This document shows, piece after piece, positions 1-64,000 of a stretch of DNA of 64,000 nucleotides. Location: the NCBI GenBank assembly GCA_004431415.1, contig QPMI01000542.1:372001-436000 (forward strand), read 5' to 3'. This DNA comes from Cyanophora paradoxa CCMP329. Taxonomy: Eukaryota; Plantae; Glaucophyta. The notes under the pieces were generated by a model that saw nothing but the letters and a program-made list of their open reading frames with translations, was not told the origin of the DNA and did no database searches. The position numbers and the translations under genes are program-made. The first letter of the stretch is position 1. Each line of letters opens with the position of its first letter.

Positions 1-340
1 GCTCCGCGCGTCCGCGTCGTAGAGAGAGATCTGTAGAGAGAGCTCGAGGCAAGAACCGCTCGATTATATATTATTATTATTATTATTAAAAAGGATTTCT
101 CTAGTTGTGCATATATCTATGCATATATATGATCTCTCGATCGCGAGCTCGAGCTCCTCTAGCTCGATCTCGAGCCGGGGATCGGCTGTGTGTCTCCTAG
201 GCCTAGCTCTCGAGCCGGAAATCCGGGGTTCGGACCTCAAGCTCGCTAGCGCTTTAAAATTCGGGATCCCCTCGATCTATCGTCGCGATCTCAATCCGCG
301 GCCGGATCCTACCCGGCAGCAGCAGCGAGCGCGGCGCGAA

Positions 341-2640
341 ATGACGTTAACGTGGTGCGCGCACGTTTTGCGCGAGGACGGGGGGGCCACGTACGGCGGG
401 CCTAGGCCCGGCAGGCGGCCGCGGCGCAACGAGAGCGACAAGATTTTCAGTCGAGCCCGGCCCGCGGCCGGCGCAAATTAAACGTGAACACGCCCGCCAA
501 AGGCTAAAGCACGCGCATGCGCAGGGTGAGCGCTGTCTGGGAGGCTGCGATCGAGTTGCAGAGAACAAACGACTCCGAAGGCGGCGTGCTGAAGAGCGAA
601 ATTGAGGCCCACATCAGGGCGAACTGGAATCTGTATTTCGGCAACCGCCCCGTACCTGCGACGGTGTCGCGGATCATCGCCGAGAGGCTGGGCGCGCGCG
701 GCGGCAATCGATTCCGCCACGCCGGCGGCCCGGAGTCGGCCTACAATCCTGACAGCAAATGCGCGCAAACTAAAGCTCTCCCCCACTGCGGCATTCGTTC
801 ACATCTCTATGACGCGAAATTGCAGGGGCGCCAATTAACCGCGAATCAATTGAAGTCGAAGCGAATTCGAAGCAGAAGCCGGCCGCGGGCGCAAATTCGA
901 GGAAGAAGGCCAAGAAGTTGGAGTCAGGATCTTCGGCTGCGGCATCTTCGGCGCCGGCATCGAGCAAACGCAAAGACAGCGCCCCTCGACCGAGCACAAA
1001 GAGAAAGCTCGAGTTCACCGCAGAACTCTCTGAGACAGAAAAGGTTCGTCCGAATATTTCGATGTTGCAAGTTGATTGCCCAAAGCTGCTAGTGACTTAA
1101 TATTAATGGCCATTTAGAGTGCAATGGACAGCGACGACGATGGCGAGAAGTCGAATGCGGCCCCGACACGGCCCGTGAAATCTCCCAAACGCTCTCGAGC
1201 TCGAGCTTCTTCCTCTACACCGGCACCCGCTTTGCCAGACGAGGCTAATTCCGCACAGGTAGCTGCTGACGCCTCCAGCCAGTCGCTTCGTCTTCGCGAT
1301 TACTTCTGCTAATTACCCGATCGTAATCAGCAATAGACTGACATATAGGCCATGTAGACTGACGCCGCCATATAAACTGACGCGGCCTTATAGACTGACG
1401 TGGCCTTCTCACGGCGTGCTATGCCCACGAGCAAGGGGGACCGGCATGCATCTGCTCCGCGAGACGGCATTACTCCTGCTGAGGTCGACATCAACACACA
1501 GGTGTCACCTTCAAATATATCTAATATTAATTGTAATATACCTCACTGCCAAAGGCGTCTGCAGTCCTCGAGGAGAAGCTTAAGCACTGAGCGCGAGACA
1601 CAGCCATCGGCTGCCAGCGAGAGCCTGAGCTCTGCATCTGGCCGTGGGCGAGGAAGAAGCCGCCCTCGAGCTCTGCAGGTGCCCTCCATCTCTCATGCCT
1701 AGGCCTCCCTGCTCTGAAATTCAAGATTTACAGGCGCGGACATCGCGATCGATATCGATATCGTCCCCCATCGACTTGGAAACGGAGACCAATTTCGCCA
1801 GCTTGCCTTTCGTACGTCTTTCTTCTCGTTGTGACGTTCCTTCGTAATCGAACTAAATTATGACAGAGTATGCCCTTGAGCGCTAGCTCTTCTTCTCCTG
1901 CTGCGCCTGCAGCCACGACGGAACAGATTGCGGTCAATTCGGGCTTTTTATATTGCGTAGCAATTTCGCAGTTGCATTAATATTTCATCGTCCTTCGCAG
2001 CCGGCACGGCCAGCCGTGGCCTCGTACATGTACAAGGAGACGAGCGCGTTTCACGAAGAGAAGAGGAGAGATGCGGAGAGGGCGGCCGCGAGCAGGGCGC
2101 GGCAGGAGGGCGCCGGGAAGGGCTTCCCGGTCCTCGTCTACAGGCGGGCTGCGCCGAGCCAGCCGCAGGACCAGCTTCTGGCGAAGTTCGATGTTTGGGT
2201 GCAACCGCGATGGAAAACTCAAGCGTCAGCACGTACTTGCATGCTGATTTGCTGCAGGTTTCGCGGTTTGGCAGGCCTAAGCTCCAGCAGTTTCGGGAGG
2301 ACGTCTCATCGAAAATTGCGGAGCAGTGCCCCGGGCTTGTGATCGGCACCGCAGACAAGGATCTCGACATCACATTCACGATACCGAGCGCCCGCGACAA
2401 GGTTCGGGTCATTATGTAACTAAAGTTCAGTGCTGTAGTCAGGCAGTCGCTTTGTTTTTTTGTCCTTGAACAAAGCAGCAGAGCGTGGCCATGGAGCGAT
2501 TCCGCCTGACCGGCGAATCAAGCTGTGCGTCTCTTATAATTGCAGTTGTCTGCAACTAAATACCGCGATATCTCACTGGCCTATTTTTGCAGGGGGTTTG
2601 TGCCTCAGCGATGGAAAGGAGATCCACGTCCGCCTTCCAT
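341..2640 (+). CDS. Multi-exon gene with an N-terminal ASH2L/Polycomb-like-EH-type winged-helix-like domain and a Ser/Ala/Lys-rich linker; 3' end approximate
   Basis: ATG at 341 (MTLTW) and a GT..AG intron at 355-524 join in frame to VSAVWEAAIELQRTNDSEGGVLKSEIEAHIRANWNLYFGNRPVPATVSRIIAERLGARGGNRF. This follows the W...L...EI..hI..NW..L...F pattern of that winged-helix family. Further spliceable exons lie at about 2000-2198, 2259-2401 and 2480-2525. Confidence 0.5.
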
Positions 2641-3407
2641 GACAGCGCTTCGAATTCCGTATCAATTAATCTTAGCTTTGGATCGTGATCGATCAAGCGC
2701 TCCGTGCAACGGCCCAACGCTGAGGCTGGGCCGCCCCCGCATATATATGCATCGTAGCGTGAATGATCATGAGGCCGTACAGCCTAAATTCGGTTTTTCA
2801 TGCCGCAGTGCCAACATGTACATTAATATTAATATTACGTTTCGCAAGAGGGGATCCGGGCTGCTCGTCGGCAGCTACCGGATATAATCAGAGAATGCTA
2901 GCCTGCTGTCAGCCCTGGCCATGGGGCCATTATCCACTACCCGGGTAGTCTTGGCCGTCATACCGGTACTGTACGACACTACCAGGGGTACGCTCCGTTC
3001 AGGAGGGTCTGCGGGGACCTATTATGCCAGCGGCAGCCCTGCAGCTGGCTCTGGAACTACGGCGGCTCCCACCACAGCCCCGAACACGATCGCGAGCGCC
3101 AAGGGCAAAGAAAAAGCCTACCCGTATTAGAAAAGCCTGTCTACATTAGGGCTCGTTTGCACGCAGCAGCGCGTGTGTCCTGACTGGTTTCAATTGTACA
3201 TTACGCCCCGTTTGGCAAGCAATCCATGCGAATCAATGCTATCGGAAAAGAGCAATAAAGTACGCTCCGTTCAGGAAGGTCTGCGGGGGCCTATGCAGGA
3301 AAGAGCGTGGGGGTTGAATAAAGCAGCAGTACCGAAGCTTGCTTCTTAAAGCTAAAAGTCACGAATCGATACATCCTAAAGTAAAAAGGGTTTCAATCGC
3401 CCGCTGG

Positions 3408-6400
3408 CTACGGGGCGACGGTGAAGATGCACGCGGTGCTGGCGACGAAGGCCACGATGAACGCGGCCCGCACCCACGCGTTCACTTCCCGCAGCCGCTC
3501 GATGTACACCTGCCGCGGAGCAGGCGCGAGCGTGAGAAGCTTTGCAGGGGCGGCCCTAGAATATTTAGGCTCTGCATGTATGGCCACCTCGCGGTTCTGG
3601 ACGCGAAGCTCGCCGAAGCGAATGCCGTAGATGTCGAAGACGTGGTACCGGCGCGGCAGAACCTGCGCGAGGAGACAGTCCGCCGAGTGAGCGATTATTG
3701 CAAGCCGGTGTGGAGGGGGCGCACCGGGGGCACGAAGAACCCCGCGAGGCGCTTGGGGTCGGGGGCCGGCGGGGGCTGATTCCGGGCCTCCTCCTGCACA
3801 TCGCTAAACGTTGAGCGAAATTGCAGTATTTAGAGCGGTTGGGCGGGGGGCTCGCGGACCTCAGTGGCGCGGGTGGTGAGGAGGCCGTCCTTGAAGACGA
3901 TGTCGCCGAGACCCGGCGCCGGCGCCACCTGCAGCGCAGGGCGGACTGAGTGTCGCGCGGCAGTGTAAACTGAGCCGCCGGCACCTCGGCCGACGCGGCG
4001 ATCTGCTGGAGGCGGATCGAGCCGCTCCGGGCAAAGAAGCGGGTGAGGGCCGTCGAGCCCGTCCCTGGCGTCCTGTGCGTCATGATCCGCGCCGCCGCTT
4101 CGTGCTCGGCGTCGGCCGCGTGCATATTGATCGCCGTTGAGTTCGGGATCGAAGCCTCGGTCGGCGTCGGGAAGCCCAGGGCCCCCGCGCTGGACGCCAC
4201 CGGCACGCGGCCTGCCGTCTGCAGGAGCTGCACGTTCGGCTGGGGTGCGATGGGCGCCAGCGCCTGCCCGCGGGGCGACGCGCTGGCGGTCTTCGCGTCC
4301 ACTGTGGAGGCCGGGGCGGCCTGCGGCTGCGAGCCCTTGAACTGCGCGAGGGGCGGTGAACTTGCGAGCGCGCCAGCGGACGCAATAAGAAGCGGAGACC
4401 ATCGGAACGCACCTTGAGGACGGCCTCGTAGATGTGCTCGAAGATGCGCTCGCGGTCGTCGCCCTTGCCGCCGTCGTCCATGCGGCGCAGCTCGTTGACG
4501 ACCCAGCTGCCCCGGCCCGCCTTCAGCCACGAAACGAGCGGCGCGTCTCCGCGAAGCAGACGGCGGCGCGCACACGAGGTGCCCAAAGGCGACGTTGACG
4601 GCGAGCCCCACGATGCTGAACGCGTACGCCTGCGACCGGAGTGAGGCGTGAAAGCATGTAGCAACATAGCTATATTTTTGTATTTGGAAACTGTCTTTTG
4701 CGCTGCTGTCGTTTGGAAACTCATACACAGCTCTTCATTCTCAATTATAATTGTTCATCGCGATTCTGCACCTGGAATGTGAAGGCGCCCATCTTGGTCA
4801 TGTAGGAGACGGGCGGCGAGAGGTCCGCGAGGACGAAAGAGAAGCCGAGCGTTCCGAGCAGCGCCGTCTCGCACGCCACCGTCCGGTTCTCGCTCTCCAC
4901 GGGCCTGAAGGGGAAAAGAGGGTCGCGATTATTTGTTCTGGAGCGCCGAGCTTCTGAAGCGCTGAAAACGCACTGGAAGAGCGAGAAGATGACCGAAATG
5001 CTGATGAGCAGAAGAGGCACCAGTAAGTTGATCACGTTGTACGTTCGGATGCGCTGCAAGGTCGCTTTGAATTAGCTTCTTTGAACTGAACAATCCGCAG
5101 GAATTGCACGGACCCGAGCACGGAAGCTCGTGGTTAGGATGTCGTAGCCTGCATTGATCCCAGTGTCCGTTGTCTCCACCTCTTGCTTGTACGACTCGTA
5201 GGTCCTGGGGTGGCGAGCGGCCGCGAAGTGTGTGCATTAGGCTTTCTATTTGCGCGTACATTACCGAAGCGAGCGTGCCGCGACGTACCACGACGGGTCG
5301 ACAATGCCGCGCATGTTGGCCTCCTGTCCGTTGAGTTTCGCTCCAGTTATGGGCGCAAACGTCAGCTGGCTTCCGTCGAAGCTGTTGCTCCGAAGCTGCA
5401 CGCCGTTTCTGAATAAGCGAACTATACGCAAAGCTGAGTTTAAACGCGACAGACGCTGGTACCTGGATAGAAAGCGTCTGCGCAATTCGTTAGGACGGGC
5501 GAAAACAACGTGCTTCCCCCGCGCATTCCAGAGCGCACCTGAATGTCGAACGGGAAATCTTTGACATTGATGTCCACTGCGCAAAATCTGCATTCAGCAC
5601 CGCGCGCGGGTCGCCGCATGGGGTCGCACCCGCGAAGTCCTGGATGAACCGCTGATACAGTCTGACGGTGCCGTTCTGCGCGAGAGACAGTGTCGCAAGC
5701 GATCCGATCGGCACTTGGAATGAGAGTGTTTTTGCAGCGGCGGTCTCGCACATTGAACCGGATGACCTTGCCGTCGAACCCGTCCGGCTTGCTCTGCGGA
5801 GTTCGATCAGGACGTGTTGAAGCAGTCGTAGGGCGCTGCGCCGCACCAGGACGTTGACAAAAGTCAGCCGCGGGCTCCAAATCGCGTTCAGGATCGAGGT
5901 GTCGTTTTCGGCGACGGGGGCCAGGTTCGGGTTCTTGAAGCGCGAATCAAACCTGGCGATTAAAGAAGCGGATTTGAAGAGTCAGTCGCAAATATCGCTG
6001 TAGCGAAGGCGGCGGAGCGCACCACTCCTGCAACAGCGTCAAGTCAACCTTCATCGATTGGTCCTTCGTCTGCGAAAACCGGTCATTGCATACAAAATCA
6101 ATCGACGCCGACATCGCGCATGCGCACCGAGACATCGATGACCGAATTGACCTGAACGGTGACCTCGACCCGCACCGGCTGCGGGCTGACGTCCAGCACC
6201 GCCGCCAGCAGGTGCCGCGCCCCTCGCCGCCCGCCCGCCGTGTCAGCAACCAAGGCGACGGGCCCCTCCGTCGGTGGCTGGCTCGGGTCATAGCCGAAAG
6301 GCATCGCCGGCCTTCCCGTCTTCTCAACTGTCACCCGCGAATCCGAAAGGCCGTGCTCCGTTCCCGGGGCGGGCATGGCAAGGTTGACCTGCAGACCAGC

Positions 6401-9400
6401 CGCAATCAGCAGCAATCCAAGAGGCGCTGCACGTTGTCCGGCTGTCTCGCACGTCGAGGGCGTTGCCGGCGGTGCGGAGGATGCCGCCGTATGAATCGAA
6501 CGCGTCGACGCTGAGGACGTCCAGGTACTCGCCCTCGGGCGTCCCCTCGCCCACCTGCACCGAGTACCGGAACACCAGCGTCGTCTGATTGCAACGCCTC
6601 CCATCAGCTCAAATAAGAGAGAATGCAGTTTAATAGAAGGCATCCCACCTTGGTGTCCGGGTTGGCGTAGCCGAGGAGGTACGCGTAGGCGAGCGTGTTG
6701 AGGGCGATGCGCGGCGTGCCGTACAGGCGCGCCTCCCGCGTCTTCGCCGCGTCCTGCACGTTCAGCGGGTCCAGCTGCGCGCGCGCGCGCCAATCTCGCG
6801 TGAGCGGCGAGAGCGACACTGCAATCGCTGCAGAGAATCCAACATCTGCAGAGCCGCACGAGGAGCTGGTAATCCACGGGCTTGGAGAAGGTAACGAGGA
6901 TGTCCACATCCTGCGGCGCGTGCGGCATTGGTGGACGCGCATGCACAGGCGGAGACGGTCCCCGGCTCGCGCGTCAAACACGCACCCCAATGCGACCGGG
7001 AGCGAGGCCCACGGTGACGTTCGTGAACTGGTATAAAGCATAAGTAAATAGAAAGAAGGATAAATCACGCTCAGTCCTCCATTACCTTCGAGGCGACTCC
7101 AACGATCGTGGCGGAAAAGGTGTCGATCTGAATTGGAAATAAGACAGCAGATCCAGATATGCGAAAACCGCGTACCTTCACCCACGCCTCGTAGGGGTTG
7201 TTCTGATTCTCGAGCGGGTAGAATCCCAGAATCTTCGAGAGCGCGACAGGCACGACCATGCCCGCTGATTCGAATGATTAGAGTTGCTCACACAAGGAAC
7301 GAGGTTGAATTCGAATCGACAAGCTTAAGGCGGCGCTCACTCGCGGCGGGGCTGCAGCCTGTGGCATTGACCGCGGTGTCGTACGGTTTCTCGATCTCGA
7401 TGCTCTCGTACAGCCCGTCCTCGGGCTGCGTCGCGACGTATCAGCATCGACTTTAGCTACGCACACATGTACACGTCTTATATATTTCATGTTCCGTTGC
7501 GCACCTCGACAGATCTGCGAAACACGATCTGTCTTTGGCCCGCCACGTTGCCCTGCGAAATGACCGGTAAATTAACGTGTGAAAAATGCCGCCGCCGGGC
7601 AAAATTTAAGAAGCGCCTGCGCACCTGGACGATAGCGTTGAACTCCTCGCGCGGAGTAAACTGAAATAGGCCGACGCTTGTGCGCAGAGTCGGTCGGCAG
7701 GCGTCCAGGGCGGTGGAGGTGTTGTCGACGTCCTTCGGGCGCTGGAAGACCTGCGCAGATTACGAGAAAACAGTGTGAGCGGCCTGCAGCTGTGCAAAAT
7801 TCATCGCAAACGCGTCGCACCACGTCGTCGAAGGTAAGAATAAGATAGATGACCGAGTGGAGCGAGAAGACATCACGGCCCCCGCCGACCGCTCCGAATA
7901 CCTCGAGCTGCGTGCAACGATCGATTATATATTGAAATTGCCGCTTGAATGTTGCGCGCGGAATCGATCGTTGCCTCTCAAATGAGAAATGCGTTTTTAA
8001 ACCATGTACAGATCGTACCCGGCGCGCGGTGCTGGAGCGCTGGATGACGAGGCCGGCGGCCGCTAGGCCGCTCGCCGCGTCCGTTACCGCCCTCAGCGCC
8101 TCTTCGTTCGCGACAACTGAGGCACAAGATAATGCGATGAGCTTTCTTCAGCGAGAGTCATCATGATCAGAAGGTTTTGTAGGACTCACTGTCCAGGCCG
8201 TTTGCCGACGTGATTACGGCACCGTTCGTCACAAACTTGACGACCTCAAGGGGCTTCCCGTTTGTCGTCTCGCCAGACTGTGCATTTCGCATCTCCACGT
8301 CAGTTGTCGATGATTCGAATTCGAATGGAAGTCTAAATGCGGTTTAATTGCACGCACCGCGACCATGTATCGGAAAAGAAGGGTGGAATTATCGTTAGGG
8401 AAGTAGCCGACAAAAGAGGCCTCGCCGCCCGAGTTCAGGTCGAGGTACGGCCGCCCGACGGCTGCGCGAAAAATCGACGATCGATATCAGCGCCGCACGA
8501 TTATAATTGCTAAAAGCCTGGTACAGGGCCCGGGGTCGCGGACCAAAGGGGTTGACGCCGTTGTCGGAAGCCACCACAAAAATTACAGGCTTGCTGAATA
8601 GAATCGCTGTGACAAAAATAATCGAGAGTTAAATAGAATGAAGCAGGAGGTATTCAATATCTGTTTGTTCGGGAACTGACCTATGTCGATTGCGTCGCCG
8701 CTGTAGAACACTGATTTCGGGTCCTTGCGTGTGCTGACGCCGATCATCCGCGGGGCTGTTGCAGAACACCGCTCAGATCATTTTCTGCAGCCGAGCACGC
8801 ACTAGAACTGAGCTCGCGCTCGGGGGTTTTGGCGCACGGAGGGTGTCTACGCCGACGGAGGTCACTCCGGGCTCACAGCCGCTCGGCGAGGTCAAGGACC
8901 GCTTGCATGGCGAGAAGACGAGGTCTGCAGGGAGACTTGAGTACAGCTGCAGCTTAGACAGGCGCCCGGCGCCCTCTCTCGAATGCACCTGCGAGGCTCA
9001 CGGTCCGCTTCGAACCTGCTTTCGCGGACGCGAATCGCATCCCCCTGCAGAGACTCTGAGATCTAGAGGGAGCGCGCACACGCGCCTCGGCAAAAGCTAA
9101 GCCGAGTCGCACTTGGAGGAACACTCGTTGGAGATGATGAGGCCCTGGGACGCGGGGCTCCTCACCGCGATCGCCCTCGAGTTCTCGCCCTTGAGAACCC
9201 TGCCGGAAATGGAAGATATTGAGCGTAAAGATTAAGCTGAAAGCTTATAATTAGAGAAAGCCGAAGCTTAAGCTACAAAGCGCACTTGTGGCGGTAGACG
9301 AGCGTGTGGTCGCTGATTGTGGCGTGGCTCGACCCGCCGAGCCCAGCGACGGCGTCGTTGCGCGGGAGCGCCTGCCAGTCTTCGATGGTCCGGAAATTGC

Positions 9401-11313
9401 TGCCGGGGCATAGAATGAGCTCGAATGACATTGCTGCCAGCGATCGCAATTCTTGATAAAAGATAGCTTTTAAGATGTTGTTTTAAATTTCGACGCAAGA
9501 TGGGATTATAATTATTTGAGCGCACAGGTTGACTGCAATAGAACAGTTTGGTGGAAGAGGGTCATCCTGCGGAGCGGTTGAACTTTGAAAGCCTTCGAAG
9601 TCGCAAATGCAGAGTTGCGGTGACGGGCGCACGATGACCCCGTCGAAAGTGATCGCCACCAACATCACGTCATTGACGGAAAGGGTCGTGCCGGGCTCAG
9701 CCCCGATCTACGATTGACATCGAAGGGCCGCACTGAGCGCGATGGAGAGCGGGGTGTACACAAATGCATGATTCCGAACCAGCTGTAACGACACGGGAGC
9801 AAGCTCCGGGTCGAGCTTGATGCGCTTCGACTGCAAGCAAAGCTGAATTAGACATATCGATGGACCGACAAAAGGACTGAATGGCGCACCGTGTCGACGA
9901 CGGGGTCTGCATTGAGTGGGTTGGAGGGGTCGGGCTCGACCTCGAAGTACCCGCTGGGCGCGTGCGTCGTGTTGTCGAGCGTGATGTACTGCCGATTTCG
10001 AAAAGGTTAAGCGAAAACGATTGCGTTCGAGCTTAAGAAGACTCTGAGAGGAGACGGATCGGAGCATTGCACCTCCAAAATGCCGAACGCGGTCGTGATG
10101 TAGTTGCAGTTCGCGAGGTTCCTGCACGCTCGGAATCACACGAAGAGTCGAATTCATATAATTAAAGCCTAAAAGCTGAAGGCCGCTGACACGATGGGGG
10201 CGCGGAGGGGCTCGAGGACGGGGTCCTCGTCGTTGACGACGTGGCGGAAGTAGAGGCGCGAGGTCGCGTGGTGGGACGCCCACGGCGTCTGCGCCCTGCC
10301 GCGCCGCGCGTCAAGTGAAAAACATAAACAAGGGTCTTATAGAAAATCGCTTGAAGCTGGAGTTCTCTCTAAGGTTGGTAAATAGTAATGCATTTGGTAA
10401 TGATAATATATAAATAAAGCAGGCAATGGTTTCGGGATGGGCTTCGGGATACCGGGGCACGTGGGGGACGCGGAAGGTGGCGTTGGTGCTCGGAGCGCTC
10501 ACGATGATGTAAGGGCTGCAGCCGGGCTGGGCCAGCATGGCCGCTGCGCCACGGAAAGGGTGGGAAAGTCGTGGTCAGCCATAAGAGAGGCGGAATTTAT
10601 TGATTCGCACCCTCGTCAACGCTACAGGTGTGGTGGCCCGAGGCCTGGCAGGAGAACTCGCCCTCATCGATCCCGGGGGGGTCATCGACGTCGACCACCA
10701 GCCACAGCTCGCCTGCGCCGGTGGCGGCTCGTGATCAGCTTGAAGCCGGAGGGAGGGCGCGGGCGGCCCAGACGGACTCTTGCGGCCGAAGACGAGCTTT
10801 GTTGTCGGGTCCGTCGAAGCGGCGTACACGCGCTGCGACGGCGTCATCAGGGCCCGGGTCGGGCGGTTTAAATCAGGGCCCGGGTCGGGTCGGGTCGGGC
10901 ACCTGAACAGCGGCGTAGAATGTTTCGGCGAGCTCGAAGCCGACGGGGGGCGGCGGCGGCGGCACAACCACGATCGACGAGGCATTGATCGCCGCGGCGG
11001 AGGGCAGCAGCGCCAGCATTCCGACGGCCACCAGCGCGCACAGAGCGACCCCCACGCTTGGCCGCAGCCCGCGGCCGAGCGCGAGCTCTAAATTGGGATC
11101 CCGCCGACGCGAGCCGCGGTTGACGCCGTGGGGCTTAAGCTTGAGCGCTGGCGTGGGCTCGCCCGCGTGCACGTGCGCGGGGCCAGCGCCCGGCCCCCCT
11201 GCGGTGGCGCCGGAGGCGTATGCGGCCGCGGGGTGGCCATGGTTGCGGCGCCGCGGCCGGCGGCGCGCCCAAACAATGGGCGTGCAGTTGCGCGCGGGGC
11301 TGCAGCTGTCCAT
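3408..11313 (-). CDS. Pentameric ligand-gated ion channel subunit (Cys-less, Pro-loop, ELIC/GLIC-like) with a very large N-terminal ectodomain of five tandem repeat modules; tens of short introns
   Basis: The spliced minus-strand product reads YDPSQPP..PVRVEVTVQVNSVIDVS|TKDQSMKVDLTLLQEW|FDSRF..NAIWSPRLTFVNV..NGTVRLYQRFIQDFA|VDINVKDFPFDIQ|TLSIQ|LRSNSFDGSQLTF..W..YDILTTSFRAR. Then come M1 RIRTYNVINLLVPLLLISISVIFSLF, M2 ENRTVACETALLGTLGFSFVLADLSPPVSYMTKMG, M3 AYAFSIVGLAVNVAFGHL, a long loop, and M4 VNAWVRAAFIVAFVASTACIFTVAP with the stop at 3408-3410. A signal-like hydrophobic stretch, VGVALCALVAVGMLALLPSAAA, lies in the first exon. Confidence 0.9.
6320..10850 (-). repeat. Five tandem beta-rich protein repeat modules (predicted Ig-like) in the channel ectodomain
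   Basis: The motif L.F.(Y/H).V..(G/D) recurs five times: LYFRHVVNDED (~10240), HTLVYRHK|VLKGENS (~9290), STLLFRYMVA|SGETT (~8370), QIVFRRSVE|PED (~7520), TTLVFRYSVQVGEGT (~6570). Most are preceded by an I.V.F-type strand (VMLVAITFDGVIV, YSGDAIDI, IYLILTFDDVV, VDILVTFSKPV) and, where clear, by G.P.(L/I).LN (VGRPYLDLNSGGEASFVGY, YGTPRIALNTLAYAYLLGY). Confidence 0.75.
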
Positions 11314-11754
11314 GCTTTCCGATGGCCGTCTGCTTTCCGATGACTCGGCGATCTAAGAACAGCACGCGCACGCGGCCGCTATAGATAGCTTTAGATCGGA
11401 TATAGCTGTCCCGGCTGGCCCGGCGGCCTCGCCAAGTCGACGTCCCCGGCCCGCTCCGAGGGCTCCGCCTCCACCCAAGTGGGACGCAGTCGCCGCGGCG
11501 CGAAGCTGCCGCAGTGCGCTGCGCTCCAGGCTGCAGGCCAGACGAAGGCCAGACGAAGGCTCGGTAGCTCGGCCGCGGGCGCGCGCGCCGCGCGCTGCTG
11601 TGCTATTCTAAGATGACTGCAGCTATAGCTACCGCGTCGCCGCAGTGCCGCGCGCGCGCCGGGGCGTGCCCTGAAGAACAGGAGGTCCGGGGCGCAAGGG
11701 TCGCCACTGCTAGGCTAAACGTGCCCTGAATAGGGGCCAAGGGTGCCCTGACGG

Positions 11755-11795
11755 TCGGGACTCGGGACTCGGGAGTCGGGAGTCGGGACTCGGGA
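11755..11795 (+). repeat. (TCGGGAS)n 7-bp tandem repeat upstream of the channel gene
   Basis: tcgggac/tcgggag repeated about 6 times. Confidence 0.8.
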
Positions 11796-12591
11796 GGCCG
11801 CGGGGCCGGCGCGGGCTAGCCGGTTCTTGGCCCCTAAGTTGGGCCCTAACTTTAGTAAGCGGCCTAGGCCTAGCCTAGTAGGCAGCCTATGGCCTACTAC
11901 CCCGGCCTAGGCGTACGCGTACTCCAGTACTCAGTATGTAGCGCGCGCTAGCGCTCCCGCAGAGCCTCGGAGTCCCGCTGACCGCGCACCTGCATGGCCG
12001 GCGACTCCGATCAGCGCGATGCGGCGCCGGCCGCCGGCGGCGCAGCCGTTGCTGCTGCAGAGACTCGAGCTGTTTTCTATCAATCCGTTAAAGCCCGAGT
12101 CTCCTATCTTTGACCGATTTGAAAACCTCCGCAAGAGGCTCCGAGGAGGAGCGAACCGAGCAAACCGTTGAACCTTCTTGGGTCACGCCGACTCACGCGC
12201 GCAGCTCGCGATCGCGACTCGCGAGTCCGACGGTCGCGACTTCAAGGCGCTCGCTCGCGGTACCCCGGGGCCCAGGCGGCGAGCGTCACACGTGCGCATG
12301 CACGCTAGCGCTGCGCGTGTCTCGACTCTCAGAGTCTCGAGATGGGCGCCAGGCTCCGCCAGCCCGGCGCGCGCCCGCGCGCCGCCCGCGGGCGGCGCCC
12401 GTGATCATGATTCATGATGACGAATCATGACTCAGTGATTCCGATCAAGGTTTCCTGTCCCCTCTAGATCTGAGGCTCCGACTCGGGCTCCGAGGCCCCC
12501 GAACCTCGCCGAGTCGGCGGAATTTGTTCTGATCCGAAGTGCAGCCGGCCGCGCCGGCCCCCAGTACAGAGCGGGGCCCTCAGGCCCAGGC

Positions 12592-15500
12592 TCAGGGGCG
12601 GGCCTGGAAGGGGCGGAAGGGGACGGGGTAGGCCGGGAGCGAGCGCCGCCAGAGGTCCAGGCTCGCGACCCGGGCGACGGGCGCCCCGCCCTCCTCTAGC
12701 ACCTCCGGCTCCGGGCCGTCCCCCGCCGCGTGGGTCCTCTGAGAATTGAAGAACAGCGATCAGATCATATCGGCTCAGATCAGATCAGATCTGATCTGAT
12801 CTGAGCGGGGCGCACGGCGGCGATGTGGATGGAGAGCTTGCGGCGGGCCGGCGAGGCGGCCCCCAGGCAGCGCCGCGCGAAGGCCGCGAGGCCCGCCTGC
12901 GTCGCCGCCCGCAGCGCCCGCACCTCCCGCTCCACTGAGAAGCCGATGGCGGAGGCGCGCGCGCGGTGAGACGGGGGCCTAAGGAGGCGGCTGGATCGCT
13001 CTCTGGTTCTATGGACTGAATCTGGCGCCCGCGCGCGCCGCGGCGCGCACCGCGGTCGAAGGTGTAGCTCTGGGTGGCGATCTCGAGCCACCAGCGCCGC
13101 GCCTCCTCCCGCACGCTCTTGTCCTTCTCTGCCCGGCGCCCCGGCCGTCAGCGCCCCCTCTCACCCCGTTCTCATGGGAGCTATGGGCGGAGAGGGCCCA
13201 GCTTTTAGGGACGAGGCCCTGAGGCCTTCAGCTGGCTGGCTGGCTGGCCCCTCCTTCCTGCACCCCCCGCCCGTCCCCGGCCCCGGCCCCTCCGGCCTGT
13301 TCTCTGGCCCTGCATCCCCCCTTCCCCCGGGTACCGAGCTTGTTGGCGGCGAGGTTCTGGGCGTAGGTGCGCAGCTCCTCCTCAGGCAGCTCCCCCAGCG
13401 CCCTCTGCGCGCCCGAGTCGGGAACAGCGCTGGGCTCTGGATCTTGGGAGCGGGGCGCAGAGCCAAGTCGCCCAGATCCACAGCCCAGGAAGGAGGAAGT
13501 CGTGCAGGAAGGCGGCGACGCGGATATATAATATAAGCCTAACAACGTCTTTTTAACATTAAGCTCAAGAAGCTATCCGTCTATTAGATGCCTTATTATC
13601 CGTCTCATCAGGAGATCTATTGGGGCGCACGAGGAAGTCGTGGAGGAAGGCGGCGATGCGGGCGTCGATGTGGCGCGGCCCTTTGACCGCCGACTGCACC
13701 GACACCACCAGGCCCTGCGCGTGCGAGGTGGGTCTGGGGTACACGGGGGTACAGGGGGAAAGGGGGGGGAGGGGCGAGGGGCGAGCGCGGGACATCTTCG
13801 GGGGGGGGGGGGGGGTACCTGGACGCCCCCGTCCCGGCGCACGCCCGATGCCACCATGTACCCTGCCCGCACGTGAGTGAGGGGGGAGGGCGCGAAGGTG
13901 AGGGGTGAGAGAGGGCGCGAAGCCGGGGCGGAGAGCCGAGGGCGGGGGGAGGAGGGGGGAGAGAGTGGGAAGGGGGGGGGGGGGGGGGGGCGGGCGGACC
14001 GAGCTGCTCCTGCGTGCGCAGCTGGAAGTGGGCCCTCCGGCTGCCCCCCACCGCCCCGTCAGGCCGGGGGCAGCGCCCAAAGGGGGCGCTCCAAAGCAAA
14101 TGCGAATGCTAAGTTCAAGTACTAGGAATGCTCTAGAAAAGCAAAATTTAGACCGGGGAGGGGGGGGGGGTGGGGCGGGGGGGGGCGGACTCATCATGAC
14201 TAGATCCAGATCTAGATCCGGGCGGGGATATGCTCTAGAAAAGCTAGATCTAGACCGGGCGGGGAGGGCGGGGAGGGCGCGGGGGGCGGGGCGGGCGGAC
14301 TCCATGACGCGGGCGAGAAGCTCGAGGAGCGCGTCCTCCTCCGTCACCCGCTCCCCGACCTGCCGCCTCGGCTCAGATGTAGAGCGCGCGCCCAGGCCGC
14401 GCTCGCTCGCACCTGGAAGTAGCAGAGGCAGCTGCGGGGAGGGCGGGGCGGGGTGGGGCGGGCCCGGCCGCGTCAGCCCGGGAGGGGACGCGAGGGGCGG
14501 GACCCGGGGCCCGTGCGCGAGGGCCCGGGACGTCCTCGGGGTTGGTCTTAAGATAGTAGATCTAAAGTTCTCAAGCCCCGGAGGGCCCGAGGTCCAAGGC
14601 CAAGGGCACACGCGGAGTTGGTCTAAAGCTAGATGGAGGCCCCTGGAGGGGAGGCCCGAGGGCCAAGGAAAGGAGCAAATTAAAGTTTAGTTGGAGCAAA
14701 TTAAAGGCGGGGGCCCTACAGATCAAGCAAGGCCCCTCGGCTAGGCCCACAGCTCCAAGGCCCGGAGGGGCGGCCGAGGGGCCCCGGGGCGCACGCGGAG
14801 TTGGTCTCGTCGGGAGATAGCCTGAGGTTTTGGTAGAGTTTGAGACCCCGCCCTGTCTCTAATTGTCTCTCTAAGCGCCTCTAAACCATCAACTCTAAGC
14901 GTCGGCTAGGCCCTTCGGCTAGGACTACAGCTCTGGAGCTCTGGAGGGGCGAGTCCCAAGCTTAAGGGCGCACGCGGAGTTGGTCTCGTCGGGGTTCACC
15001 GTCGGCTCCTCGTACACGCTCCACCGCTCTGGCCCCGCCCGGAGCGGTCCGGTCGGACACACAGGAGGACACACAGGAGAACCGAGCAGCGATCGTGAAG
15101 CACCGGCGGGGAGGATGAGCATGCGGCGCTCGGGGAAGACGGCCGCCGGCAGGGGCCGGCACCCCAGCGCCTGCGGCCCGGGTCGGGTGAGCGGGGCCGC
15201 CGGGGCGGCAAGGGGCGGGGGCCCGGCGGGAGCGGGGGCGGGGGCGGGGGCGGGGGCGGGGGCGGGGGTGGCTTGGGGCCAATTTATTCCCCCTGCTATA
15301 TTTAAATCCGAGGCAGGACGGGCGGGGCGGCGCCATCCCATCTATTCCCCTTATGTCTGGGGCTGGGGCGCTGAGCTGAGGCCGGAGCGGGGCGGAGCAT
15401 TGTTCTTGACGGGCCGGGGTGGCGAGGGGCGAGGCGGGAGCGTGGCCAATCTTTTCCGCCTACGGGGGAGCGTGGTACTTTTTCTAAGCAGGACGGGGCG

Positions 15501-18500
15501 GGGCGGGGCGGGGGGCGGGAGCGGGCCTGGAGGGCGCCCTCGAGCATGCCCCGCGCCGCCCCCGACGAGAGGTTCCCCACCTGTCGCCCCAGAGTCAGGG
15601 CGAGGCGGGCGAGCGAGCGTGATGCGCCGGGGCGCGGGCGAGGAAGGCCCCCTAGGTGATCTCAGGGCCGCGGAGCTCTAGAGCTGCCGCCCGGGACGAG
15701 AGCGAGGCCTCGGCGGCTCCGCGGGCGCGTCGGATTCTATTTGATGGGAAGATCAAGGTCCCATAGAAGGGACAGAGCTCTAGAGCTCTAGAGCTGCCGC
15801 CCGGGGCGAGAGTGCCGTCGCCGGCTCAGCGAGCTCGTCGGCTCGTCGGAAAGAGAGCTAGAGATCGATTCGGGGCGCACGGCGAGGGCCTCGGCGAAGG
15901 CGTGAGGCTAAAGAGAATTAGATTGGATCTTTAAGATCGGCTCGAGCCTTTGAAATCGATTTAAAATAGAGGATCGAACTGATTCTAAATGAGGCGAAGG
16001 CGGGAGGCCAAAGAGAATTAAATTGGATCTTTGAGATCGGCTCGAGCCTTTAAAATCGATTTAAACTAGAGAATCGAACTGACTCTGGATCTTTAAGATC
16101 GGCTCGAGCCTTTAAAATCGATTTAATTTAAACTAAAGGATCGAACTGATTGATTCTAAGTGATCAGGATCGATTCGGGGCGCACGGCGAGGGCCTCGGC
16201 GAAGGCGGAGCGGAGGAGCCGCCGCCCGTGCGCCGCCACGTCCCCCGCCGTCGCCCCTGCAGGAAGGGGCCGGCGGGCGGGCGAGGCGCCCGGCGTTAGA
16301 GAGGGGCGGGGCGGGAGCCGGGAGGGGCGGGGCGGGAGGCGAGACGAGGCTCTTCCCATCAGGCGCCCCGCGTAAGAAAGGGGCGGGGCGGGGTGGGGCG
16401 GGTCGGGGCGCGGGAAGGCGACGCGAGGCTTTTAAGGGCGTCACCTGCTATCTTAGGGGCGGGCGGGGGGGAGGGAGAGGGGGTACCGTGGAGGGCGGGG
16501 CGAGGCGAAAGGGGCGGGGCGGGGCAGGGGCGGGACGGGGCGGGGCGGGCGGGGGGGTTACCGTGGAGGGCGGGGATGAGGTCCCGGAGGTGCCAGCGCC
16601 GCGCCTGCGACCCCTTCCCTCAGGAGGCGGCGCGGTCGCAGATTACAAGCTTTAGAAGATTTAGCTTTGGAAGCTTAGAGAGAAGCGCTAGCTTTGCAAG
16701 CTCAGAGAGCTTCGCGACAAGCTCGTTCGCTTCAGGCCGCGTCTAGGCGGGGCCGCTCTCGCGGACCTCGGAGGCGACGCCTAGCTCTAGAAGCTTTAAA
16801 TTTAGAGAGCTTAGAAGCTTCAGATCTCTCTCTTTGGATCTCTTTGGGCCGCTCCAGCCCCGCGGCCGGGGTCCTGGGAGGCCCGGCGCGGACCTCGGAG
16901 GCGACGCCGAGGGTGAAGGAGGCGAAGTCCCGCGGCTGCTCCAGCAGCGCGTTCTGAGGGGCGAAGGGCGGTGCTCAGAGAAGAGGCGAGGGAGGGGGAG
17001 GAGGCGTAGAAGCGCAGGGCAGGCTCTAGCTCTACTCCTCCATAGATCGCGTCCTTAGCAGGCGGGCGGGGAGAGGCGGGGCGCGCCTCGTGCTGCCGCG
17101 TCGCGATCTCGCGGATGCGCTCGAAGCGCTCGTCGGGCGTGTACCCCTCCGCCAGCTGCCCGGGGGCGGGGACGGGGGGAAGCGGTCGGAGGGGTACGCG
17201 GCGCGGCTTCGGAGGGGAACGCGCGGGGCGAACCTTCTTGACGACCTCGGTGAAGAGGAGCGGGAGCTTGTGGCTGTACCCCGCCACCGAGACCTGCCCC
17301 GGGCGTGAGGGGAGAGGAGAAGGGGGGGGGGAGGGGGATGGAAGCGGCCGGGGGGTGGGGGGTAGGTGAGCACCTTGAGACCCGTAAGAAGCCCCGAGAC
17401 CTCGTACGAAAGCGCTGGGGCGAAACTTCAGGAGGGCAGGGGTACTGGATACGGGGGTACATTTACGTCCGCACCGGCAACCTGGGCGGGGTACGCGAGC
17501 TCCGAGAGAGCGTCCTCGACCAGGTCCGAGAAGAGGCGCGTGAGGACCTGGGGGGGGGGGTGATTAGGTTGGGGTACGTGTACAGAGTGGTAAGGGGGAG
17601 AATGGAGGTACCGCGTGCTCGGGCGTGTGGTACGCTTCGGGCGTGATCAGCTGCATCGTGAAGACGGCCTGGATGGAAGGGGGGGGGGGTAAGGGCTCTT
17701 CGGAGGCGGGCGGGGTGGGGGGTACGGGGTGCGCGCCTTCGGGGAAGCCTCGTAGTCGCTGCTCTGCCGCTTGTAGAAGACTGGCGAGGGGGAGGGGGGG
17801 GAGGGAAAGCGGGGATCGAGGGCGGGCGACGGGGGGCGGGCGAGGGCGGGGCGCACGGCGGGCGGCGGGGGTGTCGAGGATGCAACGGGGCGGGGCCCTG
17901 CGCCCCTCGGGTACCGTGTCCTCGGCGGAGCCGCCCTCCTCCTCCTTCGGGCCCTTCGCCTCTTCCTCCTCGGACTCGCGCCCCGCCGACGCCGCCGCCG
18001 CCGCCGCCTCCTCCTCTGCCTCCGGCTTCCGCGGGGGTCAGAGAGCGAAGGAAGGAGGGAAGGAGATAGGGGCGAAGAAGAAAGTAGAAGAAGAAGGGCG
18101 GAAAGACGAACAGAAAGATCGATAGAAGAGAAGAACGGGGATATAGACACAGATAGACGGGGCGCGCACGGGGAGCATGTCGAAGTCGGTGGCGATGAAG
18201 GGGTTCGGGTCCGGCAGCCGCAGCGCCGGCACCGCCTCCGGTTCGCTCCACGCCTGTAAGGGGCGGCCCCGCGCGGTCAGCTTTCCTGGGGCCGGCGGCC
18301 TTGCCGGAGGGCCGGGCCGGGCCGGCCGAGGGCGGTCCTTGTCATAAGATTTAGACCTCTCTTTTGGGACGCCCGCACCTTGAGGAGGGCGGGGTCGATG
18401 GGCTCCGCGTTGTACGCCGTCCCTGCGCCCCCGCCCCGCCCCCCGTTAAAAGAGCGTTGGGAGGCGCCTACTTCGGATCCATCCCCTCGCCGCGCTCCCC

Positions 18501-21500
18501 GGGGCGCGTGCCCCTCTAAACGTCCCCCGCCCCCAGAAGAGGGCTTTTCCGGCCCCTGGAAAGCCCCCCCGGGGCAGTCCCGGACCGCACGGGGCGCACC
18601 GTACCAGCGGCCGACGAGGCGCGTCTTCCCCTCGAAGCGCTTGCTCGTCACCGTCAGCCTGCGTAGCACGAGAGGCTGAGTACGAGAGGCGTCCTGGCCG
18701 CGAGGGGGCGGGCGGACCGACACGCCCGGCATGCGCTCGGGGGCGCATGCCGGGCGTGTCGGCCCGAAGGGTGCGCAGGAGGCGCTTGTAAGGCTGGGTA
18801 AGCCTAGACTAGACAGACGGGCTCGATGGTTCTATAAAAAGCCTAGAGAGACGGGCTCGATGGTTCTATAAATAGAGGCGGGCGGACCGCATGCGCTCGG
18901 GGCGGAGGGCGGCGAGGACGGCGGCGGTCGCCCCCGCGTCGAACTCCCACAGGCGGCTCGGGCCCGAGAGCACGTGCTCGGGGGGGTACTCCTGCGGGGA
19001 CGGGGGGCGGGGGGAGGCCGTGAGTGGTTACGCTGGATAGGAGGGGGCCGGCGATCGATCACAGGTACGTCCCTAGACACGAACGGAGCTAGAGAGCTTA
19101 AGGTTCCCATCGATAGATGTGCCCGACGGGAAAAAGGGCCGGGGGGGCCGTAGGGGGGGGAGGGGGGGGGGGGGGGCGGGGCGCGCCTGGAGCTGGTTGG
19201 CGAGGTCCTCCGCGTACCCGTACGGCGCCGCCTTGTCCTGCGTGCCCCGCCCCCGCTCGGCGGGCCCGAGCCCGGCGCCCCGGGTGGGGCGCGGCCGCGG
19301 GCACCTGCACGGCACTGGTGAGAGGAGGGCGGGGCGTGCCGGGATGGCGGGTTGGGGGGCTCTAGAGCCTTCCAAAGCTTTCTAAAAGCTTCTTTTCCTT
19401 CTATCATCTTCCTCTATCTTTGAGGAGGGCGGGGCGGGCGGGACGGGCGGGCACCTGGAAGGCGAAGCGGAACTCGGCGATGCGCTGGATCTGCGGGGGC
19501 GGGCGTCAGAGCTCCCGTGGAAGCCGTGGCGTTCAGGGGGGGCTCGGCGGGCGGGAGGCCGGAAGGCCGGCCCCTCGGCTGGGGCCCAAAGAGCGGCGGG
19601 GCGGGGCGGGGCGGGGCGGGCGGGCCTAAGGGTCTGGAAGCTCTAAGGGTCTAAGGGCTCTGAGGGCGGTCCCGTCGTGGAAGCCGCCGGCCCTAAGAGC
19701 GGCGGGGCGGGGCGGGGCGGGGCGGGGCGGGGCGGGCGGAGCGGGGCGGGCAAACGGGCCTCGTCGAAGATCCAGCGCTCGGGGGGGGCCGCCCCCAGGA
19801 GCCGCAGGTACGCGAAGAGCGCCGAAACGCACTCCTCCACGTGCCCTGCGGGGCGGGGTGGGGTACAGGGAGAAGGGGGAGGGGCGGGGGGCGGGAGGGG
19901 TAGGGGCGTCCGGACCCTCGCCGAGCTTTGTCAGGGTGATCCCGACCTGGCTCGGGCGGGCTCAGGCGGGCTCGGGCGGGCTCGGGCGGCCCCCGGCGGC
20001 GGGGGCGGCGGGGGCGGACCGTCAGCGTCGCGACGTCGTCCCAGCGGTCGTAGGCGCCTGCGGGGGGGCGCGGGCGGGGGCGGGGGCGTGAGGTCGAGGG
20101 GGCGTAGCTAGAGGTCAAGAGAAAGGGGGTGACAAGGGGAGGGGGGAAGGGGGGGTCGGGGGCGTCAGGGCGTAGCTAGAGGTCACGGGAGGAGGCGCCA
20201 GGGCGCGTGGGGGGAAGGGGGGGGGGGGAGGGGGGTAGGGGCGCACTTGCAGAGAGGGCGTCGGCCCAGCCCTTGCCCTTGAAGTACGAGAGGAGCGAGC
20301 CCGCCCCCTCGTGCCCGATCTGCAGGGAGGGAGGGGGGATGGGGAAAGGACCGGAGGGGAGTGGGGAGGGGGAGGGGTAGGTACCAGGTGCGTCGCGTAG
20401 CGCGTGGGCTTCGTTCGGTACAGCGGCGTCTGGGGTACCCCGGCGTGAGCGTGGGGGAGGGAGAAGGCGCGGGGTACAGAAGCGGCACCTGGGGGGGTAG
20501 GAGGAAGGCGACCTCGATGCGGCGGATGTCCTTCACGGGTACGACCTCGAGCCGTTGCTGGGGGGATGAAGTGAGGCCGTGTCGACGCGGGGGGGGGGGG
20601 GGGTACGGGGGGGCGCGCACGTTCCAGCGGTCCGGGGAGAAGGCCGGAATGTCCGCGTAGGAGGGGGCGGCGATTCCCGTGTCGGGTACAGCGGAGAACA
20701 TGCGGCGCACCTGCGGGAGGGGTAACGGATCTGCGGATTGACAGCGCGCGGGGGAGCAATCGGGTACCCAGCTCTCGAGGACGTCGGCGGGCTCTGGGGG
20801 GTACGGTTAGAAACGGGGCGGCGGGGCGTAGGGGGTGGGGAGCACCGCGGCCGACAACGGCGAGGGTCCTGCGGCGAAAGCGGAGAGTCAGAGAGAAGTG
20901 GGGGGCGGGCGGGGGGAACGGGGGTACGCGCGAGATGCGGGACGAGTAGAATTCGGAGTGGAATTTCTTGAGCGCGGCGCGCACGTCGACGCCCTTCGCC
21001 CGCGGCCCGTCCCGCAGCGTCTCGAGGCTGCCGGGCGGCGCCTCGGAGGGGGTGCGCGGATCGCGGGGGTGGGGGGGGGGGGGGGGTACGGCGCGCGGAC
21101 CTGCCGGTCGAGAAGCGCGAGAAGGGGTGCTCCTCGGAGGCGGCCTCCTTGAGGAGGTAATACCCCCGCCGCGAGTCGAGGAGGAGGTTCTTCTGGTGCT
21201 CGCTGTCCACCGCGTTCACCTGTACCCCGGCGGCGGGTCGCGCGGGGCGGGGTGGGCGAAGTGGGGCGGGGGGTGGGATCAGGGGTACGCGCCTCCCGAT
21301 CCGCAGCGCTCTCGTCCATGAGGGGCTCGATGAAGAACTGCGCGGGGCGGATTGGATGGCGGGGGCGGGGGGCGGGAGGGGTACGGGCTAAGCGCGCCTG
21401 GGCGAACACATCGAGGGCGGACTCGAGGGCGGGCGCGTTCACGGAGAACTTGTAAACCGTGTTCTGCGCCGACGTCGACGCGTTCGACGAGCCTGCGGCG

Positions 21501-21993
21501 CGGCGCGGCGCGGTCGGCGGGTTTGAATCTGGATGAGGAGGCCGCTGGGCGTGGCGGGCGGACCGCCGAACTGAGAGACGATCTGCTTGTAGCTGCGATG
21601 TGGCGGGTTGTGAGAGCTGCGCGAGAGGGGCGCGGCGTGCGAAACGGCGCGTGCTTACTGCGCCTCGTCGGGATACTGCGCGGCGGCGTCAGGGCGGGGC
21701 GGGAGACCGCGGCGCCGCGCGTACGCGCCTTGGTCGAGCCGTGGCTCATCTGCGCACGCGCCGTGAGCGCCCCTGGGCAGGTCGGACGGCGGCGCGGAGC
21801 GGACCATGTGCTCTACGTAATGGGCGAGGCCCGGAAGCTCGATCGGGTCTGCGAAGCTCCCGACGTGCACATTGTACGCGGCCGCCGCCTTGTCCGTCTC
21901 CGGGTCGCTGCAGATGAGGGCCTTCAGCCCATTCTCCAGAACGACGTGCCTGTAGGTGCGCTTGTCGATCCTAGGCTGCTCGATCGTCACCAT
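12592..21993 (-). CDS. IDE: Insulysin / insulin-degrading-enzyme-like M16A zinc metallopeptidase (about 40 exons)
   Basis: Exon 1 reads MVTIEQPRIDKRTYRHVVLENGLKALICSDPETDKAAAAYNVHVGSFADPIELPGLAHYVEHM, containing the inverted zinc motif HxxEH. Later exons give GSTK|YPDE, GSSNAST, RE|VNAVDSEHQKN, IGHEGAGSLLSYFKGKGW, LRLPDPNPFIATDF, GYSHKL, FQLRTQEQLG|Y and a C-terminal LDLWRRSLPAYP with TGA at 12592-12594. Confidence 0.93.
15909..16160. repeat. Three imperfect AT-rich intronic direct repeats (tggatctttaagatcggctcgagcctttaaaatcgatttaa...)
   Basis: Copies start near 15923, 16024 and 16087, inside an IDE intron. Confidence 0.8.
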
Positions 21994-22428
21994 CGCGCTC
22001 TTATGAGCGTAGAGCGAGCAACAAGCGAGGCCGGCTCAGAAAAAGAGCCGGGGCTACAGGAATCGTGGAGCGAGGCCGGCTCGGCTCCGCCCGGGGGCAT
22101 TCCTGTGCTCAACTTGCTCCAGCCCCGCCAGCGCACAGAGACCCCAGGCAAACCGTGCGGAGTTACCAGGAGATCGAGAGCGTAGCGTAGCCGACAACTT
22201 TAGGCGCGCGCCAGCGAAACGGAAGCTGCTGACCGCAGCTGTCCCGTCAGCTCTCGCCTCTTCCTGGTAACTGCAGCAAGAGCATCCCTCCCTCCCTTCA
22301 GCCTACAGGCGCCAGGCCCGAAGGCCGCCAGCTGGTCGTCGGCGGCCGGCCACGCGGGCGGGATGCAGGGAAGGGAACCGGAGCACCCTTAGCTACGCGG
22401 CCTCAGCCTCGTTCCTGCGAGCGCCCCG
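21994..22428. promoter_or_regulatory. Probable bidirectional promoter between head-to-head genes
   Basis: 435 bp separate the IDE ATG (21993, -) from the ATG at 22429 (+). Intronic G/C skew flips across this interval. Confidence 0.5.
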
Positions 22429-25400
22429 ATGGCACGGCGTCCCAGCGCGTCCGAGGCGGCCCGGGTGCAGGGCGCGCAGACGATTGAGCTCGTGCGCAAG
22501 ATCGCCGCGCGCGCCGAAGCGGCCGGGGAGATCCTGAAGCCCGGAGGTGCGCCGCTCCGCGCCTCGTGCTGTGCCCTGGCCGTTCTATTTCGGTCTACGC
22601 GCGCCGCGCCGCTAAGGGCGGACTTCCTCACCGCCCGCGGAGCGCAGAGCACGACGAGCCGGACCATTTCGAGCGGAACCGGCTCATAGAATCGGCCGCC
22701 CTCACGCGCTACTCCGGACTCGCCGCGATCAAGGCGAGGCCGCCCCGCCCCGCCCCGCCCCGCCCGCCGCCTCGCCCGCCCCGCCCCGCCGCTGCCCCAA
22801 CTCACCCGATCCCCCCACAGGACTTCCGAAGCCGCAGCATCGCCGACTTGTACGAGGATGACTTCGAGACGGAGACGGTACCCCCGCTCCTCTCCCCCTT
22901 CTCGCCCCCTTTCGCGAATCGGTAACGCCGCAGATCGACCATTTCATGTCGGAGCTGTCGAACGTCATGCACGCGATCGTCAAGGAGGTGAGGGTTACGG
23001 CGTTCCCCGCGCATCCCGCCGATCGACGCGGAGGGGGGGGGTACGCAGAACAAGCATCGGAAGCAGGAGCTGAAGGACCTGTACGGGGCCGAAATGACCG
23101 CCCTTACCTTCAAGTGCGCTCGTATCCGTACCCCCCGCTCTCTTCCCCCCTCCGGCCGCCCTCTCCTGACCCCTCACCGCAGGGTGGAGCGATCCCCGCC
23201 AACGTTTCTTCTTTCAATCTAACCCCCTACCGCCCCCTACCCCCCCCTTCCCCCTACCCCCCCTTACCCCCCTACCCCCCCCAGTACGTGGCGCTGAAGG
23301 CTCAGCTGAAGGCGCGCACCGCCCTCGACCCCACCTCGCCCGAGGGGCAGGCCGCCGCCGCCGCCGGCGACTTCGATCCGGTACCCCTCCCCGCTCCCCC
23401 CCCTCGCCGGGCCTTTCCTGAAACCGTCGTACCCCCTCACCCACCCAGTCCGCCCTGGAGGGCTACGAGTCGTCCGCGCCGGACCCGCTCGTCGAGGCGC
23501 GCGAGTTCGTCCCGGGGCCGCAGGTACCCCCCTCTACTCTTCCCTCGAACCTCCTCTACCCCCCTTAACCCTCCCCACCCCCCAGCTCTCGGCGGAGTTC
23601 GCTCGGATGAAGGCGGAGCTGGGGGAGGCGCGGGAGGAGCTCGAGCGGGCAAAGTACGCCGCGAGGCGCCTCCAGGTGCGGCGGGCGGGGGGGGGGGCGG
23701 TCCCGTACGCCTCCAGGGCGGGGGGCAGGGGGGCGGCCGGGGGGGTGGGGGCGGCGGTTCAGGCGCCCCGTCTGGCTCCGTCTAGCGCTGTTTGCCCGCC
23801 TGGCTTCTGGGGTCTAAGGACCGGAGCCGCGAGGCGCGCCGGGAGGGCGCTCTGCTCCAGCTCCCTTGGGGAGCCCGCGGCGCTCCACTCCTCCTCCCTC
23901 CCCCCGCCTGAGCCCCGGGCACGCAGGAGGAGGCGACGCAGGCGAAGGCGCGGGCGCGGGCGGCGGAGGACGAGCTCACCGAGGTCGCCGACGCCCTCAA
24001 GAAGAGGACCGCCCAGCTCGACGGCATCCAGGCCCGCCCGCCCGCCCCGCCCCAGAAAATAGCCCTCAAGCGCCTTTTGCAATAGAACTTAGAGCTTAGA
24101 GCTTGAATCGCGAGCCAGCTCGACGGCTTCTAGGCCCGCCCGTCTTTTAGCGCTCCTTCGATCCAGGCCGATCTGGGCCAGCTTCGCCCCTCCGGCGCCG
24201 CCGGGTTGCGCCTGACCGGCCGCGGCCGCCCCGCCCCGGCAGGACGCGCTGAAGGCGCACGGCGTAGAGGGCCCGGCGCCCGTCTCGACCCTCACCTCCG
24301 CCCTCGCCTCCGCCACCGGGTGCGCCCAGCCCAGCCCAGTCAAGTAGTAGCCTAGCCTAGCACTAGTTTATATGAGCTGAGATGGGGATCGCCTCGCCCC
24401 GGCCCGCCCCGGCCCCGCAGGTGGGACCCCACGGCGCTGTTCCGGAAGCGGCCGCAGCTGAAGGACAAGGCGTGCGGCCCCGCCGATGACTACTTCATGC
24501 AGGCGCGTTTCCCGGCGCCCGGGGGCCCGCCAGACGGCGGGGTGGGGCCGGGCGGGGTGGGGTGGGGTGGGGGGGTGGGGGGGGGGGGGGGGGGGGGGGG
24601 ACTCGGGTCTCTTCTAGGCCCACGTGCCCCTCCACGGGTCCTAGAAGCGGTTCCTAAGGCTCGAGTCCCTAGAAGAAAGCGCCGCAGCTCCCGCCCGCAC
24701 GCCCACCCGCCCGCCCGCCCGCCCGCCCCGCCCGGCGCGCGCCTCGCTGACCGCCGCGGGGCGCCCCGCAGCCGGTCGCCCTGCTCCTCCACTCCGCCTT
24801 CCGCTGGACGAGCCGGCCCCAAGTCCGCAGCCGCCCCCGCCCCGCCCCGCCCCGCCCCCGCCCCTCGCCTCGCATCGCCTCGGCGCCGCCAAAGGAGCCT
24901 TCCCTCGTGAAATAGACTGAGATACCTTCCCTAAGATGCGACTAAGATGCAACTAGCCGCGCCCGCCCCGCCCCGCCCCTCGCTTCGGCGTCGACCCGCG
25001 CGTTTGTCTCACTTCGTTCGCTCCCCTCGCGCCCCGCAGTTTGCAAACGACCGCGGCGGCGCAGGGGGCGCCCCCTTCGCCTCCCGCAGCGACACCTGCG
25101 AGGTACCGTCGTACCCCCCTCCCCCTCCCCTTCCCCTCCCATCTTTCGCGTACCCGTCCCTTCGGTCGAGCGGCTTCTTACTGTACCCCCCAGATCCACG
25201 AGGCGCACATCTCGGCTCTTCGGGACGCGCTGGCGCGGCTGGCTGCGCTGCTGCCCGTCGTGGGGCAGCCCGACGGCGTGCAGGCGCGCCGCCGTACCCC
25301 CCTCGCAGCCAGGCGCGCTGCTTCGCCTTGACCACCCCGCCAGGTCGCCGACGTGGCTAAGCTAATCGAGGACGCGATGGCGTTTACCCCTCCCGAGGCC

Positions 25401-28400
25401 CTCAGGAACCAGGTACCCCGCCCCGCTCCCCTCGGCGGGCCGCCTCCGCCGCCGCTGCCGACGCTGGCGACGCGCCGCGCGTCGCAGGCGGCGGCGGCGC
25501 GCAAGAAGCCTCCGGTGGCGCCGAGGAAGCCGGGGGCTGGGCCCGGCGGGCACAGCCGGCAGCCTAGCGGCGACGGCTCCGAGGGCGGCTGGGGCGACGA
25601 GGCGGGGAAGGCGAGGCGGGGCGGCGGGGGCGGCGGGGGCGGGGGCGGCCACCCGCCCCGGCCACCGGCGGCAGATCAGCGGCGCCGGGAGCGTCGCGAG
25701 CGCAGCGACGTTCGAGGAGCGCGCGAGCGGCGTCGACGGCGAGGAGGAGGATGCGGAGGAGGCGGGCGGGGAGGAGGAAGGGGAGGAGGGCGAGGGCGAG
25801 GACGAGGAGGAGGACGCGGCGGGCGCGAGCGGGTCGGGCGAGGACGGCCCCGGAGGCGGAGGCGACAGGCTCGCGGGCCTGCCGGGCGCCGTCGGCAAGA
25901 AGAAGAAGAAGACGAGGGGGCGGGAGGCAAGGCCGGGGCCGGCGGGTCGGGCGGGGCGGCCGCGCTGGCGCGCTCGCCGCTCGGCCGAACGGCAGCGCGC
26001 CGGGCTCCGCGGGTCCGCATTTGGCCCCGGGGCCGGCGGCGGCCTCGACCGGCGCGCGCCGCGGTCGCGGGGCGGGGCCGGCGACGCGAGCCGCCGCGCC
26101 TCGACCGTGGCCCCCATCGGGTGCGCCCGCGCGCCCCTTGCGTGTCCCGCGCCGCTCGCCTCGCCTGACGGCGCCGCAGGACCGACCTCCTCGCGCGTCT
26201 GACGGCGAGCCACCGCTCGCTGTCCAGCGACGACGAGGAGACCGGCCGCGCCAACGCGCTGGTGCGCCCCCCGCGCGCCCGCGCGCCCGCGCGCCGCTGC
26301 GCTCGTCGTCTAAACTCGACTTACTTCTTCTTCTCCGGCAGTACCACTTGGACGGCGACCGGGACGCAGACGGCGGTCATCTGGTGGTCCAGGTGCTTTG
26401 AACTTCATAACTTCCCGACTTCGACTCCCGTCCCTTGCCTCGCCTGAGCGCGTTTCAGGGGCGCGAGCTAGCGGCCACAGCCGGCCCGGGCCACCACCAC
26501 CACCACTCGGGTCCGTTCGCGTTACCTGCGCGCCGCGCTCGCTCGTCCCCGCCCTCTAGATCTCACGCGAGCCCCGGGCAGGCCGCGACGGGCCCGGGAC
26601 CGCCGGGGGCGCCAACTTCAGCGAGAAGGAGAAGCGGCGCTCGGGCCGCGGGCACTCGCAGCGCGCCAAGCACATCGAGGTGGCGAAGCTTGCCCCGCCC
26701 CCCGCGAATTTCCTGAATTTCCGTCCATCCACGCAGGCGGGCGTGGCGGCGCTGGAGGCGGCGCTGGCGGCGAAGGACCGGCTCGTGGCGGAGCTCCAGG
26801 GACAGCTGGCCGCCCTCCTCGGGCCCGGCGCCAAGGTGCGCCAGGGCGGAGGAGCGGGGCGGACGGGCGGAGGAGCGGGCGGAGGGGCGGGGGGGCCCGC
26901 TGCTGGAGTGGGGCTTTGTCGGGCTTGACGGGGCCGGGCGGGTGGGGGCGCGGGGGTGCGGGCCGGCGGGCGGGGCGTCTGACGGCCTCGGCCCCGCCGC
27001 GCGCGCGCACGCGCAGATCGCGGGCATCGGCGACTTCCCCTCGGCGGGGGCGGCCGCCGCCAGCGCACTCGCGATCGCCACGGGGGCGGGGAGTAGTGGG
27101 ACCTCGCCCTCGCGCGCCGGGCCCGGGCCCGTCCCGCAGGTCAGACCCGCCTCCTTCTTATCGTCCCTCTCTCTAAATATATCTCTCAGATCACGACCAC
27201 CATCTCGAGCTTCCAGCAGATGCAGCAGCAGCAGCAGCAGCAGCAGCAGCACGAGCCGGGAGGGGGCGAGGCCGCCGCCGGGGGCGACGGCGAGCTCCTG
27301 GAGGCGATGCAGGCGCGCCCCCGCCCGCCCTCCCGCCCTCTGAAGCTCCGACCGGATTTTTCAAGCTCGAGCTAAGCTTAGGATCAGATTACTAATTAGG
27401 CTACTAATTACTAGTCGCTGGCCGATAAAGACTCTGGCTTCTAATTGCGTCGCGTCCTGCGCAGGCGGCGCTGGCGGCCCCGGGGGCACCGCTCAAAGAG
27501 TGCGCCGCAGCCGGCCCGGCCCGGCGGCCGGGCCCCGCCGCCGCCGCCGTCGGCTCCCTTTGACCTGTACCCCGGCCTGCCCGCCTCCGCTTCGTTTGCA
27601 GGCTGGAGGCCGTCGAGGAGCTGAGCCACGAGCTCCGCGACACGCTCCGCGTCACGAAGGTCGGCGCGGATTATTTCCTGGAATCGAGCGGGCTTCAAAT
27701 CCCGAAATCGAGCCTCGTCGTGCAGGCGGCGCTGGTGGACGCCATGGCGAGCTTCCGTCACGGGGAGGGCGGGAGGGCGCCGGCGCCGGCGGGGCCGGCG
27801 GGGCCGCCGGGGCCGGCGGGCGGGCTGTGGGGGGCGACGCGGCGGCCATGCTCGGCGGGGCCGCCGGCCACGCGGTGCGGCCGCCCATCTACTCCTACCT
27901 ATCTTCCCAGTTCTTTTGACTCTTATATCAAACCTTAATATCAAACCTTTACTTGTATCTTTCCAGCTCGTTTGGCGCCTTGATGAATGTTCCCCGGCAG
28001 GAGGGCCCCGGGCACGCGGTGGCCAAGGCCTACACCTTCCTCGAGCGCATGGAGGAGCGCATCCGCCAGGCCCGCAAGGTGCGGGGGGGGGGGAGGGGGG
28101 GGGGGCGAGGCGAGGCGGGGGAAGGGGAGGGGGAGGGGGGCGTTCCGACCCGCCTCGTCTCGAGCGAGGAGGACGCTCACCTGAGCTTCGGCGCAGCGGT
28201 TCGACGCGAAGCGGCTCAGGATCCTGGAGGACGAGCGGAGGCGGGTCGAGACGCTGTGCGCTCGTTCAAGCTTCCCCCCCCCTCTCCCCCCCCTTCCCCC
28301 TCCCCCCCCCCCCCCCCCCCTTCTTTCTTTCTGTTCCCTGACGTTTCTTCTGGCAGGGTGCGCTTCGTGGGCGTGGTGGTGTCGAGGCAGCAGCAGCACC

Positions 28401-28983
28401 AGCAGCAGGGGGCCAGGGCGCCGGGGCCCCTCGGCCCCGTCGTCAAGCAGATCCTGCCCCCCATCAACAGCCAGGTGGGGGTGGGCTTTACATTTCGCTC
28501 CCTTTCATCGTCTTCGTCCTCGCTTTCCTCGAGCTGAGCTTCCGAACAGCACTCGCCAACGAGGAACGGCGTCACGGGCCCGACGCCCTTCGACCAGACC
28601 GCATCGCCCTCCGAGGCGCGCCCGCCCGAGTTTTCTAGGCTCGCCCCTCTGCCTCTTACTTTGTCCTGCGTGCCGTGCAGGCGGCCGCGATGGCGCTGAC
28701 GTTCTCGCCCCTGCGGACGATCGCGGTGGGGCCGAAGCCCATGGGCCATCCCGCGTCCATGGTCCTCCGGGGCTCGGTACCCCCCCGGAACGAGTCCCCC
28801 ACGCGCCTGCGCCAGTCCGGCTCCTTCGGGGCGCCCGGCGGCGGGCCCGGGCACGGCCTGGGCGCCTCGTCCTCGCTCCCCGCGCTGCACGCCCGCGGGC
28901 CGGGGCCCTCTCCGGGGCCGGCAGGCGGCAAGCGGGCGACAATGCAGAGGCGGAGCCAGGGTGATTTCCAGCCTTTACTCTAG
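22429..28983 (+). CDS. Multi-exon hypothetical coiled-coil protein with acidic and Gly/Pro low-complexity segments
   Basis: Spliceable exons include MARRPSASEAARVQGAQTIELVRKIAARAE, IDHFMSELSNVMHAIVKE, LSAEFARMKAELGEAREELERAKY, EEATQAKARARAAEDELTEVADALKKR, AGVAALEAALAAKDRLVAELQGQL and KAYTFLERMEERIRQARK|RFDAKRLRILEDERRRVETL. The last exon ends QPLL-TAG at 28983. No family recognised; it could be two genes. Confidence 0.65.
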
Positions 28984-29129
28984 CTAGTCTTAGAAAATGG
29001 ACTCAGGCTGTGCATTTCTAGATCTTGATTCATTCAATGTCAGCGTCGACGTCTATATATAATATAATATATATAGCACTAGCACCTGCCAATGTGCAAC
29101 GTCGCGGGCGACTGTAGTTCCTCGTGCTC

Positions 29130-29267
29130 TTTTTTTGGAAAGTCTGCTCCATTCGTACACACATGACAGCAGTCCCCCGCTCCGCGCCTACCGGATACTG
29201 GGAAGCCTAGCTACACTGAGGAAAAGGACGAGCTCGGTTCCACAGCTTGTTGTCGTAGTCGAGCTGA
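29130..29267 (-). mobile_element. Non-LTR family D, 138-bp 5'-truncated copy with poly(A) and a 17-bp TSD
   Basis: T7 at 29130-29136. TSD tgtagttcctcgtgctc at 29113-29129 and 29268-29284. The body is a near-identical reverse complement of 62658-62797. Confidence 0.85.
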
Positions 29268-29437
29268 TGTAGTTCCTCGTGCTCGTTCTCCTTATTTGCT
29301 GCGTCCCCGTGCTCCTCGTCGTTCTAGTGTGACTAGTAATTCTGCGTCGACGCCCTTGAGTTCTTCTACTCCTTCTCCTCGTGCTCGTTCTCCTTATCTT
29401 TTGCGTTCTTCTGATCGTGTCCCTTCTCGTGATCCCT

Positions 29438-32400
29438 GCGATAAGAATCACGCCTTCGAATCCCGCCCGCTCCACATAATTCCGATCGATCATTTCCCAC
29501 CTTGCCTGTATACGCCCCCGCAGTGCTGGAGTAGACTAGAGGCTGTGGCCGGTAATTCCTCGAGCTCCAATTCAATTCTGTCCCGTTTGGGCCTATCCTC
29601 GAGCTCCAATTCAATTCTGTCCCGTTTGCTCCCGCTGCATGTTTGCTTCAGCGCTGTCTTCCTCTCTCTTCGTCGCGGGACCCTGCCTGGCCTTTTTGTT
29701 CTTGGCGCAGGCCCTTCGGCCTTTCTTTCTCTTGATAATCTTGCGTTCACTTTCGCTCGTATGCTCCCTCTCCGCCTCTCCTCTGTTCGTCGCTTCTACT
29801 GCCTTGAGGTCCAGCGGCTTCGCGATGTGTCTAGCCACGCTCAGATGCCCGATGCTAAGTGGGGGTTTCCCGGCGCCTTGTCTCCGTCCCGTCTTCCTAA
29901 TCTTGTCGTCCTTCAGTGTTTCCCGATGCTTTGGATCGATGCTCTTTACCGTTTGCATTTCAAATTGTATCGTTTGGGCGAGCAACAGTCGCCCCGCCGT
30001 CGTTTCTGTCGGGTTTGTAATGACGGATCTGCTCGCTCTCACGCGCACGTTTTCTCTGAGTGCCCGCTTTCTCGTTCGTTCTGGATTTCATTCGTGAGCG
30101 CCTGAATTCCTGGGCTTCTACTCTTCCACCGGATGAGCGTGAAGAGGTCGCAGTGCCTGAGCTCTCTCTCTTCCACATCCTCTCGGTTCCGGATTTATCT
30201 GGGCCCATTTTGCGCAGTAAAGTTAACCCCGCCTTCTGCCTTCGCTCACTTGGAGCGATCCTTGCTGGCGTATTTTCCATCCAACAGGTTGCTCGCGCTC
30301 GGTGCGATCTTGAGGAGGCTGACATTGATGCGCCTTCTTACAACCGCGCCGCGCTTGTTGCCGCCTGGGACAGAAATATGTCGTACCTCGAGTTCACCCT
30401 TTCGCAGGCTTCGGCCTTGTTGGAGGAGCGGCGCGCTCGCTTGGCTGCTGCTGACGCTGATGATCAGGCTGCCTCGGATGATGACGCACATGATTCAGAG
30501 TCTGGTACCGGTTCTCATCGTTCTAGTTCAAGCTCTGATTCTGACTCGTCCGGCGCTCCTTCTTCGGGCGGTGCTGACAACCTCGTCTCTTCGCGTGACA
30601 TCGATTCTGTCCTCCGGAATCCTGCGGAGTTTGCCGTTCGTGGGAATGTCCCGTTGGGGATCCCTGGTGGTCGCCCGCCTCCTGCGCCGTCCCCTCCTGC
30701 TCTGGCCCCTGTAGTGACCCTTGGCCCATTCCTATTCCTGCTCTCGCTGCCCCTCTCGACGCTCCTTTCCCCCATTCCCTGCGGTCCCGATCCCTGTGCT
30801 CCTTGGCCCTCTGGCCCCGCCTCTGCCTCCTCCCTCCTTACAACTTGCTGTCACGGGCCTCTTCACTTGCCTGTTCCCCGGCAGGTCCCTGGTCATCTTG
30901 CAGCTCCATACCCCTTCTTACCTCTTCCCCTTGCTCCTCCACTTCCGCCCCTGCGAGGCCCTCTTTCTGACGTCCTCCTGGTTCAGCCCCCTCTTCAGCC
31001 CATCCTTCTTGCCCCCGCTTCTGCAACTGTGACGCTGGGCGGCACTATCTTTTTGCATGCCCTCCCGCCTCTACGTCCCCGGTCTCTTTGCGTCTGCATC
31101 CACTTTCCCGGATCCGCTTGCAGGCCCCCTCGCCTCCAGAGCTCGCCATCACTTCGGCCTCCCTCGCCTCCGCTCTCGATTCTCCATACCCTTCGAATAG
31201 CCGCCTCCTCTCTCCTCCTCCGCCCTCCCTCCCCCCCTCGAGCTCCGGGTCCTCGGCCTCTGCCCCGCTTCCGAGTGTTGGCGAGACTGTCCTCTTTTCG
31301 ATCTCCCCGTCATTCCGGCTCCCTGCTCCCCTTCGGCGCCTCGGGTCCCATCTGCGGGTCCTATCCCGCTTCCTGGCGCTCGTGAGATTCGCCGCCGGCG
31401 CCCTCGTCGGGCCCTTGCGCCCTCGAGCTCGTCTCTCTCTGCACCGCCCATGGCCATGACCTCCGTGTCATCTGCTCCGGCGCCACCCGACCTTTCTCCT
31501 GCTTTGCTGCCCTCTCTTCGGCGCCGGCAGCGATCCCCGTCACCTGCTCGTGGCCCTTCCCCTGCCTCCGACCCTTCCTCGGCCCCCTCCTCGCCTCTTC
31601 CGTCTCGTCGGCCCCCGCCGCATTCCCGTCGGCGGATCTCTCGATCGACCCTGGACTCTCCGCCTGCCACTGTCTGCGGGTACCTCCGCCGCCGTGTTCG
31701 GCGCCGGCTGTCAGTACTTTGCTCGGTAGCTCCCCCGTCGTGGCTCCTCGGGGCCTCTTCGTCGTCGTCGTTCGCTGGGTTCCGGCTCCGGGTCAGATTT
31801 CTCGCCGGGCTTACCTTCTCCTGGCTCTGCTCCTGGGCCCTCAGCTCCGGGACCGGCTTCCCCGATCTCCTTCCGGACTCGTGGTCGTACCCGTCGCCGG
31901 CTTGCCGAGCCTGCGGCTCCTTCTACTTCCCCCCGGCGGTTTGCCGGGCCGGACCCTCCGGCCTTTGTTCTTGATACCGGACTACCGCCTTTGTCCTTGT
32001 CTTCTGCTTCGCTGGTCGCGATCGTATCCCGCCGGCGCCGGCGTACTTCTTCGTCTTCTAGTTTAGTTCGGTCTGGTTCGGATTCTGATCGTAGTGTTGA
32101 TGCTAGAGTTAGTTTCAATACTAGCTATAGTCCTCGTGCTCGACCTGTTGTTCGCCGTCGTTTGCAGTTCGATTGCCCGCCTCGACCCCGGCCGGCTTTA
32201 GTGATTCCTTTGACTGTTCTTTTGCCTGCTCTTGATCCGCCTGCTCCGCCTCCTGTGTCCTCCTCGACCTCGTGCCGTAGCTCTGCCCTTTCGCATCGTC
32301 CTGCTTCGCCTCCACCTCCATGTCGTCTTGTTGTTCCTCTTACTTGTCTTCTTCCTGTTATTTATCTTTCTCAATTTTGTCCCCCGCTTCTTAGTGATGT

Positions 32401-33894
32401 AATTCCTTCTGATATTGATGGTATCTCTAGCTCTGGCTCTTCTTCGTGTCAGTTATCCTCTAGCTCTGGCTCTTCTTCGTGTCAGTTATCCTCTGTCCCT
32501 AGATCTGCTCGATTTATCGTCTCTTCTCGCAATCGATCTGTCTCGAGCTCTGTGTCTTTCCTTTTTTATTGTCGATTTTGGCTCTTTGTCTTATCTTTCT
32601 TTTTTTTTTTTTGAGAGACTACGGTGGGGCGAACCCCCCGTAGGTAGTGATATTAAAGACAACAAAGCAATCATAAATCAAAGATACAGTAAACTAGCAC
32701 AAAATATATACAGAATCAAGAGGGATCACGAGAAAGGACACGATCAGAAGAACGCAAAAGATAAGGAGAACGAGCACGAGGAGAAGGAGTAGAAGAGCTC
32801 AAGGGCGTCGATGCAGAAGTACTAGTCACACTAGAACGACGAGGAGCACGGGGACGCAGCAAATAAGGAGAACGAGCACGAGGAACTACAGTCGAAGACG
32901 AAGATCTAGACGAAGACGACAAGACAGAGCTAACAGCAGAACTAGAAGACGTAGTCGCAGGAGGCAAAGGCGGTAGAACAGTAGGAGAGGCGAAACGTAG
33001 GACACCACTAGAGGGGAAAGTCGAAGCTGGCGGAGTGTCTAAACGGAATCGAGATTGTAGAGTTGGTAAAACAATGGACGGCTGAAGACTAATCTGAGGA
33101 ACTGGGGACGACACGAGGAAAGGGGCAGAGCTCGGGTGCAGACTCGGAATCGGCAGTATAAGAGGAGGGGCGAAACGCAAGCCAGTAGTGACAGGGAAGG
33201 CAGACGATGGGGCTGAACCAGGCGGGAGAGGCAAATATAGCGAAGTAGAAGAGAGAGAAGGGTACACACGAGGAACGTCACCATACACAAAATACTCGCT
33301 GCCAAAAACTATACGGTCTGACGGTCGCTGAAGATAAAGAGGCGGAACTGCCTGAGGGCTAACAGTGAGAGATGGAGGAGGAAGAGGCAGAGCTAACGAC
33401 AAAGGGAACGGAATCAAAGGTACAGGGAAGGCATGGAATACACGAGGAACTGGAAGGTGGAGGGGCCAGTGCTCCTAACTAACATCGATGAAGCATCTGA
33501 TGGAGGTGACGGCAAAACAACTGAGGGTAAACTAAGTTGAGGTGAAGCGAAGATTGATACAAGACTATCATGAATCAAAGGGGGCCATGCAGGAACCGGC
33601 GGGCGAGGTGGATCTGGCGGGACAGCCAGAGGGGAAGCCGAAGGTACAGGAGAGGAAAGCCGCAGGCGCCGAGACACATGGACAGGGGACGGATCGGCAT
33701 CGGGAGGCAAGGTTGAATTCGACGGAGACCGGGGGCGGCGAATTGTCTTATCTTTCTTCGTGCTCTTGTCTTAGTTATTTTGCTATTTTGTCTCTATGCC
33801 CCCTGGGCAGCCCCCGCAGTGCTGGTGTCTAGAGACTGTGGCCGGTAATTCACCAAAAAAAAAAATGTGGCCGGTAATTCACCAAAAAAAAAAA
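29438..33894 (+). mobile_element. Non-LTR family B (LINE-like), 5'-truncated and degenerate, with a 14-bp TSD and a doubled 3' end
   Basis: TSD ttctcgtgatccct at 29424-29437 and 33895-33908. A zf-RVT-like CCHC finger CRVCNDGSARSHAHVFSECPLSRSFW lies at 30007-30084, followed by a frameshift and a long Ser/Pro-rich tail. The element ends with tgtggccggtaattcacc-A11 twice (33837-33865, 33866-33894). Confidence 0.85.
32601..33742 (-). mobile_element. Non-LTR family A, 1.14-kb 5'-truncated copy A2 inserted in the 3' UTR of element B
   Basis: Poly(T) at about 32600-32612. TSD ttgtcttatctttc at 32586-32599 and 33743-33756. A Pro/Ser-rich ORF lies at 32716-33417. Confidence 0.85.
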
Positions 33895-34177
33895 TTCTCG
33901 TGATCCCTCTTGATTCTGTATATATTTTGTGCTAGTTTACTGTATCTTTGAGTTGTGATTGCTTTGTTGTCTTTAATATCACTACCTACGGGGGGTTCGC
34001 CCCACCGTAGTCTCTCAAAAAAAATTTGATCGGCTTGCAATTGATCATGAGGGTACGGCGCGGCTTGACCAAGCTTGCGGCTAGAGGCTTAGAGGGGTAC
34101 GCGCTCGTAGGTCGCTGAGCGCGTGCGCCGACGCGCCGTCCGCGCCTCCGGGGCACCGGGAAGACCCGGGCTCCCGG

Positions 34178-37100
34178 ATGTCGCTCCCGGGAGATGAAGA
34201 GGGTGAGCATCGCGCCGTGGCTGCGCTGCGGGGCTCGCCGTTCAAAAGCACCCTGCCCCGCGGGCCCGGCGGCCGCATAAGCTTGCAACGCACATGTCTG
34301 TGACCTCGCGCGCGCAGGCTACTTGTCCCCGCTCGGCTCTCCGATCCTCGACGGCGACGACGACGAGGAAGATGGCGGCGAGCTCAAGGAGCTCGAGGCG
34401 TGCGAGGCGCAGGAATCTAAAACGGCCCCGGAGGATTCCGGCGCGCTCTTGCAGGATCAAGACAGCTCGGCCCCAGCAGCTGCGATGCGCGGAGCTTGCG
34501 AGTCGTCGGGCAGCATAACGGGCGCATGCGTGAGCTTGGACGTCGACGATCTGTATGATCCGGAGCTGGACACTTTGGCTGCAGCTGCAGCGGTGCGAGC
34601 AGCACGCGCACACGAGGCTCCGGATCCGGAGGCGCTGCGCGAGCCAGCCCATACTGTTGGCGACCTGGCCACAGCGCTCCTGAGTCTCGCGCGGCGCCTC
34701 GCGTGTCCCGGCGGCCGCGTGGAGACGGCTTCTCTGCGGCAGCAGTTCGCCGCGTGGCACAGGGTGCGCCCCGCTTTCTCTGCGCTCTCCTTCGTTCTCT
34801 GATCGTGGCCGGGCCGATCGATCGATCGCAGGCCGTCTCGTGCGCGCCTTCGTGGTCGAAAGACGAGGAGCACTCAGTCGAGTCCGTGCTCGCGAAGCTG
34901 GGGATACCCGAAGTTAGCCCCCCCCCCCCCCTCCCCCCCCCTTCCCCCACCTCCCCCGGGCGCTCACAATCGGGCCCGTCGTTTTCAGGCGAGCGCTGAG
35001 GACTTCTCCGGAGACGAGGTACCCCCCCACCCACCCCTCGTCCCCCCCCCCGCTTCCCCCCCCCCCCCCCACATCCCCCCCCCCCCCGCGCGCCGCCTCC
35101 CCCCCCCCCCCCCCCCCCCTCCCCCCGCCCCCTCTTCCCCCCTGTTCGGCTCCTGCGGTGCTGACTCCTCCGGCCGCAGGCGGTCCTGCGGCTCCTCGAG
35201 GGGCGCGCGCGCCCCGCCCCGGGCCACGGCCCCGCCCTCCTGGAGCTCCTGGCCCCCGCCGGCCCCGGCCCGCTCCCCGCGGGGCTGCGCATGCGGCGCC
35301 CGCGCCGGAGGCCCCCGCCCGCGGCCCGGCTGCGGCCCCGTCGTCGTCTTCTGCATCGCCCCCCGTTCCGCCGGGGCGGCCGGCGCCCTCTTCCGTCGCG
35401 ATCGGCGCTCCGGCTGGCACGCGGCTGCAGCCCGCGACGCCGCCTTCCGACCCCCTCGAGCTCGACTCGGAGTCGGAAGGCCCGGGCCTAAGAGGTCCCC
35501 TTCCAGAACCGCGGCGGGGCGGGGCGCACGCGTTCGAGGCGGCGCAGCCGCAGCCGGCGGCGGGGCCGCCCCAGGCCCTCAAGCTCCAGCTGCCGCTCTT
35601 CGCCCAGGTACGGTCGGGCCTCCCTCGTCTCGCGCGCGCCTCGCGCGCTTCGTTTCGAATTCGGGCGAGCTGACGGGAGGGGCAGGGCCGGCCGGTGTTG
35701 CAGCGCGTGCCCAAGAGCGCCGAAGCACTCCGCCTGGCGATACTCGAGATCGTGCGGGCGTGCTCTGGCCTCGGGCCGATGCCAGTGGCGGCCCTGCAGG
35801 CCCGGTTTGCGGACTGGTACAGGGTGCGCCAGGCTCTGGCTCGAGGCGCTGTTAACATATATAAGGACGCCCGGCGCCCGCGCCAGCGGACGTGCGATGC
35901 CTCTTATTGCGTTTCGCAGAGCGTTGCTACGCAGCACGGGTACGTCTGCAAGAGGGGGGGGCAGCCCCTGTCGGGCTACGAGCTGCCGGATGTCTACTGG
36001 GACGTGTGCGGGCAATCGGTGCGCACCTTTAATCTGATCTGCGGGCAGCTCGCGGCCGCCGTGGTCTAGATCTGCATGCATATGCGTGGTGAACTTGAAC
36101 TGAAACGTGCTCGCAGTCGCAGGCGCATGTAGCGAAGCTGCCGTTTGAGCGCGTTCTGCGGAAGCTTGTGGCGGCGTACGTTTACATGGAAGGGTCGAAG
36201 GGCACCGGCCCCACCGTTCGCTTGCCTTCCGGCGGCGAGCTCCTCACGGGCCACCCGACCGGACTGAGCCGCTCGGTTCCAAGTAGCATCGAGCAACTGC
36301 GGGTTGCACTTCAGGGGATCCAGCGGCAGCTTCTCGGAATCAAGGTGCGCTTGCAATTCCGATCGGCAATATCTGGGAATTCCGCAAATATGATTCGTTC
36401 TTGCAGAAGGAGGCTGGACCGCTGGCTGTTCTTCGCGAGTTCGCGGCGTGGCTGGATCGGGTCGGCCTCTCGTATCGCCAGTCATCGTTTGCCCCGCGAG
36501 AGGGCCCGAGGACCTCGAGCTCCGCCGACGACGCGGCGCGGTTCCTGTCCCTCTACCGGAATCTGCCCGGGAGCCGCCCCGTGCGCTGCCCCTCGCGATC
36601 GCGCTTCTGCAGGCGCTTCTGTCCATTTCGTTCTTCGCGCATATGCATGACGCTTCGAGGCAGGAACTGAGCGCAGAAGACGCCGTCTCTGGGCTCCTGC
36701 CGCCCCATCCTTTCTTTACGGGCCCTGCGGATCCCGCGGCCGACCAAGGCGCCAGCCCGGGCAGACCGGACCTGCAGGAGCTCCTGAGCGAGTTCCAGAG
36801 TGCCCCGAAGACGGCTGAAGAGTTGGCGGTCCGATCCGTCTCCCGATCCCTGCTCGCCATCTCGCACGACCTTTCTGCGCATGCAGGCCGTCGTGCGGGC
36901 GGCGGCGCGGGCGGTGGCGAGGAATTGCGTGCTGCAGTGGTCGAGGAACGCGTACTCCGCGAGGTGCAATCGCCTCAACGTGATGTGCCGCAGAACTTTC
37001 TCGTGCTTCTTCGGGTGGCACGCGGTCCGTGGCCTGCCCTCTATAGCTATCGCGACTGCACCTTTAATCATGTCTCACGATGAATTTTAATCCCGCCCTC

Positions 37101-40100
37101 AGCAAGTTTCGGGCGTGAAAGGGGATGCGAACAGCCTGGATGCGGTGCACGCGAAGCTGACGGGGCGCACGGTCCGCTGCGCCTCTGTCGCGCCGCTCGT
37201 TTATTTTCGCCGGCTCTCGCTGACCGACATCCAGGTGCCAGCAGATAGCAAGGACATCCTGAAAGAGTCCGGCGCAGACGAGGTCTTTCGGCAGGCGAAT
37301 GAGGAATTCGTCGCTCAGCGCGCCGGCGTCTGGAGCTCGGTACACGTCCTCGTTCCCGTGCAATTAATTTCTCTCCATCGTGTTTTCGTGCTCAATTCGA
37401 GTCCGGTCCGGTGCACGTGCAGGCCAAAAATCTCCAGACGGTTCCTTCGAATCCGAGCAACCTCGAGAGCGGGGACTCGGATGGGGATGTGGAGGGTGCC
37501 ACAAACGGGAGTTCAACTATTACAAGTTCAGAACTGCTCCGATGGCAAGGTGCAGCTGCACAGGGCGCCGAGCAGCTGGCCCGCGAGATCCCACGAGCGC
37601 CGACCACAGCGGACGAGCTTCGAGTAGGCTCTCTTTGATTTTTGAACGGAGAGATATAGCCTAAGGTGGCTTAGGCGGTGTGGCTTACGATCAGGTGGAT
37701 ATAGACTGAGGTGCAAGTCGGGCAGATCTAGAGTCTCAACTCTTCCGCCACACCCAAGCCACCTTAGGCTATAAATCTCTCTCCTCTAACAATATCAGCC
37801 ACCTTCGGCTTCGGGTGGCCTCTAGATCTCTTTTATTTTGAGCGCGCTTAATTATTATAAGCTTGCGGTTGGTTCGCCCCCGATCCGCGGCTGATTCCTC
37901 GCGCGCGCCCTGCAGGGGGCGATGCTCGCTGCAGCACGGATTACCGTCGAAAACTTACTGCCTCGATTGAAGGGCGGGAGACGACGCAGCAAGTCGCTGC
38001 GCTCTTACGCGTACAGCTGCTTCGCTTCGTGGCATTCGGTGAGCAGCCCGAGAAGACAACCGTCCTCGCTGAGCCTCTGTCTCGGGTCTCGTGACACGCG
38101 CGCTGCAGCTCGTCGCGGGGACTCCGCAGGGCCCCGAGAGCAGCGCGGCCGCCGTCTTCTTCCGCCTCACCGGCTCGCGGGCGCGCCAAATTAAAGCTTT
38201 GCGGGCTCGCTGTGCCTCTGGCGCTCTTGATCTCGGGCCTGACGTGGACGCGCGCGCGGGGCAGAAAACCGAACTGCAACTCTGGCGGGAGATGGGGGCC
38301 GCTCGACTCTGGCAGGACGCTGCCCGCAATCACACTAGGGACTGGCTGGCGAACTCGAGTGCGCCAGCGCGCGCTCCCGGCACCGAGGATCCGGATTCGT
38401 CCGCGGCCAGCGCTACAGCTAGCGCTGGGCCCTCCGGATCTCTCGCGCCGTCCGGCCCCTCCGCTCCTTCAAATTCAGGCCTCCCCCCGGACTTGTCGCC
38501 CCTCCTCGTCCATCCCGCCCCCGCCAGCTGCAGGCCCGCCCCAGACCCTGCTCCCTTCGCCCTTCCGTCTTCTTCGTCTGGCCTATGGCCACCGCCCAAC
38601 GCGGCCGGAGCTCCCCTTTCGGATCCCTCCCCGGCTCCACTCCTCAGCCATCCAACTCCGGTCCCCCCTCCGCCCCCCGCTTTCCCGCCCCCCAACCCTT
38701 CCACTCCCAGCCCGCCTGCCTCGCCCGGCGCATCTGCGCCGGCGGCTGCAGCTGGCGCGTCGATGCCGTCCTCGGCCGCGGGGCCTGCGCCCTTGGTGCG
38801 CACCCGGACCCGACGCAGCATTCTCGTCTTCGGGTCGACTTAAGCTTCCGGGTCCAACCGCAGCCCGAGCTTCCCCGTGGACAAGGCTCCGTCCCCGGCC
38901 GGCCGGCCCCGACCGACACCTGTGCGGAGGGCGCCGCGCTGCTCCCGGATCACGAGCAGCTGGCGCGCGAGGTGCCGCAGGCTCCGACCACGCTGGAGGA
39001 ACTCCGGGTGCGTTTCTTCTTCGATCCCGGGCACATTTCGTCGATCCCGAGCGCCTTTTTTCGATCCCGAGCGCCTTTCTTTGGCAGAGCGCGATCCTGG
39101 CGGCCGCCCGCGTTACGGTCGAGCAGGCGAGGCGGGAGCGGGCCCTGGGCGCGACCGCGGGCGGGGGCGCCGGGGTGCCCGGTCAGACCCTGCGCCGCCG
39201 CGCGGTCCTGTGCTTCACCGCCTGGCTCGCGGTGAGGCAGAATCGACTCTACATTGAATTCCGCTCATTTCGTTCTTGTCCTCGGTCACGCCGTGACGCG
39301 CGCGCGTGCCCAGCTCGTGACCGGCCGCCCGTCGCCTTCGAGAAACGAGGACGCGACGGCCTACATCCACCACCGCCTGACCGGCCTCCAGGTCCGCTTT
39401 ACAAACTAAATTCGCTTTGCTTTACCAGTTCCACCAAGCTGAAGGCTGAAGCTTTACTCACGCGCGCCGCGCGCCGCGGCCCGGCCGGCGCGCGCAGGTG
39501 AAAGGCAAAAGGCTTTGGGAGGAGGCGGGGGCCGTCCCGATCCTGGAGGAGGGCGCCGCCGAGATCTGCGCGGAGAAGGCGAAGCAGAAGGCGCAGAGGG
39601 CGAAGGCGGGCAGCGCGGGGGGCCGCCCGCGCCCCCCCGACCCTAGGCCTAGGCCTCCCCCGCCGCAGGGCGGGCAGCTGCAGGACCACGTGCACGGCCA
39701 GAAGCGCAAGCGCGACGTGCGCGGCAGCGACGCCGTCGCCCTCGTCGGCGGGCCGGGCCCGGGGCCCCCTTCAAAGCGGCCCTCGAGCTCCAGCTCCGGC
39801 CGCCCTCCAGATCTCGAGGGGCACGCCGCAGCCGGCGTACGCGGCCGGCCCGGCGCCGGCGCCGGCACCGCGTCCGCGGATCCACCCCCGTCAGGCGCCG
39901 GGCCGTACCCCGCCCCGGCTGGCCCCTCCGGCGCTCCGCGGCCGCCGGGCCACTGGGCGCCGGCGCCTTCCAACCCGTACCCGTTCCACAGCGCTCCCGC
40001 CCACTACGCTCCCGCCGCAGCCCACGCCCCGCACTGGCACGGGACAAGTAATTGGCCCGGCGCGCGCGCACCCCCCTTTCCCTATCCCGCCCCCGCCCTT

Positions 40101-40403
40101 GGCCTGCGCATGCGTACCCCGCGCACCAGCGGCCGGCTCTTGCCCCTCCACTATGGCCCGGGCATGTACATGTCGCCCCCGGCCTCAGGCTGCCCCCGCG
40201 CCAGCCGCCGCCGCCTCTCCGGACCCCACCCGCCTGGCCGGCCGCCCCCCGGGCCCCGTCCCCCTCGGCCCCCCCCGCAGAGGACCTCCTGGGGCTCCTG
40301 GGCCTCCTCCTCGGCAGCGCCCCCGGCCGCATGCATATGCAGCCAGGGCCCCGTCGATAGATTATCGGCGCTGTTGAAGAACAACTTTGGCAGAAACAAA
40401 TGA
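34178..40403 (+). CDS. Multi-exon hypothetical protein with repeated modules ending in F-x-x-W and a Pro-rich C terminus
   Basis: ATG at 34178 (MSLPGDEEG|YLSPLGSPILDGDDDEE). Exons end in LRQQFAAWHR, LQARFADWYR, FSCFFGWHA, YSCFASWHS and VLCFTAWLA, each followed by a GT donor. The terminal ORF stops at 40403; its 3' frame is uncertain. Confidence 0.6.
37655..37773. repeat. Intronic inverted repeat of the gccacacctaagccaccttaggctat motif
   Basis: tatagcctaaggtggcttaggcggtgtggc ... gccacacccaagccaccttaggctata. This is the same motif as the unit of the 57335-57850 array. Confidence 0.7.
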
Positions 40404-40445
40404 CTACGTATACCAACGAATTCGAACTCGTGTGTGTCCCCCGGG

Positions 40446-40509
40446 CCCTGGGCAGCCCCCGCAGTGCTCGTGTGACAGTGGTGTGACACTGGTGTCTAGT
40501 GTCTAGAGA
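40446..40509 (+). mobile_element. Short degenerate fragment of the family B 3' end
   Basis: ccctgggcagcccccgcagtgct...ctggtgtctag...agagac matches 33801-33836 with internal stutters. Confidence 0.55.
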
Positions 40510-41038
40510 CCCCGTCGATAGATTATCGTCGATAGATTATCAACGCTGTTAAAGAAAGAGACAACTTGGCAAATAATAGCTGTCGACGCTTTTGAACTCG
40601 GAAGAGCTTTTACGCTATTGGGGGTTTCATGGCATATCCAAATGTATAAAGCCCAAATTTTTAAACATGCGGCAAGCCGCTGAGACAAATGCACGCCCAA
40701 ACTAAAGCAGGCCTCTGGTAGGTACCCCGGTCGACGTCCAATCCGGATCCTTCAAGATTCATGATCATTCACGAACGCAAATTTAAAGGCCGGTTATCTG
40801 CGCGCACACGCAATTCTCGCAACTTTAGATTGCGCTGATATCAATTTGGCAAAATGTTCTTGACGGTTTCGTTCGAATTCGTACATGTTCGAACTACGTT
40901 AAAGCTAAGACTCTGAGAGCGGGCCCGGGGCAGCGCTAGCATTAATATTGCTGCGGTTGAGGAGGCGCCGCCCGCCGTCTGAGCCGGGTCCGAAGAGCTG
41001 CTCCCGCGCCCGCCGCCCCGCGTCCCGCACCCAGTCTC

Positions 41039-42240
41039 TTTTTTTTTTGCAAAAGTGGACGTCGCATTGATACACCACGGCACATGTATCAATGTTCTAC
41101 GTGACGTGCCCTTCCGACCGGTCATCTATCTAGCCGAGGGTGCTAGCTAGGTGCCGGCCATGGGTCGCTCAATATGGGAGGTTCGCCTGAGTGGGGGAGC
41201 CATGGTTTTCGGTGATAGCCGTAACCAGACCCACGCGCCCACCCCTTGATCAACTCCTCCATCCCTCATGAGCCCTGGAAGTGAGATGTCTCGCAGTCCG
41301 CCGCCCTCCCTTGCCGCCGCTCCGCCACGCCTCCTCCTCCCCACTCCGCCTCCTCCCTCCTCCTCACCTGCGCCCCAGGACCCGATTAATCGGTGTCCCG
41401 TTTTGTCGAGGTGAAGAAGGTGGTAGGAGGAAGATATGAGGAAGGAGAGGGAGTGGGCGGAGGCAGCAGCTTGGGCGGGCAGCGGATGCGGGGCAAGGCA
41501 GGGAGAGGTGCCGGGACGGCAGAGTGGAGAGAGCGTGGGCACTGACAGGCGACGCAGAGAGCTGGGAGTGCGGAGACGAGGCGGGCCGCGAGGGGTCGGG
41601 AGGGGTCGACCGGGTTAGAGGGGGGGGCCGAGGCCAGGGGGGTGGCCGAAGCCATGGGGTTGGCCGAAGCCAGGGGGGTGGCCGAAGCCGATCGGGTGGC
41701 CGAAGCCAAAGGGGGGGCCGAGGCCATTGGGGGGGCCGAAGCCATAGGGGTGGCCGGAGCCAGCGGGGGGTCTGACACTTGAGGGCCGGTTGGGGCCGGG
41801 GGGGAGACCGTAGGGGGCCGAGGGGCATGCGCAGCGTCTTGCGAGGTCCCGAGCGGGGGGGTCAGCTGAAGCGAGGGGGGGGAGGGGGAGTTGGCTGCTT
41901 GCAGCGTCGTAAGTGGTTTGTACACTCCGGGTGCAAAGAGGGACGTGATTGTGGGTTGCCCCGTGGGTATCGGCACCGTTCGCGCTTTTTTGGTCATGCG
42001 CCTGGGAGTCTTGCGGCCGGTTGCCTTTCTTTTCGCCGTAGGTACGGGCGGGGCGGGTGTAGAGGCGGGAGGGGGAGGGGTCGCGGGGCGCGGGCATTTG
42101 GGTGCCGGGGCGGAGGGGGTATCGGCTGTCCGTTTACGTGAGGCAGGCAACGGGCGTGTTCGTTTCGGGGGAGGGGCCAGGGGGGGCCCCGGAGCGGGGC
42201 GTTTGGAAGGTTGGGTAGTGTTCGTAGGACCCGCGGGCGA
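41039..42240 (-). mobile_element. Non-LTR family C, 1.2-kb 5'-truncated copy with poly(A) and a 17-bp TSD
   Basis: TSD gtcccgcacccagtctc at 41022-41038 and 42241-42257. T10 at 41039-41048. A basic Pro-rich ORF tail runs to a stop at 41386, and 18-bp tandem repeats lie at about 41620-41770. Confidence 0.9.
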
Positions 42241-44789
42241 GTCCCGCACCCAGTCTCGGACCTTTTCGACGATGCATAAGAGAGAAAGAACGAAAGATTG
42301 AGTTTAGAAAAGATTCGAACGCACAGCGATGGCCACCCGCAGGCACAAGAGGACGGCAAACGCCCCGCGGAAGAGGACGGGCGCGGCAGCGGGCCCGCCG
42401 ACGCGGAGCACGCCCCACGCGGCAGCAAAGAGGAGCGAGGCGGCGGCGAGCAGGGCGAGCCAGGCGCGGGGCGGCGGGAAGCCTTCGGCGAAGCGCCGCA
42501 GGAGGCGGTGGCCGGATCGCCCCAGGACGACCCCCCCGACGGGCGTTCGGAGGGCCCGCTGTCGGCGTTTATAATTACGTTGCGCCATCATACATGATCA
42601 TGATAATCAGAGAGAATCAGAGGAGGAATAACGTTACGCGCACGATGATGAGGAGTCCCAGAAGGAACATCAAGGCCCAGATGCCAACGGTATCATCCGC
42701 GGTATCCTGTCCGTGCACGTGCACGTGGCGGGGACTGCGTCAGACGCAACTGCGAGATTGCGCGCTGATCTAGAAACAGAGCGGTGCAGACCCCAGAGAG
42801 CTCCAGAGCGGGTGATATTGCCTTGGCGAAGAAGGCCCCGAGAACCGCGGGAACCCAGGCACGGGTCGCGAAGATGAAGATAATGACAAGTGGTGTCCTC
42901 TGCAAAATTAAAGACGGTCAGATAACTATTTAATTAGAAATCGGTTCAGCGGACCACCAAGAGATCAAACAGAACACGGAACAGCCCGGACATGTTGGCC
43001 TCGCCCTGTGCGTGATTAGTATTCGTCACAATAATCAAAGAGAGATCTAGAGCGCCTAGTCGCAATATTTACATTGCAACTCCGATCCAGGCAAACAAGA
43101 ACTTTAATTCGGATGTGCACCTTAATATAGCGGTTTACCCAGCCGAAAAGCGGGCCAAAAACGGAGAGGACACGAAGCAGAAGGGAAAGGTACATGGTAG
43201 CGTCTAGGTCGCAGCACGCCCGCGTTCCGGAACCGCAGAAAAGGAAGCGAGCAATGTTCACTGCGAAAAGCTCGAAGTCAACGTTCGTCCAGCTATAGGT
43301 ATACGCATTGCTATGTCAGAAACTCAGGTATCACAAGAATTAAATACAGGGCATACCGATTATTGAGGTGGCGGCAATCATGTTGCTGAAGCAAACGAAG
43401 AGCAGCGCGGCCGACGTAACGAAAGCCAGTCCCTTCGCTGCAAGCCCTGAGTTCGTCCCGCCGAGCCGTTGAAGAGGGGGATACCGCAGCAGGAGGCTGT
43501 TTATATTTTATATTAATATTTATATAATTACGAGTAAGAGAGATGCAACCCAACAAGCGGGAAAATCAAAGCAGACCGAGCAGGCCGGGAGGAGAATTTG
43601 AGGATGGCGCGGGACAACGAATACCCCAGCAGAGGCTGGTACACCGTCCAGTGACGATAAACCAGATACCATTCCGCAGTGAGCTGCGACCGGTCGCGAG
43701 CGCAAATCCAAAGCGGCCCGATGCGAAAAAAGAAAACTTGAAAACTCGAACCAAATAACTGACACGGATCCGGAAGGGGAGGACCGCGCCGCGAAGGGCG
43801 GTGCTGCAGAGAGCAATGGCGCCGACTGCCTGCGGTGACGTCGACGGCGATGGCAATCCATTTAAATCAGACATCGGCCGGGGAACAGGATTGATATCGA
43901 ACGCAGATTTTTGCACAGATTTTCGGGGAGCGTATACGTACTGAGAAGGTGGTGGCAATGAACCCGGAGACGATGTGGGCGACGTGAGAAATACGAACCC
44001 GCTGTTTGAATGCGCCATATAAGTAATTAACGGTCGATGGCGCGCGGTTGTTGGGCGAAATTTATAATTATTATAATTACATATAAAATTAGAGCAGCTG
44101 TGGACCTCGGAGAGCGCGTTAATGCTGAAGGCCCCCGAAGGCGGGAAAACCCCTGCGAATCCCGGAGCTCGCGCGTCGATCAACTGTGAAAATCAAACAA
44201 AACAAATGTGAACAGCCAACGTCGCTCATGATCAAGATATCTGGATCTGCGCCGGACATGTGAAGAATGGTTTTTAACGCCACTCACCTCTTCGAGAGCC
44301 GTCACTGTCTTGCGAAAGGCATATCTGCGCGCGAAAAGGTTGCTCTAGCTGGATTTCGCTGAAGTGCATGCTGACGCACGCTACCAGAAACGTGCCCACG
44401 AAGTATTCTAAAAGTTTGAATTCCGCATGCGCATCGATCGCGATATTGGGAAGCTCGATGATTGTTAAGGCCAGACGCCCGTCGTCCCGCTTGAACAAGC
44501 AGTGGAAGAGAACAAGTCCAGAAGCAAGGCGAGTGTACTCCAGAAAAGCATCGACCCTGTGCGCATTCTGTGCCACACTTTGCCTCACTCTGCGCGTGAT
44601 CTGGTCTGTCAACGTTTATCTCGAGCTCTATGATGTTAACCGAGAATCTGGCCAGTCGCACGTGCCTTTTCCAGATGTACGTGATGCCAACCTTGAGGAG
44701 CCAGGCGAGAAGAGCGACGACCGCTCCAGCAATCCAGCACGAGGCCCCAAAGAGAGGGCCTCGAACGTTCGACGTCGATGCTTGGCCGC

Positions 44790-47700
44790 TGTCGCGGGCG
44801 CGATCGCGAGTTCGCGATCAACGTGGGGGCGTACCCGCCGCGGGCCTCGAGGGGGGGCCGGCCGCCGGGCGCGGCGTACCCGGTCCCGGAGGGGCCCCCG
44901 GCCCGGCACGTGTACGATGGCGCTGAAGGGCAGAGCATCGCTGGCGCTGAAGGGCAGAGCATCGCTGGCGCTGAAGGGCAGAGCATCGCTGGCGTTCAAG
45001 GGCAGAGCATCGCTGGCACTGCCAGGCTGCAGGCTACGTGTCAATAAATAGCTAGAAGGCAGTAGACTCGAGCAGACTTGTGGTTACCGGATAAGCTTGG
45101 CTTACGTGTACGTAGCAGCTGTAATTATTACTAAGTTAATACTAGCACTGCGGCTCGTGATTGCTGTGAGTCTGTGACTACGGGCCACTTGGAGCTTGGG
45201 CTGGCCTACGGTCGAGTGCATCGCAGGTACGTCCGTACACTGTTGTACGAGGTGTGGGTCTACGTCTCTCCCCTAGACGTGCGAGACGTGGCGGCACACG
45301 TTTGGGGGCTGCTCAAAAGTTCTCTCTAACTTGGACCTGGAGCTCGCCGAGTCGAGTTCGAGGGATCTTAAATATAAGCTTCCCTTGCGCGCGCGTTCCC
45401 TCACAGCGCGCCGTGAACTGATCTTGGGCCTTTCGCGCATTACCGTGATGCTATCATCTCGGCGACCCCTTGCTCGATCACGGGTGAGCGATCTCTGGGC
45501 ATCGCCGCGCACCCTTCTAAAAGATGCGTGCTTGTTTCTTCCGAATTCTACGGCCGCGGGCGCTGCGCGCCGATATATGGCGTCGAATTCGGACTCTCTT
45601 AAGGCGCATGCATATGCGCGCGCCGAGATGCTGTCCTGACATGGGCTCGTTCGGGGCGCGAGCGCAGCTGTTGCATCGCAGCTTGCGAGCGTACGCTTGA
45701 GCCGGAGCTGCAAAACTTCGCGTGGCGTGGCGCTGGTCGGGCTCGGAGCTGCGGGAGCGGGACCGCGGACGCGTACGGAGCTACAGCGCTAGCTGCGGGC
45801 TCTAGCTGTCGGCGTGTCGACGTTGACGTCGCGGGTGGCGTGCAATTAATATTGCAATCGATCGGGGCCGTCGCGGGCGGGCGCACACGTGCAGGCGAGC
45901 TCGAGGGGCCTGTCGGCGGCTGCCGGACGGTCGTGGGCGTGCGGGCGCGGTCGTGGGCGCGCGGGCGGCGTGAATCTCGGACGGCGAGCGGCGCGGGCCG
46001 GCCGCGCGCGCGCAAGGCCCTGGCAGGCTGCGAGCTCGGATTTGAGCACGGATCGGCGAGTGTCTTGCAGCGCTAGCTGCTGGGCCGGACGATCGCGGGG
46101 GCGCGCCGGCGGGCGCGGGGCGGACGGTGTACGCGTACGAGCACGTGCTAGCGATCGGCTGCGGGTCGATTTCGATTTATATCTCGATATCGATGGCGCG
46201 GACACGGCGATCCGGGGCGCGGGCTGCGGATGCGGCCGCGGCCGCAGCTGCTGCGGAGGAGGGGCTCGAGGCTGAGCGGGCTGAGTACGAACCCGTCGAG
46301 GGCGAGCTCGAGGGGCGGGATGACGGAGGCGAGCGGCAGGGGCTTGATCATGAGGCTGGGGCCGAGACCGCGTTGCTCCTGCGGGATGCGCTGGACGCGC
46401 TGAGGGTCGATATGAAGCAGCACACTCTTCGGCGCGAGTTGAACTCTCTCGCGGAGAATATTCCTGTCTTGTCGCAGGCGGGGCTTCTATCGTGGATAAT
46501 GTCGGTGGAGCGGCTGGGCACCTGGTCTGTGCGGTCGCCGAAATATTCTGACCCTGATACTGTCTTGGCGGAGCTCGCGGTGTCAGCTCTACAACGAGGC
46601 GCAATTGATCCTGTTGGTGGAGCCTTCAACGCTGCTGTGCTGGGGGCGATGTCAACTAAGTCGGACCTGGGCGTCTTGGATATGTCGTCGTGGACTCAGA
46701 TTCGTGCACATTTAATTGGCATGGTGCCTGGCAACAAGTTTGAGCTCCTACGTAATGTTGTGAAGTCGGCTGGCAACCATTTCTCAACTTTGGGCGACCC
46801 AACCGAGCTGGACGCTCAGTCTTTTGTGAACAGCGTCGTTGTATTTCGTCGTCTACTGCAGCTTGATTATTCGGACGAGATCCTCATCGCTGAAATGATG
46901 TCGGCTGATGTCATCACGTCGGTGGCGATGATGAAGCTCATCTGCAAAATTCCGAAGGCAGCTCGCCAGGATATTGTGGAATGGGGCAACGAATTCTTTC
47001 GGCGGGTGAAGTCGTTCAACGAACTTTCAATCAGGCTTCGACAGGCGAACGCGTTGTTGGCTGCAGCCGGGACCAGCTCGGCTCAGGTGGCAGCCGCGGC
47101 GAGCTCGGGATGTGAACCTGTAAATGCTGTCAACAGCGTCGGGTCAAAGCGCAAGGCGTCTGGCAGCGACGGTTCCGAGTCGGAGGACGATCGTGAGCAG
47201 GATCAGGATTCAAGCGACAATTATGACAGCAGTGACAGCGACGGGGATGATGATGCTGGGAATTTTGTTCAGCGGCGTGATGGCGGACGCTGGTGTGTGG
47301 AGTGCAAGAGCAGCTCGCACAACACCGACGTCTGCCGCTGGAAGCTTCAGCGCGAGCTGAAAGAATTGAAGGCGGAACGTGCGGCTTGGCAGCAGGAGGT
47401 TGGGCGGCGTCGAGGCTTTGGCAGCTCTGACGGCGGCCGCGGGCAGTCGTCGTGAATTCGAATATTTTAATTTTTCGGCGGTTTGGTCTCCGCCAGTTCA
47501 TGATCAAAAAGACCAGCGCGCGATGGCGTGGGGTGTCAGCTGCAGCTTCGCAAGCAAGGGCGCGCGGAGTCAGCTATGAATATTCGTTGATTTTGCAATT
47601 TGCAATCTGCAACTTCGAGGTGGTGCTTGCTTGCTTTCGGGACAGAAAGGAGAAGCACCAGTGCCAACGACGGCCTGCCTTCGGGACGGAAGGAGGCGTC

Positions 47701-49223
47701 GTGCCGATTATGTCCGGTGGACCGGCGTCCACAGCCGAGGCGCGGACCTGCCCGGGCCCTGATCAGGACGGGTTGAGGAGGGCGCCAATGACAGCTGGGT
47801 GGGACGGGGGACGTACGGCGGTTGAGGGCCGGGAGGGCTCGAGGTCGTCGTCCATCCGAACGTGACCGGGTCGGACCTGCATAAGACGGACGTGGGCTCA
47901 ACGTCTCGTCACCGCAGGTGGCAAATTTTAAAATCCGAGTGCGGCGGCGCTCGGTACTCGACGTCGGAGCACGCTCGAGCGCACCATCGCTCGGAGCAGG
48001 GCGTCCGCGGCGCATCATCGTCGCGGACTGAGGCCAGTGAGGCTTGGCGTCGGGTCCTTCCAGGCGCACCATCGTCTGGAAGAGGCATCTGTACGCATCA
48101 TCGTCGGATGCTGGAGTTTTGGAGGGGCCAACGGGAGGTCGAGCACAGCTTCACGCGTCGGGTGAGGCGGGGGACGCTCCAAACCATCTGACGTCGTTCG
48201 AGGCTAGTGCCGTCTTTCGTCTGTGCTCCTGACCCTGCGGCGGTGTGAGCAACCTCGGCGGACATTTTCGGTCTTCGGACTCGATGTGCAAGTGCACCTA
48301 CCGCCGGCGGACCCACAGCAACCGTCAATTTATCTGTGCGTCCGGCCGCTCATTTTATTCTCGGGTCGAAAATGGTGGAGGGTTTCGTAAGGCGGATTTG
48401 AGAACAAGAGCGGGAATTTTGGAAGTGCCCGTCGCGGCGGCGTCCGCGCTCTGAAGCACAGGATTCCCTCTTTTCTCGCCGTCTACAGATCCAGCCACAG
48501 GCCGGAGGGGCCAGACTCGCAAGACGTCGAGGGGCAGCGGCGTCTGCAGGGCCGACGTCGACTGCGGGTTACGAAGGGACGGAGCCGGTCGATGTCGTTG
48601 TTCGGCAGCTCACCCTTCTAAATTGTGGATATGTAAATATTCGGGGACTTTCGATTTGCTGCGGCGAACGTCGCGGGATGGACGCCGAGGACGGCTTTCT
48701 TGTGCTGCGGCGAATGTCGCGGGCGCGATCGCGAGTTCGCGATCAACGTGGGGGCGTACCCGCCGCGGGCCTCGAGGGGGGGCCGGCCGCCGGGCGCGGC
48801 GTACCCGGTCCCGGAGGGGCCCCCGGCCCGGCACGTGTACGATGGCGCTGAAGGGCAGAGCATCGCTGGCGCTGAAGGGCAGAGCATCGCTGGCGCTGAA
48901 GGGCAGAGCATCGCTGGCGTTCAAGGGCAGAGCATCGCTGGCACTGCCAGGCTGCAGGCTACGTGTCAATAAATAGCTAGAAGGCAGTAGACTCGAGCAG
49001 ACTTGTGGTTACCGGATAAGCTTGGCTTACGTGTACGTAGCAGCTGTAATTATTACTAAGTTAATACTAGCACTGCGGCTCGTGATTGCTGTGAGTCTGT
49101 GACTACGGGCCACTTGGAGCTTGGGCTGGCCTACGGTCGAGTGCATCGCAGGTACGTCCGTACACTGTTGTACGAGGTGTGGGTCTACGTCTCTCCCCTA
49201 GACGTGCGAGACGTGGCGGCACA
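44790..49223 (+). mobile_element. Non-autonomous, gag-only LTR retrotransposon
   Basis: 509-bp direct repeats at 44790-45298 and 48715-49223, TG...CA, identical by eye. 4-bp TSD ccgc at 44786-44789 and 49224-49227. Candidate PBS tgggggctgctc at 45303-45314. Each LTR holds about four 24-bp tandem repeats. No pol motifs were seen. Confidence 0.92.
46193..47455 (+). CDS. gag: Gag-like protein with a CCHC zinc knuckle
   Basis: Intronless ORF inside the LTR element, with ATG at 46193 (MARTRRS). CVECKSSSHNTDVC fits C-x2-C-x4-H-x4-C near the C terminus. Confidence 0.82.
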   Translation: MARTRRSGARAADAAAAAAAAEEGLEAERAEYEPVEGELEGRDDGGERQGLDHEAGAETALLLRDALDALRVDMKQHTLRRELNSLAENIPVLSQAGLLSWIMSVERLGTWSVRSPKYSDPDTVLAELAVSALQRGAIDPVGGAFNAAVLGAMSTKSDLGVLDMSSWTQIRAHLIGMVPGNKFELLRNVVKSAGNHFSTLGDPTELDAQSFVNSVVVFRRLLQLDYSDEILIAEMMSADVITSVAMMKLICKIPKAARQDIVEWGNEFFRRVKSFNELSIRLRQANALLAAAGTSSAQVAAAASSGCEPVNAVNSVGSKRKASGSDGSESEDDREQDQDSSDNYDSSDSDGDDDAGNFVQRRDGGRWCVECKSSSHNTDVCRWKLQRELKELKAERAAWQQEVGRRRGFGSSDGGRGQSS

Positions 49224-50933
49224 CCGCAGAACACGAAACCGACGAATTTGAAGGCGGGCGCGCAAGCCATCGATATCGCGAAGCCAGCGCGTCCCGCTCC
49301 ATACGGAAGCAGGATAATCGCGAAGGTGTAGAGGCTGAGAAGAGCAGACTGAAAACGAAGCCCATGAGTGCATATTTATATATAATTAATTCACACATGG
49401 ATCCGGAGAGTTCGGATTGTAATTACTCACGGCGCAGTGTCGGATTCCGCTGCAGACGTCGCGGCGCAGCTCCCCAACAAGCACGCATGCAGACACAGAC
49501 CGTGGCTTTGCAAATTTCGCACTCCTCGCGGCCCGTCGTGTCCATCCAAGTTTGAAAGCATTGCTGTACACGCGTACGCATGCGTTGCGCATGCCTGCAT
49601 TAGCTTCGGCATCGATCATCGTTTCGCGCAACACAGCGGGGTTCACCTCGTGAACAAAGGACAAGCTGCCGATGCACTTGCAGGGCTGCAGAAGCTCGCG
49701 TAGGTCGTCTTCGATGGGTCCGCCCCGACAGATGCGGCAGACTCGATCGTCCACGTGCACGTGCCCGCGAGCGCTGTCCAAACGTCGCTCGGACTCGAGC
49801 TCCCGCGACCGCGAGCTCGTCGCGTGCTGCGAGGTGATTTGCGAGGCGATCCGTGGCTGCGCAGATGCCGCTGCCAATTGCAATTGCAAGGCGGGGCTCG
49901 ATTTCGCAGCATGCATATGCGGCGAATCTACGGTCGGGATCAAATTCTCGATTGCACCGGCCGGCGAAAGTGCTGCAGCCGCGCTTGCGGCCGGTGCTGT
50001 AGAATGCAGGGGACAAGCTGCAGATGAAAGCACGGCACACGCCGGCGCCGCGGCCGGCGTGGCGTGCACCGGAGCCGGCTTTTCCAGCTGCGCGAACGCG
50101 TGAAGCTCAAGAGCAGCTGCAGAAGTGGATTTCGCGGGCTGCAGCTGTGCGAGCTCCGCAGCCTCCGCTCCAGCTGGGGCCTGGACCGCCGCTGCCGGTA
50201 ACTGCAGCGCAGAATAAATTTTGAAGCCAGGGGCCGGTGAAGACAGAATGCCATCCGAATTCGCCGCTGCAACCGGAGCTCTCGAGCTCGGGAGAGGCGC
50301 AAATCCGTCTGCAAACGTTTAACACGAGGAGCAATCAGAGCTCGAGCGGGAAAGAGAAATTTGAAATTCGCGGCCGCCGGCGCGAAATTAAATCATTCGA
50401 ATTCCGCACCACGCAGGCCCAGGTTCCGCTCCACGCTAGCAGCGGCGGTGCACGTGCGTGCGCGCTTGCAATTGCGAGACGCTCTCGCGGATTTCGCGGG
50501 CTGGCCACTCAGGCCATCGCCGCCCGCTGCAAGGTACGGTTCTCCTTTTCGTCGCTCCCGCCATCAAAATCGAGCTCCTCCGCAGCGTCGAGCTGACGCT
50601 TGCGGCTCCGGCCCTCCATCGACACGCGACTGCCCGCTTTCTCACAGTTAATATTGTGTATCCCTGGCCTCGGGCCCGGCCGGCGAGCTCGAGAAGAAAT
50701 TAAAGTTGCAACAGGCCGGGGAGAGGGGAGGCGGAACGTGGAGGGGGGCAGCGAGGGGGAGGGGGAGTGCGCATGCATGCATTCATGCGAATGGAGCTCG
50801 AGAATGATTATCACCAATTTGCAAGTTTACGGTCATTTGAACGATCGAACTTCGATCATGCAATGCAAGCGCCTGTATATATACTCTAGATCTATAGCTA
50901 GCTGTAGGATCTGATCATGTTCATGACCCGTCT

Positions 50934-51619
50934 ACGATACGGCTGGCAACGCTCGCAGGAAGCGCGCGGATCCGGAGCCCCGGCAGCGGGAACGCTGCAG
51001 GGAGTGCGGTGCCCTCGAGTCCCGCCACCAAGGCGGGGAAACCCTAGCCCTCTCACACCTGAGCTGCCCGCCAGACGACTACGGCTGGGTCCGGGCTTCA
51101 GCGGCCATGCAAGTATACGACCATACGAACAGGTATGCTTGGGGCGTGGGCACACAGAGGGCGCGCCCGCGCTAGAGGGAGACACTGGGGGATTGCGGTC
51201 TGGGGCGGGGCCGGAGGACGCAACACCAACAAATGGAGGCGGCGGAGGCGACGGCAGGAGGCGGCCAGTAGCCCAATCTACTGGGGCTGGCGAGGAGCCT
51301 GGCACACGGCGCGGCGAGGCCCTTGGGCAGCGCTGGCGGCGGACATACCATGATTGGGAGTCTTTTGTAGAGATAGGACCTCGTAGCCGGGAGTTTAGGT
51401 TGGTTTAGAAATCGATACAGCTAGCTTCCACATCATTAGTATTAGTTAGAAACCTCCTTAGCTAGATATCTAGACACGAAACCTTCAAACCTTTCGTTCA
51501 TTTTGTACTTTCTAAAGCACAGCATACGACGGTCCTCGATAGTATCTAGTCGGAGAGATTTATTGGGCGATGTGAAACTCATTGTAGTTGTGTTGTGTGC
51601 TAATGCAAGAGATTTTAAA
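50934..51619 (+). mobile_element. Probable degenerate 5'-truncated insertion bounded by an 18-bp direct repeat
   Basis: catgttcatgacccgtct occurs at 50916-50933 and 51620-51637. The interior has a weak CRECG..ETL..HL.CP zinc-finger-like remnant and an AT-rich 3' part. There is no clear poly(A). Confidence 0.45.
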
Positions 51620-51639
51620 CATGTTCATGACCCGTCTGC

Positions 51640-52765
51640 AGCTAGGGCTCATGATCAGCGGCTGGATCTGCCGCGGGGCACGAGCTGCCAGGCTGGTGCC
51701 CATGCCATGGCCAGCTGCAGTTGCCCACCATATCATAGTATATATGCATGGCTATCGATATCCCGCCCACTCAATGATTCCGATGGACATTAATATTTAC
51801 CTAGCTGATCAATCGATCGCGACCTATCAATTTTATCTCACTGATCGTCTCGGCCCTTTCGCGTACACGAACGCAACATATCACTGATCATGAGTCAACA
51901 ACACTGAAAGAGAACATAAGAGGCAAATTGGGAGACAAGGCGACCCGGACGTGGCGGCCAAATAGGAAACGAGGATAGAGGGGGTGAGGATCATGAACAA
52001 AAAGATTCCAACCACGAGGCAGATCGCGGGAGAAAAGCGCGGAACGATCCCGAGAAGGTGCACCGCAGTGCAGAAGGCGAGAAGCGCCCCGCGCTGGCGG
52101 GCGGAGGCTGGCGGGAGTTGGCCCAGCTCGCGCCCAATGAGGAAGGCCACTTGAAGGGCGCCGATCGCCCCGAAGGCGGCCCACGGGTGGGGCCCGGGCC
52201 CGCCCCCACCCAAAAGGCGCGGGAGGGCTGCCGCGAGAACGGACGCCGCAACGGCCGCGGATGCGGAGAACGCGGTACGGGGGCGAGAATATAGGTCCAG
52301 CCGAGCACACGCACGGCGCGTGGCGCGGCAGGCAATGTCCTGCAGGTACCCGCTTCCCACGAAGACGGCGAGGCAAGACAAGGCCTGCGAGATTCGCTCA
52401 TAATCAAATACGTGCACGTACTCAAATAATCAAGACTCGGTCCGGCGTTTAAGCTAGTGCTTCTATTTGTATTCACTTGCAATTGGGGCGCGCGCACGTA
52501 AGGAAGGCCTTGAAGATGGAGTACCCAGAGGAAGCTGAGGGCGATCCCCAAGGCTTGCTTCCGCGGGATGCATATGGCGAACGCCGGTACAGACTCCAGC
52601 TCCGGCTCCGGATCCTTAGGGGCCAGCGTCGCCGCCGCCGCTGCCGCTGCCGCTCCGGATGCACAGCGTTCCGCAAGCAGCGCCGGTCTCGCCCGGGTCC
52701 TCTGCTGCTGCTGCGCGCGCACGTGACATCATTTAAAAATCATGACCATGTTCCGCCGGGCGCAT
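51640..52765 (-). CDS. Hypothetical multi-pass membrane protein (boundaries uncertain)
   Basis: Hydrophobic exon-like segments ALGIALSFLWVLHL, ALSCLAVFVGSG, WAAFGAIGALQVAFLIG and AICLVVGIFLFMILTPSILVSYLAA. Confidence 0.4.
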
Positions 52766-52817
52766 AGATTCAAGTCTAGTCTCAGACGATTATCGTTATC
52801 AAAAATGAGGCCCGAAG

Positions 52818-54627
52818 TCAACGGACCCGTGCAGCGTCGAACAGAGCGTACGCGTCGTACACGTCACTGTTCATCATCACGTCGACGGGTTCGGTCTCCC
52901 CCTGGCCTTCCAGCGTGCCCTCGACAGTGACGCTTGCAAGGTCTGAGCGGTATACATCGATACCGGTGCAGCAAACAGCGTAAGCAGGCGCGAGATCGCG
53001 CTCGAAAATCGCGTATGGTGCGTCAGGAGCCCTCACCGATGCTCGAGGCGGCGAGGCGACGGAGAAGGTCCGCGTACCCCGGCCAGGCCCACGAGATCCG
53101 CAGCTGCGCGCGCCGCAGGTGCGCCATGCGCTGCAGGAATTCGACAACGTCACCTGCGGAAATAAATCAACATTTGGCTGTGCTTGCGGTTAAGTCGTAA
53201 TGAGCATGAGGAAAAACTTAGAATGCACTCCAATAAAATGATGATGAAAGGAAGTCTAAATGTCTACTGGCGGGCCGCGCCGGCGGACCTCCGCTGCACT
53301 GCAGGCCCTCGGCAACGATATCGACGGCGCGGATGCAGATAGTGCGGGCAGATTCTGCGAGCCCCGTTCCTGGTCGAGTTAACGTTTAGATTGTGAGAAT
53401 AAGAGGCCGGCATCGATATCGCGATCGCTCAAGCTCACGCACTGGCCAAGGCATCGAGAACGCGAGGCGTGATGCGACAGTCCAACATACTGAAACTGTT
53501 ATTCGTCGAAAACGTCAGCGATGTTCTATTAATATAACTAGGGTCGGAGATCAAGACGAGTGCGGCGCACCAAGATGTTCCCGCGAAGGCCGGTGTGGCG
53601 CCGGCGCCGGCGCCGGCGCCGGCATCGGGCCATTCTTCGGGCAGAGCGCATGAGACGAAGCATACAGAACTTGCGGATCGAGAGATGGCGACGACAGCTC
53701 TTGCGATCGACTGATCTTGAGCCAGATTCGCATCGACCACGTGCAGATCCCCCGTCGAGATGCCCGCCGCCGCCAGGGCCTCGAGAGCCGGCGCTGCGCT
53801 GCCAAGCAAACGCATCTTCGACACGAATGTGAGCGCGGGCGCGGCCGCCGAGACGGAAGGCCAGGACGAGGGCGAGTCCAACTGCAAGCTGACGTCGGCG
53901 CGCCGAAGGCGGTGGTGTGTTCCGCCCAACGCGGAAATGAAAACCGCCGGTTGAATTGATATCGCTTCGCGCCCGCCATCGCGCCGAAAGTGGACCGCGA
54001 GCTCTCGCAGCTGGGGGACGGAGCGTGCCAGCTGCAGCCGGGCGCTCTCGAGGGCGACGCCGCTCTCGAGGGTGAGCTCGAGTCGGCGAAGCGAGGGTGC
54101 CGCCGCCGAGAGAGCCACGCCGAGCTCAAGCTCGAGATCATCGCCGGCGCCGGCGTAGCGGTCGATACCTAGCTGCAGCTGCGCTCGAGCCCATCGCCCG
54201 ACCGCGGATCCATATCCGGCCGCGCGGACGTGCTCGAGCTCGAGACGGACGTGCAGCTTTTCGATCGCTCGGAAGCGCTCCCTCGTCAGAAGCGTGCGAA
54301 GAGCAGCCGTCGATAGAACGTGAGACGGAGCGCGGGCCGCCGTCGCCGGGCCGCCGAGTTCGACGCTGCGAACATGCGCAATTGCAAGCATAAGTACTAG
54401 TGCGCGGGGGGAAAGATGCATAAGCCGCCGGAGAAGCTTTAAGGCCCGACTCCGGAGCGACGCACGGTCACGCACCTGACCGAGCATTCCGGATTCGACA
54501 TGGGATCCTCGGCCGCGGCGCGGAGGTGGCGACAGGCGAGCGAAGCGGCGAGGCGGTCTCGCTGGTTGACCTGGGACAGAATCTTGCACATGAGCGCGCT
54601 GGGGAGGCAAAAGATGCCGCTCTCCAT
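52818..54627 (-). CDS. F-box protein with a degenerate LRR-like C-terminal region
   Basis: F-box pattern MESGIFCLPSALMCKILSQVNQRDRLAASLACRHLRAAA. After an intron come LxxLxL-type segments (IEKLHVRL, SLRRLELTL, QLRELAVHF, RLRRADVSL). The last exon ends DAARVR-TGA at 52818. Confidence 0.75.
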
Positions 54628-54870
54628 GTTGAGTCCGCCGCGCCGCCCGCGCAGTCAGAGCGGCGGTCAGGCCGCGGCTCGCGGTACGCCGGTCGGAGGG
54701 GGGGGTGGGGGACGGGGGGTACGCGTGTTGCCAGCTGCCGCCGACGCCGCTGGCTGTAGCTAGCGCCGCAAGGCACGGCTAGAGATGACAACCACATATC
54801 TGGGAGCAGCTTTGCACACAGATAGGCGCTAGCTCTGTGAAGCAGGGGCGCGTTTGGCGCGCGGGCCACG
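54628..54870. promoter_or_regulatory. Probable compact bidirectional promoter
   Basis: 243 bp separate divergent ATGs at 54627 (-) and 54871 (+). Confidence 0.45.
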
Positions 54871-57800
54871 ATGAGCGGGCAGGCTCCTCAGGCGGCCAGC
54901 AGGCGCCCCTCGGGTGCCACGGAGCTCACCATTGGCGGCGGGGGCGGCAAGGATGCGGCGCCTCCAACGCCTGCGGCCGCCGCGGCCGCGCTCCGGGAGC
55001 TGCTGGATCTCAAGGCGAAGTACGCGGAGCTGCAGCAGAAGGCGAGCCATCTCCCACCCCACAGCGCACTGCTCCCGCCCCGCCCCGTCCTGACGCGCGG
55101 ACCGCCCGCCCGCAGTACGCGAACCAGTCCGTCGCCGTCTCGTCCATGGAGAGCGAGCTGCGCGAGCTGCGGCGCAGCCTGGCCAAAGGGCCCTCGGAGG
55201 CCGAGCTCGTGCGCCGCTGCCGCCGCCGGCCCCGCCGCCGCCCCGCGCCCCTGCGGATCGCCGCCCGCTGAAGCGCGCTCTGCCGCGCCGCGCGTCGGCA
55301 GCCGACCGTGCGGGGCGGGGAGGAGGACGGGGCGGCCGAGGGCGAGGGCGAGACGGAGACCGAGCGGCTCTCCCGCGAGCTCGAGGCGGAGCGGTTCCAG
55401 GCCAAGAGCCGGTCGCTGGAGCTGCAGGCGGCGCACGAGAGCATCGACAAGCTGCAGGAGGCCGTGGAGCAGAAGCAGCAGATGAACAGCAAGCTCAACA
55501 AGGACCTGGGGCAGGCGCAGGCCCGCATCCGCGAGCTGGAGGAGCAGGGGCGCCTCCTCGGGGCCGAGATCGAGAAGAAGGACACCATCCTGCGTCCGCC
55601 CAGCACCGCCCCGCCCAGCCCCGCCCCTCTCCTCCTTAGCCTTGCGCCTCGCCGCTTAACCGTCTCCTCCCGCCCCGCTCCTCTACGCCTCGCCGCGCTC
55701 GCTTAGCCTTGCGCAGGGGAGCTGGGCACCGACGTCTCGAAGCTGGTCGAGCAGCGCGACGAGCTGGAGAACTGCAAGACGGCCCTCGCGCGCACCCGGC
55801 AGCAGGTGCCGGCGGGCGGGCGGGGCGGGGCCGGAATGGATAGATGGACACCATTTCTCCGCTCCTCAGCTGAGCCCGCGGCCGCTCCTCAGCTGATCGC
55901 GGTGGCGAACGACGGGAACCGGCGCGTCTCGGAGCTGCAGAACTCCCTGCAGGCCCTGAACGAGGCGAGCGAGCCCGTGGACCGGGACCCGGGCTCGGGT
56001 CCGCCGGGCGCCCCTTTCGCCCGCCGCTGAGCGGGCGCCCGCCCCGCAGTTCGTCAGCGAGCTCAAGCGCGAGTACGGCGAGTACATGGAGAGGTACGCG
56101 TACCCCCTCCCCCGGGCCGCTGCGCCGGTACCCCCCCCCCACGACGCGCGCGCAGCTCGAAGCGCGAGCGGGAGGCGCGGGAGCAGCGCGCCCAGCTCGA
56201 GGTCGAGCGGGTGCGCACCCGTACCCCCTCCGCTTCATTCCCCCCCGCCCGCTTTGACGTACCCCCCCTCCCCCGCAGGTGCAGAAGGAGTTGGAGGCGA
56301 CGCGGGCGGCGGCCTTCACGGAGAAGCGCCAGCTCCTCGCAGAGCAGCAGGAGGTCCTCTGCGCCATGCAGGCGCGCGCACCCGTGCCCCCCGCCCCCGT
56401 CCAGGAGCGTACCCCCTGAGGACAATCGTGTACCCCCCGCAGGCCCAGTTCGACGAGTACCGGACCACGGCGGAGTTCCTGTTCAACACCGAGGGCGCCA
56501 AGATGGAAGACAGGTGCCGTACCCCCTCCCCCGGATCCCGGAGGAGGGGTACCGAGGGACTGCGTTCGCGCAGGCTGAACACGCTCATGCTGAAGTACGA
56601 CGCCGAGATCAAATTCATCATCCGCTCGAAGGTGCCGTACCCCTCCGACGACCCCTCTTCGCCCTCCCTTCTTTTCGATCGAGCGTACCCCCCGCAGGAC
56701 GCCCAGTACGACGCAATGCTGATGGCCAAGGACGCGAAGGCCCGTACCCCAAACCGCGCCTCCCTGTACCCCCGTCCCGCCCCGCGAGCCCCACCCTGAT
56801 CCACCCGGCGTACGCAGATCATGAACCTGATCGAGGGTACGGATTACCAGGCTCAGCTCATCCGCCACGAGCTCGAGATGGAGCAGCTCCGCAAGGCGCG
56901 TACCCGCCCTCTTCGGGCCGCGACTCCCCCCCTCACAAGCCGCGTACCCCTTGCAGGCCCACGCGAACGACCTCGAGAAGACGCGCGGCCAGGCGCGCCC
57001 CTCCCCTCTCCTTCCCCCCCTCCCCTCCTGAACCGCGTACCCCAGATGGAGCAGCAGCAGCAGCGGGCGACGGCGGCCCTGCAGCGCGAGCTCCAGTCCG
57101 CCCAGGCTCGCCCCCCCCCCCCCCCCCCCCCCAACCCCACCCCACCCCACCCGCTGTACCCGCGCTGACGTCCCCCCCCCCCCCCTCAGGCCTCGCTGGA
57201 CCGGATGAAGGACGTGCGGTCCGAGTTCGAGAAGCGCGTCCTCGAGACGCACGCCGTGCGCCCCACCACCCCTCGCCCTCAGCCGCCTACTCCCTCCCTC
57301 CCTCCGCCGCCTACCCGCCCTCCCTCCCTCCGCCGCCACCCGGCCCCGCCCGGGCAGAGTCTTAACTCCACCGCCACACCTAAGCCACCTTAGGCTATCT
57401 CTCCGCGCCCCGGCCCCGCCACCCGGCCCCGCCCGGGCAGAGTCTTAACTCCACCGCCACACCTAAGCCACCTTAGGCTATCTCTCCGCGCCCCGGCCCC
57501 GCCACCCGGCCCCGCCCGGGCAGAGTCTTAACTCTACCGCCACACCTAAGCCACCGTAGGCTATCTCTCCGCGCCCCGGCCCCGCCACCCGGCCCCGCCC
57601 GGGCAGAGTCTTAACTCTACCGCCACACCTGAGCCACCTTAGGCTATCTCTCCGCGCCCCGGCCCCGCCGCCCGGCCCCGCCCGGGCAGAGTCTTAACTC
57701 TACCGCCACACCTGAGCCACCTTAGGCTATCTCTCCGCGCCCCGGCCCCGCCGCCCGGCCCCGCCCGGGCAGAGTCTTAACTCTACCGCCACACCTGAGC

Positions 57801-60800
57801 CACCGTAGGCTATCTCTCCGCGCCCCGGCCCCGCCACCCGGCCCCGCCACCCCGCCTGGAACGGCCCCGCCCTCCCTTTCTCCCTCCCTCGCCCTCAGCC
57901 GCCTACTCCCCGCCGCCGCCTCCTCTAAACGCCCGGGAGAGCCCTTCCATTTGAGGCCGCCCGATCGCCCTCCCCCGCCCGTCCCTCCGTCGTTTGGGCC
58001 TCCCCCGCCGCCTCCCCTCTTCCCTCCCTTCAGCCGCCTTCTTCCCACCGCCGCCTCTTTTTTCTTTGGGGCGATCCCGCCGGCCCCGGTCGCGCCTTCT
58101 CTGAAGGCTCTGAAGAGGCTTTCGCCTCTCCCTCCCTGACGCCCCCCCTCCCTCCCTCCCCCTCCCTCCCCACCCCTCGCAGGCGCTGGACAAGCAGGTG
58201 AAGGAGGCGGCGCGGCGGGAGGAGCAGCTGGGCGAGCAGATCCGCCGCCAGCAGAAGCAACTCGAGGCCCAGGTCAGATCGGCGGCAGCGGCGCTCCAGG
58301 GTGGGGCGGGGCCGGGAGTCCATCCTACCCTAGCCTGGCCTGTCTCCGAGGGGGAATGCGCCGCCCCGCGCAGTCGCGCGCTGAGCCTCGCCCGCGCCGC
58401 TCCGGCGGACCGGGAGGGGGGGGGGGACTCTATCCCATCCCATCCTAGCCTGGCCTGGCCTAGCCTATCTCCCCCCGGAGGGAAGAAGCGCCGCGCAGGC
58501 CGAGCCCCGAGCCCCGCCCCGCCCATCTAGGCCCGCCTCGCGCCCCGCCCCTCTAGGCCCGCCCCGCGCCCCGCCCCGCGCTGAGCCTCGCCAGCGCCGC
58601 ATCCCATCCTAGCCCAGCCTATCTCCGTGGGGGGAACCGCGCCCGGCAGAGTCAGCTGAGCGCTGAGGCTCGCCCCCCCGCCCCCCCGCCCCCTGCAGGC
58701 GAAGGAGCTGGAGGAGAGCGTGCAGCAGCGCGAGCACCTCCGCCACGCCATCCTCCGCCTCAAGGTCGAGGTGCCAGCCTGTACCCCTACCCCCCTGCCC
58801 CTCTCCCCCCCTTGGCTTGCTGGGCGCCTCCCCTCCCTCCCTCCCTCCGCCGCTCCGGCCTGATCGCCCTGGCCCCCTGCCCTCCCCTCCCCTCCCTGTC
58901 CTGTTCCCTCCCGCTCCGGTCTGATCGGGGCCCGCCCCGGGCGCCCCCCGCAGTTCCGGGGTGAGGTGACGGGTACGACCGAGTCCCTCGTCAAGCGCCT
59001 CGCCCACGTGCGCGCCCCGGGGGGTACCGGGGGCGCGGGGGGGAGGCCGGGGGGCGCGGGACATCCCCCCTCTCCCTCCCTCCCTCGCCTCTGAGCCGCG
59101 ATCCCTCTCTTCCATCCCCTCAGGAGACGGCGGTGCTCTCGATGAAGCACGAGGAGGCGGCCGCCGCGCTGGTCCGTGAGAGGGGGGGGTACAAGAGGGG
59201 AAAAGGGGGGAAAGGAAGGGGGACTTGCACGATAAAATGCGGATGGATAGCTTACTTACGCATTCCAAGGAGGAGCGATAGAGAGGGTCTTCGAAGTGCT
59301 AACACAATAGAAGGTCTATCTTTAGTTTAGTTCGCTTGCCTGCTTAAGAGTAGAGAACCCCCGGACCTTCTTCTCCTTCGTGCTCTGCGCCCTCTCACCC
59401 ACCGGGGGGCAGGAGGCGCGGCGGGGGGCGCGGGAGGCGCGGCAGGAGGCGGCGGTGGCGCGGCACGAGGCGGAGAAGCGCGACGCCCAGCTCGCCGCCC
59501 TCGTGCGCGGCCCTCCCCTCTCTGGCTTCTCCCGGCTTTTGCTAGCTTTTTTTTTATTTCATAGTTTTCCCTGCACCCTTATTCCTTTGCTACCCTCTTA
59601 CCGTCTCCTATCCATCTTCGGGAGTGCATCCGCGCGCCCCGCCCCGCCCCCCCCAAGCCCTCCGACCCCCCCCCCCCCCCCCCCCCCGGACCTGACGCGC
59701 TCCGGGGCCGGGCCCCTCAGATGGCGACCTTCGAGCAGTTCCTCCGCCGCCGCGCCCGCGACCTCGTCGCCAAGGTCGGCCCCGTACCCCCCCTTGGATT
59801 CCTCCCCCCCTTGTTCGTTCACCGAGCGGCTCGCAGGTCGTCGGCGACGGCCCGGCGAGGGCGCCGCCCGCGCGGCCGCTCTCCGTCCGCACGCACGCCG
59901 ACTTCGGTGAGTCCGCGGCTCGAATCCCCGGCCGGCCCCTTTCCTTTCCGAGAACGAAGCGGTCGCCTCCAGACGACGACGAGGAGAGTACCCCCCAGCT
60001 CCTCGACCGCCTCACTCGCCTCCTGGGTACCGTCGACCGGTGCAATCTGCTCCGCGTACCCCTTCGCGGCCGCCGCGGTGGCTTCCGCCGAGCTAAGCCG
60101 GGCCCGCCGGCGCAGGGATGCCCCCCTCGCCCCGGGGCAGCCCGTGCCGCCCCCCGGCCGCCCCCACACCGCCGGCCCCTCCTCCTCCCCCTCCGCCCCG
60201 TGCGTCGCGCCCCTGTAACCCCCCCCGACGACGCGCCCGCTGGCGTTGATGCAACCCCTCGCAGCCGCCCCGGACGCTCGCTCCGCGAGGTCACCCTACC
60301 CCCCGAACCCCAGGCCTCCCCCCTTCCCCCCGGCCTTCCCGGATCGCCAGCCAAGCGCCGCTCCCGCGTGGTCAAGGCCCGCGTACCCCCCTCGCTCGGC
60401 GCGCAGCCGGTGCGGCGGAGCCCCCACCTCATCCTCCCTCCTAGGAGCCCCGCTCGAACCTCCGCAGGCCGTGGAGGCTGCGACTGTCGCGGAGCTCGAG
60501 AGGGGCGCTGCGTTCCTCGCGCGCTTCAAGGTGCGTGGGGGGGGGGGGGGGGGTACTCCCGGCTCCCGGCGGACCCCCTCCCCCAGATGCTCTCCGGAGC
60601 CTTCGCGGGGGGCCAGCTCAAGCCCCAGGTACCCCTTGCCCCTTCCCCTCCCTCGGCTCGCTCTCAGGTGGCCTCAGACGAACGCTCTCCCGGCCGACCG
60701 GACGGACGTCCGGCCGCTGGCGCTGGAGCGGTCGCTGGGCTCCCAGGCGAGCGATCCCCTCCCCCTCCCCCCTCCCTCTCCCCGCCCCCCCTTCCTCACA

Positions 60801-61646
60801 CCGCGCGCAGGCAGGTCCCGTGCCCGCCTACGACGCCGTGCGAGGCGCCAACGCCGCGACGGTGCCCTCCCTCAGCCGCGGCCTCTACTTCAGGTGGCCG
60901 CTCCCGTCCGCCCGAGCGGGCCCTCGGACTCCGGCTCATGTGAGGCGCTCGGATCTGACCCGCCCCGCCCCGTGCGCCGAGCGCAGCGCGGGGCCGGTGC
61001 ACGAGGCCTCGGCGACGCTATACGCGCCCGGGAAAAAACCGAAGGCAAGCGAGACAGCGAGCCAGCGAGCCCAGCGCACCGATGCCGCCGTCCCTATGCA
61101 TAAGCATAAGCCGTCCCGCCTTGCTGAGTCGCGCCCTCCCCGCAGGGCGCCTCCGTATCCGCCTCCCCGCCCCGCCGGTCGCCGCAGGAGCCCGTACCCC
61201 TCTCCGCGACAGTCGGCTCTTCCATGCGAGCGGTCTCCCTGAAGGCTCAGGTGAGCGTTCGCCTGGGCGCGCCCGGGCTCCGTTCGGGGGCGAGCCCAAA
61301 CCCGAGGGGCCGGTACCCGGCCGGCCACCTGCAGGCGGAGAAGGCGCGGGAGCAGGGTTACTGGGCGGTAAATTTAAACCGCTTCAGCCGCTCGTCGAGC
61401 AGCGCCTCTTCGTACTACGGCGGCGGCGGAGGAGGAGGCGGAGGAGGAGGAGGAGGGGGCGGCGGTAGCCCCTCGCCGCCGCGCAGCGGCGCCCTGGATG
61501 GCTTGTCGGGCCCGGCGCCGGCGCCGGCGCCGGCGCCCGCGGTGGCCTCCGGAGGCTTTGCGGCCCTGGTCGACGGGGCGCCCCTGCCGGAGCTGCTTCC
61601 CGGATCGTCGTCGTCATTTTCGTGGGGGGCCCCGGGGCCCCCGTAG
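54871..61646 (+). CDS. Multi-exon long coiled-coil hypothetical protein with a Pro/Ser-rich C-terminal part
   Basis: In-frame spliced exons give LRELLDLKAKYAELQQK, RLSRELEAERFQAKSRSLELQAAHESIDKLQEAVEQKQQMNSKLNKDL and MQ|AQFDEYRTTAEFLFNTEGAKMEDR|LNTLMLKYDAEIKFIIRSK|DAQYDAMLMAKDAK|IMNLIEGTDYQAQLIRHELEMEQLRK. The last exon ends GAPGPP-TAG at 61646. Confidence 0.75.
57335..57850 (+). repeat. Intronic minisatellite, six copies of an 83-bp unit
   Basis: cttaact recurs at 57361, 57444, 57527, 57610, 57693 and 57776. Units differ by only a few substitutions. Confidence 0.95.
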
Positions 61647-62655
61647 GGAGGGGAGGGGGGGGAGGGGGGGGGGACTCTGGAGAGAGTCCAGGGTACCCAG
61701 CCCTGGCCCCTGGGTCCCGGCGTGCACGGGCGGCGCACCCCCTCGGGGCCCCTCCCACTGCTGAACTAGTAGCCTAGTACTAGTACCGAGTCCGTGACGG
61801 TTTTTGAGTAGTACCAGTACGAGTACCGGTAGTACTTGTGTCGGTCCGTTGATCATGAAGCCTTGAAGCCTGATCGAAGATCTAGAGCTGCGACAGCCTG
61901 CGAGTCGGCGGGAGGCTCCGGCTCACGGCCGCCCGGAGCTATCGAGCAGCTAGCTCCTTTCCTCTCCTGTGCAGGAGACCCTTTCTCTAGCTATCTTTCC
62001 TTTCCTTGGACAATCTTTTCTTTCAGTCGAATGAACCTTCACGTCTACAACAGTAGATTTCATGGGGCTGTGCCCCTAGCCTGGAACTGATGTTCTCCTC
62101 CCCGGGCTCAGCCCCTAATGTGAACGCGAAGGCCTTTTTGGAAGTTTTTTGCCTTCGTCCCCCTGCAATATAGATAGGCAGAGGGGGGGGGGGGGGGGGG
62201 GGGGCGGGGGGGGGGGGGGGGGGGCTAGGACGAGGGTGCGCGCATAGGTAAGGACGCGCCCGCTCAGGACCCCACGGCGGCGACGGGAGCGGGAGGAGGC
62301 CAAGCTGGAGGAGACTCGAACGCGGCGTCGGCAGGGCCCAGCCGGGCCCGTAAGGCCGAGGTTTAGGAGCTTCGGCTCCCCACGTTCGGCCAGCGACGAC
62401 CTGCTCCCAACACCCCGCCGCACCCGTGGACTTGGGCGGCGCGATTCAAGACCCAGCGCAACAATCCTGAACCTACCCTCCCATCTCCCCCTCCCCACCT
62501 CCTCTCTCAACTCCCCCCCTCACGAGCGACCCGCGGCCATGTTTTAGAACCAGCAAGAGGGCATCTAGGACCGTGTAGCTCAGCATGCCTACGCCTCCTA
62601 CTTGAGGACCGGCGCATATTATGTGTTGGGGGCGACCTGTCGGCTACAGCTTCAG

Positions 62656-62797
62656 CATCAGCTCGACTACGACAACAAGCTATAGAACCGAGCTCGCCCT
62701 TTTTCCTCAGTGTAGCTTGGCTTTCCCAGTATCCGGTAGGCGTGGAGCGGGGGACTGCTGTCATGTGTGTACGAATGGAGCAGACTTTCCAAAAAAA
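62656..62797 (+). mobile_element. Non-LTR family D 3' end with A7 (probably extends further 5')
   Basis: Near-identical reverse complement of the TSD-flanked insertion at 29130-29267, ending gcagactttcc-A7. Confidence 0.75.
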
Positions 62798-63351
62798 CAA
62801 TCTTCAGTGTCTTCACTAAGTTCACTCTCAGAGTCTCCGACTCTGATGACTCCGAGTCTCGTGCCATGCATGGGTGACGGCGAGTCGCGATCGCGATTCG
62901 CGAGAGAGTCGCGATCGCGATTCGCGAGCTGTTCATTCCCTCGGCGATTCGTCGTCGCTCCGCGGCCTCCGCCTGCCTTTTTTGCCGCACTCAGGGAGCG
63001 ACCAATGGGTTTCGAAAGATGTGGCAGTTGTAAATTAAAAAAACCCATGTCCACATTTGTTTTCGACCAATTGCAAAATTCAATCGGGGCAGTTTGTGCG
63101 CAGCGTACCCCCCCGTCCGGGTCCTCCCGCGCGCGCGCGGCGCCGCCGGCGCGGCGCCCGCGCCGGCCAGCCCGCGGCCGGGCCAGGCGCGATCACACTG
63201 TGAGTCTGTGACTCTGTGAGTCGACGTCTGTGACAGCAGCAGCTGCAGCTGGCATCAGCGCCGTATCATAGCACGTGCGCACGCCGCGCGCTATAGCTAG
63301 CGCTGCAGCTGTACTTCTGGCGGAGCGGAGCGGAAGGCGAAATTCGCAGAA

Positions 63352-64000
63352 ATGTCGCTGAACGCGAAGCGGGCGCCGAAGCGTGTGTGCTTCTCGGACG
63401 ACCTGCAGCTGGAGCACCTGCGGCGGGCGGCCTCTGAAGGCAGCGGCGCCGCGGCGTGCGGCTTCGGAGCCTCCGCGGCCGCGCCCGGCAGCAGTCGGAG
63501 CGGCCCGAGGTGCGCACGTGGGGGCGGAGGCCTTGGCCTAGGCCGCGCGGGCGCGAGCGTTACGGCGGCCGCGGCCGACGAGGCGGGGGCGAGCTCGCTG
63601 GACCTGCTCGACGACGCCTTGCTCTCTCGCATCTTTTTGGAGGCCGCCAGGCGCCCCGGGCCCCCCGCGGCCGCGCGCGGCCAAGCGATTCATATTGCCG
63701 CGGCCGCGGGGTTCATCACGGGCCCCGATTTCGACTATGATCTCGAAGGTCGGCCGCGGGCTCCCCGAAAATTGAACGTTACGCCTGTTTCTGCCGCGTA
63801 CAATCGCTCATCGACGCCCTCTCGCAGAGTACTGCGGCCTGTCTGCTCTGGAAAGCCTCCGGCTGGTTTCGAGGCGCTTCCGGCGGGCGGCGGAGGACCC
63901 CGCGCTCTGGAGGTAAGCCGCTTTCGAGCCCTTTTCATGAATTTCGCGCGTTTCCCCGACTCGCGATCGCGTCAATTGCGAGTTGCGCCGTCGCTCACGT
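63352..64000 (+). CDS. 5' part of an F-box-like protein gene running off the window
   Basis: ATG at 63352, MSLNAKRAPKRVCFSDD...SSLDLLDDALLSRIFLEA, matches the start of an F-box. The frame is open up to a gtaag donor at about 63912. Confidence 0.5.
   Translation, partial: MSLNAKRAPKRVCFSDDLQLEHLRRAASEGSGAAACGFGASAAAPGSSRSGPRCARGGGGLGLGRAGASVTAAAADEAGASSLDLLDDALLSRIFLEAARRPGPPAAARGQAIHIAAAAGFITGPDFDYDLEGRPRAPRKLNVTPVSAAYNRSSTPSRRVLRPVCSGKPPAGFEALPAGGGGPRALEVSRFRALFMNFARFPDSRSRQLRVAPSLT

Follow-up and report, generated by a model that had tools for sequence, protein, structure and literature searches.

The locus examined here, in the glaucophyte Cyanophora paradoxa, raises the question of whether a single gene can join an ion channel of the pentameric ligand-gated type (pLGIC) to a very large modular extension on its N-terminal side. 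The window analyzed is a stretch of 64,000 nucleotides (contig QPMI01000542.1, positions 372,001 to 436,000), and all positions given below are counted from its first letter. The best explanation of the data as a whole, and a highly probable one, is that the gene is real and expressed and encodes a five-module extension followed by a complete Cys-less pLGIC. From the N to the C terminus, the product comprises a hydrophobic segment of signal or anchor type, then five modules, a linker rich in Pro, the Cys-less ligand-binding domain, and helices M1 to M4. The features are as follows.

3408..11313, minus strand: whole coding region for 1488 aa, with 4467 nt coding in 47 exons and 46 introns that measure 48-157 nt (RNA joints and model).
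10990..11055, minus strand: hydrophobic segment of signal-peptide or signal-anchor type (aa 87-108), with a cleavage-like site, AAA|I, directly behind it (Kyte-Doolittle peak 2.33).
9819..10989, minus strand: module 1 (aa 109-308), kind A, with Cys, the least certain module (conserved with P0006, P0002, and P0007).
8851..9818, minus strand: module 2 (aa 309-470), kind A (collinear with P0002 and P0007; hhalign to module 4).
8040..8850, minus strand: module 3 (aa 471-610), kind B, predicted Big_5-like Ig domain (RNA pieces 8358-8461 and 8190-8277, intron 8278-8357).
7176..8039, minus strand: module 4 (aa 611-762), kind A, two conserved Cys (RNA contig 7751-7624, 7552-7505, and 7425 downward).
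6323..7127, minus strand: module 5 (aa 763-915), kind B, predicted Big_5-like Ig domain (RNA piece 6451-6584).
6128..6388, minus strand: fusion exon, with the last strand of module 5, the Pro-rich linker (aa 916-963), and the start of the ligand-binding domain (both edges set by RNA joints).
5042..6178, minus strand: ligand-binding domain (aa 964-1148), Cys-less, with the Pro-loop FPFDIQ at 5539-5556 (Pfam PF02931, paralog profile, one RNA contig joining all exons).
5463..5477, minus strand: 15-nt microexon (TLSIQ) just after the Pro-loop (in three runs, the joint from 5398 to 5539 has 12 additional letters; placed via GT..AG sites).
4500..5041, minus strand: M1, M2, and M3 helices (residue-by-residue ELIC alignment, hydropathy peaks, RNA joints).
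About 5041-4976, minus strand: pre-M1 Arg and M1 Pro.
4885-4811, minus strand: M2, with E at -2', V2', T6', L9', G13', F16', D20', and P23'.
3486..4499, minus strand: cytoplasmic M3-M4 loop, about 230 aa (six RNA-confirmed introns inside keep the frame).
3408..3485, minus strand: M4 helix (3417-3485), two-residue tail, and stop codon (3408-3410) (hydropathy 2.08; kept in all four paralogs).

The gene model was fixed by RNA joints from 6388 to 3408, and the exons upstream were obtained by dynamic programming from codon, splice, and homology information. Seventeen introns were read from spliced RNA-like contigs of three samples; all are GT..AG introns of the minus strand, each RNA joint being shifted within its reported ambiguity. 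When joined, the contigs read through from 6388 to the stop codon in a single unbroken frame, and a single contig of 886 nt (X3 record 14) connects the M2 exon, all the exons of the ligand-binding domain, and the fusion exon. Some of the RNA contigs derive from a 95%-identical tandem paralog, g17905, which is recognizable by its VILGL variant. RNA mapping covered positions 3350-9349, where no single transcript spanning modules 1-5 and the channel was seen; exon 1 and the exons above about 9400 are those of the model only. The annotated product of the locus, P0001, is 100% identical to the model over aa 478-1488, barring an 8-aa insert in the annotation. Pfam searches of raw open stretches and single exons returned nothing useful because the exons encode only 5-119 aa. 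The queries of the searches were exon sequences and the database proteins P0001, P0002, P0006, and P0007, and the joined model served for checks of frame, coordinates, and identity.

At the N terminus, the hydrophobic segment, VGVALCALVAVGMLALLPSAAA, follows the modeled ATG at 11313 by 86 residues and sits within a frame 1 stretch of high third-position G+C. Exon 1 (11313-10903), the start codon, and the signal segment are model based, and the hydrophobic segment is missing from a competing version of exon 1. This second model (11313-11042 plus 10902-10778) was rejected, as it owes its form to the annotated start of P0006, which is arbitrary, and interrupts the frame 1 stretch. A signal peptide is absent from all four annotated proteins.

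These observations bear on a first alternative, in which the fusion is real and the protein is shorter, translation starting lower, as in P0001, with modules 1 and 2 and the hydrophobic segment lying on another transcript or in an untranslated leader. The annotated start of P0001 at 8747, within module 3, the end of the RNA mapping at 9349, and the existence of two competing exon 1 models all speak for such a protein. Against it, P0002, P0006, and P0007 run through modules 1 and 2 in one frame, high third-position G+C and splice sites keep the frame continuous back to 11313, the RNA depth at 9150-9349 agrees with the module 2 exons, and a start in module 3 would leave no signal sequence to place the ligand-binding domain outside. 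We regard the shorter protein as unlikely and retain the full five-module model.

The C-terminal ~525 aa form a complete Cys-less, ELIC-like channel unit in one frame with the N-terminal extension. Of the two Pfam profiles that had been proposed for a HMMER check, run here on P0001, Neur_chan_LBD (PF02931) gave a clear match (69.2 bits, E 4.3e-19, cut-off 26), which recurred in three paralogs at 58-70 bits (E 1e-15 to 2e-19), while Neur_chan_memb (PF02932) reached 13.7 bits, under its cut-off of 28.1. A profile of the four paralogs matched solved structures over the extracellular domain and M1-M3, with ELIC at 1e-27, GlyR and nAChR at 1e-20, and GLIC at 1e-17. This profile was collinear with ELIC residues 7-283, through M3, with T6', L9', F16', and P23' in register. 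The Pro-loop lies in an RNA-confirmed exon, and its F, P, F, and D are invariant in all four paralogs. The Cys-loop cysteine pair is absent, Val and Leu standing at the two positions (V-DINVKDFPFDIQT-L), and none of the four paralogs has a Cys there. A strict metazoan-type Cys-loop receptor was ruled out, as two cysteines 13 residues apart are not present. The least conserved part among the paralogs is the M3-M4 loop. A long cytoplasmic loop at this place is typical of eukaryotes.

All the motifs named in the initial annotation (FPFDIQ, pre-M1 Arg, M1 Pro, T6', L9', and P23' of M2, M3, and M4) were present on the minus strand, each at the place first assigned to it. Its overall reading of the locus is borne out as well: the pLGIC is complete and Cys-less, and the ectodomain at its N terminus is very large and built of surface-protein-like modules. 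A homologue search with residues 470-1019 of P0001 at E 1e-5 returned no match, and one with region 480-770 returned paralogs only; both were limited by shared words and length, so that they say little on distant relatives. When the channel profile was run against bacterial and archaeal genomes, no relative was confirmed.

It is very unlikely that the channel part belongs to a decaying or non-conducting pLGIC relative that keeps the fold as a scaffold or adhesion protein. The subthreshold Neur_chan_memb score would agree with such a fate, as would the frequency of degenerate copies in lineage-specific expansions, whereas the frame is intact over 47 exons of an expressed gene, the pore-lining T6', L9', F16', and P23' equal those of ELIC position by position, and M1-M3 are the best conserved part among the paralogs (84% and 51%).

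The complete channel unit is tied to the modules by the fusion exon, which runs from the last strand of module 5 (VNLAM...SDSRVTVE) via the Pro-rich linker into beta-1 (PVRVEVTVQVNSVIDVS). Its 87 aa correspond to residues 417-503 of P0001 and, at 66% identity, to residues 667-752 of P0002. The RNA contigs confirmed the exact edges of this exon, which had initially been proposed to encode both the end of module 5 and the start of the channel; in the gene itself, the join of module 5 to the fusion exon was read from a contig that reaches only 28 nt beyond it. The fusion and the whole arrangement of extension and channel are retained in four paralogs of Cyanophora with identities of 42-95%, and the modules are as conserved among them as the channel is. 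The fusion is independent of how the exons are joined, as had been claimed, because a single exon spans the join, RNA contigs cross it, and the four paralogs keep it. A wrong joining of two neighboring genes, one for a secreted Ig-repeat protein and one for an ordinary pLGIC, is largely refuted and most improbable: although predictors are known to merge neighbors in compact genomes and no one contig spans the whole length, the two sides are encoded together in the fusion exon, where neither a stop nor a start codon nor a signal sequence separates them, RNA contigs extend across either border of this exon, and the junction sequence PFGYDPSQPP is kept in paralogs down to 42% identity.

The extension of ~850 residues consists of five domain-sized modules in the order A-A-B-A-B. 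By hhalign, module 3 matched module 5 at E 2e-19 and module 2 matched module 4 with a probability of 94.5% (E 8e-8), while modules 1 and 4 were matched only at E 7e-3. Since no significant hhalign match was found between kind A and kind B, the five copies of one repeat originally described have to be replaced by two kinds. Module 3 matches 7-10 repeats in each of the proteins P0008, P0009, and P0010, and the Big_5-bearing repeat proteins P0008 and P0009 were matched at E 1.5e-12 and 4.1e-11, respectively, in a search of 5.8 billion proteins. The AF2 model of module 5 (pLDDT 85) gave TM values of 0.70-0.76 to Big_5, Big_12, Big_13, and SbsA clusters of the ESM Atlas. Among solved structures, this model was best matched by the beta-sandwich of a sialic acid esterase (Z 7.2) and by SbsC, at Z 6.9. 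Foldseek against the PDB returned no match at E up to 0.001, and it took a slower aligner and the ESM Atlas to obtain the matches. For module 4 (pLDDT 73), the matches were weak and Ig-like or IPT (Z up to 5). In the N-terminal parts of P0001, P0002, and P0007 and in modules 3 and 5 alone, Pfam found no family above threshold, including Big_5 (PF13205).

The profile matches and the model identify modules 3 and 5 as homologs of Big_5-type bacterial Ig-like repeats with a predicted beta-sandwich. Modules 1, 2, and 4 form a Cys-containing kind, for which the modeling faintly suggests an Ig-like fold. The likeness to large bacterial and stramenopile surface proteins that had been proposed for the repeat held for the bacterial ones in the case of modules 3 and 5, and no link to stramenopile proteins was found. 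Bacterial Big_5, Big_12, and SbsA-SbsC repeats align with modules 3 and 5 (consensus ...GTPRL.L..G...A.Y...G..TL.FRYTV..GD...) and share the predicted beta-sandwich with them, whereas the Cyanophora modules contain inserts, are interspersed with modules of another kind, and sit on an ion channel instead of an S-layer protein or adhesin.

The channel part resembles ELIC and GLIC in lacking the Cys-loop disulfide, in having a Pro-loop, and in its collinearity from beta-1 to M3, and it has the same T6', L9', F16', and P23' as ELIC specifically. ELIC and GLIC, however, are about 320 aa long, with no N-terminal accessory domains and a short M3-M4 loop, whereas the Cyanophora protein has ~850 extra N-terminal residues and a loop of ~230 aa. 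Prokaryotic pLGICs with N-terminal domains have been described (DeCLIC; PBP-I; MCP-N plus Cache) (PMC549065, PMC12664993), and in DeCLIC and the others the accessory domains lie between the signal sequence and the ligand-binding domain, as in Cyanophora (PMC549065, PMC12664993). These pLGICs are bacterial or archaeal; DeCLIC has two jelly-roll lobes, and the others carry small-molecule sensor domains. The Cyanophora extension differs from all of these in its eukaryotic host, in its five modules, Ig-like only tentatively in kind A, and in being about three times larger. Neither a DeCLIC chain nor a jelly roll of the collagenase or Tk-SP type figured in the 50 best structural matches obtained for modules 4 and 5, all of these being to Ig-like, IPT, or S-layer domains. 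A survey by Jaiteh, Taly, and Henin in 2016 described Cys-less pLGICs in unicellular eukaryotes and lists stramenopiles, chlorophytes, opisthokonts, and alveolates (PMC4795631); the Cyanophora channel shares with them a protist host and the missing Cys-loop cysteines, and the text of that survey mentions neither glaucophytes nor N-terminal accessory domains. In the searchable literature, we found no description of an Ig-like array joined to a pLGIC in any eukaryote, and N-terminal accessory domains are reported there for prokaryotic pLGICs only, in line with the initial remark that this architecture was not known to have been described.

As to how the protein may work, the N-terminal hydrophobic segment would bring both the extension and the ligand-binding domain to the outer side of the membrane, a location that fits the N-x-S/T sites and paired Cys residues. 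Five subunits would form a cation-selective pore; we infer this from E at -2', from D at 20', from the absence of an anion motif of the Pro/Ala type, and from L9' and F16', which would make up a hydrophobic gate. A small ligand bound at the subunit interfaces would gate the pore, and the Ig-like array may act as an accessory domain, be it a spacer or stalk, a docking site for a glycan or macromolecule outside the cell, or a DeCLIC-like modulator of gating. Judged by family membership only, a pentamer would carry 25 modules; that these form five long arms serving contact, mechano-, or macromolecule sensing is speculation. It is possible, if doubtful, that the protein represents a private glaucophyte family of pLGICs, in which an 850-residue array of bacterial-type Ig-like domains, 25 of them in a pentamer, couples the gating of a cation channel to the binding of a glycan, macromolecule, or surface outside the cell.

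If such a private family exists, its members would use the chassis of a neurotransmitter receptor as a tethered sensor of contact or matrix, and they would be the first eukaryotic pLGICs with accessory N-terminal domains. In the searchable literature, these domains are confined to prokaryotes, with DeCLIC the sole characterized case, and a eukaryotic family whose modular Ig-like extension is much larger would show that eukaryotes, too, can couple the channel core to big extracellular assemblies. Structural biologists would gain a natural test case of an accessory ectodomain talking to the gate. The ELIC-like core and the Big_5-like repeats are both bacterial in flavor, which raises the question of the origin of the gene, and glaucophytes would join the lineages having pLGICs.

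The DNA of the window is eukaryotic in character, G+C-rich and with short introns, and a map of third-position G+C along the minus strand of 3408-11313 showed about 45 short coding islands that change frames. All the channel motifs listed in the initial annotation were present in open stretches of this strand. The features of the locus used here are as follows.

3408-11313, minus strand: the gene
4784-4903, minus strand: exon encoding transmembrane helix M2
5463-5477, minus strand: 15-nt microexon (TLSIQ) directly after the Pro-loop, found in RNA contigs of three runs
6128-6388, minus strand: fusion exon
11754-11796 and 11845-11896: short tandem repeats directly upstream of the modelled start (about 6 copies of the 7-nt unit TCGGGAC and about 2 of a 23-nt unit)

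Between 9 and 14% of the sampled words of the locus were present in public runs labelled Cyanophora paradoxa, a share that is expected for a spliced transcript. Contigs of four of these runs, whose RNA status is presumed, were placed on 3350-9349. They skip 17 segments, all of them GT..AG on the minus strand with the joints shifted within the reported ambiguity, and the consensus is strong at the donor (G/GTGCG, the slash marking the joint) and reads GCAG/ at the acceptor. Since the introns are missing at canonical splice sites, the contigs can derive from cDNA only. A single contig of 886 nt (run X3, record 14) joins eleven exons, from the one encoding M2 to position 6320 inside the fusion exon, whose borders the RNA joints place at exactly 6128 and 6388, as had been proposed. 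Joined from 6388 to 3411, the exons form a single open frame that ends with the stop at 3408-3410.

The part confirmed by RNA served to train codon log-odds and splice matrices, with which the upstream exons were chained by dynamic programming, and homology to four annotated proteins was then added. The complete gene model comprises 47 exons and 1,488 aa, and its exon edges match RNA pieces at 8461-8358, 8277-8190, 7750-7625, 7552-7505, 7425, and 6584. The introns are very dense (46 within 7.9 kb, 48 to 157 nt each, with a median of 70), and many of the exons are only 40 to 60 nt long.

A tandem paralog, tig00021070_g17905 (P0006), lies on the same contig outside the window, has about 95% protein identity to the gene and is expressed; one RNA contig (run X1, record 6) deviates from the window at 6376-6386 just as P0006 does, with VILGL for VNLAM. 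This paralog is the probable source of several contigs of 95 to 99% identity and of the loose ends at 4313 and 6468.

We then asked whether the joining of the modules to the channel could be an artefact of the gene model. The fusion exon starts inside module 5, in its final strand, then crosses a Pro-rich linker of 48 aa and reaches beta-1; a stop, a start codon, and a signal sequence are all absent between that strand and beta-1. Both borders of the exon are crossed by RNA contigs. The best contig over the border with module 5 carries the VILGL variant, so it originates from the P0006 gene, and the contig from the window gene's own border extends only 28 nt across. Four Cyanophora paralogs keep the whole arrangement, with 95%, 66%, and 42% identity to the window's gene. 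Compared with the paralog P0007, identity is 45 to 52% in modules 3 to 5 and 41% and 51% in the ligand-binding and pore domains, respectively; by this sequence measure, modules 3 to 5 are conserved as much as the two channel domains. The span of the exon, the RNA at its borders, the paralogs, and the equal conservation argue against a gene-model artefact and in favour of function. The proposed fusion of modules and channel holds.

Homology and fold searches took exons and database proteins as queries, and the joined protein served for frame and coordinate checks. A search of the fusion exon against 1.84 billion representative proteins matched P0001 (1,019 aa, 100% identical) and P0002 (1,238 aa, 66%), both assigned to Cyanophora paradoxa by their source names, as EukProt gene models on contigs tig00021070 and tig00021312. 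P0001 maps to the locus of the window's gene and is 100% identical to our model over aa 478 to 1,488, save for eight extra residues (YVAARSLR, P0001 638-645; ~5289-5204, minus strand) that arise from a donor site unused by RNA. Because neither the RNA joint 5203 to 5288 nor any of the three paralogs has these residues, the annotation is probably wrong here; as its start lies in module 3, it probably also lacks about 477 N-terminal residues. The 15-nt microexon is shared by P0001 and P0002 and is missing in the annotated P0006.

Pfam recognised the ligand-binding domain in P0001 (Neur_chan_LBD, E 4.3e-19), and Neur_chan_memb stayed under the cut-off; the single exons of the gene were too short for Pfam matches. 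A profile of the channel part built from the four paralogs matched solved structures collinearly from beta-1 through M3, with E values of 1e-27 for ELIC and 1e-17 for GLIC, two Cys-less pLGICs, and near 1e-20 for glycine and nicotinic receptors. The pore residues in the ELIC alignment are V2', T6', L9', G13', F16', D20', and P23', and position -2' holds E. Val and Leu occupy the two Cys-loop positions, so the channel is Cys-less, as first described. M4 is the C-terminal hydropathy peak; before it comes an M3-M4 loop of about 230 aa, a long loop being a eukaryotic trait. The analogy to GLIC and the nicotinic receptors leads us to infer a cation-selective pore, on the basis of two residues, E at -2' and D at 20', and family membership suggests that the protein would assemble as a pentamer.

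In the model, a hydrophobic segment (aa 87-108), which may be a signal or an anchor, precedes five domain-sized units. The start at 11313 and exon 1 are model-based, and a rival exon 1 model also exists; none of the annotated paralogs shows a signal peptide. The initial annotation described five repeat modules. In the hhalign comparison of paralog alignments they are not five copies of one repeat: module 3 pairs with 5 (E 2e-19) and module 2 with 4 (8e-8), module 1 pairs weakly with 4 (7e-3), and no significant match links the two kinds, which gives the order A-A-B-A-B.

Kind B (modules 3 and 5) matches repeats of three metagenomic proteins, 7 to 10 in each, and Pfam Big_5 is present in two of them. 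One of these proteins, P0009, is encoded on a compact contig of prokaryote-like character, within a run of five neighbouring genes (L001:8001-19828) whose products are repeat proteins with Big_5, Big_12, and Big_13 and a beta-propeller protein of the RCC1/WD40 type. Module 5 is predicted to be all-beta (pLDDT 85). Foldseek found no clear match to this model in the PDB; a slower structure alignment returned Ig-like sandwiches, with a sialic acid esterase domain at the top (Z 7.2), followed by the S-layer protein SbsC (Z 6.9), and the ESM Atlas gave TM scores of 0.70 to 0.76 to Big_5, Big_12, Big_13, and SbsA clusters. Kind A (modules 1, 2, and 4) has two conserved cysteines; the model of module 4 is middling (pLDDT 73), and its fold matches are weak, to Ig-like or IPT domains.

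Among prokaryotic pLGICs, some members have PBP-I domains and others MCP-N together with Cache domains (PMC549065); according to a 2025 paper, N-terminal domains are found in a subset of prokaryotic pLGICs, of which DeCLIC alone has been characterised (PMC12664993). A 2016 survey of protist pLGICs has no glaucophyte and no accessory domains in its lists (PMC4795631), and a literature search combining Cyanophora or glaucophyte with pLGIC found nothing relevant. Word-based protein searches, which are blind to distant relatives, returned the architecture in Cyanophora only. The observation of the initial annotation is confirmed, and its interpretation is supported in part; its proposal of contact or mechano-sensing is speculative. 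The gene is real and expressed and represents a pLGIC family that is specific to its lineage and whose ectodomain is giant and Ig-like; the Ig-like array may serve as a stalk, a binding site, or a modulator of gating.
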